DNA of 64,000 nucleotides, taken from Octopus vulgaris. Its lineage: Eukaryota. The position numbers were made by a program, and so were the translations under genes. This document shows positions 1 through 64,000 of the stretch, piece by piece (position 1 is the stretch's first letter; each line of letters starts with the position of its first letter). Location: NCBI GenBank assembly GCA_951406725.2, contig OX597816.1:97030001-97094000 (forward strand), read 5' to 3'. The notes beneath the pieces are model-generated. The model had not been told where the DNA came from. It did no database searches and was given only the letters and a program-made list of their open reading frames with translations.

Positions 1-312
1 TCTAAAACTTTCCAAAAGTTTATCATTTAAATATATGTATGAGCATGTCTAGATATGTAACTCTGTGCATGAGAATGCATTCATAAAACATACAAATCTG
101 CACATACATAATACATACATACATACATACATACATACATACATACATACATACATACATACACACATACATACATACATACATACATACATACATACAT
201 ACATACGTACGTACATACATGCAAAAATACCCTGTGGTTGATGTTAAAATTCTAATGAAGGAACCTTGGATCTAGGCTAGAAACCAGTTCTTTCTCTATT
301 ACGCATTGTCAT
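1..312 (+). mobile_element. 3' end/3'UTR of R4/Dong-like RLE non-LTR retrotransposon
   Basis: 1-110 is the reverse complement of 2845-3010, the end of the RLE-coding relic. The module AAAAATACCCTG...CCTTGGATCTAGG..AGAAACC..TTCTTTCTCTATT recurs at 7557 and ~37460. Confidence 0.75.
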
Positions 313-856
313 ATACATCTCTATATATAAAACTGAAATGCGTTTTTACCGCTTGGATCGCTTTCAATGCCACTACATCCCGTCCGATTAGCTCCAAAAT
401 TTACAGGGACATGTAGAATGAGGTGACGAAGCTCGTGGGCTACCTTAGAAATCCCTATCTTAAAAGGTGTGGTTGCTAGGGGCCATCTTCCTCACTCACG
501 CTATTTCCTCCAATACCCTCTCACTCCTCTTCATATTTAACTTTGAGAATTCCACTACCGTTATTTAAAGTATCTGTCACTCTCGCTATTTCCTCTCTTT
601 TTCACTCACTCTATTTCTTAGCTTCCCATAACTTTTACTCATGTATCTGTCTGCATATATAGAGAGAAACAAATATTCCATCGCCATCGCCACCGCATTC
701 TATTGTCAACCTGTCAACGCGCTCACTCTCGCTATTTCCTCTCTGTTTCACTCACTCTGTTTCCATCACGTCGGTGTTCTTTGATGTATCTGTCTGTCTC
801 CAACAACACACGAGCATGAGAACAAATATTATGAATCAGATATTCTTGCGTTCATT

Positions 857-1225
857 TATATATGTGTGTGTGTGTGTGTTCTATATATAAATATGTATAT
901 ATAATGTATGTGTGTGTGTGTATGTTCTATATATAAATATATATATATAATGTATGTGTGTGTGTGTTCTATATATAAATATGTATATATAATGTACGTG
1001 TGTGTATGTGTGTATGTTCAATATTTAACTATGTATATATAATGTACGTGTGTGTGTGTGTTCTATATATAAATATGTATATATAATGTATGTATGTGTG
1101 TGTGTTCTATATATAAATATGTATATATAATGTATGTGTGTGTGTGTGTTCTATATATAAATATGTATATATAATGTATGTGTGTGTGTGTGTTTGTGTG
1201 TTCTATATATAAATATGTATATATA
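857..1225. repeat. ~40-bp minisatellite (GT)nTCTATATATAAATATGTATATATAATGTAT, about 8 units
   Basis: Tandem units visible directly inside Helitron copy 1; absent from copy 2. Confidence 0.85.
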
Positions 1226-1508
1226 CAAAGTGTATATATCTGTATTTATGTATATTAAACTTTTTCATACTTTTTCATAGTTATATATATGTTTAAACAA
1301 ATTATAAATATAATTTAATAATTTTTATTTTCAATTTCAATAATTTAAATTTTTCAATTTTATATTTTATATATTTTCTATATTATATTTTTTTTAATGT
1401 TTTTGTTTTTGGTTTTTCACTTTTTGATTTGCCTATTAGTAGTTTTATCTCTAATTTAATTTATACAGATATATATCTCATTTGTATACATTTGTATATA
1501 TAATGCGT

Positions 1509-1599
<91 letters not shown>

Positions 1600-2410
1600 G
1601 TGTGCATTACGTAGTCGGTCGATTCAGCTGAAAATATGCACACCTATGTTAAAAGTGCTGGCAAGTTTGCATGACAACTACTTTTTTCCTCAAATGAAAG
1701 GCGTCACCTCTAGGACAAAATTCCTCATCTTATAAAATGTGGCCCCAGTAGGCCCGAATGAAATCGGGTTATATTAACCAAAATGTGAAAAGGGGTCTAA
1801 ATGGGGCTGGAAGGGGATTAAAATTTCAAGGAGCGGGTGTTTAGGAATTCTCTGTTACATCAAGCTAAAAAATTTGCGCCAGCCTTTTAATCGTCAATGT
1901 ATTGCCGTCTATGATAAAGAAGTCTTGAATGGTTGCCATGGTGAGTCTACTGTCGTGAGAAAGAATCACTTCAAAACTAAGTGATTACGAATTTTCTTTT
2001 ACATCAAGTTCAAAATTTTACGCTAGCCGTTAAACTGTCAATACGTTGTTGTCCGTCGTTAAGAAATGCCAGCCATGGTGACTCTACTATCCTCAGATTC
2101 TATCCCTTCAAACTTTGGTTTCCAATATTTTATTATTTTTATTCAGCTCGCAAGTTCGTCTGTCCCTTTTAAATGTTAGCGTTTTGCTGTCTGCCTTGAA
2201 GCAGACCTTTCCGTTGTTACTGCCTGATATTTATGATTGATCTTTCTAAATATTTTATTTCTCAACTTACTCAAGATCTTCTGTTGTTTATAAATGGGAG
2301 AGAGATAGATAAAGATAGAGAGTAAGAGAAAGCGAGGGAGAGTCCGAGAGAAAAGAAAAGTAAGAGAGTGGGAAAGTGAGAGAGAAAGGAGAGAGAAACA
2401 AAGACGGAGA

Positions 2411-2720
2411 ATCATCATCATCATCATCGTTTAACGTCCGTTTTCCGTGCTAGCACGTGTTGGACTGTGTGACCGGGGTCTGGGAAGCCAGGAGGCTGCA
2501 CCAGACTCCAGTCTGATCTGGCAGTGTTTCTACAGGTGGATGACCTTCCTAACGCCAACCACTCTGTGAGTGTAGAGAGTGCTTTTTTCGTGCCGCCGGC
2601 ACAGGTGCCAAGGGGGGCTCGCAGCGGCAACGATCGGTTGGTGCTTTTTACCGCACAGAAGCATGTCAAGGCGGCGCTGCAATCGGCCACGTTCGGATAG
2701 TGCTTTTTACGTGCTGAAAG
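2411..2720 (-). mobile_element. SINE/LINE-tail fragment with (GAT)n tail carried inside the Helitron
   Basis: (CAT)n-CGTTTAACGTCCG...GGATGACCTTCCTAACGCCAACC; the same segment sits at the same internal position in copy 2 (~16480-16794). Confidence 0.6.
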
Positions 2721-2844
2721 GAAGCAACAGAAAGTAATAACCACACTCTTACCCGCGCGTAGAGCGGGTCACCTTCAGCTAGTCTTATATATAAATGGCA
2801 TTTTTGTTTTTCTGTCTGTCTGTCTGTTACCATCTTGCTGCCCG

Positions 2845-2903
2845 TGCAGATTTGTATGTTTTATGAATGCATTCTCATGCATAGAGTTAAATATCTAGAC
2901 ATG

Positions 2904-2983
<80 letters not shown>

Positions 2984-4270
2984 AATGATAAACTTTTGGA
3001 AAGTTTTAGAGATTTTTATAGTTCCATTGATGGATTGGATCTGTAGCCTTCGAATTAGCTTTCTCCTTTCTTATTTTGAGAAGCCTAATTTCTGAAGATT
3101 GGTATTTAGGCAGTGTTACATATCTCAGAGCCCCAATAATTACAGGTATAAACCTGAACTTGTAATCTGGATTGAGTAACTGTAGATTTCTCAACAGTTC
3201 AGAATATGTGATTTATTTTTCACTGATTTTCAGCTTTATGTTAACATCCGTTGGGCAGCTAATTTCCACAACTGTGCATAGGTGCTCTTCTCTACCCCAA
3301 ATCCTTATATCAAGTCTGTTGTGCTTACATTTTATTGAGGTCTTCACTGGTACATTCCACCAGTATTCTTTTTCATGATGAGTGGCTATGGCTTCTACCA
3401 TATTGTTTGTTTTTATTTCTTTGCCCTCAGAATTATCCTTCCAACGGATTTCATTATAAAGTGTCCTAGCTACAATGTCATGTCTCATCGGTAGATAACA
3501 CCGTGATGACATTTTCGGACACTACTTATGATGTGATTGATATCTTCAGTGTGAACTCCACAAAGTCTGCATCGGTTGTCACATTTTACGGCTTTTCCTG
3601 CATCTCTATCCTTTTGTGCAACAGGTACTTGTTTGATATTTCCTGTTCCTGGAATGCAAGCACATACCCTTGAAAGTGAGAGTTAGTAATCCGGTTATTC
3701 GTCCATGATAAACTGCTTTGATGATGGATGTTACTATCATCACTGAGCTTTCTACTAACATATACATGCATACTCTTCTGCTCATATAGGCTCATCCTTT
3801 CTTCTGATGATATGTTGTGGTAGAGTTGTGCGACTTCTTTGGGCATGTATTCTAGGTTATCAGACAAAGAGTGTTGCTCAAGGAACTGCCTTCCTATCTT
3901 ATGATGTTATCAGCTTCATGTATGCAAACGTGGTCAAGGGATTCACTTCGACGCTTGGTGGTTAAAAGATATGGTGCGACATTTAAAGGCATTTTGGATC
4001 GATGTTAAGCCTCTACCCGGCCTACCGTCTTGTTTACGTTTTAGGTAGAGGCGGTCTACATTTATGTGGAAATTATGTGTGCTTGTTAGTATTTTTCGGA
4101 TTTTCACATTAATGGCTCAGATCTTATCAAGCGTCCAATCAAGCAGCCCAAATGTTGGTATGAGTACTGGCATTGCAAACACATTCTGGGCCACTGTTTT
4201 ATTGAAAGCAAAAAGTTCTGAGGTCCAAATTTTCTTTATTCGGCCGTAATATTCTTAGTGTAATATTCTT
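2845..4270 (-). mobile_element. 5'-truncated, decayed R4/Dong-like LINE (RT C-terminus, CCHC region, restriction-like endonuclease)
   Basis: Peptides RHDIVARTLY, WWNVPVKTSIKCKHNRLDIRIW..CTVVEISCP, YKFRFIPVIIGAL and GYVLAFQEQEI match the RHD / PD-x-E RLE layout; frameshifted. Confidence 0.85.
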
Positions 4271-4924
4271 TATGTATGTATGTATGTATGTATGTATGTA
4301 TGTATGTATGTATGTATGTATGTATGTATGTATAAGAAATATCTGCTATGAATAACAGCACTAAAATCATATAATATAATGCATCTTGCGTATATGGAAA
4401 TAAAGTATTCAAAATCGATCGCGAAATAATTTATTCATATTGTTTGATTAGATCCACACAGATCTGGATTTGGGAAAGAGCTATTGGAATGGGAACAGTT
4501 ATAGTGAAATATGTTTGAGTAAGCTATTTCTTCGACATATTTATTACTGACAGGCGTTATTGACTTCTGAAAGTTGTTCTATGTAATAATTCAGATATAT
4601 TGTCAAGAATCCGAAAAGACGAGCGGTTGTCAGTTTCAACGAAATAGTCAATTCATAAATATTTCTTCTTTCGGAGAGCTAAACCTAAACTATTTAATAT
4701 TTTCTCTGTTCATAAAGTGTATATCCTATTATTTGCATTTTAAAGATTTTGCTATTTACTTTCTTTGGCACAGAAATGTTCCACTGGAAAGATCCCCTCC
4801 CCGCCCTTTGTGAAGTGTTAATATGCTAGAAATAGTTAAAATTTGTCTCTTACAATCTGTTTTTATCCTCTTCTGACAGGTTAAAAAGAATGTAGATTAC
4901 CAATTATTTTTATTGCATTCTATA

Positions 4925-5140
4925 AGGCGGCGAGCAGGCAAAATCGTTAGCATGCTTGACAAAAATTATTAGCGGCATTGCGTCTGTCTTCGTGTTATGA
5001 GTTCAAATTTTGTGCAGGTTGACTTTGCCTTTCATCTAATCTGGGTCGATAAAGTAAGTACCATTCGCGCACTCGGGTTAATATAATCGACTATCACTCT
5101 CTCAAAAAACTTCTACCTAGGCACCAAAATTCATAAGAAT
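4925..5140 (+). mobile_element. tRNA-derived SINE (Nin-domain-like family)
   Basis: GGCGGCGAGCAGGCAAAATCGTTAGC head, B-box-like GAGTTCAAATT, GACTTTGCCTTTCATC..GGGTCGATAAA core; homologous to 25433-25650 and 56205-56412. Confidence 0.75.
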
Positions 5141-5159
5141 GATGATTATTAGTATTTTT

Positions 5160-5520
5160 CCCCTCGGTTGTATGGAATCTAGCTGAGCTGCAATCCATAA
5201 AAGTTTCTTGGCTGCATTCAGAAAAGAGCCACTCAAACCTCTGGCTTACAGGCGTGCTGTTTACTCTCTCTGCCTTTACTTCTGTTCCTTGGAGTTGCCT
5301 GGCCTCAAACCATCCCGCTTAGACACCCTCGTCTCGCCCGTCGCATTGTTACTTTTAATGAATTCAACCGCCAGATACCTCATTCGTCATTCACCCAGTC
5401 TTTCTTTCTCAGAAAGTTGGATCTCTGGAGTTACCAAACTACTCATATCTTTTCTGCCAGTGTTGGCTTGTTAAGGTACAAAAACGAATGCGAATGGTAT
5501 CAACGTCACCTGTCTCTAAA
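5160..5520 (+). mobile_element. CR1/L2-group LINE 3' fragment
   Basis: PLAYRRAVYSLCLYF followed by a decayed SF...LW..P segment, typical of ORF2 C-termini. Confidence 0.55.
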
Positions 5521-5847
5521 CCAAACAAATAACAGGTAAAAAAAAAGGAGAGCTTATGTAACAAGTGTAGTGGACTGTCTGGCCATCCAGTTATGCTATT
5601 ACGCCGACGGCTGAGATGAGGTGATTTGACATTTTAAAATAAAACTACGTATATCATGATTGTTAGCTATAAATATACAAATACTCGTCTGGTGTACTTG
5701 AAATATCGGAGAATTTTAATTTAATTTCCAATCAAATAGAAATAATATTTCGATTCAACATTTCCAGATGGCTATGACTTCAACGAAAGACAATTTTTTT
5801 AGACGTCCACTAGAGTAGCATAAGAATATATTCATATTTATCGCTAA

Positions 5848-5896
<49 letters not shown>

Positions 5897-6442
5897 TGTA
5901 TGGGGTTTTAAAAGGTCAAATGAATAACGAGAAAAACATTCCAAATCATACGCTATAAACTATATTGGTTCTAAACTGTGTGATAAGGCATATACACTGA
6001 TATTGCATCAAAGTAAGATATAAAAAGTATCAATATCAGCACAAATGCTTTATTGATTTTGCTGTAGTATTGGTTGGATTTTGATGTTGTTCTTCTTATT
6101 GTTGCTGTGTTGTCCCGAGGGAGAGCTGACGAGCTTAGTAATGAAGCTTGAGCAGTTCGAAATATCTAGCATATTTTTCGACCTTTCTCTAATGAAAAGA
6201 AATTTATCAAGACTTAGGTGATGAACAAGGGCGATGAGCAGATGGCTTTTGGCTAGCCGCATGTAGGTACTTAGATTGATAGATATCAAGGCACCATTGC
6301 CTCGAATGATCCTGGGGATCTTGAGCAACGTTGGTTACAAGATGCTTCCTCGTTTGTTCCTGCATGCCCTAGAGATAATGCCACCACCTACAGTGAGGCG
6401 GTGGTTACAGTGAACAAACCCCAAATCGAGAGGTGATTTGAA

Positions 6443-6529
<87 letters not shown>

Positions 6530-6818
6530 ATTCTCCTTCATATCTTCTATTTCTTTCCGGTTTAATTTGTTTACAGTTGCCTGACATCTTTCTCACTCTC
6601 CTTTTCTATCTCTTTATCTCTCTCTCTCTTTCTCTCTAACTTTTTGCATTATACATATATATAAGTGTATATGTGCATGGTGCGTGTGTGTGTGTGGTGA
6701 GTATGCATGTGTGTGTGTGCGCATGCGCATGCGCTTGTGTGTGTTTATGTGTGTGTGTGTGTGTGTGTGTCTGTATACATACATACATATAAATATAAAT
6801 AAATAAATAAATAAATAA

Positions 6819-6880
<62 letters not shown>

Positions 6881-7556
6881 AAACGTTTGGCCGAATTTGG
6901 TTGACCCAATGAAATTTTTCTTTGAATTCTGTGTTAGGTGTTTCTGCTAATTATGCTGTGAATCAAAGAAACAATTTATTTTCAATAAATGAATATCTCT
7001 CCAAGTGTTATACAGGGACGATTAGCCAAAAATAATATTCAGTGACTTATTTCCCTTGCTATAAGGCCTTTGTTACTATTTTAAGTGCATTGCGACAAAA
7101 CATAGTAAGAAGCAAATTAGGAGATATATGTTTAAAACATATCGTCAAGAAGGTGAGTGAAACTGACACTAACGCTGCAACTCTGTTCTGACAAGTCCAT
7201 ATTCTGAATATCATGATATTTAACTGTTTCATAAAGTGACTAGTTTGTTTCGGACAAAGGAATCTTACACAAATATCATATATAAATGTCATTTTTAAGT
7301 TTATTCCAACAAATTATCTATAGGATTCAGAGTAAGCACTAGATTCTAGAGTTTGTAGAAATAAATGTAAAAATGAGAGCATCGCATTGCTAACATAAGA
7401 TATTGCTTTTAAAACTTTTATATGATTGGTAGTTTATAATGGTTGCAAAACGAAATACTGTGTTCTTGCGAGCAATTAATATGAGTGTACATACACATAC
7501 ATACATACATACATACATACATACATACATACATACATACATACATACATACATAC

Positions 7557-7668
7557 AAAAATACCTTGTTGTTAATGATGAAATTCCAATGAGGGAGCCT
7601 TGGATCTAAGTTAGAAACCGGCTCTTTCTTTATTGGCGAGAAATCTTGGAATAAAACTGAACAATGTC
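7557..7668 (+). mobile_element. Short 3'-terminal copy of the R4/Dong-like element
   Basis: Matches 224-300 and ~37460-37570; (TACA)n on both sides. Confidence 0.7.
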
Positions 7669-7717
7669 ATACATACATGCATATATATATGCATTCAAGT
7701 ATACATGAATGCATACA

Positions 7718-7753
<36 letters not shown>

Positions 7754-7784
7754 TATGTATGTATTTATGTGTATATCGTTTATC

Positions 7785-8140
7785 TTATGCTTGTTTTAGT
7801 CAGTTGACTGTAGCCAGTACTTATAATTTTATTTTAAGCCTGGTACTTTTTCTATCGGGTCTTTAGCCGAATTGTTTAGTTACGGGAATGTAAACACAAG
7901 AACATCGGTTGTCAAGCGGTGTATGTGGGGGGACAGACACAAAGTCACACACAGATACATACACACACACACGTATACAGCTGGCTTCTTTTAATTCCTG
8001 TCTATCCAATCCAGTCACAAAGCCTTGGTCCGTCCGAGGCTTTAGTAGAAGACACTTGCCCCAAGTGCCACACAATTGGACTGGACCTGGAATCACGTGG
8101 TTAGGAAGCAATCTTCTTACCACACATCCACGCCTGCACC
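7785..8140 (-). mobile_element. tRNA-derived SINE family A
   Basis: Reverse complement of the full-length copy at 46407-46819. Confidence 0.8.
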
Positions 8141-8679
8141 TATTAAGACAACATTCATTGTTACTATTTTTTCTTTTGAAAGTACGGTTTAACGAAGTTC
8201 CGGCTGCTGTTTCTTGCAGGTTACGATAAAGTGGCTCCCAATGAAGCAGTGAGGATCAATATAATCGACTATAATTGTATGCTAAACTTGTAGCCATGTA
8301 TCTATTAGAAATCAATACATACATGATTCTAGTATAAACTAATAGATTCGTTGACTGAATGATGGCACAGAATAATTATGTGCTTTTGAGATGAGTTTTA
8401 TAGTAGGAACGTTTGATATGATTTGCTTATCTATAAATCCATGTCCGTATGAATGTACAAAAACATTGATAGAGAAAAGATAAATGATATATTCATGTTG
8501 AATCTTATTTCTTTACGCTCTGTACACGCGCGCGCACGCACACATACACATACATACACACACACGTATGCACACTTATGGATAGGAATATCATAAACAT
8601 ATGTTTAATGATCATACAGTTTGGTTTTGTAAAAATAGTCTATCAACAGTGTTGATGTTTTTGTTGCATGCATGCTCTC

Positions 8680-9557
8680 TCCTTCTACCCCACTTTCTCT
8701 CTCTCGTTCTCTTCATACACACAGCCGGTGAGGTATTAGTGGTGTTAGTGTTGCTGGTTCTGCTTCAAGTTTCAAAAGGAGAAGCCTATCCACTGCCCGA
8801 AATTGTTGTTAGTTCAGCAACAGTACAAGCCATAAAGATGGAAGATAACACTTTGCTAGTAGAGTAAAAAAAAAAAAAAAAGTGAAATGTCTAAAAACGG
8901 TTGCTAAGAAAACAAGGGTAAAAAGTACAAGCTAGTAAACCACGACATATATCCACTATCAGGAAGTTTGTCTTACCCAGAAACATTAGAAATGAGATCG
9001 GCGGTTCTGCAAAGGTCATGCTCACTCCCACTACCTGCAAACTCAGCAAGCACTATAGGTAGAACCAATATGATGTATTAAACATGCCATGAACAAAGGA
9101 GTGAATTTTAAAAATATACTTCTGCTAGAAGAAAAATATTCCTGGGGGACAATCGAACGCGTTTTGTATAGTGACAACTTTCAATTGGACGCTGTGGAAG
9201 ATTAAGAACTAGAAATGCAACTACAGACAGGGTACGGATTTACATTTATCATAGTAATTGCTATAAGATTTGGGGTATAAAATTGACCTAGGCAAACTTG
9301 AACGAGAAAGAATAAGAAAGAATAACTAGAAATTTTAATCTATTATTTGGTAAAAACAGAGATAAACATTAGACTAAACACAAGCTTATAAATATTTAGA
9401 TATTAATCAACTAGAGTGCAAGACACATATATGAAATCAAGGGTTACGAAGAAATATTTCTTAAACATTAAAATAGATTTAAATGCGAAAAGAAACTAAT
9501 ATAATAAAACACGATAAAAGCCATTGATATTTACTTTACCAGACACAATAAAAAGTT

Positions 9558-9637
<80 letters not shown>

Positions 9638-10640
9638 TCATAATTATATTATTCTCAGTTGAAGTCGGAAAAAATTTACAAGACTTAACAGAAAGCGAAT
9701 CAATAAATATTATGATAAAAGTATATTAATCACAAATGGGACTTCAAAAGCCAAATAATATTACAGAAAAAATTGACTTTAGAACTATAAAATTATCACA
9801 TAAAGATCGACAGGTATCTAACATATATTTCTACAAAACTCGAACAAAGCTAAAAGCAGTCAACCTTCTAGAATGTCCACAAATACGGGACTAAAGAGTA
9901 ACCAGTATTTGTAAGGAGAAAGGAAAAGAAACAACAAAATGCCTTCAAAATATTAAAAATTAAAGATAAACATGGATCTACAGAAAACCTTTTCGGAATA
10001 TAGCCAATACGGAGACAAATAACCTCGGAGGAGAAATAAACCAAGAAAATTCACTATACTAGCTCTGAAGCGCAGGATTCAAAGTGGAGGTTGAGGAGAT
10101 TTGTAAAAAATATTTTGGCTTTGGCTGGTTAGTCTTAGCCAAGGGAAAATATATTTACACTTAGGGCCGTGTTAAAGTTTCCATGCACTGAAAATTATGT
10201 CAGCATTATGAAATATGTACAGGAAGTACAGGAAAGAAGTGAGATAAGATAATGACAAAGCGACAATATTCCAGGATATGTCACTACACATGCCAGGAGA
10301 TCAAGGCTAATTAACCGATTTTAGTTGCTGAAGAAAGAATGTCACCAAATCAAGGCAGTAGTCTAACAAGGAGGGTGTATTTTTTAAAAGTAATGGAGAA
10401 ATCATCAAAATAAAGAGGTCGGGCAGAATGGGGGCATTGAAAGCAGAAAGAATCCTTACAATAATTAGATGCCTTGGGATTGATTATGGAGATACAGATA
10501 AATGCATATAAAAGCCCTAAACATCGAGAAAATGTCATTGGACATATAATGAATGGAAGTACTTTTAATACGACAGAAAATATAAAGCAAAACGAAAACA
10601 TTATGAATGCCAAAGACGTATTTAGCTGCGCTTCGTTGTG
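8680..10640 (+). mobile_element. Highly decayed non-LTR retrotransposon 5' region (ORF1-like), tentative
   Basis: Pyrimidine-rich start, strongly A-biased body, degenerate knuckle-like SICKEKGKETTKC near 9905-9945; interrupted by (AAT)n. Confidence 0.3.
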
Positions 10641-12319
10641 CAGCGTAAATACGTAAAAAATATAGGACTACTGAAAATTGATAATTATAATATCTCAGTT
10701 TCATTAATATGAAAAAATTAAAGAAAAGTAATCGGGGGGAAAAAAACTGAAAATTTGTAATTATAACTGATGTTATCTCTACTATTACTCTCTTTGCTTC
10801 CATGCTTTCGTATTTTCCCTGTCATCTTTCTGTTGCTATCCCCTTCCCATACGCCTAGTTTTTTTTATCTATATTTTTTAGCTGCACAGTAACTAAAGTT
10901 TATATATTTAGTAGCAGACTGAATATGTCCAAAATGTTCTAATACATCATGGCTAAATTTGTAAGCTGTTTTGATTGAATTAGAATTATGAAAACATTAC
11001 CTCGAGCAAAACGATCGCTAATGGTCTTTACATGTATTTGTTTCTTACCAACTCCACCAGAATGCAAATTGAATTGAAGCTATGTAACTAAGGTAAAAGA
11101 CAGACAGTATTAGAGTCTTATGAATCTTGGAATTTCCTTTGTTGGAAAACTGACAGTTTGGTTCGAAGTATTCGATTTTCGACATTTTAGTATTTCCATT
11201 ACATAAAAGTGTTATCAACACACGGCCCTGTCAGGGTGAATAAGATTACAGTTCCCATTGAAGAACGCCGGCATTGGACTATTTTGACAGATTTAAAGCT
11301 TTCCACCTTTTTAACCCGATTGGATTTGACCGTTTTATTGAAAATAGTTCAATTTGCTATTATTTTAAGATAATGCTTTTGTGTTTGTATTCTATTTCCG
11401 TTAGTTAAAACCATCTGATCCTAGCATCATAGGTGTTTAAGAATTTAAAATAGTTAAATCAGTTCACAATTTACAAGAGACAACTATAAATTGTATCCCA
11501 GTTTATGTAGCTTTAAGGTGATCGGCTTCATGTCTGCATTCATAACACGACATGTTCATCGTAGATAATTTTGAGAAAAATATTCTTCCAAATGCAATAT
11601 GTGTATACAACGTCGTTGCTATTTACTGATTTCTACTGACCTAATCGCAGGATGATTCATAATGCAGAGTATGAGAGTGACAAAGGAGTGCTTATAACTT
11701 AATGTAGAAGAAATATCCTCTTGTTCGTCGATATTGACCTTTCATTTTCATTCCGATGTTTGTAGTATCCTTCACCAATATACATCGTAACATGAAATTA
11801 AGTGTATAATAGAAGAAACACGTTTTTCCCCTCAAATATAATTTCTACTGCTTTTGAAATGCACGATGTATGAAACGTGTGCTCAATATTCAACGCCTGA
11901 ATCGTTTTGTCATTCATTATAAAGTAACAGGATGTTTTAAGGGCATGTGTGAGTTGTTGAAATTCCTGTTTAAAATCATATCACGTTGAGACCTTATCAA
12001 TATTAGACTCAATTTTGGGGTAAATGTGCACTGGACGGTTCAGCGTGGTATTCAACCGATATTTAAGAAATATATTTCGTTAGAGAAAAGAGATGTGGAG
12101 TATGGAATGTTCGTATCTTTTTTTTTTCAGGAGAGTAGTGATTGTTAGTGAAATGGAATAACTCCGACTCGAATACTTTCTTTCAACTCATTTCTCTGCT
12201 ATGGTACCCATACTCAATATTTTATGAAAAAATAATGATCGCAATATGTGAACAAAATAGATTAGTTTCTTTTTAAACATGTCTTAATAACTCTATAATA
12301 CATATTCGCATGCGTTCTC

Positions 12320-12635
12320 TTTTTACTTGTTTCAGTCATTTGACTGCGGTCATGCTGGTGCACCGCTTTTAATCGAGCAACTCGACCCCAGGACTTATTC
12401 TTTGTAAGCCCAGTACTTATTCTATCGGTCTCTTTTGCCGAACCGCTAAGTGACGGGGACATAAACACACCAGCATCGGTTGTCAAGCAATGCTAGGGGA
12501 CAAACACAGACACACAAACATACATGCACATACATATATATACATATATACGACGGGCTTCTTTCAGTTTCCGTATACCAAATCCACCCACAGGCTTTGG
12601 TCGGCCCGAGGCTATAGTAGAAGACATTTGCCCAA
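12320..12635 (-). mobile_element. SINE family A, 5'-truncated
   Basis: Reverse complement of ~46490-46805. Confidence 0.85.
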
Positions 12636-13119
12636 ACATACAAGCACGTAATAATAACATTCTGTAAAATATTATGCAAGACGAGTTTTCCAGTTATTCG
12701 ATCACTGGAATTAAAATTCATTGAATTACTTATGAAGAAGTTGCGTATTCCATTCATGCATTTACTCTTAGTATAATCCATCCATAGAATGACTAACTTT
12801 TATTACTTGGGCTCTTGTAATATAGGTTTAGACAATCTGACGAGCTTCTACACAGTTTTCGTGTCGCAAATTTTATTTATAGCATCTTTATCAATTCGGG
12901 ACTGTGGTGGAAGACGCTCATAGGATTGAAAGCTGAATCCCCTGCTGCGAATCGAACTTTTTAGCCATAGCATGAAACTGCAAAGTTATCATCTTTTAGA
13001 AACAAGAAATTTTCCTACCTACGCTTTACCTGCCTATGATAATTATGTTAAATGCCTTCCCGAACCTGGAAACATTTCCGGCAGCGACTTGTAGTAGTAT
13101 TTAATAATTCATTCTTAAA

Positions 13120-13187
<68 letters not shown>

Positions 13188-13216
13188 ATATATATATATA
13201 TTGGTCGAGTTAGTCT

Positions 13217-13264
13217 CTTGCTACTCTGAGTTTCACCTGTAGGTGCACAAGGGCTTCAGACAAG
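13217..13264 (-). ncRNA. Type I hammerhead ribozyme relic (A9C)
   Basis: Minus: CTTGT-CTGAAGC-cctTGTgcacctACAggt-GAAA-CTCAGAG-TA^GCAAG. Stem I CTTGT/GCAAG, stem III ACTC-A-GAGT; next to (TA)n. Confidence 0.6.
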
Positions 13265-13432
13265 TTATAACTGGAAATTTATGGGGCTTGCATACTTTTA
13301 TATAGCTTTCTAGTCATAGTGTGTTGGAAAGTATAATAAAGTGGGTGAAGTGGAAGAAAACAAGGAAGAAAGAAAGAGGAGAATGAATAGAGAATAAGAG
13401 AAATAAAAGGAAAAGAAATATAAAAGAAGTGT

Positions 13433-13474
<42 letters not shown>

Positions 13475-13794
13475 CACGCACACACGCACACATACGCAAG
13501 CATGCACACATACGCAAGCATGCACACATACGCATATGATAGTCTCTCGTAGTCTGCGAAAGATGTTCCTGCAATTTCTTGCTGAACAATCTGCACAAAT
13601 GAGTTACTATAGTGATCAAATGTTCGTGCTGTACTTCCTTCATCAAATCGAAGTTGCCTCAACAGGTGCATAGTCCATCACACGTCAGGCGTCGAAATGA
13701 TCGCAGAGCAACTTGAGATGAAGTGTTTTGTTGAAGGACACAATGCACAAATGGGTGCAAGGATTGAACTAAACCTCTCACCTCTCCATGCTGG

Positions 13795-14660
13795 TAGTTT
13801 ATTCCATGCTTCAATAATTCCGAGCGTGAAGAAATGTTTCCGAAAGCCATGGGTGCTGTGTTGTTTTTTTATTTTATAAGCATGTCCGCGAGTTTTTGAC
13901 ATGCGGGACTCAAAAAGGTGCCCAAGGTTGTTATTGAAAAGATGGATAATTTGGTTGGTGTCTACCAAGTCAGTCGCCAGATGTCTGAGCTTCAATGTGT
14001 CCATGCCCAGGGAAGCAAGACGTTCAGAGCATGGTAGATGCCTAACGGCGGGTTTTCGTTTTGTTGCCCGTTTCTGAACAGTTTCCAAGGGATATATATG
14101 CTGAGCAAGATAGGGGTTCCTGACTGCTGATGCAAATTCTAAGTGTAGACTACCATTGTCATTCGCAATTCTAAATAGATACCTGGATAGCGGCTGAAAA
14201 AGGTCTTACTGAGTGATGCTAGGATACCCTTAGCCTTCTTTACAATCATAGATATGTAGCTTGTCCAACGCAGATAGCTGTTTACAATAATGCCCAGATC
14301 ACGTTCCCTAGAGACTTCTTGAGATTGGTGTTGCTGAGGGAGTATGTAGAATTTGGATTTTTCCTCCCAAAACGCACTTGTCCACTGCTAGCTTGATTTG
14401 CAAGTCAAAGATCCATTGCTGCATTGTGTCCAGGTCTGATTGCAGGAAAGATCTAAAGCGCATAGGATATCTTTTTCTTTATTTCGAGGTACAACTTGAT
14501 GTCATCTGAATATTTCAACACTTAGCTCCTGAAGTTGGCACCTATATCATTAATATATGCAATAAGTAGTAGGAGTCTAAGAACGGATCCCTGTGGTACA
14601 CTAGAAGTCATCTAGGGTGAAGAATGATGTACTAGAATCGTGACTACCTCTTTTCAGCCA
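13795..14660 (-). mobile_element. CR1-like LINE RT fragment
   Basis: VPQGSVL, YSDDIKL, ETVQKRATK, TRGHAYK and FFTLGIIEAWNKLP motifs; stops and frameshifts. Confidence 0.85.
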
Positions 14661-14764
14661 GTTATAGAAATCATCAGTTGTTATGGAATTTGATGTTGAA
14701 GAAGGTACATCTGTATTTTCAACAGTAAAAATACCAACATAGCATTCAGCAATAAGCTCAGTAC

Positions 14765-14825
<61 letters not shown>

Positions 14826-15079
14826 CATTAAACTATGCAATATTCAGGCACGTAGCAATGGTGACTGTAATGTTTTACAAGTACAATTTACAACCGTATT
14901 ATATATATAAATCAGTAAAAAGCGTAAGGATGCAGAAAAGCTTCAGCCTGCTAGAAATAAGAGTTAAAGTCTTAATTAAACCACCGTAAAGCACCAAGAT
15001 AACAGAGAAATGATAGTAGGTGAAGAAACGAAAAGAATGAATACATTCAAAAGCACAACTATGAAAGATTATGCCATTT

Positions 15080-15150
15080 AGGACATCTACATACCCGAGT
15101 TTCGGCTTTTGGAAATTTAATCCCTGAGCCTCTTCAGTGCAGACCACCTA
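15080..15150 (-). ncRNA. Canonical type I hammerhead ribozyme, solo
   Basis: Minus: TAGG-tgg-TCTGCA-CTGAAGA-GGCT-cag-GGA-ttaaatt-TCC-aaa-AGCC-GAAA-C-TCGG-G-TA^TGTAGA-tgt-CCTA. All core nucleotides and three stems are present. Confidence 0.85.
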
Positions 15151-15732
15151 GTAAAAATTAAAGACCGTCACGTTATATTCCGTTAGTGTACTGGTTTTGT
15201 TTTACGCCAAAAACACAGCACATGGTGCAGTAATATTTATAAACAACAAGCTGATTTATAATCTATAGCTAAATAATGCTTTTTACCTGCGAACCACATA
15301 TCTTACTACTCTTTATGATTTATGGAGGGCAAAGATGGGAACAAACAAAGTAACAATGGAGACTTATAAGGAAACCCAGCGAAAATAAACTTGGAAGGTC
15401 GTTAGACCAGACCGAGATGAAAATAATGAACGCTGGTAGAAACGTTTTTTTGAAAAGAGGAAAGATAGAAAAGAGAGAGAGAGTGAGATAGAGAGAGAGA
15501 GAGACAAAAAAAAGAAAGAGGTGAGAGAGAGACATATAGAAAACGGTGAAGCAGGGAGGGGAGAAAAAGAGAATTAGAGAAAGATGGAGAAAGAAACCAT
15601 TATGGAGTAGAGAGTAGCATCGAAAAGGTGAAGATAAACCTACTTGGAAATGGATGTGTCGTGTTCAATTAATAATAACTGATAAATAATAATAATAATA
15701 ATAACAACAATAATAATAATAATAATAACAAC

Positions 15733-15836
<104 letters not shown>

Positions 15837-15845
15837 TACATGCAT

Positions 15846-16395
15846 ATATGAGTATAGGACTCACCAACGGTGCAAATAACATGAAATACGTAAATCAACG
15901 AGGGAAAAACGAGTGAAATACGTAAACGAGAAAAATGGAGAACAGAATAAGCTAACGAATAGAAAGAATCCTTCATCAGTTGTTGGCTGTCTATCTACTC
16001 CTCATTTCGAGCATTCAACAACAATATGCGTTTTCAAAGACAATTGCTCCCATAAATTCTAAAGTAAAATTTGGGGTCTGGAGACATACACGAAAACCGA
16101 ACGAAAAGAAACATGGAGGAAAATAGTAAACGTTAGGTGAAACATTTTATTGAAAAGAGAAAAGATAGGACTGAGAAAAACACGTTTAAACGTCCGTGTA
16201 GGAAAAGAAGATAGATGATTGACACGTATGAGCTACGAAAGAGAGAGAGTGAAAGGGAACGAGGGGAGATAGAGATAGAGATAGAAAGCGGTGACGGAGG
16301 GAGGGGAGAAACGTCTACGTATTTCACTCGTTTTTCATTCGTTTGTTTACGTATTTCCTACTATTTGCACCGTTGGTGATGTCCTGTACCCATAT
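15846..16395. mobile_element. Non-coding element with ~80-bp imperfect terminal inverted repeats between (TA)n tracts (possible Penelope-type remnant)
   Basis: 15846-15925 (..CACCAACGGTGCAAATA..AAAAACGAGTGAAATACGTA) is inverted at 16316-16395; minus-strand CTGATGA at 15973-15979. Confidence 0.55.
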
Positions 16396-16414
16396 ATATA
16401 TATATATATATATA

Positions 16415-17598
16415 CTAGCTGAAGGTGACCCGCTCTACGCGCGGGTAAGAGTGTGGTTGTTACTTTCTGTTGCTTCCTTTCAGCACGTAAAAAGCACCAT
16501 CCGAACGTGGCCGATTGCTGCGCCGCCTTGACTGGCTTCTGTGCGGTGGCACGTAAAAAGCACCAACCGATCATGGCCGCTGCCAGCCCCCCTGGCACCT
16601 GTCTGGCGGCACGAAAAAAGCACCCAGTACGCTCACAGAGTGGTTGGCGTTAGGAAGGGCATCCACCTGTAGAAACACTGCCAGATCAGACTAGAGCCTG
16701 GTGCAGCCTCCTGGCTTCCCCGGTCAAACTGTCCAACACGTGCTAGCACGGAAAACGGACGTTAAACGACGACGAGGATGATGATGATGATGATTCTCCC
16801 TCTTTGTTTCTCTCTCCTTTCTCTCTCACTTTCCCCACTCTCTTACTCTTCCTTTCTCTCGGACTCTCCCTCGCTTTCTCTTACTCTCTATCTTTATGTA
16901 TCTCTCTCCCATTTATAAAAAACAAAAGATCTTGAGTAAGTTGAGGAATAAAATATTTGGAAAGATCAATCATAAATATCAGGCAGTGGCAACGGAAAGG
17001 TCTGCTTCAAGGCAGACATCAAAACGTTAACATTTAAAAGGGACAGACGAACTTGCGAGCTGAATAAAAATAATAAAATATTGGAAACCAAAGTTTGAAG
17101 GGATAGAATCTGAGGATAGTAGAGTCACCATGGCTGGCATTTTTTAACGACGGACAGCAACGTTTTGACTGTTTAACGGCTGGCGTAAAATTTTGAACTT
17201 GATGTAAAAGAAAATTCGTAAACACCAAGTTTTGAAGTGATTCTTTCTCACGACAGTAGACTCACCATGGCAAGCATTCAAAACTTCTTCATCATGGACG
17301 GCAACACATTGACGATTAAAAGGCTGGCGCAAATTTTTTAGCTTGATGTAACAGAAAATTCCTAAACACCCGCTCCTTTAAATTTTAATCCCCTTCCAGC
17401 CCCATTTAGACACCTTTTCACATTTTGGTTAATATAATCCGATTTCATTCGGGTCTACTGGGACCACATTTTATAAGATGAGGAATTTTGTCCTAGAGGT
17501 GACGCGTTTCATTTGAGGAAAAAAAATAGTTGTCATGCAAACTTGCCAGCACTTTTAACATAGGTCTGCATATTTTCAGCTCAAGCGACCACATAATG

Positions 17599-17649
<51 letters not shown>

Positions 17650-18286
17650 TAGAGTCTCTCTCATATGTGAGCGTTGACGCTGAATTCGACTGGTAAGCAG
17701 GTAACGTTGACTTTGTTGAAATAGTTGTGAGGTGCTGGAGTTATTTGTCTGACGGGTAGTAGGAATTTCCATATCCTCCGAGGAAACGAACTGTTGACCC
17801 AGACAATTAGAATTAATTTTAATAAAAGCATCAATTTAAGAAAAAATAATAAAGTAGTAAAAAATGAAAATTTAGCACAAAAAATTTGCAGGGTTCTAAA
17901 TAAATGTTAAAATGTAATAGATACGAAAAACCTACGTTATATTTGTTGTCATGATTGTGTGTTGATGGTGGCGATGGTAATTCTCTCTATAAATGCAGAC
18001 AGATACATAAAAGAACGCCGAAGTGATGGGAAGGTAGGAAATGGAGTGAGTGAAAAAGTGGTGGGAAGAGAGGAAATAGCGAGAGTGAGTTGAGGAAGAC
18101 AGATACATTAAAGAACGGCAGTGGACTTGTCAAAGTGGGTTTTTGGCCCTAGCAACGACACCTTTTAAGATAGGGATTTGTAAGGTAGCCCACGGGCATC
18201 GTCACCTCATTTTACGTAAATTTTGGAGTGAATCCGACGGGATGTAATGGCCTTGAAAGCGATCCAAGCGGTAAAAACGCATTTCT

Positions 18287-18298
<12 letters not shown>
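16415..18298 (-). mobile_element. Non-autonomous Helitron, copy 2
   Basis: Reverse complement of 1626-2782 and ~322-700; A|CTAG 3' end and hairpin conserved; central segment differs from copy 1. Confidence 0.8.
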
Positions 18299-18358
<60 letters not shown>

Positions 18359-18712
18359 GCGCTTCCGTGTGTATATTTTATTACACATTTATAGATATGT
18401 GTGTGTACGTACACACACACACGGACGCACACACACACATACACACACACACACACATATATATATATACATATATATGCATGTATGTATATATATACAT
18501 ATACATGTGTGTATAGATATTTATACACGCATACACACGTGGGCTACCTTACAAATCCCTATCTTAAAAGGTGTCGTTGCTAGGGCCAAAAACCCACTTT
18601 GACAAGTCCACTCGTGTTCTTTAATGTATCTGTCTTCCTCAACTCACTCTCGCTATTTCCTCTCTTCCCAGCACTTTTTCACTCACTCTATTTCCTACCT
18701 TCCCATCACTTC

Positions 18713-19095
18713 GGCGCAATGGCCCAGTGGTTAGAGCAGCGGACTCGCGGTCATAGGATCGCGGATTCGATTCCCAGACCGGGCGTTGTGAGTGTTTATA
18801 GAGCGAAAACACCTAAAGCTCCACGAGGCTCCGGCAGGGGATGGTGGTGATCCCTGCTGTACTCTTTCACCACAACTTTCTCTCACACTTACTTCCTGTT
18901 TCTGTTGTACCTGTATTTCAAAAGGCCGGCCTTGTCACTCTCTGTGTCGCGCTGAATATCCCCGAGAACTACGTTAAGGGTACACGTGTCTGTGGAGTGC
19001 TCAGCCACTTACACGTTAATTTCACGAGCTGGCTGTTCCGTTGATTCGGATCAACCGGAACCCTCAACGTCGTATCGGACGGAGTGCTTCCATCC
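18713..19095 (+). mobile_element. Full-length tRNA-derived SINE family C
   Basis: A box TGGCCCAGTGG, B box GATTCGATTCC; 3' half shared with 58195-58500. Confidence 0.8.
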
Positions 19096-19096
19096 A

Positions 19097-19279
<183 letters not shown>

Positions 19280-19344
19280 ACGTGTGTATGCGTGTATAAA
19301 TATCTATACACACGCGTATATGTATATATATACATACATGCATA

Positions 19345-19409
<65 letters not shown>

Positions 19410-21397
19410 GTGTGTGTATGTACACACACATATCTATAAATGTGTAATAGAATATTCACACGGAAGCGCAAAACGCAGGCTCATAACTAGTATACACATA
19501 CTCGCGCACATATGTACGTAACGAATTACATACTTATTTCTAGATATCCTAATGCTTCAGGCATTATGTATTTCTCTTTCTTTTGCTAATTGAACTTTTC
19601 CATGGCGCAATGTTTCAAAGTAATCACCCAAATTACTGCGTATAAACATGACTTAGAAAGACAAATATATTGACGTGTGATATTGTAAAGACCCTTTTGA
19701 AAAAAATTTTAAATTCTGCTGAGATAAACTTTACATTTCATTGCTCCGGGATGGTTAAAATACAATGGTGTCACTGTAATGGATTATTGGTCTTTTCTAA
19801 AGCCGTGGCCTATAGCTTATATTATAAAGTATAATTAAAGTAAATTACATTAGGGTTTTGGCAGGATCGGTAGAGCAACAGAAATATAGAAAAAAATGCC
19901 CCGTTAGGCTACATCTGTTTACATTCTCTCAAGATCTATTTTGTATATCATTCTTCAAAGAATCAATAATATAAGTTTTATCGATTCTTTGTGTTGGGCT
20001 TGATGTAATCAATTGTAGTCCCTGTCCCAAAAATGGTGGCCTTGTTACTATCCTTTCTAATTTGATTCTTGATTCATAATCTTTTATCTTATCAGCTTCC
20101 TCTATTCTTAAATACTTGCATGAATGGTTTCAATTTTCTCCGTTCAGTGACTAACCCTGTTTGAATTTTCATTAAATTGCCTATTCATAGATGCCACTTG
20201 TATGACATATTTGTATCTCACTACTTAATTCATATACAATTTTAGTAAGTTCTTAGACTGCATTTTGTCACTTATATATAAGTTTAAATCATTCACAGAA
20301 AAATAAATGATTTATGGTTTGCTCATAGCATGTGCAATTATTCGATGTTTTGATGCAGAAAATTAGTTTATTGAGTCAGAGGTAGACTTTGAATGGTTTA
20401 TGGGTTGGGGAAAGTCCTATATTTTATTTGTGTTGTCTATTTTGCTATAATTCCTGTATCATTTGAATGAGCTGTTATATTTCTTCCAGCATCTTTTAAG
20501 ACTGTATTATAACTGCTTACATTAATGTTCGTTTTGTGTCTCCTGTGATTATCTTTTCTCGTGCTTGTGTGCGTTTAATATCAGAGGAATGCTTAATATA
20601 ACACTTCTAGGCATTGTACTTTAGTCCATAGTTGCTCTTGTAGTTTTTATTTTATTATGATGGACGTTGAAAGCTGGTTTGTTGCGCATTAAACATTCGC
20701 GAGGACACCACTTTTAACACTGCTGCTCGAGTTACCTGTCATTCTAAGAGTAATCAATTTAAACACGCGCTACGAAATTTCTCATAATTGTTGAGTTGGA
20801 TATTCTTTTTATGCTGATTATGTTGCCGGTCATGTTTGATGTGGTGAGTTGGAAAATCTTTGTTGAGCTTTCTTCATACGTGTGGAATTGAGAGAGTCGC
20901 CAGAGCGTCGGATAAAATACATTGACTATCTAATTACTGCTCTTTACATCTGAGATCAAATCACAGTGATGCCAACTTCGCATTTCAACGTTTCCACGAA
21001 TTTCAAAAGAACGTATTAAGTATTAGGTGGTGAATGAATATTCCTATAAACCGCCGATTCTAGATAAGAATGGAATCATGATACCAAATAGAGACTTTCA
21101 AATTACTTCTTGTATAATATATCACATTCTTAATTTTTCATTCTGGGCACACATTGTTATGTAGTATTATGGAAGATATATTTTTAACATAATCAGAACA
21201 AGAAAGACATAACATAAATATTAGCCATTCGTAATGGATGTCTGAATAGCATCTCTATCTACTCGGTTTGATGATTTGCTCCTGGATTTAGTGACGCTAT
21301 TCAATATTTTCCTTTACTTACGAAGCGCTATGCTTCATCATCCATGTTATCATTCAACCCAAAGTAGTCATTGTCATCATCATTGTTGTTGTTGTTG

Positions 21398-21498
<101 letters not shown>

Positions 21499-21810
21499 GC
21501 TGCTGAGTTCCTTCAAGCATTATACAGAACAGACAGATATAGCTTCCATATATTTTCTCATCTGATTTGAGCAGTAAAACTTCTGTGTTCAGTATTTCTA
21601 CCGAGGCATAAAATCCAACTAGTTTAATGTTGCAATATCATTTTATATATTTCTCCAGTCAGGAAAATAATTGAGAAATATTGAAGGAAAGGAAAAATAT
21701 ACATATATGCATACATTCATATTCATCTGAATACATACAAGCCTACATGCATACATGCATACATGCATACATGCATACATGCATACATATATACATACAT
21801 AAATACATAC

Positions 21811-21862
<52 letters not shown>

Positions 21863-23369
21863 GTGTATATATATACTTATACATATATATGTATTTATAC
21901 ATATATATGTATCTATACATATATATATATATATATACCCATACATATATTTGTATATATATATATGACCATAAATACCTGCATATATTTATATATATAC
22001 ATATGTGTATATATACATATATACATGCACAGAGACAAGCCCGCGCACATAGACATACAAACTTACCGAAACACATACACATATGCATTCACTACACACA
22101 TAAGCACACATCCACAGACACGTGTGTACATGTAAGCGTATGTATAATATGAGTGTAGGGATCTATAAAGTCTTGTTTGTATGTACGTATGAATGAAAAC
22201 GTATGCAATGTATGCATATATGTATGTAGGCATGCATTCATGTATCTGTGTATGAAGACTATAATAATGCATGCATTTATTAATGTAGCATGTTCTAGCA
22301 ATCTAACGTATGTATGATGTTGTAAAGTGGATATTACGCTCATCACCAATCATCTCCTATCTCAAAAAAGAAAAAAGAAATAGATAGGAGACCATAAGAA
22401 TGCGGTATATGTTATTTCGTTAATGTTGACAGTTCCTGTATAATTTGATGCTATCGAAATTAACACACGGTTAATCGGGAGAGAAACATGTTGAAAACGA
22501 AATCTGATTAGATGGACTAAATTACGACTAGTCATCAAATGAATTCTAAAACGGAGAATCTTGTACATCATTTGCACATAAATTAGTTTTAGGAATTATG
22601 TCCTGCTTGATCAGTGAGAAACTGTCAAATGTTTATTCTTTTTCTGCGATCTAATCTAGATGTCCATAAACAGTTTCCGCATAAAGGAAAAAATAATAAT
22701 CATAGGATGAAAAATATATAATTATGTTTGAATAATTTTTTCGTCTATCTTAGCTAGGTAGAAATGCTTCATTGGTCGTCGAAATTAGTTGCTTATTAAG
22801 AAAACCTCATTATTTTTTCTCAGATATATAGACGCAATAAATGGAACAAGAGAAATGATTTTCTCGGAAAGGAGAACAATAAAATTAATAAATGTTCTTT
22901 GTTTCATCTTTGACAGTGATATGGCTAAAGCTTCTCAACAAACAAGGAAATGTATCGTAGAGTTAAGGTTACAACTTACACTCATTGTCATGCCAAAATG
23001 ATTGCAAGCCTTTAAAATATTTGTTTTCAAAATGTGTAAATCAGTGTCCTCTGTAGTATAGTGCTATTGGTAGAATGTCTGCAGCGATTTCAATACGGTT
23101 TTAAATTAATACTGTGTTGAAGTCTTTACTTCTTATTTCACTCTTAATCTGTATTCAGACAAGAATAGAAATGCTTGCAAGAGAAAAAGCTGGTACATGA
23201 TATTTCAGCAGACAAGTACCAAATATGTTACTTCTCAAGAGACTTCAATAAAACTCGTATACCCGTGTCACCAAAGATGCAGACAGTTTTAGTAATGATG
23301 GAAAATGGCACATCAAAATATGTCTGTATATATATATATATATTATATATTCTTTCTTTTATTCTTTTT

Positions 23370-23565
23370 CTTTAGCTTGTTTCAGTCATTTGACTGCAGT
23401 CATGCTGGAGCACCACTTTTAGGCGAGTAAATCGACCCCAAAACTTATTCTTTGTAAGCCTAGTACTTATTCTATCGGTATCTTTTGCCGAACCGCTAAG
23501 TTACGGGGATGTAAACACACCAATACCAGTTGTCAAGCAAAGGTAGAGGGGCAAACACAGACTCA

Positions 23566-23643
<78 letters not shown>

Positions 23644-23745
23644 ACTTATATACGACGGACGTCTTTCAGTTCCCGTCTACCAAATCCACTCACAAGGTTT
23701 TTGATCGACTCGGGGCTATAGTAGAAGACACTTGCCCAAGGCAGC
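23370..23745 (-). mobile_element. SINE family A, 5'-truncated
   Basis: Reverse complement of the 46407-46819 body. Confidence 0.85.
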
Positions 23746-24045
23746 ACGCGCATACACGAGCACACACATACACACTTGAACATATATACACATCGGGTTG
23801 ATTGTTGGTGTTACCATGATATTCTGGCTTTCTCCATTGCCATTGATCTGTAAATATACAATTGCATTATATAATGCGGAGCATGCATGTTAATGCAAAC
23901 GTATGGGCACGATTTCTTCCACATTGAAATTAATACTATATGAAGGTTGCTAAACGACCATGACCCTAAGAATGTCATGTGGTTAAATGAATATATATTT
24001 ACCTCTCATACCTCCTGACATTTATGCATATGTAATATATGAATA

Positions 24046-24144
<99 letters not shown>

Positions 24145-25004
24145 AAAGAGAGACACACACATACACACACGCGTGCGCACACACACATATCTATGTATGT
24201 ATTAACTTTTATCGTTTATCTGTTTCAGTTATTTGACTACAGCCGTATAACAGTAATGAAGTAGAGACGCTGTTGGATTATTTAGAAAACTTCAAACTGT
24301 TTCATTAAACATTATGAAACAAATACAAAAATAAACAGAATTAACCTAACTCGAAACGTGCGATTTAGAAAGGAAATCTGTTAAATCGGAACAAATTCAA
24401 CAGCTTCAAGTTCTAAAGTCTTACTCACAAAATTGTGTATATACAAAGAAGCACTGCGTATCATATATTGGTATTTAGTAACCTTACTCATTGCAGTCGT
24501 AAACTATCAATCTCGCTTAACCTATATTATATCTATTACTCTCAATAATAGACTACACGTTTACTTTACCATTTCGCAAATCCGTTTATGAAAATTATGG
24601 CTAGTCAATGCACATAGCCATCTCTTAGTGCATGGATCAAACTCTTTATCGACCAAAATTACACGATACCAGAAAACTCGGAAATTAATTAGTCTGTCAC
24701 GATACGAAAATTTCTGTTAAGTTAAGTAAAATATTCGTAACTGTTATTTGGTTGATTAAACTACTGACGTTTGCATATTGTATGTTCTTGCATACATCTA
24801 TGGGAGGGAGTTTTGTGGTTGAAAATTAAAGTATTAAAGAGGAGGTTGTTTGGTAATAGATTTAATAACTATACGCACATAATTAGAGCTATATGAAGAT
24901 GTATTCATTAACATTTAATAGTTGAAAGAGTCAAGTAAGTCAGCGTTTGCCTACCTATGTGAATCTGTTAGTAAGTACGAATGAAATATAATTTACAGTT
25001 TACG

Positions 25005-25231
25005 TTTTTACTCTTTTATTTATTTCAGTCATTTGACTACGGCCATGCTGGAGCACCGCCTTTAGTCGAAAAAATCGACCACAGGACTTATTCCATGTAA
25101 GCCTAGTATTTATTTTATCGCTCTCTTTTGCCGAACAGCTAGGTTACGGGGACGTAAAAACACCAGCATCGGTTGTCAGGCAATGATGTGGTGGGGTGGT
25201 GGCAGAAATACAGACACACACAAACATACAA

Positions 25232-25285
<54 letters not shown>

Positions 25286-25432
25286 GATGGGCGTCTTTCA
25301 GTTTCCGTCTATCAAATCCACTCACAAGGCTTTGATCGGCCCGAGGCTATAGCAAAAGACACATGCCCAAGGTGCCGCGCAGTGCGAGTGAACCCGGAAC
25401 CATGTGGTTGGTAAGCAAGCTACTTACCACAC
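25005..25432 (-). mobile_element. SINE family A
   Basis: Reverse complement of 46407-46819, including most of the tRNA head. Confidence 0.85.
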
Positions 25433-25650
25433 TCCTTCAAATTTTGGCACAAGGCCAGCAGTTTTGGGGAAGGGAGTAAGTCGATTACATCGATCCCAGT
25501 ATTCAAATGGTTCTTATTTTATCAATCCCGAATGGATGAAAAGAAAATGTCAACCTCGGTGGAACTTGAAGTCTGAACGTAAGGACGGACGAAATGCCGC
25601 TATGTATTTTGTCCGGCATGCTAACAATTCTTCCAGCTTGCTGCCTTGTA
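25433..25650 (-). mobile_element. Nin-domain-like SINE
   Basis: Homologous to 4925-5140 and 56205-56412. Confidence 0.75.
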
Positions 25651-28087
25651 CAGTTATATATGTTAATACTTGAGACCATACTGATACATATGGTCTAGTA
25701 TCATAGAAGCGCTTTTACACAGTAAGGACTGAAATGAAGAATAACACCACATCGGCTCTTCATGTCAACTAATGGTCCTCTGACGTATATGCTGGAATGG
25801 AATTTGCATCGTGCTGTCGAAATGCTCAGTAAACCTGAATAATGAGTAGTGTTGTATGAATATGTATAGTTTAGGTAGGTATTATTCCAAAAATTACAGT
25901 TACAGAAATTCATCAATACAATAAATATAAAATCGAAGATTTTCATCATGTCTACATGTTTCACCGAGAAGCTGAAAATCACATTACTGAAACTATTACT
26001 TTCAACAATCGCATGATTTCTAAACATCCACATTCATATATCTTCTTGTCATGAAATATGTCTAAAAACAACCCTGCATTTTGCACGTAAACGTGACTAT
26101 TAAATTGCTTAGTAAAAATGAGAAAGAAAAATTCAAATTCACATAACATCTATTCGTTGCCCTCTTCCTAAGGCCTGTTTATACTTTAGAATACTGTCGT
26201 AGAACCTGTTATTAAGATGATCACGTAAACTACACCGTTACAACAGACTGTCACCGCTAACCCTGCAGCAGATAAATAAAATAAAATAAAAAAAAACAAA
26301 AAAACAAAATGAGTGTTATGGTTTGCCATACTTATGGCAGATCTCCAGCACGAATGCGCAACAGAAAATAAAAAAGAAAAACGAAATATCATCAGAGTTG
26401 ACAACAATGAATAAAATATCAATATATTGAATTAAGAGACTCATGTGATGAGAAGGAAATAGATTAAAATTGGTTACTGGAACTTTTACCGTTGGAAGAA
26501 GAATATCTATGAAATTTAGTATGATTGCAGTATACAAATAATATTCTTGTCATAATTTAGACCAAATATAATTTGGTCTAAATTATTGGTTCATCATGCT
26601 AGTTTTCTTCATTGATTTATTGGAACTTATCTGTTTTATAGTTAGAGAACCAAAGTAACTATGCTAATACTCTTTCAATGCGTCTCTATGTGTTTTTGTG
26701 ATAATCTCAGAATTTAGAAATATATAAACACTACATCATAAGGAAGTGTTGTAAAGTAGTAAACAAACTAATACTTCTAAGTCATATGGTAGGAGAGAAA
26801 CATTTGGCAGAATCGAATTTATAATTGGCTTTTGATTCTCTGCATCTACTCAATTTACATCCTTATTTTCACCAGGAAATGAGTGAACTTCACAAGCTTC
26901 GTTCAAGTGCATTATTATGCAGATTCGAACACACGAGGAAAGTGAAATTTGTGTAAGATGTAATTTCTAAAGTGACAAGATCAATATCGAACTAAGAAAT
27001 TCGCAACTACGTAAAACAGGCATAATTCTAATTTGAGTTTTCCAGAAAAATAAACTTATTTCAATTCTAGCTAAAAAGGAGAATGGTACCATGCGAACTA
27101 TTTGACATTATACTAATAATATACATTGAACTAAAACGAGGAGGCGATGGATGTGATATTCGAATAGTGATGTGTGCAATGCATGTTAACAGTTATTTGC
27201 TTTGTGGATAACTGGATGGTAAAGAGCAGCTTGCAAAATACCTTGTAGTAGTTAACGTACGACCTTTGATGGTTAACTATCAAAATTCAACTGTAATCGA
27301 TGTTCTCTCTCATTATTCCATGATCAGTCAAATACATCCCACCCAAGTACTGGGACTAATGTAATTGGTGCTACCTTGGCTCAAAATATGTTGTTGTCTC
27401 TACATTCTATAAATCATTACATAGTTCTTTAGTCTGTTTTAGTGATCACAAATAAAACCAGGCTGAAACACTGCATTTAAGTGAAGAGTTAATTATTTGT
27501 GCTGAATTGCATGATTTTTCCGACCGAACATCATATCAACATAATATCATGATTATATTATTAATTCCATTAATGCGCTTTCTGTTATTGTACAGTTGAT
27601 TATAAAAGCTATTACTTTATTAAGGTATTACTTCCAAGATATCTGGTTGAATAGAACAATATTGTTGAGGAAAATACGCCAGGAGAGAGTTATGTGCAAC
27701 CTTGCTGATTGAATAAAAGATTGACGAAAAAGAAAATCAAGGTGTCCCGAACAGACGGAATTTCATTTTGTCAGCCGGCAGGAAAAACTTAATTCTTTTT
27801 GGTTTATTTTATCTATGGAATTTAAATTACTTTCCTGAAAAGACTGAGAACGATAAATACAAAATAATAAGTATTGTGGTACAATCCTGAATAAAAGAGC
27901 TACCTAATAATTACAATGCTGACAATAATGATTTTGTTGCACTCCGAAGTAACTATACCAGTGATAGCACTGCTATGAAATCATTGTAATGAGGATAAAT
28001 AAGGTTGAAATCATCATATTTCAGGTTCTAGATTCTTTACAGCGGTTTTACTTCGTTCATAAATTATGTGCCTAATATAACCTTTGA

Positions 28088-28420
28088 AGGCGCATGACTA
28101 AGTGGTTAGAGTATCAGGCTCACAATCATGAGCTAGTGAATTCGATTCCCGGACTGAGCTGTGTGTTGTGTTCTTGAGAAAGACACTTTATTTCACGTTA
28201 CTCCAGTTCACTCAGCTGTAGAAATGAGATGTGACGTCACTGGTGCCAAGCTGTATCGGCCTTTGCTTTTCCTTTGGCTGACATCGGCAGTGTGGAGAGG
28301 GGAGGCGGGTATGCGTGGGTGATTGCTGGTGTTCCATTAACAACCTTGCCCAAATTTTTACCTTGGAGGGTAACATTCTAGGTACACTCCCATGGTGATT
28401 CATGACCGGAAGTATCTTTA
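28088..28420 (+). mobile_element. tRNA-derived SINE family D
   Basis: A-box-like TGACTAAGTGG, B-box-like AATTCGATTCC, CORE-like TGTTCTTGAGAAAGACACTTTATTTCAC. Confidence 0.7.
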
Positions 28421-28971
28421 ATATAACCGTAATATACCCAACTTTGTCACTATCACCATTCTTATCAAAAATAAGAGTCACTCACCACTGTATACACTCA
28501 TTCAAAATTTTATCAATTTAAATCTTGGTGTAGCCTTCCTTTCCGTCCTTGGCACGTATTGCCATAACCCTTAATTATTCTTAGTTAAAGAAAACATAAT
28601 AGAATCATTATTACACTGCTTAATAAATTCAAGCATATACATTGCTTCCTTATTGGCATATTGTTTACCATTGAATCTGAGGATGGCCACGTTCCTCTTT
28701 GTAAGTGACTCCTTTGATTAATCAAAATCCAATTCTTGTACATGTTTGTTTGGAAACTTCATGTGTAAATACATGCGTATGCCTCTATTCTTTTTTCTCA
28801 TGGTAATGCAAAGTGCATTTCACCTCAGTATATCTATTCTCCTACACCTGCGGGACCCCGAAATGAGCTGCGAGTAAATGATTCGTCACTCTCTCTTTTA
28901 GAGTTGATTTTCCTCCATTTCCATGCCTTTGAACTGCTTTTTTCGTCAAACGTCTGAGCCTTAAACATAAT

Positions 28972-29434
28972 TGTAATGTGATTATGAATCTGAATATGCT
29001 TGGGGCAAATTCAAACCGGTCAACATGCTACTCATTGCGTTTTGTCACGGAAAATATATCCAGTTTGTTGATAGATGGTGGGTATACACCTATATCATTT
29101 CGTAGCGCCACCTACGGAGACCATGAAATGCAAGCATTTCGGAGTAGTTATCTCCTCTTCGGTCATGGACACCAAGCAGGTGGCGCTACGAGCTGATTGA
29201 AGAGACTGACTCTCTTATGGTTTTCAAGTTGCCATACGGCGATTGGCAGTGCTATGCGGCGGCTCACTGTAAATGAATTACAGAGGGGGAGTGCTAAGCA
29301 GTGATTAGTAAAATGTAATGTTATTACCTGTCTGAATATGCTTGAGGCACATTTGAACCCGGTCAACAAGTTACTTATTGCGTTTTGTCACGGAAAATAT
29401 ATCCCGTTTGTTGACAAATGGTGTGTATACACCT
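28972..29434 (-). mobile_element. ~342-bp retrozyme-like unit with ~120-bp terminal direct redundancy
   Basis: 28972-29091 is repeated, diverged, at 29314-29434; a hammerhead fold lies between the repeats. Confidence 0.65.
29100..29191 (-). ncRNA. Type I hammerhead ribozyme, U4C variant
   Basis: Minus: TCGTAGCGCCACCT-loop-CCATGA-CCGAAGA-GGAG-ataacta-CTCC-GAAA-TGC-tt-GCA-TT^TCATGG-loop-AGGTGGCGCTACGA. Confidence 0.75.
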
Positions 29435-29832
29435 CTGTGATTAAACATAGGTGTAACAGACAGTTGTGGATTATACGAGAATGGCGCGAGTCAGTCTTGT
29501 ACAATATATAACATATATGTCGGCTCAATTTTGAAGGTTCTGATTCGCCAGAGAAGTATTTTTTTTTGTATAATCCTTTCTCGCGCAGACACAGAGACAC
29601 ATGTTTTAGTAGCTGGATGTGGTCGTGATGGGTTACCATATACTAGGAAATTAGTGATAGCCTCAACACCAATAATTCTTTAACGGACAAGCGTTTATTT
29701 TTGACTCATATCGGAAAGACAAAGGGAAAGTAATAAAATGGGCCTGCTGAAGAATATTTAGAATCGGAAGGAAATGTGATATAAGCCAGTGCCTCTCTAC
29801 CCGTCTCTCTTTTTCTCTCACTATCTCTCTCC

Positions 29833-29923
<91 letters not shown>

Positions 29924-29950
29924 GTGTGCATGTGTCTGTATGTATGTACA

Positions 29951-29994
<44 letters not shown>

Positions 29995-31904
29995 TCATAC
30001 ATATATGTATACAAATGCATATGTATCAATGCAATACATACACATAAACTCGCAGACAATATAATTTTCAAGTAATATTACATCAGATGATGTAAGATAT
30101 TAGGTACATACAATTAGTGTTCAGGCTGACTTCCTGCCTAGTGGCAACTTAATACCTAAAATGCAGAGATGTCATCGCTGCTTAATATAGATTGGATGTA
30201 TGCATTATTTCAATCGTGCTGGTAGATGTAGTATAAAATAAAAGTATAGGCGGGTAACTAACTGGTATCTATTTAGATTATAGCATGTATACGTTTATAT
30301 TTTTATACAACTTTAATGTAAAAAAGAATGTTGCAGGTGTTTAAATCACAAGATAGGTTGATGATTGTTGTGATATATGCTGCTACACTCCCGGAGCAGT
30401 TATGAAGTATGTCCGAAATATTGGTATTAGATAGTAGGTTAAGGCAGATCAAAATAGGTAAAGATCTAAGCAGGAAAGAAAAGAAGGGTGAAGTTGAGCA
30501 AGTAGATCCTTACGACTGTTTCATGAATAGATGTACAGTAGGTGTAATTCCCTACCAGCAGTCTGCAACTAGCATTTCTGTGGCAGAGGAAAAATGTGTG
30601 ATTCACTATATACTATATACGCATAAAATGCTTTCACTTGCAAATATCTCCCTTCCACACACATATATATATAAGTACATGCATATTTACGCATTATATA
30701 TATGCTGGGCCATTGAATTCTCTGTGTTCATTCACCCTTGGACGGATTTTGATTTTATCTGTATCCGACATTCAATCTAAATGCTACGTTTGTCCCCAAG
30801 TAGGCCCAGTGACGTTGCTGGTTTAGTCGCGTACGATCCAGCCAAGCAACATTTTGGACAGGATTATATGTTGCCTGTAGCGCTAACTAGTAACCTAACA
30901 GTATACATACACAAACGCGTACGCATACATACATACATACATACATACATACATACATACATACATACATGCATGCATGCATTCACTCTGACAGAAGGGA
31001 GATAGGCAGATATGCATAAAATCGGCATGTATTCGTGGCTAAATATGTTTTTGCTTTTCTCTGTAAGCTTCCTATTATCTCTTTCTCCTCTTTTTACCGA
31101 TCCCATTCCTTTTTCTTTCTGTCAATAAATAAATAAATACATACATACATAGACACACATACGCACACACTCACACACATGTATCAAGACATATTTATTG
31201 GCACTAACACGCAAATCATGTATAACGATATATAATAATATAACTACACACACACACACACAGAAGCTCACACATATGTATATATTACTCACAAACACTC
31301 TGTTTAAACAGAAGACCACATTAAATCTAATTAAATTGTTAGTTATCTTTAAAAATATTTTTTTAAAAAGTAGGAAAGAAAAGAAGAAAACAATACAGAA
31401 ACATAACAGAAAGGAAGAACAGAAAATGGAAGATAAAAGAATCTAGACATGAAGAATTCTTATCTAAGAATAAATGCGTGCGTGTTCTGTAATTACGGTT
31501 TCTTGCGAATTTGGAAAACTCAACATCTATAAATATTGCTCTATAAATACTTTAGATGTTAGGTCAGACCAGACCAGATGAATATTGATTTTTACATCGG
31601 ATTTACTGTGCAAGTTCTCCAAGAATTTTCCAGAAAAATACAATAGTTTTCTTAGAAAAAAAAAACCCACATTAAATAAATAAATAAGATTAAAACATAT
31701 AAATAAAAAGATAAAATTTTTGAAAAATTATGACAGCTTTTAAGACGAATTCTGACATCTGTTTTTGAAGTTGAGTTGGGAATTCTAAGATCCAAGACAC
31801 GCGTTTGCTATTACTAAGACACGTTAGATTCTAATGCTAAGTGTTGCATTTGATGTTATTCATGTTCTTGCTGCTGCTGCTGTTACCGTTGCTGCTGCAG
31901 TTGT

Positions 31905-32105
31905 CATCGTTGTTGTTGTTCTTTAGAAGACCTATGATCAAAAGCATTCCAGTCGTGACCACTCTAATTATAATATTTAAAGTACGGCATACCCCAAACT
32001 TTCTTATCTAATGAGTCATTCTTTTATTTTCAAAACCACGCAGGATGATTCTAGGAGGATTTGACTGCTATTTCTAGTATAACATGTGACCACGAAGACA
32101 CTCCA
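31905..32105 (-). mobile_element. SINE 3' fragment with (AAC)n tail
   Basis: GACCTATGATCAAAAGCATT is the reverse complement of the ATTGCCTTTGATCATAGGT segment at ~44447-44465. Confidence 0.5.
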
Positions 32106-32620
32106 TTATAATCTCATGAAACAGTTTTGTGTTTCTGGTTGTTATTGGCGTTGTTATTGCTTAATTGTTATTCTTAATTGTTGTTGCAGAATTTCAAGTG
32201 CAGTTGCTATTGGTTTCGTTAATCTTACAGCTTACCAAATTACTCAATTGTGCATGTGACATTCAGAAACTTAATCTCTTTAAATCTTTTCAAAACGGTT
32301 TATTTAAACATACTTTCTCACACCTTTCCTCCATTTTATTTTTATTCATTCTTTCTTCTGTTCTTATCTTACGATCGTTATTTTATTTCTTTCGTTTCTT
32401 CTTTTGTTCGGGTATTATTTGCTTTATCATATTTTCACTTTCTTTTATAATTCATTTTAGATTAATTCATGTTTTTTTTTTCATTCAAACATTTTAAAAT
32501 TTCATTGTCTTGATTATGGTTTTTTCATCGTCCTTTATCTAATATTCTTGTCTCTCTAACACTCTCCTATTACCCTCACACTCCATCTCACTCTCACACA
32601 CCCTCTCTCCCTCACGCCCC

Positions 32621-32678
<58 letters not shown>

Positions 32679-32710
32679 CTTTCTCTGTCTGTTTTTCTCT
32701 CTCTCTCCCT

Positions 32711-32785
<75 letters not shown>

Positions 32786-32994
32786 ACACCATAACTTTCG
32801 CTTTTCAACAGTCTTTTCCTTTCTCTCATTTTCATGTTCTTTATGTTTTTCTCTGTTTCTTTCAGTTTCCATTTTCTCACCTCCAATGTAAATAAATTAT
32901 CGCCGCTTAATATTTGTAACTGTTTTTCACTGTCTGCCTCTCTCTCTCTCTCTCTCTCTCTTTCACTTTGTCCGTTTCTCTCTTATCGTTCCTT

Positions 32995-33028
<34 letters not shown>

Positions 33029-33130
33029 GGGACAAGAACGCAAAACATCCAGACAATTAGGTGACAATTAGAAGTTCCAGATTATCTTTGCAATTTCGGC
33101 TGGTTATACACATACATACACACACATACA

Positions 33131-33960
33131 GGAGGGTATACTAAAAAGTTCATAGGATGACTATGACGGAGTGATGCTTGCCTATGAAATCTTGCATACA
33201 TTAATTTCAAAACTTCTTATTAACAACTGCATTGTTTCCTTCCAAGTAAACCGACTGCTCAGAAAAGACTTCAAAAGTAACTGGTTACGACTTCTCTTGA
33301 AAATGGTCAAAATTTGGCATCATGGTGCTATCAAGTACCTGCAGAAAAAAAGGTTCAGCTCTCAACAACATTCATACTGACACAGTTGCTAAGTTAGGGC
33401 ATGACGCTTCAAAAGTGGGCATGTAAATTTAGGAGAGGCAGGGAGATTCTTGAAAGTAACCCAAAGTCTGAGCGTCCTGCAACTGCCACCACCGAGGTAA
33501 ACACTGATCGTGTTCACCACATGGTGACGGATGACAAGCGATTGACTATAAATCAAATTGCCAATGCAATTAGCATATCTCATGTGAGAGTAGAGAATAT
33601 TCTACTCTATGCACATGGTATGACGATGGTTTCTGCTCGGTGGCTGCCAAATCTTCTGAAACCTGTCGAAAACGCACAGGGCTGATCATATTACGGGATA
33701 ATCTGACATTGAGGCAGATACAGCTGGTTTTCTTGAACGTTTCCTAATCCAAGATGAGTGTTGGCTTCATCGTTTTGAGCCAGAGACAAAGAGACAATCC
33801 ATGCAGCGGAAACCCGACCTACTCACCTTCTCCAAAGAAAGCCAAGGCCGTTTCATGAGCAGGTGAGGTGTTGCCCTCAGTCTTTTGCGATGCAAAAGGC
33901 AGTGTTGATTGACTATTTTCAGAAGGGCCAAAACATCAATGGAGAATACACTGCCACCAT
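33131..33960 (+). pseudogene. Mariner transposase relic
   Basis: KWACKFRRGRE..SERPATA (HTH), SARWLPNLL (WVPxxL), DECWLHRFEPETKRQS (DETW motif); stops and frameshifts. Confidence 0.9.
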
Positions 33961-34845
33961 ATTGAAATTCTTGTAAATCCTTTTCTGCATGTTTTTCTGT
34001 AAAATGATTTAAGAATATGATGTGGTCTAATGTAACCGAAGCATCGTTGTATTTTTTGACATTTCTCCTAGTATCCTAATAAAGATAAATTTTCTTCCCA
34101 AGTGTGAACATACGGTTTTCTGTGAAATTAAAGCTTAAAAATGTCATTTCCTTCCATTGAAAGCCGCTTAATCACCGCTAGGTTATAGCTATTTTTCTCC
34201 TGAAGTGAATTTCAGTTCATTTACGAATGCTTGTGTCCGTCAGGCAGTACATCACCACTTACCCAAAGTATGTATGTATGTATGTATGTATGTATGTATG
34301 TATGTATGTATGTATGTATGTATGTATGTATGTATGTATGCATATATTTGTGTATATGTATGTATGTACGTATGTATTTATGTGTTTGTGTGTGATGTGT
34401 GTGTGTGATGAGACGTGCATATGGAAGTTCTATACAATATGTTTCAAAATCGTATTTAGTTACGCTGCAAAAAAATAGACATTCGGCTATGAGTTAGGAA
34501 ACGGTGATAAAACTATGAGTGTATGAAATATACTGTACATGACTTACGCATTATAATTATTCATAAACATACTCCGTTGATTCCCTTGTCGCCTATACTC
34601 AGCCACCGTCTTTTGCTAATATGTAAATTCGCTTTTCTTTTCATAATTTTGTTGACACCTTCTATAGGAAGCTGTGAGTTTCTTTATTTTAGCAACTGTA
34701 AGTGAGATAAAAGAACAATACTGCGTCTGATGAGTCATAATCGAAAGACAGTACTAGCCAGTTCAGTCCTCGTTCCATGCTAACAAATTCCCAATGGTTC
34801 ATTCATGTGATTTATTTTCATAAGGTGAGGAAATATTTGTTAAAC

Positions 34846-34912
<67 letters not shown>

Positions 34913-34925
34913 CTATCTATCTATC

Positions 34926-34999
<74 letters not shown>

Positions 35000-35028
35000 C
35001 GATCGATCTATCTATCTATCTATCTGTC

Positions 35029-35100
<72 letters not shown>

Positions 35101-35162
35101 AACATATATGAATATGGTACTTAAGTTGAGGCACCAGAATTTAAAAAATGGTAATTGAAATC

Positions 35163-35395
35163 AAATAAGCAACAAGGATATCCAGAGGTAATGCAGTACG
35201 ATCGTTTAATGCGACTCCATTTAATTGAACAATTCAATCCTTACATCAATTTAAAATGTAGAGCGATCTTCAGCTCTTCAATCTTCAAAGTAGATTGCTC
35301 TACATTTTAAATTGATGTAATGATTGCATTTTTCAATTAAAATGGGGTCGCACGAAACGATCGTACTGCATTACCTCTGGATATACTTGTTGCTT

Positions 35396-35399
<4 letters not shown>
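35163..35399. repeat. Imperfect ~105-bp-arm palindrome between (TA)n tracts with decayed hammerhead parts
   Basis: 35163-35269 is inverted at 35292-35399; GAAAC-GATC-GTA at 35354-35365 (+); CTGAAGA at 35267-35273 (-). Confidence 0.75.
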
Positions 35400-35450
<51 letters not shown>

Positions 35451-35452
<2 letters not shown>

Positions 35453-36050
35453 CTGCTGTGATGTAGTAATGAGGGCTTCCACCTTAACTCTGCCAATACT
35501 GTGCAGGATCTCTACGGAAGGAATATAATCTTGCGGTCTGATATGTAAGATATAGCGCAGATGTCGAAGATGGACTCGTGTCAGGGCCTTGATGTGCCTG
35601 CCGTATAGAGTCATGCATTCCCTGACATAGAGGAGGCAAGAGAGCACTGCAGCATTGTACACATTTGTCTTTGTACTGTGAGCAATGTCATGGAAGCTCA
35701 TAGACGCTTCGTGACAGAACCAAAAGCCTTTGTGGTAGACTGTATTGACCTCTCAATATTGAGGTCAGAAGAGTTAGTCACTGAGCTGCCGGAATAGTTA
35801 AAGGCCTCTGTGTAGTTTAGGGCTCTCCGTGTACCGTCACTAGTTCGGGGCTCTCTTGATTTATTAGACATCTAGGGGTGGGGAGCTGGGAGAACAGCTT
35901 TATTTTTGAGGCGTTGATCTTGTGACCAGACATGTCTACTGCACAAGAAAACCGTTCCACTACGAGTTACATGTTCTCAATTTTGCTTGCCACGAGTGAT
36001 GAGTCGTCTGCGTAATGCAGCTCCCTGACACACATTTTCCTGACTTGAAT
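35451..36050 (-). mobile_element. RTE-clade LINE RT fragment
   Basis: RELHYADDSSL, FNYSGS, TKTNVYNAAVLSCLLY..HLRHLRYIL. Confidence 0.85.
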
Positions 36051-37257
36051 TCTCTTGAATTCTCACGTGTTAGCTATGTTACGCTTATTACAGTTGTGTA
36101 ACGGAATAAGAAAATAATTCCACCATAGCGAGTGTTTTAGGAACTTTTCTTGTGCAACTCTGATGAGGTTTTTCTTATTTTTAAGCAGCTGAATTATTTG
36201 AATTTGTGTTTCCAGGAAGATCGTAACGATATTAAAGTTGCAGGAAGACTGTACAATGGTGTATTTGAATTATTTCTTAGACTGCAAATTTCCTTCCAAC
36301 GCTTAGTGGTGACTTCTCAAAAGAGAAAGGCACGTTTTCATTCAGTGCTTATAAGTTTTAAAGAAAAGTTTTATGAATGTTATTCGCTTTCCAGATACCA
36401 ATAGCAATCGGATGATCGATCCTTTTCATGTAAATGACAAAAATTAAATATATTTAACTTCAAATGGAGAAAATATTCATGTCAAACTTTCGTGTGATTC
36501 ATCTCTAAGGTCAAGTTTCATCCTGGACGAAATAGCAGATTTTTGATTAAATGAAAAAGATGAGTAAACAGAAATGGAATCTAAAGTCGTGAAATATTTA
36601 CTACATATTTAATATACAATACTATATATTTATGAGAGCAGGCTTTCTCTCTGCTGTTTGTATAAAATCCGAATAGAGAAAAAGTATGAATGTGCAACCT
36701 TATCTCCGCTAACAACTCACTGAAATATAGCCGATAGTATCAACAAAGAAGCATCAACTGTGTCATTAAGCAAGTTTTAATGGCACCTTTCATTTAATTG
36801 CATATTTAATTATGTAAGCCATACAAATAAAAGATGAAACTACGAAAACGAGTTTGCTCTTATTAATAACAACTTGTCCAGTAAATAGATCTTTTCAAAG
36901 CTTGGCTGTACGCGAAACATTTCATTTACATACAAAGGGCCCTTTGTAGTGATATGTTTGGAACTACTGCAAACACTTTCTGGTGTAGAAATCAATATGT
37001 TGGGTAAAGTAGATAAATATATTTAATAAATCAAAAGCTGGCGGCCAACACTAAGTTTTCTCCTTAGCTGGCAAAACTCAGACTGTCAACATTTGATATA
37101 GTGCATACATACATACGTACATACATACATATATACACACATACATCCACATATACATACATACATACATACATACATACATACATACATACATACATAC
37201 ATACATACATACATACATACATACATACATGCATACATACCTTCATACATACATACC

Positions 37258-37570
37258 AATCTTGAGAACTAGGCTTCTCAAAACCAGAAAGTAGAAAGCT
37301 GATTCGAAGACTACAGATCCTATCCATCACTGGGACTGTAAAAATCTCTAAAACTTTCCAGAGAGTTATTATGTCTAGATATGTAAGTATATGCATAAAA
37401 AGACATCCATAAAACACAACATAAAAATCAGAAGGTTGTATGAATACATACATTCACACAAAAATACCCTGCTGTTGATATTGAAATTCTAACGAAGGAG
37501 CCTTGGGTCTAGGTTAGAAAACGATTCTTTCTCTATTGGCAAGAAAGTTTGAAATAAAACTGAATAATTA
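37258..37570 (+). mobile_element. 5'-truncated R4/Dong-like copy in (TACA)n
   Basis: LIRRLQILSITGTVKISKTF-like C-terminus plus the 3'UTR module; (TACA)n on both sides. Confidence 0.75.
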
Positions 37571-37627
37571 CATACATAGGTACGTACATACATGCATGCA
37601 TACGTACACACACGCATATATGGATGC

Positions 37628-40600
37628 TGTTGTCATCCTGTCAGACTGTTATCACACCCACTCCGGTATAGGAGTATAGTTAGTTAGACAAGACCAAGAC
37701 TATTCACGATCGTCTACTTCGTACTCTCTACTTATACTGACACTGACTGACAGTATTTGTAATGACACCACATACCACTTGTGTCGTGGGAGGAGTGTGC
37801 CATCATTACTATTATCCCCATAACAACTCCCCATTTAAGTTTTTCTTTTTTCTTAGGGAGTGTAGTTTTATTTCTTTTAATAATCATTTTATCATCACCC
37901 CACGTCTATTTTTTCATACAGTTACACATTTATCACATTTTTGTTTGGCATCCACTTCCAGGAACTCCGTACCTTTTCTTTTTCTTATGCTTGTGCGTCT
38001 GGGTTCAATTATTCGTAGTGGCGTTATTACTTGAATAGTATCATATAAACATTCCATTGGTTCTTCCATTCGGTTACGTTCGCTCTCAACAAATCTTTGT
38101 TTTGTTGGTTCAAATGTCTTCTGTATACCTCTTTTCTTCCTTTTACCAAATATAGTATATTTCCTATACGTTTGGTAATCACGCCATCTTTCCAACTTTG
38201 TTTTCCATTCTTATGTGCCTTAACAAATACCTTTTCACCAATTTTGTAATATCTTGTATTTTCCATTGCAATTTTTCTTTTCTTGCTAGGCAACAATTTG
38301 TGGAAGACTGATTTTATTATCCTCGCAAACATCAGCTCTGCTGGTAACATACCTGCTGGTGTATTTGGATTTAGTTTCACACGGTATACTCTTAAACTAC
38401 CTCCTCCGTGACTTCCTTACCCGACCTTCTTAGGGCTCTCTTGAACGTATCGACAAAGCGTTCTGCTTGTTTGTTAGATCTGGTATGCCGCCGTAGTCAC
38501 ATGTTCTGCAGCAAATGTTTCACAAAACATTTTAAATTCAAAAGCCATAAATATCCTTCCATTATTAGAAATTATCGCCCCTGGGAGGCCAAATTTCACA
38601 AACAACTCATGTAGAAATATTGTTGCAGTTGAGGTTGGCTTTTTATACCTACAATTTTCTGTCCATTAAGAGTAACTACCCACTATCACTAAGTAGTATG
38701 AACCGTTTAGAGGACCAGCGAAATCGATGTCAAGTCTCGACCACGGAACATCTACTTTTGGCCAAAGTTCACTTTTAATCGTCAGTAATTCTGCAGCTAG
38801 AGCACATCCTCTAAATTCTGCAGCTAGAGCACATCCTCTAAAGTCTTTCAATAAATTTTCGATTCCTATATTATTTTTGGCCAGTACACGTAGCTAAGCA
38901 TTAAAAATTTCATCCTCGAAATGCCAAGATGTCCAACATCTCAACATTTTCTTTTGCAATATTTCAGGTATTTACTACTCTCTGTGCATACATCAATACG
39001 CCATCATAAATTGTGTATGGATTCACGTCTTGGTTTCATTTCGCACCAGTCCTGTTCCTATTTACTTTTCCTGACCACAGAATTCTTTTCGTTTCTGCTA
39101 TGAATTCATCCTTTACCATATTTCCTCTTATGTCTTCTAGGCTAACCGGTAATTCGCGTACCACATTCCACATTACATTTTATATTTCTCCTTCTGATCT
39201 TAATGCTGCGATTATCGTGTCTTCGAATAGCTCTCAGTGTTTCGGTGTCAGTAGACTGTAGGTGCAGTCCAGTCTGAGTGGTCCGTCTTCTTAATTATTC
39301 TTAGGCTTTCAAGTCTTTCAAGTTCCTTATTTTCCGGTTCTACCGCTGCGAACAGTACATTCTGTTTTGGTTTAAATACAGGCGTTGCACTTTGTTTGAC
39401 TTTAATTTTTGCTTTCGTTTTCGTACAATAGCCTAGTTCCTCCAAGACATCTTTGAAATAAATGTTTTATTTTTCGTTTCAGTCCCTGAGCCGCATTCGA
39501 ACCTTCGACTGAACCGACTATATTCCCACATAAAACACTTATGGGCGTATTCCACAATTTGAACAGTTCCATCCACTATGTACCGAATAGATTCACTGAA
39601 TTTTTAACACATACTTTTACTGTTTTCATTTGGTCATGACATTTCACATTACACCCAAATTCGCTGACAAAATACAATCTTTCACCCGTAACACCAAGTG
39701 CTACTTCTGTAGATTTACTGATTTTTGGCTTATCGATATACTTCCAAGTTTCTTCATTTGCAATAGTAATATCACTTCTAGTGTCTAACTGCATTTTTAC
39801 TCTTATATTTTCAAGTTTCACATTTACAAATTTCTTCTTTGTTATATTACCATTTTCTTTCGACAACATCTTGTTTATTCTTTTTTCTTTGTTCCAACGT
39901 TTTGTCATCTTGGTTTTACGGTGCACTGTTGCGTGTGCAATTTTTCCAGAACGGAAACATTTCACTTTCTTAAATGGGCAGTTTTTTCTTAGGTGTAGAT
40001 CTCCACATGCTGAACATGGGTTTATTTCCTGATTTTTATCCTGTTTGCATTGTATTTTAGTACACACTTGCTTTCTATTCTGCTTCTTTTGCATTTTCTA
40101 ACGCACTTGTTTCATTGGGAGCAATTTTTATGTTCAATTTTCTGTGTCGTGTCTTGAATTTACTATTCTTTCACACTCTTCTGACACTTGTAAGATTACA
40201 GCTTGGTTTTGTTCCAGCTTAGCGAAAATCCTCGTCCTTACTTCTGTGTCATTTTCTGCAGTTAGTCCCTGAACTATCTGGCGTTAATTCGTCCAGTTTG
40301 AAGTTTTTATAATCTCTGTTAACTCTACTAGCATATCTGATGTTCTTTCTCGCTTCAAACATTTCTAGTGTGTATTGAAAAACGATCTTTTGTCGCTAAA
40401 TAAATTACACAGTATGCCTATTGTATTTTAAAAATTTGTCAGAAGGTTTTTCGGGAGTACGTAATTACTGTAACGCTCATGTTCTCCTGCTGCCAATTTC
40501 CTTGGAATTAAGTCGATTTTCATATCGTCGTCCCAATCTTTGCACTTTTTAATGAAGATGTTAGCATCTTCTACATAGCGCGTCGAAGGTAACTCCTTCG

Positions 40601-41136
40601 TTTGGTTCATACTTAAATTCTCTAATCAAGTTTGCAACATAATCTGGCGAGAAAAGCTTTCCAGCATTTTTTGACGTCTTCATTAATAGCAGCATTTGTT
40701 GCTGTAATAGTAATTGTTGTTGTTCTTGCTTCTGCTGTTGATCTTACAGTTGTAGCTGCTGCTGTTATTGTTCTTTCAGTTGTTTTGTTGCTGTTTTTGC
40801 ACCTCGAGAAAACCGGCCAACAATTTCCCCATAATTTTACGATTTTGTATTCCGTAAAATTCGCAGAAAAATTTTGTGAGTTTCGTAACTTCTTGAGAGC
40901 TTGTTAATTCTTCGTGAGTTTGTTAATTCCTCGCCGCCACTGTTGAAATCCTCTGTCGGACTGTTATCACGCCCACTCTGGGATAGCAGTTTAGACAAAT
41001 AAGACCATGATTATCTATGACCGTCTACTTCGTACACTCTACTTATACTGACACTGACTGACAGTATTTATAGTGACCTCACATACCACTCGTCAGGTGG
41101 GAGGGGTGTACCATTATTACTATTATTCTCATAACA
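37628..41136 (-). mobile_element. Ty3/gypsy (Mag-like) LTR retrotransposon, internally deleted
   Basis: LTRs 37628-37825 and 40941-41136 (TG..CA); TSD GATGC at 37623-37627 and 41137-41141; PBS TGGCGGCGAGG; PPT AAATGGGGAG; gag knuckles CSACGDLHLRKNC; protease LDTRSDIT; RT start ..SDWTAPTV; integrase PWSRLDIDFAGP. Confidence 0.93.
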
Positions 41137-41147
41137 GATGCATACAT

Positions 41148-41209
<62 letters not shown>

Positions 41210-41541
41210 ATATATGCATATATACATACATATATATATATATATATGTTGTGGTGGTGTTTCTCCGTCCTTGGACGATGAGGATTCAGGGCCCTTAACG
41301 TTATTCTCAAGCAGTGCCAGCCTGAAACAGTCTGTGACACAGATGTGCGTCTGAGTCATGAGTACAATCTAGCGAGAGAGCGTCTATACAATCTCCGTGT
41401 ATCTAATCTCACTCACTTGGAATGTGTCACCTCAATCTATAGAAAATGACACAGACACTAACCAATATGCCAAGGAAAGGAATAGTATTCGAAACTTCGT
41501 GGTTGCGAGGGAAAAGTCTTAACCATTCAACCATATTGTCA

Positions 41542-41606
<65 letters not shown>

Positions 41607-41624
41607 CTTAGATATGTTTCGACC

Positions 41625-42390
41625 ATAGATTGGTCCAGGCCATGTGTAATTTAATAGCACCACCTGATAGGATTATCTAAATCCTGTTTTAATCAAGTTT
41701 TGTTTATGGTCCATTCAAGTAGTGAGTTCTAGCTGAGTGAGTTGTATCTAGCTATGGGTGGCTTATCCGGTATTCCCTGAAGAAATCTATCCAGAGTCCG
41801 TTTAAAGGTGATGGGATCCTCTTCCTATTTGATCTCTTTTCGGACAATGTTTAACAGGGCCGGGCCTGTTGAGGAAAAGAAATTATGCCGCAGTGTACCT
41901 ATATGTCGTGATCCTGAATTGGGCAGGAGACGTATGGCCCGTGGACCCAGCCTTGGATGAGCCTTGAAACTAATGTTCAGGTCGTTTGGGTAATGCTGGC
42001 GGTATATTCTCCACATCGTACAAATAATGTACCGCTCGCGGCGGCGATGGAGAGACTAGTTTCAAAGCTTTAAGGCGGTCCCAATAATCGAGATCAGTCA
42101 TGCCTTCAATTCGTTTAGTGAGTGCCCTCTGGGGTGATTCAATCCTCGAGATATTTTGTTTTGTATGGGGAGACCACAAAGGGCAGCAGTGTTCGAGGTG
42201 TGGCCGTACAAAGGAGGAGAAAAGTGGAATGATGACACCTTGTTATCTGGACCGGAAGGTTCCTAAGATTCAGGTGCTCATCCTATGAGTTTTATCGGCC
42301 TTATTGTTGATGTGGGTACTCCAACTGAGATTGTTATCTACAATTACACCGAGGTGCCTGATATTGTTAGATGTTGTGAGCGGTTCTACT
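41625..42390 (-). mobile_element. CR1-like LINE 3' fragment
   Basis: [53 protein letters not shown]. Confidence 0.85.
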
Positions 42391-42401
42391 AAAAGAAGAG
42401 A

Positions 42402-42544
<143 letters not shown>

Positions 42545-43241
42545 GTATTTGCATGTGTGTATTTATATATGCATGAACATACACACTTATACACACACAT
42601 ATATAAATGTTTAGAATTATATTATCTCCAAATATTTCCTGAGAAAGGAATCATGATCCTAAATTGTTAAGATACCAGAGAAGACTAACAACCTTTTATT
42701 TTGATAAAAAAATAGGTATTAACACACATACACACACACATGCGAACACACACTCGCATACACGCTTATACATATACTTATGTATGTGTGTGTATGTGTG
42801 TATGTATGTTTATATGTATGTATGTATTGCACACTAAGAGTATTAAAACGTCCCAAATAAATTCGACGTAGTTACCATACATTTTATATACATATTATTC
42901 TCGTTGCACACCCAAGCATAAAAGAGATTACCCAGACAAGTTCAACGGTTATTTGACCAGTTTTCAATGGATAAATACCTTCATTCCCCTATCAAGATAT
43001 TTGAGTAGATAATGCGACTTACATACATCAAACAGAGATTTGGGAGTAGCTGAAACGGCGAGGCTAATTTGCAAATCGTGCATTTGTCGTGCACATGTGT
43101 TCGATTTGCACAGCATGTGCATGAAGGAAAAGCAACACGTATTTACATTTCTTTAATTTCTGCAGCGTAGACATTTCTATCTCATACACACAGGCACACA
43201 TACACATATACACGCATATGCGCATGTACGTATGTATGTAC

Positions 43242-43298
<57 letters not shown>

Positions 43299-44324
43299 AT
43301 ACATGCATGTATGCACATATACATATATATATATTTAAATTTTCATCTGTTTTTGTATGTATGGGCGTTGATATGTATGCGTATACACACACACGGACCC
43401 ATATATATATACATACATACATATGCGCGTATGTGTGTTTGTGTATTTGTGTATATATGTGTATATATACATGTACATTTATATGTATATATATATATAT
43501 GCGCGCGTGTGTCTATAATTTCATACATACATATACACATGAGTCAATGAATGTGTGTGTGTATGTGTGCGGTGCGTGTATTTTGTGTGTGTGTGTGTAT
43601 GTATGTGTGTGTGTGCATGTGTGCGTGTGTGTATGTTTATGTACATGAATATATTTAGCCACACGCACACATACATCCAAACAAAGGTTTTCTGAAATAA
43701 AAATGTCTATTCTAAATTTGGTAAAACAGCGTAACTACAGTACTTCGCCGTCTGACACATCAAAGATTGCCAGAAAACCGTAAATAATTCTTCTGTTAAA
43801 AGATATTTTCGCAGTTGGTTAGATATTTAAGTTAAATCAAGGGATACACAAAAATGCCACAGCATATTTTGGGTTATTCACTACTTAATAAACAGTTTGC
43901 TTCACTTAGTTTAACCATTTCATTTATCCAATATTTCTTCATCGCAGTCAATCCCCACATTGCGGAGGTTTGTTTTAGTTCCTTTTATTGTCGTTGTTGT
44001 TCTTACTGGTATGGCCACAGCTGAAGTCTTGTTGTAATTGTCGTCGTTCTTCTCACGTCATCATCACCATCCTTATCATCCACATCATCATGCCCACATC
44101 TTCGTCATCACTGTCGTCATCGCCATCATCATCATCATCATCATCATCATCATAGTCATCATCATCATCACCACCATCATCATAGACATCATCATAGTCA
44201 TCATCATCATCATACTCCGTCACCGCCGCCGTCACCACCACCACCACCACCACCACCACCACCACACTACCACCAACCACCATTCTCGCTATCATGATCA
44301 GCCTTCGTATCATGACCATTTCAT

Positions 44325-44500
44325 TTCAAGCGTCAGTACCTGTGCCAAAAATGGCGGATCTAACCTCTACGCGGTCGATCGATTTGTAAAACATAGCTGC
44401 CAAACTTCCCTCATATCGACACACTAGCCTGTGAAATATAGACAGTATTGCCTTTGATCATAGGTTTCTGCATTCAGTATTGACTTGGGGCTAAACATCA
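44325..44500 (+). mobile_element. SINE 3' fragment
   Basis: Ends GACTTGGGGCTAAACATCAA; shares a segment with 31905-32105. Confidence 0.45.
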
Positions 44501-44714
44501 AGAAATCACAACTAACACAGCAATCATCATCTCCCTCCTCCTTCTTGCCGTCATTCTCCTCCCACTCCTTCTCTTTGATGTTATCGCCGACTTCGAGAAC
44601 AGTATATTATCTCCAGTTACTGATATATTTGCGCTGTTACGAAGTTCTCTTCACAATCTTGGGGTTTAGGATCCGATCTTACTGCATAGCATCTTGACCA
44701 AGTGTCTTGCAACA

Positions 44715-44875
44715 GCTTGAAATATTTCTACGTTTTCATGCACTCTTGTTGCTGGAAACTCTCCAGAAAAGAGCAAAATAGACTGATTCGTATACTCCCA
44801 ATATAATCGGTTGGAGGTACAGTGAAAATTTGTAAAACATCCCAGATATTTCCCAGTCGGGATTCTTGGGTGAAC
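44715..44875 (+). mobile_element. Diverged R4/Dong-like C-terminal fragment
   Basis: CTGATTCGTATACT..GGAGGTACAGTGAAAATTTGTAAAACAT resembles 37298-37358. Confidence 0.5.
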
Positions 44876-44963
44876 ATATGCCCACATATAGATATAGAAT
44901 ACACACATGCATACACATAGAGTAATGAAGTACGCACACATACAGACACGCACACACACACAT

Positions 44964-45000
<37 letters not shown>

Positions 45001-45453
45001 ACATATACAAGCACATACACACACACGACACACAGTATGTACGAATGTATTTCGCAAAATCACTACACGATTGCAAATCTATCCACATGCCTCCACACGT
45101 ATGTATACACAAATAAATTTAGATAACCACAAACCTCAAGAGATGTCTAGACTTAAGTAAAAACAGCTTTCTCACATTGTTTGTGCGTAACAGATTCTCT
45201 AAAGGAAAAATTAAGTTAGTAAAATCCGAAGAAATGACGTTCATGTATATATAGGCAAACACGATACACGAAAATTCTGAATGTTTACGATTTCAAAAAT
45301 AAAACACATGTGTGTGGAAGTGTGTGTATGTGTATGTGCGTGTGTATCCGTGCGTATTCATATAAGTATATCATATTTACAGATAAATTCCACTATTTAC
45401 ATAATATCGAGGTCTCTTTCATTCTTTTGTTGTCTTACCATTTCTATCAATAC

Positions 45454-45488
<35 letters not shown>

Positions 45489-45568
45489 ATAATAAATATT
45501 AGGGAATGAATCCAAAATTACAGGGAAAAATCAGATTTAGGGTTAAATCCAATTTTATAGTAAAATAT

Positions 45569-45902
45569 TATATAATATAATTCGAGACAAAACCACTATT
45601 TTAAAACCAAACAAGGAAAGACTTAATCAATACATAAAATTTTAATATAAATTAAATAAACCGCCACTACAAATGTTTCATGTCTGCTACCGACAATCTT
45701 CAGGTGGATTTTCGATCTTCTAATCAGTATCAAATTTTGAATCAAAATTTGATACTGATTAGAAGATCGAAAATCCACCTGAAGATTGTCGGTAGCAGAC
45801 ATGAAACATTTGTAGTGGCGGTTTATTTAATTTATATTAAAATTTTATGTATTGATTAAGTCTTTCCTTGTTTGGTTTTATAATAGTGGTTTTGTCTCGA
45901 AT

Positions 45903-45913
<11 letters not shown>
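45569..45913. repeat. Near-perfect 345-bp palindrome centred at 45741 within (TA)n
   Basis: ~172-bp arms, one mismatch seen, 1-nt spacer; the left arm continues unpaired to ~45488. Confidence 0.95.
45775..45818 (+). ncRNA. Type I hammerhead ribozyme (mirror copy on minus strand at 45664-45707)
   Basis: CCAC-CTGAAGA-t-TGTC-ggtagca-GACA-t-GAAA-C-ATTT-G-TA^GTGG; predicted cleavage after 45814. Confidence 0.8.
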
Positions 45914-45959
<46 letters not shown>

Positions 45960-46005
45960 AATATATACATATATATACATACATGCATATACATACATAC
46001 ATACA

Positions 46006-46086
<81 letters not shown>

Positions 46087-46101
46087 GTATACATAGTTCG
46101 A

Positions 46102-46132
<31 letters not shown>

Positions 46133-46147
46133 CATATACATAGTTCG

Positions 46148-46340
46148 AATTTACAGAAAACAAAAGACAAAGAGAGGTGAAAGAACAACCAGCAGATGTA
46201 TTAGTTTGACGCTCGTGAAGAATGGGAAAGTCTTTGAAGTTTCGACCCTACGCTCACCGACTAAAAGTATTGAGAAGAAAAAAAAGAAGAAATGGTGAGA
46301 GAACGTAAAAAAAGAAAAATGTGTAAGGATTAACAGTTTA
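46148..46340 (-). mobile_element. Penelope-type terminal remnant with degenerate hammerhead core
   Basis: Minus GGTGA-gcgtagggtc-GAAACTTC; begins at (TA)n; the same start AGTTCRAATTTRCAGAAAACAAAA recurs at ~61363. Confidence 0.35.
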
Positions 46341-46406
46341 ACGTGATACACACATGCACATACATACACACACACGTATATATATATATATATATATATA
46401 AATATA

Positions 46407-46819
46407 GGCGCAGGAGTGGCTGTGTGTGGTAAGTAGCTTGCTTACCAACCACATGGTCCCGGGTTCAGTCCCACTGCGTGGCACCTTGGGCAAGTGTCTT
46501 CTGCTATAGCCTCGGGCCGACCAAAGCCTTGTGAGTGGATTTGGTAGACGGAAACTGAAAGAAGCCCGTCGTATATATGTATATATATATGCGTGTGTGT
46601 GTTTGTGTGTCTGTGTCTGACCCCTAGCATTGCATGACAACCGATGCTGGTGTGTTTATGTCCCCGTTACCTAGCGGTTCGGCAAAAGAGACCGATAGAA
46701 TAAGTACTGGGCTTACAAAAGAATAAGTCCCGGGGTCGAGTTGCTCGATTAAAGGCGGTGCTCCAGCACGGCCGCAGTCAAATGACTGAAACAAGTAAAA
46801 GAGTAAAAGAGTAAAGAGT
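46407..46819 (+). mobile_element. Full-length tRNA-derived SINE family A
   Basis: A box TGGCTGTGTGTGG, B box GGTTCAGTCCC, CCTTGGGCAAGTGTCTT core, (AAGAGTA)n tail; at least five further copies in the window. Confidence 0.9.
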
Positions 46820-47999
46820 ATATATATATAGAAAACTGAGAATGTCTGTCTGTCTGTCTGTCTGTGTGTTTCCCTAAAACTTGAGAACTACACAACCAAT
46901 TTCACTCAAATTTTACACAGACCTTACTTAGGGTCCGGGGAGTGTCACCGGCAAAAACTTTTATAACTTTTTGCCTAGGGCGAGCCCACAACAATATCAT
47001 ATCTTCTCCAATACGATTCCCTAAAACTTGAGAACTACATAACCAATTTCATTCAAATTTTACACATGCCTTACTTAGGGTCCATGTAGTTTCATGGGCA
47101 AAAAAAATGTTCAACTTCTTGCCTAGAGCGAGCCCATAGCAATATCATATCTTTCCCACTATTTCAGTATTACGTGTTAAAAGTGAAACAAGAAAGTTTC
47201 TCTATTTTATGTCAGATACCTTCACTTTAACAATAAAAATAATAATAACAATTGAATTATATGTAGTAAGTAATAATTAAAATCAAACTAAAGTATAATA
47301 TAATCGTAACATAACAAAAGTAAAAATAGCAATTGGTATAAAATTGTATCACTGACTTGAACTTGAATAAGTGGCTTCACATGAATGGGAATAAATTAAA
47401 AATAAAATTAGCGTGCAGAAATGGAATAGTTCAGATGGATAATAAAAAATTAAATTAAAGAAAAGACTATTGTCTATAAAGTATACAATGTAGAGAAAAA
47501 AGAAGATTTGAACACCTGAAGGAAAGCACCTTCGAAAAGTGTCTTGGTGCGACTATGAAAGATATCTAACCAGAGGCGGTAAATTCGCCACATTAGAAGC
47601 AAGGTTCGAGTCAACGGAGCGTGCAAGGGAGTACTCGACTCGAAATTGCAAAGTGGAAATATTTTATTTTTACCTTTATATCTGGGACGTAGGATGTGCC
47701 GGATAAAAATTTAAAATGTCATCCCCCAGTAGTAGAGGTAGGCTGGATTGTAGCCACACTTCTATACAAGAGAGAGGGCAAGATACAATTGATCGAAATT
47801 GCAAGAGACGGGCTTACAATTCCAGTTTGTTATATATTTTGAGTTTTGTTATCACTAGCGATATCAAGATATAACTTTGTAGTTTGTATTTTATGTGTAG
47901 ATGTATATAAATAGATTTACATGTAATATATTCATAAATATAAACACATATATACATGCACTAGCACTATGACTCGGCAACGACGGGTCATAATGCTAG
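46820..47999 (+). mobile_element. Non-autonomous Helitron, second family
   Basis: 5' TATATATAGAAAACTGAGAATG(TCTG)n head; internal ~147-bp tandem duplication (46870/47017); 3' hairpin TATGACTCG-gcaacga-CGGGTCATA then ATGCTAG|T. Confidence 0.75.
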
Positions 48000-48019
48000 T
48001 AAAGATTCATATATATATA

Positions 48020-48477
48020 TTATAATAAAAGGGCTGAGTAAATATATATATTATTATATATATATACTGAACTCATTAGAAATAGTAGCTATAAAAAATA
48101 TATTTTTTAAACTATTTGCCACATTTCTTAATAGCTTAAAAAAATTCTAATACTTAAAATCTCATATAGTGTTTGCTCAATTCAACTCACGAAAGTATGG
48201 GGGTAAAGACATTAAAAAATCAAATGCAAAGGTTATTTGAGAACGTACGTTTCAAGATTAGTCAACTCGACATTTCTATCATCAGCTCAGAACTCCTTGG
48301 TTTGGATTTGAAAACACTGAAAGTGGGAGCATACCCTTTCGGCTTCTTATAGCTTCTGAAGATCTGCTCGAAACTAACAGTGCCAGCACACCCAAAATAT
48401 GCAGGCGAAGAATTTCTGCTCTCCCCTTTCCACCACCGTGGGTTAAAATCAGTAAACACTATGGTTTTTCGGTAAAA
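48020..48477 (-). repeat. Inverted partial copy of the 560-bp unit (5' inversion), with minus-strand hammerhead at ~48228-48297
   Basis: 48160-48477 is the reverse complement of the unit; 48020-48160 is a scrambled version merging into TA repeats. Confidence 0.9.
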
Positions 48478-51400
48478 AGTGTTTTCAAATCCAAACCAAG
48501 GAGTTCTGAGCTGATGATAGAAATGTCGAGTTGACTAATCTTGAAACGTACGTTCTCAAATAACCTTTGCATTTGATTTTTTAATGTCTTTACCCCCATA
48601 CTTTCGTGAGTTGAATTGAGCAAACACTATATGAGAGAGATTTTCTTTAAGTATTAGAAATAGTTTTAAAAAAGTTTTTTTAGCTACTATTTCTAATGAG
48701 TTCAGTATGTGGCAAAGTAATTTATTTTACTAAGCCCTTTTATATAATGTAATAATTTGAATTCGCCTTAAATGGTCCCTTTACATACTGAACACTTGGT
48801 GAAATTGATTAATAATTAATTAATTTTACCCTCAATTGTTGAAATTATAATTCATCTCTCTCTATTTAATGTTTCGGATTTTACCGAAAAAGCATAGTGT
48901 TTACTGATTTTAACCCACGCTGGTGGAAAGGGGAGAGCAGAAATTCTTCGCTTGCATATTTTGGGTGTGCTGGCACTGTTAGTTTCGAGCAGATCTTCAG
49001 AAGCGATAAGAAGCCGAAAGGGTATGCTCCCACTTTCAGTGTTTTCAAATCCAAACCAAGGAGTTCTGAGCTGATGATAGAAATGTCGAGTTGACTAATC
49101 TTGAAACGTACGTTCTCAAATAACCTTTGCATTTGATTTTTTAATGTCTTTACCCCCATACTTTCGTGAGTTGAATTGAGCAAACACTATATGAGAGAGA
49201 TTTTCTTTAAGTATTAGAAATAGTTTTAAAAAAGTTTTTTTTAGCTACTATTTCTAATGAGTTCAGTATGTGGCAAAGTAATTTATTTTACTAAGCCCTT
49301 TTATATAATGTAATAATTTGAATTCGCCTTAAATGGTCCCTTTACATACTGAACACTTGGTGAAATTGATTAATAATTAATTAATTTTACCCTCAATTGT
49401 TGAAATTATAATTCATCTCTCTCTATTTAATGTTTCGGATTTTACCGAAAAAGCATAGTGTTTACTGATTTTAACCCACGCTGGTGGAAAGGGGAGAGCA
49501 GAAATTCTTCGCTTGCATATTTTGGGTGTGCTGGCACTGTTAGTTTCGAGCAGATCTTCAGAAGCGATAAGAAGCCGAAAGGGTATGCTCCCACTTTCAG
49601 TGTTTTCAAATCCAAACCAAGGAGTTCTGAGCTGATGATAGAAATGTCGAGTTGACTAATCTTGAAACGTACGTTCTCAAATAACCTTTGCATTTGATTT
49701 TTTAATGTCTTTACCCCCATACTTTCGTGAGTTGAATTGAGCAAACACTATATGAGAGAGATTTTCTTTAAGTATTAGAAATAGTTTTAAAAAAGTTTTT
49801 TTAGCTACTATTTCTAATGAGTTCAGTATGTGGCAAAGTAATTTATGTTACTAAGCCCTTTTATATAATGTAATAATTTGAATTCGCCTTAAATGGTCCC
49901 TTTACATACTGAACACTTGGTGAAATTGATTAATAATTAATTAATTTTACCCTCAATTGTTGAAATTATAATTCATCTCTCTCTATTTAATGTTTCGGAT
50001 TTTACCGAAAAAGCATAGTGTTTACTGATTTTAACCCACGCTGGTGGAAAGGGGAGAGCAGAAATTCTTCGCTTGCATATTTTGGGTGTGCTGGCACTGT
50101 TAGTTTCGAGCAGATCTTCAGAAGCGATAAGAAACCGAAAGGGTATGCTCCCACTTTCAGTGTTTTCAAATCCAAACCAAGGAGTTCTGAGCTGATGATA
50201 GAAATGTCGAGTTGACTAATCTTGAAACGTACGTTCTCAAATAACCTTTGCATTTGATTTTTTAATGTCTTTACCCCCATACTTTCGTGAGTTGAATTGA
50301 GCAAACACTATATGAGAGAGATTTTCTTTAAGTATTAGAAATAGTTTTAAAAAAGTTTTTTTAGCTACTATTTCTAATGAGTTCAGTATGTGGCAAAGTA
50401 ATTTATTTTACTAAGCCCTTTTATATAATGTAATAATTTGAATTCGCCTTAAATGGTCCCTTTACATACTGAACACTTGGTGAAATTGATTAATAATTAA
50501 TTAATTTTACCCTCAATTGTTGAAATTATAATTCATCTCTCTCTATTCAATGTTTCGGATTTTACCGAAAAAGCATAGTGTTTACTGATTTTAACCCACG
50601 CTGGTGGAAAGGGGAGAGCAGAAATTCTTCGCTTGCATATTTTGGGTGTGCTGTCACTGTTAGTTTCGAGCAGATCTTCAGAAGCGATAAGAAGCCGAAA
50701 GGGTATGCTCCCACTTTCAGTGTTTTCAAATCCAAACCAAGGAGTTCTGAGCTGATGATAGAAATGTCGAGTTGACTAATCTTGAAACGTACGTTCTCAA
50801 ATAACCTTTGCATTTGATTTTTTAATGTCTTTACCCCCATACTTTCGTGAGTTGAATTGAGCAAACACTATATGAGAGAGATTTTCTTTAAGTATTAGAA
50901 ATAGTTTTAAAAAGTTTTTTTAGCTACTATTTCTAATGAGTTCAGTATGTGGCAAAGTAATTTATTTTACTAAGCCCTTTTATATAATGTAATAATTTGA
51001 ATTCGCCTTAAATGGTCCCTTTACATACTGAACACTTGGTGAAATTGATTAATAATTAATTAATTTTACCCTCAATTGTTGAAATTATAATTCATCTCTC
51101 TCTATTTAATGTTTCGGATTTTACCGAAAAAGCATAGTGTTTACTGATTTTAACCCACGCTGGTGGAAAGGGGAGAGCAGAAATTCTTCGCTTGCATATT
51201 TTGGGTGTGCTGGCACTGTTAGTTTCGAGCAGATCTTCAGAAGCGATAAGAAGCCGAAAGGGTATGCTCCCACTTTCAGTGTTTTCAAATCCAAACCAAG
51301 GAGTTCTGAGCTGATGATAGAAATGTCGAGTTGACTAATCTTGAAACGTACGTTCTCAAATAACCTTTGCATTTGATTTTTTAATGTCTTTACCCCCATA

Positions 51401-54400
51401 CTTTCGTGAGTTGAATTGAGCAAACACTATATGAGAGAGATTTTCTTTAAGTATTAGAAATAGTTTTAAAAAAGTTTTTTTAGCTACTATTTCTAATGAG
51501 TTCAGTATGTGGCAAAGTAATTTATGTTACTAAGCCCTTTTATATAATGTAATAATTTGAATTCGCCTTAAATGGTCCCTTTACATACTGAACACTTGGT
51601 GAAATTGATTAATAATTAATTAATTTTACCCTCAATTGTTGAAATTATAATTCATCTCTCTCTATTCAATGTTTCGGATTTTACCGAAAAAGCATAGTGT
51701 TTACTGATTTTAACCCACGCTGGTGGAAAGGGGAGAGCAGAAATTCTTCGCTTGCATATTTTGGGTGTGCTGGCACTGTTAGTTTCGAGCAGATCTTCAG
51801 AAGCGATAAGAAGCCGAAAGGGTATGCTCCCACTTTCAGTGTTTTCAAATCCAAACCAAGGAGTTCTGAGCTGATGATAGAAATGTCGAGTTGACTAATC
51901 TTGAAACGTACGTTCTCAAATAACCTTTGCATTTGATTTTTTAATGTCTTTACCCCCATACTTTCGTGAGTTGAATTGAGCAAACACTATATGAGAGAGA
52001 TTTTCTTTAAGTATTAGAAATAGTTTAAAAAAAGTTTTTTTAGCTACTATTTCTAATGAGTTCAGTATGTGGCAAAGTAATTTATTTTACTAAGCCCTTT
52101 TATATAATGTAATAATTTGAATTCGCCTTAAATGGTCCCTTTACATACTGAACACTTGGTGAAATTGATTAATAATTAATTAATTTTACCCTCAATTGTT
52201 GAAATTATAATTCATCTCTCTCTATTCAATGTTTCGGATTTTACCGAAAAAGCATAGTGTTTACTGATTTTAACCCACGCTGGTGGAAAGGGGAGAGCAG
52301 AAATTCTTCGCTTGCATATTTTGGGTGTGCTGGCACTGTTAGTTTCGAGCAGATCTTCAGAAGCGATAAGAAGCCGAAAGGGTATGCTCCCACTTTCAGT
52401 GTTTTCAAATCCAAACCAAGGAGTTCTGAGCTGATGATAGAAATGTCGAGTTGACTAATCTTGAAACGTACGTTCTCAAATAACCTTTGCATTTGATTTT
52501 TTAATGTCTTTACCCCCATACTTTCGTGAGTTGAATTGAGCAAACACTATATGAGAGAGATTTTCTTTAAGTATTAGAAATAGTTTTAAAAAAGTTTTTT
52601 TAGCTACTATTTCTAATGAGTTCAGTATGTGGCAAAGTAATTTATTTTACTAAGCCCTTTTATATAATGTAATAATTTGAATTCGCCTTAAATGGTCCCT
52701 TTACATACTGAACACTTGGTGAAATTGATTAATAATTAATTAATTTTACCCTCAATTGTTGAAATTATAATTCATCTCTCTCTATTTAATGTTTCGGATT
52801 TTACCGAAAAAGCATAGTGTTTACTGATTTTAACCCACGCTGGTGGAAAGGGGAGAGCAGAAATTCTTCGCTTGCATATTTTGGGTGTGCTGGCACTGTT
52901 AGTTTCGAGCAGATCTTCAGAAGCGATAAGAAGCCGAAAGGGTATGCTCCCACTTTCAGTGTTTTCAAATCCAAACCAAGGAGTTCTGAGCTGATGATAG
53001 AAATGTCGAGTTGACTAATCTTGAAACGTACGTTCTCAAATAACCTTTGCATTTGATTTTTTAATGTCTTTACCCCCATACTTTCGTGAGTTGGATTGAG
53101 CAAACACTATATGAGAGAGATTTTCTTTAAGTATTAGAAATACTTTTAAAAAAGTTTTTTTTAGCTACTATTTCTAATGAGTTCAGTATGTGGCAAAGTA
53201 ATTTATGTTACTAAGCCCTTTTATATAATGTAATAATTTGAATTCGCCTTAAATGGTCCCTTTACATACTGAACACTTGGTGAAATTGATTAATAATTAA
53301 TTAATTTTACCCTCAATTGTTGAAATTATAATTCATCTCTCTCTATTTAATGTTTCGGATTTTACCGAAAAAGCATAGTGTTTACTGATTTTAACCCACG
53401 CTGGTGGAAAGGGGAGAGCAGAAATTCTTCGCTTGCATATTTTGGGTGTGCTGGCACTGTTAGTTTCGAGCAGATCTTCAGAAGCGATAAGAAACCGAAA
53501 GGGTATGCTCCCACTTTCAGTGTTTTCAAATCCAAACCAAGGAGTTCTGAGCTGATGATAGAAATGTCGAGTTGACTAATCTTGAAACGTACGTTCTCAA
53601 ATAACCTTTGCATTTGATTTTTTAATGTCTTTACCCCCATACTTTCGTGAGTTGAATTGAGCAAACACTATATGAGAGAGATTTTCTTTAAGTATTAGAA
53701 ATAGTTTAAAAAAAGTTTTTTTAGCTACTATTTCTAATGAGTTCAGTATGTGGCAAAGTAATTTATTTTACTAAGCCCTTTTATATAATGTAATAATTTG
53801 AATTCGCCTTAAATGGTCCCTTTACATACTGAACACTTGGTGAAATTGATTAATAATTAATTAATTTTACCCTCAATTGTTGAAATTATAATTCATCTCT
53901 CTCTATTCAATGTTTCGGATTTTACCGAAAAAGCATAGTGTTTACTGATTTTAACCCACGCTGGTGGAAAGGGGAGAGCAGAAATTCTTCGCTTGCATAT
54001 TTTGGGTGTGCTGGCACTGTTAGTTTCGAGCAGATCTTCAGAAGCGATAAGAAGCCGAAAGGGTATGCTCCCACTTTCAGTGTTTTCAAATCCAAACCAA
54101 GGAGTTCTGAGCTGATGATAGAAATGTCGAGTTGACTAATCTTGAAACGTACGTTCTCAAATAACCTTTGTATTTGATTTTTTAATGTCTTTACCCCCAT
54201 ACTTTCGTGAGTTGAATTGAGCAAACACTATATGAGAGAGATTTTCTTTAAGTATTAGAAATAGTTTAAAAAAAGTTTTTTTAGCTACTATTTCTAATGA
54301 GTTCAGTATGTGGCAAAGTAATTTATTTTACTAAGCCCTTTTATATAATGTAATAATTTGAATTCGCCTTAAATGGTCCCTTTACATACTGAACACTTGG

Positions 54401-56123
54401 TGAAATTGATTAATAATTAATTAATTTTACCCTCAATTGTTGAAATTATAATTCATCTCTCTCTATTTAATGTTTCGGATTTTACCGAAAAAGCATAGTG
54501 TTTACTGATTTTAACCCACGCTGGTGGAAAGGGGAGAGCAGAAATTCTTCGCTTGCATATTTTGGGTGTGCTGGCACTGTTAGTTTCGAGCAGATCTTCA
54601 GAAGCGATAAGAAGCCGAAAGGGTATGCTCCCACTTTCAGTGTTTTCAAATCCAAACCAAGGAGTTCTGAGCTGATGATAGAAATGTCGAGTTGACTAAT
54701 CTTGAAACGTACGTTCTCAAATAACCTTTGCATTTGATTTTTTAATGTCTTTACCCCCATACTTTCGTGAGTTGAATTGAGCAAACACTATATGAGAGAG
54801 ATTTTCTTTAAGTATTAGAAATAGTTTTAAAAAGTTTTTTTAGCTACTATTTCTAATGAGTTCAGTATGTGGCAAAGTAATTTATTTTACTAAGCCCTTT
54901 TATATAATGTAATAATTTGAATTCGCCTTAAATGGTCCCTTTACATACTGAACACTTGGTGAAATTGATTAATAATTAATTAATTTTACCCTCAATTGTT
55001 GAAATTATAATTCATCTCTCTCTATTTAATGTTTCGGATTTTACCGAAAAAGCATAGTGTTTACTGATTTTAACCCACGCTGGTGGAAAGGGGAGAGCAG
55101 AAATTCTTCGCTTGCATATTTTGGGTGTGCTGGCACTGTTAGTTTCGAGCAGATCTTCAGAAGCGATAAGAAACCGAAAGGGTATGCTCCCACTTTCAGT
55201 GTTTTCAAATCCAAACCAAGGAGTTCTGAGCTGATGATAGAAATGTCGAGTTGACTAATCTTGAAACGTACGTTCTCAAATAACCTTTGCATTTGATTTT
55301 TTAATGTCTTTACCCCCATACTTTCGTGAGTTGGATTGAGCAAACACTATATGAGAGAGATTTTCTTTAAGTATTAGAAATAGTTTTAAAAAAGTTTTTT
55401 TAGCTACTATTTCTAATGAGTTCAGTATGTGGCAAAGTAATTTATTTTACTAAGCCCTTTTATATAATGTAATAATTTGAATTCGCCTTAAATGGTCCCT
55501 TTACATACTGAACACTTGGTGAAATTGATTAATAATTAATTAATTTTACCCTCAATTGTTGAAATTATAATTCATCTCTCTCTATTTAATGTTTCGGATT
55601 TTACCGAAAAAGCATAGTGTTTACTGATTTTAACCCACGCTGGTGGAAAGGGGAGAGCAGAAATTCTTCGCTTGCATATTTTGGGTGTGCTGGCACTGTT
55701 AGTTTCGAGCAGATCTTCAGAAGCGATAAGAAGCCGAAAGGGTATGCTCCCACTTTCAGTGTTTTCAAATCCAAACCAAGGAGTTCTGAGCTGATGATAG
55801 AAATGTCGAGTTGACTAATCTTGAAACGTACGTTCTCAAATAACCTTTGCATTTGATTTTTTAATGTCTTTACCCCCATACTTTCGTGAGTTGAATTGAG
55901 CAAACACTATATGAGAGAGATTTTCTTTAAGTATTAGAAATAGTTTTAAAAAAGTTTTTTTTTAGCTACTATTTCTAATGAGTTCAGTATGTGGCAAAGT
56001 AATTTATTTTACTAAGCCCTTTTATATAATGTAATAATTTGAATTCGCCTTAAATGGTCCCTTTACATACTGAACACTTGGTGAAATTGATTAATAATTA
56101 ATTAATTTTACCCTCAATTGTTG

Positions 56124-56126
<3 letters not shown>
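48478..56126 (+). repeat. Tandem array of ~13.7 x 560-bp near-identical units, each with a hammerhead (retrozyme-like)
   Basis: Period 559-561 bp (marker ORF starts at 48897, 49458 ... 55617); only a few substitutions seen between units; ends in (TA)n. Confidence 0.97.
48498..48567 (+). ncRNA. Type I hammerhead ribozyme, first of 14 plus-strand copies (next CTGATGA at 49071)
   Basis: AAGG-agttc-TGAG-CTGATGA-t-AGA-aat-GTC-gagtt-GAC-taa-TCT-t-GAAA-C-GTAC-G-TT^CTCA-aataa-CCTT; palindromic AACGTACGTT stem III; predicted GUU cleavage after 48554. Confidence 0.75.
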
Positions 56127-56181
<55 letters not shown>

Positions 56182-56204
56182 TCTTTTTATTGTTACAGTC
56201 ATTA

Positions 56205-56412
56205 TGCTCTTTTCTACTCTAGGCAGAAGGCCAGAAATTTCTGGGAAGGGGCTAGTCAATTAGATCGACCCCAGTACGCAATTGGTACTTAATTTATCGA
56301 CCCCGAAAGGATTAAAGACGAAGTCGACCTCGGCGCGATTTGAAATCAGAACGTAAAGACAGACGAAATACCGCTACGCATTTCGCCCGGCGTGCTAACG
56401 TTTCTGCCAGTG
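56205..56412 (-). mobile_element. Nin-domain-like SINE
   Basis: Homologous to 4925-5140. Confidence 0.8.
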
Positions 56413-56414
56413 CA

Positions 56415-56860
56415 CCCAGTCTGTAGACTGCAGTCATCCTGGGGCACTGTGATGAAGTATTTTTATCCGGACGAATTGACCCTAGTATTTGTTTTATTTT
56501 TTTAAGTCTGGGATATATCCTATCCAACTCTTTTGCCGAACCACTTACCTTACGGCGACATAAACACTCCAACGCCTTTGGCCAAGTGGTGGTGGGGACA
56601 GACACAGACACAGACACAAAGGCACGCGCATGCGCGCACAAAAACACAGGCGCACAGAAACATACACATATACACAGACATGCACACATAAACACACACA
56701 CACACAAAGACACACACATATACATACGACGGGTTTCTTTCTGCTCACATCGACCATATCCTCTCACAAAGCTTTGATCAGCCCGAAACTATAGCCCTGG
56801 CACAGAGCCTAGAACCATTTGGCTTGGCAGGAAACTTGTCATTGGCCTACACCTGCACCT
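56415..56860 (-). mobile_element. SINE family A, diverged
   Basis: Reverse-complement similarity to 46407-46819. Confidence 0.7.
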
Positions 56861-57499
56861 ATTGATAACGGCCAACGTGACTGCCGGCACGTAAATCGGA
56901 AAGCAACTATGGCAGCGAAGACGAAGGCGCTCACGTGCGGACGAACGTGGTGGTTGCGGCGGCATATCGAGAAATCACCGGTCGTGTGGAGTGAAGAGGC
57001 ACATACCAGTGTCGATGAACATGAAACGAAAAGAGCACGACGAGAACTAATCTTCCATTGAGACATCATCCGAACTGTAAAAACCCTACACACACACACA
57101 CACACACACCCACACACACACACACTCACTCACACACACGTGTATATATATATGCGTGTATGTTTGACTCTATATATGTATGTGATGTATATATATGTGT
57201 GTGTGTGTATTTACATACTTATACATATGCACAGGCACGTGCATGCGCCAATAAATATACGTGTATACGAATGTATGTGTGTGTATACGTATATATGTAT
57301 TTAGAGAAAGACAGAGAAAGAGAGAGACAAAGAAAGAGAGTGGGAAAGAGAATGATAGAGAGGAAGAGAGAGATAGAGAGGAAGAGAGAGATAGAGAGGA
57401 AGAGAGAAAGGGACAGAATAAGAGGAAGAGAAACGGAGAGAGAAAGAGATTTGTGAGGTTTTAATATCTACTTATTTACTTGTTGAGTATTCTGCGTGA

Positions 57500-58000
57500 G
57501 GTTTACACAGGTTTAATAGTTTATGTAGATAAGTCTTTTTTTATTATTTGTAACGAGAATTTCACTGACGGACTTTTATAAAATTAATTGCTTTGGCCTC
57601 CTCCTTCTGTGTCGTTGTCAGTTTTCCTCGCACAGTTCTTGCTGCCTATGCTTCTCTGTGTGCTCAGTAATGAGTCCAGTTAACATTTGGTATGAAACCT
57701 GGAAGATTTCCCATGATTGTTCAGTATTTTTCCTGACATCGTAGGAAGCCCATTGATATTGACATCTTTACTTGTTGACCATCTAATTTCATTTTCAATA
57801 ATAAAATCATCCGAACTATTAAGAATAAATATACAAATTTTACGTGTTGTCAATGACTGGCAGAACAGAAAAGCTTCTGTAATCGTACCATTAAATTCAT
57901 AGAGTATGAATGCAAGCAAATTGGCGCAGTTAGAAATATCTGTACTTTCAAATGTTTGTAACTAAAAGTATTCACTCTTGAGTATACTTTATTGTAACTG
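57500..58000 (-). pseudogene. hAT (Buster/Charlie-like) transposase relic
   Basis: ESTDISNCANLLAF..EAFLFCQSL..W; NWTHY*AHREA*AA (CxxH region); AINFIKS. Confidence 0.8.
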
Positions 58001-58194
58001 ATTTTTAACGTTACCATGTGCTGATTTTATGCAGTCTTTGTTGACTTTCTTTCTATTCGTGTAGTAATTGTTCTCTCATATAATAGTTTCTTATTAATGT
58101 TGATGACGAAGTTTTGTGTGAATATTGTTATATGTGCTTTCAGTTGTTTATATTCTCTACGTATTACTACTGTTTATTTGCGTGGCTTTGTGGA

Positions 58195-58500
58195 GACGAG
58201 TGGCTTAGTTGTTAGTGCATTCGACTCACGATGGTGAGTTCGATTTCTGGCAGAGGGTTGTGACATTTAACTAAGACACTTTATTTATTTTACATTGCTC
58301 CAATCCACTCATCTGGCAAAATTGAGTATACCTGTATTTCAAAGGGCGGTCCTTGTCATATTTTATGTCACGCTGAGAACTACGTTAGGCGAACGCGTGT
58401 CTGTGGAGAGCTGAGCTACTTGCACGTTAATTTCACGAGCAAACTGTTTCATTGGTCGCATGAACTGGGACACTCGTTGTCGTAACCGATAGAGTGCTAG
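58195..58500 (+). mobile_element. tRNA-derived SINE related to family C
   Basis: A box TGGCTTAGTTG, B box GTTCGATTTC; 3' part CCTGTATTTCAAAGG..GAGAACTACGTTA..CACGTTAATTTCACGAGC shared with 18910-19030. Confidence 0.75.
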
Positions 58501-58564
58501 TACTGCTTGTACGTGTAAATTCATTTCAGTTTTATTGTTATTGCATCGGTTGTGCTCCATACTT

Positions 58565-59032
58565 CTCAAAAGAAGAAAAATAAATTTCGAAGTAGAACTA
58601 TCGATTGACGGTCTGGACCTGGGAGACGAATTCGCGATACATGATGCCACATTTCCAGGTGTGGCGCTCTTGGCACGTCTTCCAGAACAATCATCGTCTT
58701 CCAAGGACGTTCTTCCATTTTTGAAGCACCCTTGCCACTCGAAGCATTGCACACGACCCATTGCCTTGTGGGCGTAAGCTTGTTCAAAAATCTAAGCAAG
58801 CTCAAAATATCTGTCACAGACTAAGTTTAACGCAAAATTTCACGTTGGCTCTTTGTTTCGAAGACTGCAGTATACACTTGATCACAAAAACATAAATTTC
58901 ACACCTTTCTTGCAAAGCAAACACACCGATTTCACTGGGAACAGTGCCTCATGAAGGTAACTGCTACCTCTCATTGCTGCCATCTGTTGGCGCGCTACAG
59001 AACTAGATCGAGAACTTTTTGATACCACCTCG
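58565..59032 (-). mobile_element. Internally deleted mariner element (5' end plus transposase pieces)
   Basis: TA|CGAGGTGGTATCAAAAAGTT terminus; FEWQGCFKNGRTSLEDDDCSGR joined to GIMYREFVSQVQTVN. Confidence 0.8.
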
Positions 59033-59039
59033 TATATTG

Positions 59040-60170
59040 ATACAGTAGACAACGCTCAGAACAATTGCGAAGGTATTGGAATCAATGAGTTTAAACCATA
59101 CCATGCTCGAACGAGGAGATTAGGACCACAGTAGCCAACCAGATAGAGAAAGAAGAGGTGAACATCTATTCCATGGAGTTGGAATAATGTTATCAACAAC
59201 GACAGTGTACTGTGTGGGAGCTTTTGTGGGTTGGGCCAAATGGAGGATTGAAATAGTGTTCATCATGGTATCTAGTCAGGATAAGTTTTCTAATTCATTC
59301 CGTCTACGACATGCTTCCAATTGGAAAACAGAGGAGAGAAGTCTGTGCAAACGTGGAAATGTTAGAACGATGAAGCACTTACTCTCCAGTTGCTTACTAT
59401 GTTGGGAGCACTGAAGCACGGCATAACTAAGTGCTGATCAGTGGTGGAGAGGGTGAAGTGAAATAACAAAGGAGAAAGACTACAAGTATTGAAAAAAAGA
59501 AAAAATAAAGTTTGCAGGGAAGGGGAACGCTGCAAGCCACAAACCGCAAGAAAGAAGAATGATCATGCATGGAAGGGCACTTTGATGCTCTGTGATGTCC
59601 TTGATAGTAAATATCACTTTGCTGTTTCTGCTAACAAAGGGCCCGATCTTATAAGGTACAAGAAATGAAAGGTGATGAAAATGGTAGAAAGATTGTTCTT
59701 AGGAAGAACATTGAAAGTGCTTTCTTCAGGAAAGGCACAGAATACAGTGAGTTGATTGAACTCTGTGAAGATAATCGACGTGGAGGCGTAGGGCGGGGGG
59801 AAATATCCATTCTTTTAGACGTAGGAATTACAGGATATGTAGGAGAGAAAGATAGGAACGGTGTTGCCAGAACATTGTCATTAACCGCTGTAGGAAGTAA
59901 TTAAATGTTGATCAAGAGAGAAGATGAGTGGCAAGGCAACAACGAGTATTGAGGAAGATAAAAAACATCTGACCCGGGGCCATGACATCTTACGTGTGTT
60001 GATTCACGAGTGTTTTGTCATCTCAATCGTTGGGTGCCCCGGGGATCTCTGTTGTTCCGGTGGAAAAGGCTGAAACACGTATATAGGTGGTCTACCGCCA
60101 AATAAAGCACCAACTCCTGCATTCAGAGGCGTAGTTCAGCAGCACACTCAGCACCCAGGTGCTTAACCTA
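59040..60170 (+). mobile_element. Hero/R2-group RLE LINE 3' fragment
   Basis: LCKRGNVRTMKHLLSSC knuckle, GPDL, NIESAFFRKGTEYSELIELC, LDVGITG; GC-richer 3'UTR ending before TA-rich sequence. Confidence 0.65.
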
Positions 60171-60273
60171 AATATATATGTATATAAGTAATATACTAAC
60201 CCCAATGTTTCCCTTTAGCTGCCAAAAGTTTTATGCAGACTGCTATACATTAACGCTGATGAGCAAATGGTTC

Positions 60274-60317
60274 ACAGTAACATTGACGTTTAATGTTGCT
60301 TCCCTTCATCAGACTGT
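60274..60317 (-). ncRNA. Decayed hammerhead relic (G12U)
   Basis: Minus: ACAGT-CTGATGA-agggaagcaacat-TAAA-CGTCAATG-TT^ACTGT. Confidence 0.4.
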
Positions 60318-61996
60318 CTATTTTACATTTCTTCTTCAACAGATATTCAGAATTTAAACGTATAACATGACGATCAAGAGAAAACATCGAAGTCACTTTC
60401 AAACTTTTCATTGTAAAAGTTAATATGTGAGCGTGCGCGTGTACGTGTACACACACATAAACACAAACACGCACATACTCACACACAAACACATTCGCAC
60501 ACACATATCTTTATATATGTCTATATGTGTATAAATATAATACTTCTTTCTCCACTTTTTATATATATGCTCCCTTTTTTCCTTTTCTATTTTTTACACA
60601 CCCCATTTTTAGTTCGTTACCCCATGTGGGTAATATCTGATGACTCTGTTGGGATACCAGGCATAAAGCAATGTGTGGTATGTTCTCAGCACATGAAACT
60701 AATAGTAGGACATAAAAACATATATTGTGTTTATTAAATAATATTTATCTCTCACCAGATGGATCACTTCTTTGTTGATTCTACCATCACGGAATAGTAC
60801 ACTAAGCGTATATGTGTGTGTTTGTGTGTGTGTTTGTGTGTGTGTATTTGTGTGTGACTATATGTATATATATATATATATATAATAAAGATATTTCCAT
60901 AAGGGTAGAAATACAGAAGAAAAGAATTTGAAATTGACTGAGATTCCTTTAGATGTTTTATTTAAAAGTTTTTAAAGACTTAAAACAGCTCCGCGTCTTT
61001 CTCTCTCAACTTTCAAAAATCAGAAAAATCTGTGAAACTGGATAATCTTCAAAAATTTTAAAATACAAAATCTAAACGAATCACAGCGCATCTTGTTGTT
61101 CTTTTTCTTCTCACTCTCTCTCTCTCTCTCTCTGTGAGCGTATGTTTGTATAAATGCACACGCACACATATATCTCAAACTAAATATACAAAAATATCCT
61201 TGTATACCATAAGTTTATATATTTATAAATATATAAGCATATGTGTGTATATGTATGTGTATGTATACATATACACAAAAAAACATATATATGCATACAT
61301 GTATATATATGTTTGTGTGTGTGTGTATATACATACACACACACACACACATATATATATATAGTTCAAATTTGCAGAAAACAAAATCTACGTGTGAATA
61401 TGTATATATATATATGAGTGTTTGCGTGTGTGTATATACACATATATTTATTCATGTATATGCAAATATATTTAACTATATCTATTGAATTAAAACATTG
61501 AATGTTATAATATATATAACAGAATCATATTGGTATATGAGCGCTAATTCAAGTTCAGTGTTTGATATCTTAAAGATAAGGCTAATTAAAATGTGTTGAA
61601 GAAGCTTCTAAATATACTGGCAACAACATAATATATAACTACAGATATTAAAATACGTATCTTAGACTTTTGATCCTAAAGTTAAATGTGTTACATGCAC
61701 AATTATCAATGGATAATGAGAACCCTAGTATAATAATACATATCTAATTTATTGTAGCGCATATTTGTCTTTGCATCATAATACAAAGAAGCGAAAGTGT
61801 TAAATGTTTATATTCTGAATATATGTTAATGAAGAAATGTAAATGTTAACATTAAAAATCTCACACTTAACAGAAGATGCTGTTAGATGCCAAAATCAAT
61901 AAACTAATCAATCACTTAATCAATCAATCAATCAATCTAACTATCTATCTACATCTCTCTCTATATACATGCATATACATACATGCATATATATAC

Positions 61997-62050
<54 letters not shown>

Positions 62051-62616
62051 ACCGTAATGCCACAATATATCTACACGCACAAACGCATACATACAAATAT
62101 ATGATTAACATACTTTGAACAATAATCATCCAACCATTTAATGACTTTCCGGGATTAAATCTAACATTTTATTGAAATTTATAAACAAGACATTTCTGAA
62201 TAGATTTGCCATCAAAACAACCAACTAGAAATCGTTTGTTGTTTTTCTCATTCTTCAATGAGCAGTTCGCTTTTCCTTATATATAGTCACCTTATTTTGT
62301 ACAAAAAACTGCTAGTCCCCTCTGAACAAAATTTCCGCACAAAATGCTTTAAAATATACAGAAAACCTCATTTATCCTTTGTATATAAACACATCATACA
62401 GACACACAAATATATACTTATAGACTGAAAACTACAAATAGGTACCCAAGCATCTTAACCGGCCATACACAAACATTATTTGTCCAACAATGTGGATTGT
62501 TGGCGATTTTTTCCTCCGTCTTTCTTTTCTTTCGAACTTTTCCCTGTCTCCTTTTTCTGAAGAAAAGCTGTGCTCGAAGAGTAAAACAATCTTTCTTTCT
62601 TTCCCTCAGCGTCTGT

Positions 62617-62790
<174 letters not shown>

Positions 62791-63153
62791 GCAATAATAA
62801 TTCTCTAAACGAGATATAGACAGTAACTGCTCCATAACATGCTGTCGAACAGATTTTCGAAATCAGTAAATGTATTTACGTGAAAATCTTTATATAAATA
62901 TTCTGCACAGAGAGTCGTTCGTCGAAGGGCGGTGCCTACCATACGTTGACGAGAGGCAAACACCTCGAAACCTGGGTCCGTATGTGGCTTCCGCTTCTTC
63001 GGTGGATGATCTCCCTTTGCAGGATAGAGGACGCCGTGATGGTGTCAAGCCTTTCTGGTGACGTTGATGTTCGCCTGGGGCTAAATGCAACAGTAACACC
63101 CCCACCGCCCTGCCCTGTCCCTAGCCACATTCAAATGGCTAATGTCCCTTTTG

Positions 63154-63158
<5 letters not shown>
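62791..63158 (+). mobile_element. Diverged copy of the 357-bp retrozyme-like family (50-bp inverted head plus direct body) in (TA)n
   Basis: 62791-62840 inverted; 62841-63158 aligns to the unit at 63573-63890. Confidence 0.85.
62929..62994 (+). ncRNA. Type I hammerhead ribozyme, U3.G8 variant
   Basis: GCGG-t-GCC-tac-CATACG-TTGACGA-GAGG-caaaca-CCTC-GAAA-CCTGGG-TC^CGTATG-t-GGC-tt-CCGC; predicted cleavage after 62978. Confidence 0.8.
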
Positions 63159-63190
<32 letters not shown>

Positions 63191-63191
<1 letters not shown>

Positions 63192-64000
63192 CAATAATAA
63201 ATCTCTAAACGAGATATAAACAGTAACTGCTCTATAACATAAGGGGCATCAGCCACCTGAATGTGGCTAGGGACAGGGCAGGGCGGTGGGGGTGTTACTG
63301 ATGCATTTAGCCCCAGGCGATCATCAACGTCACCAGGAGGGCTGACACCATCTCGGTGTCCTCTAGCCTGCAAAGGGAGATCATTCCCCGAAGAAGCGGA
63401 TGCTACATACGGACCAGGTTTCAAGGTATTTGCCTATTATCAACGCATGGTAAGCACCATGCATCAGTAACACCCCCACCGCCCTGCCCTGTCCCTAGCC
63501 ACATTTAGATGGCTGATGCCCCTTATGTTATAGAGCAGTTACTGTTTATATCTCGTTTAGAGATTTATTATTGCTTTCGAACGGTTTTTCTACATCAGTA
63601 AATGTGTTTACTGTGAAAATCCTTAAATATATAGCCTGTACAGAGAGTTATTCGTCGGAGAGCGGTGCTTACCATGCGTTGATAATAGGCAAATACCTTG
63701 AAACCTGGTCCGTATGTAGCATCCGCTTCTTCGGGGAATGATCTCCCGTTGCAGGCTAGAGGACACCGAGATGGTGTCAGCCCTCCTGGTGACGTTGATG
63801 ATCGCCTGGGGCTAAATGCATCAGTAACACCCCCACCGCCCTGCCCTGTCCCTAGCCACATTCAGGTGGCTGATGCCCCTTATGTTATAGAGCAGTTACC
63901 GTTTATATCTCGTTTAGAGATTTATTATTGCTTTCGAACGGTTTTTCTACATCAGTAAATGTGTTTACTGTGAAAATCCTTAAATATATAGCCTGTACAG
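63191..64000 (+). mobile_element. 357-bp retrozyme-like tandem: inverted partial copy 63191-63458, then direct units from 63459, running off the window
   Basis: GCATCAGTAACACCCCC at 63461 and 63818 (period 357); starts at (TA)n. Confidence 0.9.
63662..63726 (+). ncRNA. Type I hammerhead ribozyme, U3-A8 variant (mirror copy on minus strand ~63396-63458)
   Basis: GCGG-TGCT-tac-CATGCG-TTGATAA-t-AGG-caaata-CCT-t-GAAA-C-CTG-G-TC^CGTATG-t-AGCA-t-CCGC; predicted cleavage after 63710. Confidence 0.75.

Follow-up and report, generated by a model that had tools for sequence, protein, structure and literature searches.

A dispersed non-coding hammerhead repeat of Octopus vulgaris with Penelope-type insertion ends and an inherited U4C core

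A 471-bp sequence in the Octopus vulgaris genome is, on our leading reading, probably a non-coding hammerhead repeat put in place by a Penelope-like element (PLE), copied from a template that we infer to have been circular. Its U4C substitution in the ribozyme core was inherited from a source lineage in which self-cleavage is predicted to have stayed slow but adequate. The sequence lies within a 64,000-nucleotide stretch of contig OX597816.1 (the window; all positions are counted from its first base). The single window copy is ordinary, and the worthwhile part is the presence of U4C throughout a lineage that has a canonical sister. We judge it rather likely that an animal retrozyme lineage fixed this change in an 'invariant' core, along with one in loop 1 that falls on the same branch, and amplified through subfamilies beside that sister. 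Either a compensated C4 hammerhead would then still cleave, or PLE machinery would have spread an element in which the ribozyme is crippled and its fold maintained for some other purpose.

The insertion occupies 28970..29440 on the minus strand (43% GC) and amounts to 1.37 units of 342-343 bp, the unit itself having 44% GC. These limits follow from target-site duplications (TSDs) of 9 bp that flank it exactly, an AT-rich left copy at 28961..28969 which abuts the family 3' end and an identical right copy at 29441..29449 (both plus strand); none of 24 shifted controls was positive for such a duplication. A first-pass annotation, made from the letters alone, had described a direct repeat of ~120 bp at a spacing of 342-343 bp, and this is borne out as a 123-bp terminal redundancy between 28970-29092 and 29312-29434 with 105 of 124 aligned columns identical (85%). 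On the minus strand, the 3' copy (28970..29092) ends at the family 3'-end site A, the putative start of reverse transcription, and the upstream copy (29312..29434) is a 5' partial second unit that stops short of a second hammerhead. A further family 3'-end site, B, lies about 36 nt past site A (the PLE-type 'tail'), and its internal equivalent is found at 29270..29285 on the minus strand. Six extra bases at the 5' junction (29435..29440, minus strand) are identical to the six that directly follow the cleavage site predicted for the family, a post hoc match that possibly arose by chance; similar starts are seen at locus L115 and perhaps at L007 and L212, with no overall enrichment. The locus has no open reading frame of at least 150 aa, and a search for a paralogous empty site with the right flank matched only itself. 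The window copy is an old, decayed and probably inert insertion, and with its one hammerhead it would not release a monomer. Elsewhere in the window we noted what we take to be a tRNA-derived SINE lookalike (28087-28330, ~630 bp from the insertion) and, at 13678-14205 and 39576-40097, stop-free frames that presumably resemble a LINE C-terminal fragment and a Gypsy-type gag-protease fragment.

The minus strand of the insertion carries a hammerhead rod (29094..29197), that is, a long extended stem I with a type I hammerhead at its tip, which scores 116 bits against a model that includes the window copy. The rod folds with z = -6.8 (0/200 shuffles fold as well) and accounts for the z of -4.9 of the whole unit; outside the rod the fold (-45.4) is little better than that of shuffles (-40.5 ± 4.0), and 54% of this decayed copy pairs as a circle. 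The hammerhead proper (29121..29168, minus strand; predicted cleavage between 29127 and 29126) comprises a proximal stem I of 6 bp (29168-29163 with 29126-29121), the core, a 4-bp stem II, a 7-nt loop 2, GAAA at 29140-29137 and stem III. In the core, CCGAAGA (29156..29162, minus strand), C4 at 29161 replaces the canonical U4, a state inherited in the subfamilies termed T, X and Y. Loop 1 (UGU, 29169..29171, minus strand) has a middle G that is limited to these C4 lineages, the base being U in subfamily U and mostly C in subfamily W.

The first-pass description of this ribozyme was right on the proximal stem I, stem II and the core and needs amendment elsewhere. The 14-bp distal stem I (29101..29190, minus strand; 29190-29177 with 29114-29101) had been called perfect and comprises 13 Watson-Crick pairs and one G-U. 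The letters ATGC/GCAT of stem III are present around TT, but the C15.4-G16.4 pair would enclose a 2-nt loop and has a pair probability of 0 in the monomer; it cannot form there, and stem III is therefore effectively 3 bp with a CUUG loop. The AUU cleavage site is likewise present but private to this copy, since C17 is found in 34 of the 38 rows of its subfamily. The suggestion that the stems had stayed intact while the flanking repeats decayed did not survive comparison with the family: the window copy keeps 36 of 40 family pairs (4 lost), against a mean of 88% of cells paired across 49 hammerhead rods, so its stems are ordinary for the family and the implied selection on this copy is unsupported. 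An Rfam search of 26000-32500 at E<=5 missed the hammerhead and matched only microsatellite look-alikes. The letters of the terminal repeat also suggested a second hammerhead, on the plus strand, a reading rejected because that stretch is a plain hairpin across the family.

The search for other copies that the first-pass annotation had proposed revealed a dispersed family, rather than a single-copy sequence, with at least 740 candidate places. DNA searches of the 2.8-Gb assembly gave 740, 1028 and 1582 overlapping candidates, the best 40 being scored in each; the best 40 of the 740 yielded 64 matches, and identity to the window copy reaches 73-82% in the best of the others. The sample combines top matches with exact-pattern matches and is therefore biased to well-preserved copies. 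Covariation across the 49 rods amounts to 63 both-side cells against 30 ± 5 in shuffled data, a difference inflated by relatedness, and the number of pairs with both-side changes (17 against 14.7 in shuffles) is not above chance. The end of the unit joins its own beginning without a seam, and 64 of 145 tracts are longer than a single unit (343 bp), findings that support the earlier proposal that the redundancy was left by reverse transcription past one turn of a circular template, or by a pLTR. At least two complete hammerheads stand in tandem at four loci (L003, L013, L024 and L027), and no tract of three or more units occurs among the 145, the longest being 678 bp. Repeats within one insertion share rare letters beyond expectation in subfamilies X (35 against 10) and U (5 against 1.4) and at expectation in Y (5 against 4.3); repeat divergence within and between insertions is 0.157 and 0.178 in X, and 0.143 and 0.142 in Y. 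Such likeness within insertions does not decide between a circular and a multimeric template. Family relatives also occur in eight runs of contigs presumed to be RNA, which as contigs can show neither circles nor strand; no contig in these eight runs spans the stretch, and a pattern taken from high-depth contigs sharing a 40-nt piece matched only three ordinary family copies. At one locus (L039:1311-1708), a 164-nt segment of an X-type (C4) copy is present three times in tandem, almost unchanged; each repeat stops at the predicted cleavage site and is joined there to the site-A region. These could reflect a cleaved 3' end; 3-4-nt microhomology and a recent local duplication are an alternative.

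Whether U4 or C4 is the consensus was a further point that the first-pass annotation had left to other copies. Judged from the aligned sequences, C4 is the inherited state of the window's branch and not a product of decay or a private mutation of the window copy. A genome-wide exact pattern with positions 4-5 free, whose loop-2 and stem-I letters bias it towards the window's branch, gave 58 matches, tallied by hand as CG 28, CA 14, TG 8, TA 2 and other 6. A control CpG in the same 58 matches was no different (CG 36, CA 15, TG 7; p = 0.77); positions 4-5 thus decay like the control, and T4 copies within the window's branch are accordingly CpG decay products. For a first tree, CpG columns including position 4 were masked, 5 of 123 rows were dropped because their cores were misaligned, and subfamilies were assigned by eye, with 15 rows falling in none. 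The C4 subfamilies are X, to which the window copy belongs (C4, A7; n=38; CG 19, CA 11, TG 7), Y (C4, U7; n=25; CG 15, CA 5, TG 3) and T (n=9; CG 4, CA 2, TG 3), and the canonical ones are U (n=31; TG 28, TA 3) and the older, more distant W (n=37; TG 32). T4 is present in 65 of 68 rows of U and W, compared with 13 of 87 rows in T, X, Y or unassigned. Outside CpG, divergence from each group's commonest letters amounts to 0.14 for W and to 0.09-0.12 for the other groups. In a tree that includes W (14% divergent) and is rooted on it, T, X, Y and 14 unassigned rows form one clade of 86 rows (SH-aLRT 90, fast search); U lies outside this clade, and Y is nested within X. All C4 lineages fall in this one clade, and U4C thus has a single origin, in a source lineage that then spawned subfamilies. 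All six Rfam matches to other hammerhead loci of the genome have a canonical core.

What happened to the ribozyme after C4 arose can be followed through the diagnostic changes, which affect 21 of 124 positions in the 3' part and 4 of 48 in the hammerhead, a count not significantly below background (p = 0.23). The hammerhead changes are N7 A>U, which is the sole change in the core and lies at a free position, one in loop 3 and a compensated pair in stem III, which in Y is paired in 24 of 24 cases (14 U-A, 10 C-G). None of them breaks the core or a stem, against a rough expectation of 4.5 (p ~0.01), and in the 11 other core bases alone only about 2 changes would be expected; this lack of breaking changes cannot separate catalysis from protein binding. 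Differences between X and Y in the distal stem likewise preserve pairing, save one at the terminal pair of the rod. We infer the loop-1 G, purely as a candidate, to be a compensation for C4. Stem III is G-CUUG-C, a stable tetraloop, in U and X, and it is palindromic in W and Y. Palindromic stem III is a feature of hammerheads that act as dimers in the excerpted text of PMC4209133. In the canonical subfamily W, the stem I pairs adjoining the cleavage site are hypervariable, with 22/36 and 20/36 paired at the second and third pairs; these positions have weak or no covariation (p 0.04-0.3), and the hypervariability is absent in U, X and Y.

The ends of the insertions speak to the machinery that made them. 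Across 195 segments in 115 loci, 3' ends fall at site A in 92 cases, at site B, ~36 nt away, in 70 and elsewhere in 33 (that is, 162/195 at A or B), and 5' ends are scattered, the insertions displaying 5' truncation, partial tandems and inversion. Head-to-head pairs number 53; once the 19 with an end elsewhere than A or B are set aside, 31 of the remaining 34 combine one A with one B end (p ~2e-7). A strict TSD of 8-12 bp flanks 12 of these 34 inverted insertions, compared with 1 of 204 controls; a looser TSD scan had proved too permissive (33/115 against 20 in controls), and the strict test was used instead. Closely comparable behaviour is on record in two sources, namely an anole PLE with two internal starts of reverse transcription and a 30-40-bp tail (PMC11167929) and PLE insertions that are inverted with a tail at one end only (PMC8557442). 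The two 3'-end sites and the one-tailed inversions match these reports and constitute a PLE-type insertion signature, which further supports the view that the redundancy arose by reverse transcription. A PLE-type element is the likely agent of the window insertion. PLE-type loci with GIY-YIG abound in the genome, which has 148 matches, 781-aa open frames among them, though a search for a partner PLE found no homology to the family in the best 30 of these 148 loci with 1.5-kb flanks, nor in six Rfam Hammerhead_1 loci (best E ~0.2, GIY-YIG loci included).

The 30 GIY-YIG loci examined carry other hammerhead-like motifs. L187, L192 and further matches represent a young PLE-type family with many 781-aa open frames, and in the related loci L188, L190, L191, L194, L199 and L205 the endonuclease is followed on its 3' side by a hammerhead-like motif of the U3-A8 kind. 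L055, L056, L059 and L189 belong to a different hammerhead family, in which stem II has a long insertion, stem III is palindromic and inverted structures occur. Near one GIY-YIG locus, the minus strand of L197 holds a lone hammerhead-like motif, minimal in form and with C4 in its core.

Based upon these observations we propose a model in which a source copy with two hammerheads would be transcribed, cleaved and ligated into a monomer circle. A PLE protein acting in trans would then nick AT-rich DNA, and cDNA synthesis would begin at the internal site A, ~157 nt 3' of the cleavage site, pass through the ribozyme, continue for a further 0.37 turn and truncate, with repair leaving the 9-bp TSD. 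The source RNA was likely still cleaved, if slowly, and circularised. A circle is favoured because no long arrays are seen and because linear templates would shorten over generations, and the template was not a cleaved linear monomer, since 5' ends do not accumulate at the cleavage site (4/145 ends within ~6 nt, against 5.5 expected). The available text of PMC3088659 states that U4C considerably lowers activity in vitro yet supports viroid infectivity.

The most serious rival, which we regard as possible but distinctly less probable than the model above, accepts mobilisation by PLEs but holds that U4C effectively killed the ribozyme, so that the family spread via uncleaved tandem transcripts or template jumps of the reverse transcriptase, and the rod was kept as a structure that serves the PLE protein or stabilises the RNA. 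It draws on the same strong loss of activity in vitro, on hammerhead mutants that, in PMC11167929, did not affect PLE insertion in vitro, on the lack of 5'-end enrichment just described, on a conservation signal that lies mainly in stems and on the lack of cleavage in eight of nine Xenopus retrozyme dimers (10.64898/2026.07.22.740005, in excerpt). If cleavage is not needed for insertion, as the PMC11167929 mutants indicate, an uncleaved multimer explains the same ends. Against this stand the lack of any tract of three units, given that linear templates have no evident way to regain length, the confinement of core change after C4 to the free N7, and the palindromic stem III that Y keeps through a compensated change.

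The remaining readings carry far less weight. That the sequence is a truncated pLTR of an autonomous PLE, and not an independent non-autonomous unit, we consider improbable: all PLE end features are present, and most PLE insertions are 5'-truncated in the portions consulted of PMC8557442 and 10.64898/2026.07.22.740005, but the unit runs into itself and not into coding sequence, many tracts are longer than one unit, the first 53 loci have no family-wide shared flank, and homology is lacking to the best 30 of the 148 GIY-YIG loci. Nor is there the reverse transcriptase and GIY-YIG open reading frame between pLTRs that an autonomous PLE has, the insertion being complete between its TSDs at 471 bp. 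Still less credible is a canonical U4 copy that acquired a private U4C after insertion. T>C is a common transition and the sister subfamilies have U4, but C4 in 30/38 rows of subfamily X refutes the idea, as does G5, which is hypermutable as a CpG in X (A in 11/38) and not in U (3/31) or W (2/37). The least tenable reading, a chance hairpin within a local tandem duplication, can point to the Rfam search without a hammerhead at the locus, and is refuted by the dispersed family, the covariation and the TSD.

The octopus repeat, with its PLE-type insertion and presumed circular template, bears comparison with the metazoan non-LTR retrozymes as set out in Cervera and de la Pena 2020 (PMC7229834) and Li et al. 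2026 (10.64898/2026.07.22.740005). Those are non-coding 150-450-bp repeats (350-390 bp in mussel) with GC below 50%, no LTR, one type I hammerhead per unit, a TSD longer than 4 bp and co-occurrence with PLEs in the genome, and in its non-coding unit, unit length, GC content, fold, TSD and co-occurrence with PLEs the octopus repeat is alike. It departs from them in the core CUGANGA/GAAA/UH, which sisters U and W possess and the C4 clade of the window copy does not, and in its dispersed copies of up to two units, with no long arrays seen; the two-site 3' ends and inversions of PLEs are, moreover, seen directly in octopus insertions. By the definition of 'active' in the excerpt of Li et al., at least two complete hammerheads, the window copy falls short and L003, L013, L024 and L027 qualify. 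On sequence grounds we call the family retrozyme-type, not a proven member. The likeness to PLEs, as the portions of PMC4209133, PMC8557442 and PMC11167929 portray them, extends to two internal 3' ends ~36 nt apart downstream of the hammerhead, a tail at one end only, 5' truncation, inversions, partial tandems and, in W and Y, palindromic stem III. In contrast to the PLE pLTR hammerheads in the same partial texts, the family has no open reading frame, and its stems are of canonical size (6 + 4 bp) and carried on a long rod, unlike the minimal hammerheads of PLEs; those texts give U3-A8, not C4, as the core variant. The same core substitution, much slower in vitro and viable in vivo, is known from a viroid (Ambros and Flores 1998, cited in the excerpt of PMC3088659), but there it is a variant of an RNA replicon, whereas in the octopus it is fixed in a transposon lineage of several subfamilies with a canonical sister. 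Our literature search found no report of U4C fixed in a genomic family, a provisional result given that Lunse et al. 2017 or supplements may list C4 PLE hammerheads; the seen parts of PMC6765202, PMC11014351, PMC6155905 and PMC3907566 have nothing on C4, and in the octopus literature no title or abstract opening points to the family.

The function of hammerheads in PLEs is called unclear in the excerpted text of PMC8557442, and the link between retrozymes and PLEs was argued, in the part of 10.64898/2026.07.22.740005 available, from co-occurrence and pLTR phylogeny. In the octopus family the insertions themselves, with 3' ends at two sites and a single tail where they are inverted, are evidence that a hammerhead repeat without coding sequence is served by PLE machinery. 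It also offers matched natural U4 and C4 versions of one scaffold, of similar age, which makes the need for efficient self-cleavage directly testable. If the fixed U4C lineage is as we describe it, searches based on CUGANGA miss whole families, and either outcome, a compensated ribozyme that cleaves or a crippled one that PLEs spread regardless, would bear on why PLEs and retrozymes carry hammerheads.

Follow-up and report, generated by a model that had tools for sequence, protein, structure and literature searches.

The window analysed here, a stretch of 64,000 nucleotides of the Octopus vulgaris genome (contig OX597816.1, positions 97,030,001 to 97,094,000 of the forward strand), contains an array of near-identical units of about 560 bp, organised as a short inverted arm followed by a long direct arm. 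The hammerhead motif TGAG-CTGATGA-[25 nt]-GAAA-CGTACG-TT^CTCA is found in 14 copies on the forward strand (48507 to 55787) with a spacing of 559-561, and a 15th copy lies on the reverse strand at 48289, within the inverted arm. All 15 copies of the motif are identical, and the 13 full units differ from one another at 0-7 positions, with a mean of 2.9. The first 130 nt of the inverted arm, counted from its outer end, are scrambled and carry TA-rich insertions; this arm has at least six private substitutions and differs from the direct arm at 14/403 positions, in part by the scrambling. No open reading frame of 120 aa is present in the array, and the comparison of the repeat unit with the proteins of Penelope-like elements (PLEs) gave no match. 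The description in the original prediction of a tandem hammerhead array with a 5' inverted partial copy, TA-rich flanks and a cut expected after 48554 agrees with the features collected below.

Features of the array in the window (positions are those of the window)
Feature	Position	Strand	Remarks
Left (AT)6 remnant of the TA-microsatellite target	48009..48020	.	Exact border with the element uncertain within a few bases; from sequence
Inverted arm	48020..48477	-	Reaches from the proximal (P) site on the outside (unit position ~195) to unit position 325 on the inside
Hammerhead motif of the inverted arm	48238..48289	-	Motif search
Direct arm	48478..56126	+	Starts with 77 nt of an incomplete unit (from unit position 484), followed by 13 complete units of 559-561 bp; the final, incomplete unit stops at the distal (D) site
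First type I hammerhead motif, recurring in each unit	48507..48558	+	From sequence; no Rfam match
Stem I of the first hammerhead	48507-48510/48555-48558	+	From sequence
Core CTGATGA of the first hammerhead	48511-48517	+	From sequence
U10.1 and U11.1 of the first hammerhead	48518 and 48542	+	From sequence
GAAA of the first hammerhead	48543-48546	+	From sequence
Palindromic stem III of the first hammerhead	48546-48553	+	From sequence
Predicted cut of the first hammerhead	after 48554 (GUU)	+	From sequence
One monomer, cut to cut	48555..49114	+	Reference unit (position 1 = 48555); strong folding predicted for the circular form
Outer helix of the 3' module	48701-48710/48783-48792 (48701..48792)	+	Encloses the P site and its hairpin; families differ by compensatory and G.U changes
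P hairpin (GGC..GCC followed by C), with the proximal start 10-14 nt downstream	48711..48751	+	Left boundary of the insertion (48020) lies at the P site
D hairpin (GGU..ACC followed by C), with the distal start 13 nt downstream	48798..48844	+	Right boundary of the insertion (56126) lies at the D site of the last unit
Right (AT)26 of the TA-microsatellite target	56127..56178	.	From sequence

The invariant core of a type I hammerhead, C3 U4 G5 A6 G8 A9, G12 A13 A14 A15.1 and U16.1, followed by H17, is present in the unit. Within the core and H17, inherited changes are found only at N7 and H17, and over the hammerheads of 89 loci they are restricted to these two positions and to 10.1/11.1. The expected conservation of the core in genomic copies was recovered, since the 11 invariant positions have an unchanged majority base in 89/89 loci, with 5 changes in 2,729 single-copy calls, a figure that is biased because 45 of the loci were selected by an intact-core pattern. 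In 39 loci chosen by whole-unit score, the core is indistinguishable from the rest of the unit (1/27 vs 25/533). Three sister families also retain the core, with compensatory stems I and III and at the same distance to the hairpins described below. Across the four families, which are only 67-76% alike, core and stems are retained and stems I and III vary in compensated form, stem III being only 2 bp long. The conservation of the core and the compensatory stems of the sister families are read as signs of selection on the putative hammerhead. The extension of stem I that had been proposed is supported, in a slightly different register.

Several features count against the predicted ribozyme. The G10.1-C11.1 pair, highly conserved in PLE hammerheads (PMC4209133), is absent, with U.U in its place (U.U in 76, A.A in 8, U-A in 3 and G.U in 2 of the 89 loci); its absence and the GUU triplet both weigh against activity, as do the palindromic stem III, which permits A14-U17 pairing, and the predicted fold of the unit, where stem III is not formed. 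The Rfam search suggested with the original prediction was negative, giving no hammerhead match even at E<=10. A U.U at the base of stem II together with a 2-bp stem III is the pattern reported for the active axolotl hammerhead HHR_Amex2 (PMC7229834), which provides a precedent for activity. With regard to the whole unit, it is highly self-paired (circular MFE -147 kcal/mol, z -6.3 against 40 shuffles; z -6.0 for the antisense). Transcript cleavage, a dimer form and a circular RNA of the 560-nt unit are all predicted and appear likely.

The exact motif pattern has 1,376 matches genome-wide and its reversed control has 0, so the motif is not due to chance and the repeat is not a local satellite; for the whole unit, there are 1,578 candidates in the genome. 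These copies are scattered as monomers to multimers and have no LTR/PBS/PPT layout, as judged from their overall structure. The window array is one copy of a young, dispersed, protein-free mobile repeat whose 560-nt unit carries a predicted hammerhead. With tandem non-coding units, one type I hammerhead motif in each and dispersed copies, the retrozyme-type nature originally proposed is supported, and judged from sequence this is probably a new family of non-LTR retrozymes with an unusually clear mobilisation footprint, its cleavage and circles being predicted. The unit is not unusually large as had been supposed, since retrozyme units are reported to span 51-972 bp, with a mean of 650 in ray-finned fish (Li, Clavereau and Pollet 2026, 10.64898/2026.07.22.740005).

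The footprint consists of two fixed ends, the P and D sites, 98 nt apart. Out of 88 classified loci, 65 are two-armed, and these combine a P with a D end in 55/65 cases, two D ends in 1/65, two P ends in 0/65 and one other end in 9/65 (P+D against same-site ends, p 1.6e-15). L031 and L037 are one duplicated locus, which leaves P+D in 54/64 independent loci. These counts exclude L213, a complex locus with a tandem duplication, as well as four fragments that belong to adjacent insertions (in L025, L054, L056 and L202), and overlapping sequences of a single locus were counted once. The ends adjoin (TA)4+ in 137/142 cases, which together with the genome-wide motif matches bears out the predicted dispersal in (TA)n; the (TA)n target masks any target site duplication. 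Each of the two outer ends corresponds to a sense-strand 3' end, at its own site, and the family has the PLE-type layout, in which 5'-truncated arms occur in tandem and inverted and one end carries a tail. Tandem and inverted PLE insertions are described as carrying a tail at one end (PMC8557442), and in vitro a PLE uses two internal start sites, with both target strands cut and extended (PMC11167929). The P and D ends in (TA)n match this tail and these two starts and are read as a PLE 'tail' footprint, in agreement with the mobilisation by PLEs that had been proposed; they suggest that a Penelope-type enzyme copies the repeat from both strands of a DNA cut. Classical twin priming of the L1 type, in which the distal arm halts at the proximal primer, was rejected, as the inner ends are spread over the unit.

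Each end site is preceded by a covarying GG..CC hairpin, which is common to four sister families. In 12 sequences from 5 families, 96% of the 348 cells of this 3' module are paired, against 34-44% in slid controls, and 5/29 pairs are altered on both sides; RNAalifold recovers the same helices. Furthermore, the G.U changes of the module point to the hammerhead strand.

In the same genome, searched with the profile PF01541, two young autonomous PLE families have intact RT and GIY-YIG frames of 781 and 775 aa. Both have a TA target like that of the 560-nt family and two ends 36-37 nt apart. No autonomous partner was found by blastn, nor by the module profile in 90 PLE loci (the best-scoring candidates of a large PLE load); the few module-profile matches near PLE loci are read as neighbouring non-autonomous insertions, and every family traced through the module proved non-coding. 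The likeness of the D end to the short end of the 775-aa family (p 0.012, the best of 10 comparisons) was non-significant after correction.

As to the template, cleaved linear monomers are ruled out, because the arms run through the predicted cut site: only 1/121 arms reaching it ends within 4 nt of it. A predicted RNA circle is the likely template, an uncut multimer being less probable. The two arms of one locus differ by a median of 0.39%, against 0.65% for the nearest other locus and 3.1% for the median locus (58 loci); arm identity may also stem from fold-back, with both inner ends at the same position in 6/67 junctions. Template-level variants rare in the family are shared in 45 cases, 32 of them across arms, and show no supported trace of A-to-G editing (11 A>G vs 8 T>C, p 0.36). 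L037 was excluded from the counts of cut-site stops, multi-unit arms and shared template-level variants. Two results count against the explanation preferred below: in 8/58 loci the divergence between the two arms exceeds their divergence from some other locus, and a few loci (L022, L024) mix two family alleles inside one arm.

In the mechanism that we propose, neighbouring hammerheads, probably most active in dimer form, would release 560-nt monomers from a transcript that runs through at least two units, and a host ligase would close these monomers into circles. A PLE protein, probably a dimer, would bind the 3' module and cut both strands of a (TA)n tract, priming on one strand 10-14 nt past the P hairpin and on the other 13 nt past the D hairpin. 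Both cDNAs would extend a median of ~600 nt, beyond the cut site, and be joined head to head, often via a 1-8 nt overlap; the direct arm of the window would probably have been lengthened later at the DNA level. We favour, with reasonable though not high confidence, the view that the array is a single insertion from a scattered repeat family of 560 nt, which encodes no protein, bears a conserved hammerhead motif and ends at two fixed points in (TA)n, and that it is likely a non-LTR retrozyme copied in by a PLE from a predicted RNA circle. A more speculative extension, to which we give somewhat less than an even chance, is that four or more hammerhead retrozyme families form a clade marked by a twin-hairpin landing pad. 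A dimeric Penelope-type enzyme would read this pad on one RNA circle, each subunit being assigned to one hairpin and one cut strand, and would write two opposed rolling-circle cDNAs simultaneously.

The most serious competitor, which we consider rather unlikely, keeps the PLE two-start insertion and takes as template a linear transcript of several units that stays uncut and derives from a small number of long source arrays, the hammerhead being weak or serving another step and the circle being unneeded. In the anole PLE, the one PLE studied in vitro, ribozyme cleavage is reported as dispensable and uncut RNA as the main template (PMC11167929), which speaks for this alternative and against our preferred explanation. 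The lack of stops at the cut site fits a linear template as well as a circle, and the mixed alleles of L022 and L024 and the weak-looking core (U.U, GUU) also favour it. Against it stand the retention of core and stems over the four divergent families and the arms of at least two units in 13/37 haplotype clusters, each of which would require its own long source. Moreover, the longest array, that of the window, is not a source of other copies, since its recurrent variants 172G, 313C and 459A are in none of the other loci compared.

The direct arm of this array, at 7,654 nt, is more than twice as long as the next longest of the family (3,507). Among its 16 unit pairs with a shared private variant, 10 are spaced by three units or a multiple of three, against 4.5 expected (p 0.008 for one of the six periods tried), and the duplicated pair L031/L037 differs by an internal flip and one unit, a change in unit number that followed insertion. 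The unusual length thus probably owes something to later DNA-level expansion, and the view of all 13.7 units as one rolling-circle product is not sustained. The same results would fit a satellite that started from a short PLE-type insertion and grew only by unequal crossing-over, with the hammerhead as a passenger, a route proposed by Li et al. (10.64898/2026.07.22.740005). As a full account this is improbable: it explains the extra units only, 17/45 loci in the contig-order sample have two complete hammerheads within one arm, template-level variants are common to both arms and each locus has its own PLE-type ends. Least probable of all, and hardly to be expected, is that the long array is an assembly expansion or that the family is a rolling-circle DNA element of the Helitron type. 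The exceptional arm length would suit an assembly expansion and consensus polishing could yield mosaic variants, but the units are non-identical and multi-unit arms occur at many other loci. Helitrons have a single 5'-to-3' anatomy, which does not give two outer ends that are both sense-strand 3' ends at two sites, and the G.U covariation points to RNA.

The return of animal retrozymes to the genome has so far been inferred from co-occurrence and pLTR likeness, and the family also bears on how PLEs form tandem, inverted, one-tailed insertions. It preserves the insertion event hundreds of times with little decay: the target is constant, each of two fixed starts serves one arm, and a conserved hairpin accompanies each start. 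Both questions are reducible to a small experiment with a short RNA, a (TA)n duplex and the intact PLE frames of the same genome. If true, the twin-hairpin landing pad would account for PLE insertions in general being tandem, inverted and one-tailed, and would offer a 560-nt minimal substrate for testing.

Metazoan non-LTR retrozymes, as described in the cited sections of two accounts (Cervera and de la Pena 2020, PMC7229834; Li, Clavereau and Pollet, 10.64898/2026.07.22.740005), resemble the 560-nt family in their non-coding tandem units of low GC with one type I hammerhead each, their dispersal as monomers to multimers, their strongly folded unit and the PLEs of the same genome, whereas cleavage and circles are only predicted for the octopus family. 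In the same sections, retrozymes are not described as targeting (TA)n or as having back-to-back arms or a pair of fixed ends, all of which are features of the 560-nt family. In Xenopus, 24/57 retrozyme families are reported to match Repbase elements, nearly all PLEs, while no autonomous pLTR match was found for the 560-nt family; just 1/9 predicted Xenopus retrozyme dimers were cleaved in vitro (10.64898/2026.07.22.740005), a low rate that counts against our preferred explanation. The axolotl HHR_Amex2 of Rtz_353 is reported to cleave weakly as a monomer (22% in 1 h) and better as a dimer; it shares with the 560-nt family the two-pair stem III with a tetraloop and the U.U mismatch at the base of stem II, and differs in its unit of 350 nt, the GUU triplet and the long interrupted stem II being those of the octopus family (PMC7229834). 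EN+ PLEs, including PAc of the green anole, are likewise described with tandem and inverted 5'-truncated copies, a tail at one end, an AT-rich or (TA)n target, two internal starts beside a stem-loop and extension of both target strands (PMC8557442, PMC11167929). In contrast to these elements, the 560-nt family has no ORF, a tail of 98 nt instead of 30-40 nt, a unit repeated many times and a separate hairpin for each start, the two starts being used one per arm.

The original description of the array in the window is borne out: 14 identical hammerhead-like motifs lie on the plus strand at 48507-55787, with a spacing of 559-561 bp, and one further motif lies on the minus strand at 48289. The 13 full units, each of about 560 bp, differ at 0-7 positions; unit position 1 is set at 48555, the first base past the predicted cut. 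The array is bordered by (AT)6 and (AT)26, holds no ORF of 120 aa and gave no match to the proteins of Penelope-like elements (PLEs). The outermost 130 nt of its inverted arm (48020-48160) have a disordered sequence interrupted by TA-rich insertions and short repeats, such as repeated slippage during priming might leave.

Arms of the array and sister families of its unit (L numbers denote loci of the same genome used for comparison)
Feature	Location	Description
Inverted arm of array	48020-48477	adjoins direct arm
Direct arm of array	48478-56126	adjoins inverted arm
Sister family, 562-nt unit	L252, L258, L270	own hammerhead, 3' module
Sister family, unit about 590 nt	L221, L246	own hammerhead, 3' module
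Sister family, unit about 600 nt	L154, L162, L172	own hammerhead, 3' module
Sister family, module alone observed	L230, L163	

The predicted dispersal of the family was confirmed: the genome contains the exact motif pattern 1,376 times and a control pattern 0 times. A search with the unit returned 1,578 candidates, of which 40 were scored. The analysis covered the window, the other 39 of these scored loci, four diverged loci and a further 45 taken, in contig order, from the first 100 matches to the pattern. Two arms placed back to back, with both outer ends being 3' ends of the sense strand, were found in 65 of 88 classified loci. Insertions end at a proximal (P, about 190-205) or a distal (D, about 290-295) site, 98 nt apart in the unit, and 55 of the 65 two-armed loci have one end of each kind (54 of 64 once a duplicated pair is counted as one); D with D occurred once, P with P never, and nine loci had one other end. 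Among the 23 one-armed loci, 12 stop at P, nine at D and two elsewhere. The (TA)n flanks expected across the genome are likewise present, with a TA run adjoining 137 of the 142 ends at P or D. The inner arm ends are scattered over the unit, and 39 of 67 arm junctions overlap by at least one base. PLEs and several retrozyme families are also stacked in the same TA tracts (loci L128:6250-7600, L163:1030-1680 and L172).

With regard to the region preceding these ends, unit positions 124-295 are common to four other families at 68-76%. When 12 sequences representing five families are aligned, this module shows an outer helix around a hairpin closed by GG(C/U)..(G/A)CC, which immediately precedes P; another hairpin, with the closing bases GGU..ACC, immediately precedes D. 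Pairing holds in 96% of 348 cells and in 34-44% in slid controls, with two-sided changes in 5 of 29 pairs; since the structure was taken from one aligned sequence and the rows are related, the shuffle figures overstate the support. RNAalifold independently recovered the same helices. The three sister families with a hammerhead (562, about 590 and about 600 nt) share the P and D ends; the ends of sister families lie mostly 5-20 nt past the hairpins and, wherever both strands show one, combine P with D.

The unit motif carries every invariant hammerhead core base, with a 4-bp stem I that is extended further, a 2-bp stem III with a palindromic loop and the cleavage triplet GUU. The Rfam check did not recognise it as a hammerhead. 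Positions 10.1/11.1 are U.U and not the G-C described in PMC4209133 as highly conserved in PLE hammerheads; according to PMC7229834, the axolotl HHR_Amex2 likewise combines U.U there with a 2-bp stem III, and its cleavage is weak as a monomer and improves in dimeric form. Conservation of the core across genomic copies was upheld in 89 loci, partly picked by their intact core, where the 11 invariant positions are never altered as majority base and differ in 5 of 2,729 single-copy calls. Changes that are inherited affect N7 in 5 loci, H17 in 2 (U to A) and 10.1/11.1 in 13. In the 39 loci picked by whole-unit score the core is not distinct from the rest of the unit, and a pattern anchored outside it gave 712 matches, with a broken invariant base, by eye, in 2 of the first 100 listed. 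Comparison between families is the stronger evidence: three sister families retain the core despite changed stems I (TGAG/CTCG, CCCATG/CATGGG or CCTACG/CGTAGG) and III (CAGGCTG, CGCGCG or CGTACG), with triplets GUC, GUA and GUC in order of unit size and with the end of the D hairpin following 275-280 nt downstream of the hammerhead. Stem III is palindromic in three of four families; this palindromy fits a dimer form but is not a requirement of all four. The genome is rich in hammerhead-like motifs, and more unrelated ones, some tandem, occur in the flanks of loci L093, L122, L154, L164, L182, L262, L264, L280, L281 and L285.

As to the template, only one of the 121 arms reaching the predicted cut ends within 4 nt of it, and most arms exceed the length allowed by a cut monomer; this leaves a circle or an uncut multimer as template. 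Copies of the unit at one locus are almost the same (in 120,161 calls over 81 loci, 882 consensus differences are fixed in all copies of their own locus and 378 positions vary), and the arms of a locus resemble each other more than other loci. Fold-back is another source of this arm identity and counts against a circle, as do the few mixed arms, the dispensability of cleavage in vitro for the anole PLE (PMC11167929) and the cleavage of only one in nine predicted retrozyme dimers reported in the preprint by Li, Clavereau and Pollet (2026, 10.64898/2026.07.22.740005). Granted PLE mobilisation, the predicted RNA circle is nonetheless the probable template, given that the ribozyme motif is conserved and that 13 of 37 haplotype clusters have long arms.

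The window array had been regarded as a single rolling-circle product, a claim that is not supported for its full length. Its direct arm is exceptionally long (7,654 nt, where median lengths are 575-675 nt); three variants absent from all other loci examined are present in more than one of its units, and units with a variant in common tend to lie a multiple of three units apart (10 pairs in 16; p 0.008 without correction). Loci L031 and L037, which lie 80 kb apart, are duplicates of a single insertion together with its flanks; between the inverted arms the interior is flipped, and the two differ by one unit. The recurrent private variants, the three-unit bias and this pair point to lengthening of the array by later expansion at the DNA level; a trimeric circle or polishing artefacts are possible alternatives.

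The genome itself could supply the enzyme: two of its PLE families are young, keep an intact frame (781 and 775 aa), share the TA target of the unit family and have two ends 36-37 nt apart; no sequence shared between them and the unit was found. The first (L110-L125, e.g. L113:1368-6060) encodes RT and GIY-YIG in its 781-aa frame, with a Neptune-like linker CxxxxCxxC, and has, upstream, a 479-aa frame that belongs to no Pfam family; its terminal repeat (pLTR) bears a minimal hammerhead whose core is the U3-A8 variant and whose stem III is palindromic, and its tail is 37 nt. The second (L299-L327) has many identical copies, a simple-repeat-rich pLTR and a 36-nt tail, and a pattern search detected no hammerhead in it.

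From its sequence, the repeat is a new non-LTR retrozyme family with predicted cleavage and circle. Its unit, originally held to be larger than typical, is of ordinary size among known retrozymes, and their mobilisation by PLEs has already been proposed, backed by pLTR likeness. Among the papers listed on octopus and cephalopod hammerheads and on retrozymes, Penelope and microsatellites, none dealt with such a family or with such an insertion anatomy for retrozymes; the supplements of PMC7229834 and the Li preprint contain further families. The insertions of the 560-nt family are direct genomic evidence of PLE two-site priming, by a putative partner PLE. According to PMC8557442, PLE insertions are built of incomplete tandem copies together with one that is inverted and 5'-truncated, and have a tail of 30-40 bp, often on one end only. 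The anole protein, as described in PMC11167929, cuts both strands of AT-rich DNA, extends them and uses two internal start sites beside a stem-loop, the interval between them forming the tail. Because of this tail and two-start behaviour, P and D are best read, by analogy, as a pair of start sites, the 98 nt between them being the tail; each has its own hairpin, which suggests one enzyme subunit per start site, and the anole protein is itself a predicted dimer (PMC11167929).

What the first reader, a model, noticed from the sequence alone, without database searches (positions are those of the whole stretch)
62791..64000. 357-bp hammerhead repeat family with within-window covariation, including a U3-A8 core swap
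Seen: two subfamilies of one unit. One has TTGACGA (U3.G8), stem II GAGG/CCTC and distal stem I GCC/GGC. The other has TTGATAA (U3-A8), stem II tAGG/CCTt and distal GCT/AGC. Paired positions change together. Known: the 3-8 tertiary pair tolerates the C3U/G8A double change. The rest of the unit is hairpin-rich (GACACC/GGTGTC, GGGA/TCCC, AGCCAC/GTGGCT, GCATCAG/CTGATGC, CAGTAAA/TTTACTG). Inference: selection is maintaining an active non-canonical ribozyme in a structured circRNA-sized unit, which CUGAnGA motif scans would miss.
Basis: partly seen in the sequence, partly recalled or inferred. Interest (0 to 1): 0.88.

Follow-up and report, generated by a model that had tools for sequence, protein, structure and literature searches.

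The report
Hammerhead retrozyme with non-canonical core variants
A 357-base non-coding jumping repeat that carries a self-cutting hammerhead RNA motif has recently spread into TA microsatellites with the insertion marks of Penelope-like retrotransposons; it belongs to a known class (animal retrozymes), but its young copies all lack the standard core base pair, which makes it a good test of whether such elements need to cut themselves.

Summary
Real, but a known kind. The window holds two independent insertions in one (TA)n tract of a dispersed ~357-nt type I hammerhead element, an animal non-LTR retrozyme. It is not a tandem array: it stops 62 bases past the window, before a second cleavage site. 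Genome-wide, 340 exact cores split into U3·G8 (125), C3·A8 (25), mostly U3-A8 (190 by subtraction) and C3-G8 (0); an older sister family (349 cores) is canonical. Insertions carry the Penelope footprint: inverted 5'-truncated arms, TA targets and a 43-nt tail on exactly one end (55 of 57). With the sister family, compensatory changes, a core invariant at 10 of 10 positions and an always palindromic stem III support a conserved, dimer-acting ribozyme. U3-A8 and U·U are both published natural variants. Cleavage, circles and the partner enzyme are untested. Worth following: three non-canonical cores, one a mismatch, all amplified recently.

The parts
62676..62790 (.). (TA)n microsatellite, the insertion target on the left
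   Evidence: element junction at 62790
62790..62840 (-). Insertion A, inverted arm (unit positions 307-357), holding the 43-nt tail
62841..63158 (+). Insertion A, direct arm (unit ~1-314), U3·G8 / G-C subfamily; ends at the proximal end site
62931..62990 (+). Type I hammerhead, U3·G8 core (62946-62952), 4-bp stem II with hexaloop, 8-nt near-palindromic stem III, predicted cleavage after 62978
   Evidence: sequence; Rfam Hammerhead_1 26.7 bits at 62940-62984
63155..63190 (.). (TA)n tract between the two insertions
63190..63458 (-). Insertion B, inverted 5'-truncated arm (unit 89-357) with a complete U3-A8 hammerhead (U3 at 63443, C17 at 63412)
   Evidence: 99% complementary to 63664-63932
63459..63575 (+). 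Insertion B, 5'-truncated partial unit (241-357)
63576..63932 (+). Insertion B, one full 357-nt unit (reference unit, positions 1-357)
63664..63723 (+). Type I hammerhead, U3-A8 core (63679-63685), U10.1·U11.1 mismatch, 7-nt stem III strand, predicted cleavage after 63710
   Evidence: sequence
63890..63932 (+). 43-nt tail between the two preferred insertion ends (unit 314 and 357); shared with the sister family
63933..64000 (+). Start of the next unit; runs on to window-equivalent 64062 (unit 130) and stops before the cleavage site

Best explanation
A non-autonomous, non-coding ~357-nt retroelement of the animal non-LTR retrozyme kind, moved by the RT/GIY-YIG protein of an autonomous Penelope-like element (PLE). 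Shown from DNA: dispersed copies of 0.1-3.5 units per arm, circularly permuted, ending at one of two fixed internal sites 43 nt apart, mostly in (TA)n, usually with an inverted 5'-truncated second arm. Inferred: the PLE protein nicks both strands of AT-rich DNA and starts reverse transcription at the two internal sites, one per strand, which gives the two arms and the one-ended tail; the template is longer than one unit in effect (a monomer circle copied round, or an uncleaved multimer). Inferred: the minority of loci with two tandem hammerheads are transcribed, fold a double hammerhead through the palindromic stem III, release unit-length RNA and circularise, as shown for mussel and axolotl retrozymes. 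The core is still constrained at every position except 3, 7, 8 and the 10.1-11.1 pair, so the young subfamilies are probably weak, dimer-dependent (perhaps protein-assisted) ribozymes rather than dead ones. About 0.9 for the identity and the PLE-driven mobility, about 0.65 for cleavage mattering in the young clan.
For: Dispersal and youth: hits on many contigs, subfamilies 0.65-1.6% from their own majority sequence. Of 101 elements, 66 are two-armed; of the 57 with both outer ends at the two sites, 55 have one at 314 and one at 357, 2 have 357/357, none 314/314 (P about 1e-14 against 50:50); TA-rich flank at 127 of 156 such ends against 2 of 11 other ends; 7-14 bp duplications at several non-microsatellite targets. 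The sister family shows the same two ends. This matches the PLE tail and inverted arm (10.1101/2021.04.23.441226) and the two internal RT start sites of a PLE in vitro (PMC11167929). Intact young PLEs that also end in (TA)n exist in the genome. 137 of 167 arms cross the cleavage site and 5' ends do not pile up there (4 of 155, 5.2 expected). 22 of 167 arms hold two or more complete hammerheads. Hammerhead helices: 93% of cells paired, 8 of 19 pairs changed on both sides, covariation score above all 500 shuffles and all slid controls. Ten catalytic positions invariant in 12 subfamily majority sequences where 170 of 341 columns are invariant (about 0.001 if independent). Stem III strand self-complementary in 12 of 12 although 6, 7 or 8 nt long. 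Circular monomers fold at z -3.5 to -5.6 (4 of 4 tested).
Against: No cleavage, circle or partner was shown. No canonical C3-G8 core among 340, and a C3·A8 mismatch subfamily is the youngest sampled (0.65%). The 10.1-11.1 pair is unpaired in 11 of 20 rows. Most both-sided changes come from the single long branch between the young clan and the sister family, so they are few independent events; the number of pairs changed on both sides was reached by 28 of 500 shuffles and some body helices were only 69-78% paired, partly through misalignment. The hammerhead fold lies 5-10 kcal/mol above the minimum-energy fold of a monomer. In a PLE tested in vitro, hammerhead mutants inserted normally (PMC11167929). 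Circle versus linear multimer is unresolved. Neither PLE examined resembles the unit.
Confidence: 0.62

Rival explanations
1. Same element and same PLE-driven mobility, but the ribozyme has become dispensable in the young clan. Read-through multimeric transcripts are copied uncleaved; 3-8 and 10.1-11.1 variants are hitch-hiking mutations, partly CpG decay, and the remaining conservation reflects recent ancestry or a fold that the PLE protein recognises.
For: 0 of 340 canonical cores; U3·G8, U3-A8 and C3·A8 all amplified recently. G8 (after C7) and C11.1 (before G12) lie in CpG. No 5' or 3' pile-up at the cleavage site. In the window's insertion B a private base is shared by the inverted arm and the full unit but not by the upstream partial unit, as a heterogeneous linear multimer would give (gene conversion or reversion also fit). 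PLE hammerhead mutants still insert in vitro (PMC11167929).
Against: The other ten core positions never change across 12 majority sequences, and stem III stays self-complementary through three length changes inside the young clan. Only 17 of 100 variable columns are CpG-type, against 54 of 364 columns in a CpG. U3-A8 and U·U are known to be tolerated (PMC3088659; PMC7229834).
Confidence: 0.28
2. The copies are truncated terminal repeats (pLTRs) of an autonomous PLE, not an independent non-autonomous element.
For: Same insertion footprint as PLEs; U3-A8 was first seen in animals in PLE hammerheads (PMC4209133).
Against: Upstream of every truncation lies more of the same unit, up to about 3.5 copies in one arm; no PLE frame adjoins the element in 20 loci of about 10 kb (output partly cut); the hammerhead is of the canonical 6-bp/4-bp type, not the minimal PLE type; no similarity to the two coding PLEs examined; no long frame in the circle.
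Confidence: 0.06
3. A satellite that spreads at the DNA level (unequal crossing-over, segmental copying), the hammerhead being a relic.
For: Tandem units exist; the 2026 preprint discusses local tandem amplification.
Against: Arrays are at most about 3.5 units per arm, flanks differ between loci, 3' ends are fixed and 5' ends random, with inverted arms and target duplications.
Confidence: 0.04

Closest known systems
Animal non-LTR retrozymes (PMC7229834; sections on results and discussion read), esp. mussel 350-390 bp and axolotl Rtz_353 / HHR_Amex2
   Same: Unit size, tandem type I hammerheads, non-coding, self-paired predicted circle, duplications longer than 4 bp, short palindromic helix III implying dimer action; axolotl HHR_Amex2 also has a U·U mismatch at the base of helix II and cleaves better as a dimer.
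   Different: Short dispersed insertions with inverted arms, TA targeting and a 43-nt tail (word searches of that paper for 'inverted', 'microsatellite', 'covariation' gave 0); non-canonical 3-8 states throughout the young clan; expression and circles not shown here.
Penelope-like elements and their pLTR hammerheads (PMC4209133, results and discussion read; 10.1101/2021.04.23.441226, passages; PMC11167929, part 2 and passages)
   Same: Partial tandem plus inverted 5'-truncated arm, 30-40 bp tail on one end, AT-rich/(TA)n targets, palindromic helix III, U3-A8 variant (about 1,300 hits in S. mansoni).
   Different: No RT/endonuclease frame; canonical-type rather than minimal hammerhead; tail 43 nt; no detected sequence kinship to the two PLEs examined.
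Retrozymes as non-autonomous PLE derivatives (10.64898/2026.07.22.740005; abstract, introduction, part of methods, discussion read)
   Same: Proposes exactly this dependence on PLE machinery.
   Different: Its evidence is phylogenetic and in vertebrates; 'tail', 'target site', 'mollus' and 'octopus' do not occur in its main text. Here the evidence is the insertion footprint.
Natural hammerhead core variants (PMC3088659, sections 8 and 9 read)
   Same: U3-A8 covariation and U10.1·U11.1 mismatch both reported in nature and tolerated.
   Different: Here both occur together, beside amplified U3·G8 and C3·A8 states, within one mobile family.

Membership tests
Type I hammerhead ribozyme | Three helices round the core, helix I open | tested here: met
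   helix III only 2-3 bp as a monomer
Type I hammerhead ribozyme | Consensus core C3 U4 G5 A6 N7 G8 A9 / G12 A13 A14 / A15.1-U16.1 / H17 | tested here: not met
   C3-G8 absent in 340 of 340 young cores; the other ten positions met; met in 86 of the first 100 of 349 sister cores
Type I hammerhead ribozyme | Rfam Hammerhead_1 gathering score | tested here: not met
   26.7 bits against 34 for the U3·G8 copy; U3-A8 copies not listed at E<=10
Type I hammerhead ribozyme | Self-cleavage at N17 | not testable with these tools
   needs an in vitro assay
Animal non-LTR retrozyme | 150-450 bp unit with a type I hammerhead, in tandem | tested here: met
   353-361 nt in 89 monomers; 22 of 167 arms with two or more complete hammerheads; not met by the window locus itself
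Animal non-LTR retrozyme | Non-coding, no LTR | tested here: met
   no endless or long frame in 12 majority circles, longest stop-free run 118 aa; PBS and PPT not searched for
Animal non-LTR retrozyme | Target duplications longer than 4 bp where present | tested here: met
   7-14 bp at L011, L024, L092, L098, L105, L106, L117; unreadable inside (TA)n
Animal non-LTR retrozyme | Highly self-paired monomer circle (predicted) | tested here: met
   z -3.5 to -5.6, about 60% paired, 4 of 4 tested
Animal non-LTR retrozyme | Expressed as linear and circular monomer RNA | not testable with these tools
   contigs cannot show circles or ends
Autonomous Penelope-like element | RT plus GIY-YIG open reading frame | tested here: not met
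Autonomous Penelope-like element | Partial tandem, inverted 5'-truncated arm, tail on one end, AT-rich target | tested here: met
Autonomous Penelope-like element | Sequence kinship of the unit to the pLTR of a resident PLE | tested here: inconclusive
   no match to two PLE families; tail likeness to PLE1 p 0.04-0.31; other PLE families not examined

The most novel reading that the evidence does not exclude
A retrozyme lineage has left the canonical hammerhead core for good and walks among U3·G8, U3-A8 and C3·A8 while keeping everything else, because cleavage has been tuned down and made conditional: it happens only in a double hammerhead, possibly between RNAs of different subfamilies or on the PLE protein, so that a crippled core (C3·A8) is cut in trans by a competent one and the circle stays stable as the PLE template. 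The family would be a natural allelic series showing ribozyme complementation in trans and direct hijacking of PLE two-site priming by a circular RNA.
Probability: 0.15. Interest if true: 0.75.

Novelty: new variant of a known kind. Interest (0 to 1): 0.42.

Why it matters
The link between animal retrozymes and Penelope-like elements has rested on co-occurrence and phylogeny; here the insertions themselves carry the PLE priming signature (55 of 57), which names the RNA sites a PLE protein should use and makes mobilisation testable in vitro. The four natural 3-8 states, each with a known copy number and age, let one ask whether self-cleavage is needed for retrozyme spread, an open point since hammerhead mutants of a PLE still insert in vitro. 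It also shows that consensus scans undercount these elements: the whole young clan fails the canonical motif.

Tried and rejected
Expression: no RNA holder listed; contigs of three runs only guessed to be RNA and one unlabelled run were laid on the stretch and cannot show level, ends or circles; used only as the lead to the sister family. Circle versus multimer: tandem units within an arm differ by 1.6% and opposite arms by 1.4%, about twice the copy-to-majority distance, so units were near-identical at insertion; private variants: 137 in one segment, 5 shared by tandem copies, 6 by opposite arms, 4 partial; inconclusive. Direction of core change: the root moved between methods (near U3-A8/G-C, at U3·G8/U·U with support 32-37), all subfamilies are 62-65% like the sister family; unresolved. 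Some copies look mosaic (L111, L089), which weakens the tree. Partner search: two young PLE families compared, no match; tail likeness not significant after five tests. Rolling-circle translation: no endless frame. Rfam miRNA hits are the inverted repeat round (TA)n, all far below cut-off. RNAalifold preferred an alternative fold pairing G5-A6-N7 with the cleavage triplet, as did three of four single folds. R-scape was not available. Papers on single 3-8 mutants and on dimeric PLE hammerheads were not held, so the effect of U3·G8 and C3·A8 alone is recalled, not read. Searches for prior reports: 'hammerhead ribozyme'+'octopus', 'retrozyme'+'cephalopod' (103), 'retrozyme'+'inverted'+'tail'+'Penelope' (61), 'Penelope'+'non-autonomous'+'octopus' (78), 'U3-A8' (46), 'C3U'+'G8A' (42, 89) listed no description of this family; supplements of PMC4209133 and PMC7229834 were not opened and those of the bioRxiv preprint are closed, and any of them may list it.

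Full report
Setting. The window lies in a 2.8-Gb, microsatellite-rich animal genome; an octopus is my guess from size and contig number, recalled and not tested. Unit positions below count from 63576 (1) to 63932 (357); the predicted cleavage site is position 135.

What is in the window. Not one array but two insertions in one (TA)n tract. Insertion A (62790-63158) is a 51-nt inverted arm followed by positions ~1-314 of the U3·G8 subfamily. Insertion B starts at 63190 with a 269-nt inverted arm that holds a complete U3-A8 hammerhead on the minus strand, then a partial unit, one full unit and 130 nt of the next, ending 62 bases past the window, 5 nt before the second cleavage site. The locus therefore cannot yield a 357-nt monomer by two cuts. 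The window copies differ at 39 of 312 positions.

The hammerhead. Both copies fit a type I fold with a 6-bp stem I, an internal loop, a distal stem, a 4-bp stem II with a hexaloop and a very short stem III. Rfam lists nothing at gathering score and only the U3·G8 copy below it.

The family. A core pattern gave 340 exact matches and 0 for the reversed control: C3-G8 0, C3·A8 25, U3·G8 125, leaving 190, which in the 100 rows shown are U3-A8. These counts are bound to the pattern's fixed letters and are lower bounds. From 144 loci, chosen as best matches and so biased to young copies, 101 distinct elements were drawn and 89 monomers of 353-361 nt; 80 of them fell into ten subfamilies 78-99.7% alike and 0.65-1.6% from their own majority sequence, 9 being left unassigned. 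A loose end led to an older sister family, 62-65% alike, of the same length, 7-10% from its majority sequence, with 349 exact cores of which 86 of the first 100 are C3-G8, 10 C3·A8, 3 U3·G8, 1 C3·C8 and none U3-A8.

Selection on structure. On 20 picked units (14 young, 6 sister) the hammerhead helices are 93% paired, 8 of 19 pairs change on both sides and the covariation score exceeds all 500 shuffles and all slid controls, though the count of such pairs was reached by 28 shuffles. With body helices, 17 of 64 pairs change on both sides. Most of these changes map to one long branch, so this is suggestive, not an R-scape result. Stronger: ten catalytic positions are invariant in 12 majority sequences in which half the columns vary, and the stem III strand is self-complementary in all 12 at 6, 7 or 8 nt, the arrangement that lets two hammerheads form a double ribozyme (PMC4209133). 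Two young subfamilies were found by a pattern that fixed part of the core, and monomer extraction used an anchor there, which inflates the invariance somewhat. Against a simple picture: the 3-8 pair takes three non-canonical states, the 10.1-11.1 pair is unpaired in 11 of 20 rows, G8 and C11.1 lie in CpG, and the direction of change could not be rooted.

How it moves. Of 101 elements 66 have two arms. Outer ends fall at 309-317 or 350-357; in the 57 two-armed elements with both ends there, 55 have one of each, 2 have the distal site twice, none the proximal twice; 9 others have one end elsewhere. Position 357 is also my query's edge, but 65 of 76 such ends abut TA-rich DNA directly, as do 62 of 80 at 314, against 2 of 11 other ends. 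Duplications of 7-14 bp appear at several non-microsatellite targets. The sister family ends at the same two sites. This is the PLE pattern of partial tandem, inverted arm and one-ended 30-40 bp tail (10.1101/2021.04.23.441226, passages), which in vitro corresponds to two internal RT start sites with both target strands cut and extended (PMC11167929). 5' ends are spread evenly and 137 of 167 arms cross the cleavage site, so the template is a circle or an uncleaved multimer, not a cut monomer; could not tell which. Two young coding PLE families that also end in (TA)n are present (781-aa RT and GIY-YIG frame; 717-aa frame), but neither matches the unit, so the partner is unknown.

Comparison with what is known. 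Size, tandem type I hammerheads and predicted self-paired circle place it with animal non-LTR retrozymes (PMC7229834); an axolotl member has the same U·U mismatch and cleaves better as a dimer. U3-A8 and U10.1·U11.1 are natural variants (PMC3088659), and U3-A8 is abundant in Schistosoma PLEs (PMC4209133). A 2026 preprint argues from phylogeny that retrozymes are non-autonomous PLE derivatives. My searches found no account of this family, and word searches of the two retrozyme papers found no tail or inverted-arm footprint described; their supplements were not seen. Unchecked notes of this scan report similar PLE-type footprints for small non-coding units in other genomes, so that feature is probably general.

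Verdict. Observation partly confirmed; interpretation partly supported. A new variant of a known kind: interest 0.42. The part worth bench time is the natural series of four core states, including a recently amplified mismatch, in an element whose priming sites are known to the base.

Noticed in passing
window 45490-45905: A ~415-bp element between (TA)n tracts made of inverted arms, each with a canonical-core minimal-type hammerhead (45779 plus, 45703 minus, palindrome-like stem III); relatives at 76-86% in L053 and L056. Looks like a small PLE-end insertion of another family.
   Followed up: partly
window 45383-45450: Stretch resembling by eye the 3' end of the 717-aa PLE family (compare L042 6360-6430, L217).
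   Followed up: no
window 15137 (minus), about 14830-15400: A third hammerhead-like motif with canonical core, long stem II loop and near-palindromic stem III, about 300 nt upstream of a (TA)n end; probably another PLE terminus.
   Followed up: partly
L209:1626-3968 and L179-L216: Very young autonomous PLE, 4.7-kb tandem unit, 781-aa RT plus GIY-YIG frame intact in many copies, two 3' ends about 35 nt apart in (TA)n; a weak U3-A8 minimal-hammerhead-like motif lies near its 3' end (L209 about 4854-4890).
   Followed up: partly
L217:590-2740, L218:573-2723: Second young PLE family (717-aa frame) ending in (TA)n at two sites; hammerhead-like motif with a U4-to-C change and palindromic stem III near the 3' end, seen by eye.
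   Followed up: partly
L147-L178: Older sister retrozyme family with canonical core, at least 349 cores genome-wide, C·A or U-A at 10.1-11.1.
   Followed up: yes
L145:1-1350 (minus): A LINE-like first frame with a zinc-knuckle-like motif appears to interrupt a sister-family copy just before its hammerhead.
   Followed up: no
window 46406-56127: Almost 10 kb without tandem repeats in an otherwise microsatellite-dense window; no frame of 150 aa or more inside it.
   Followed up: no
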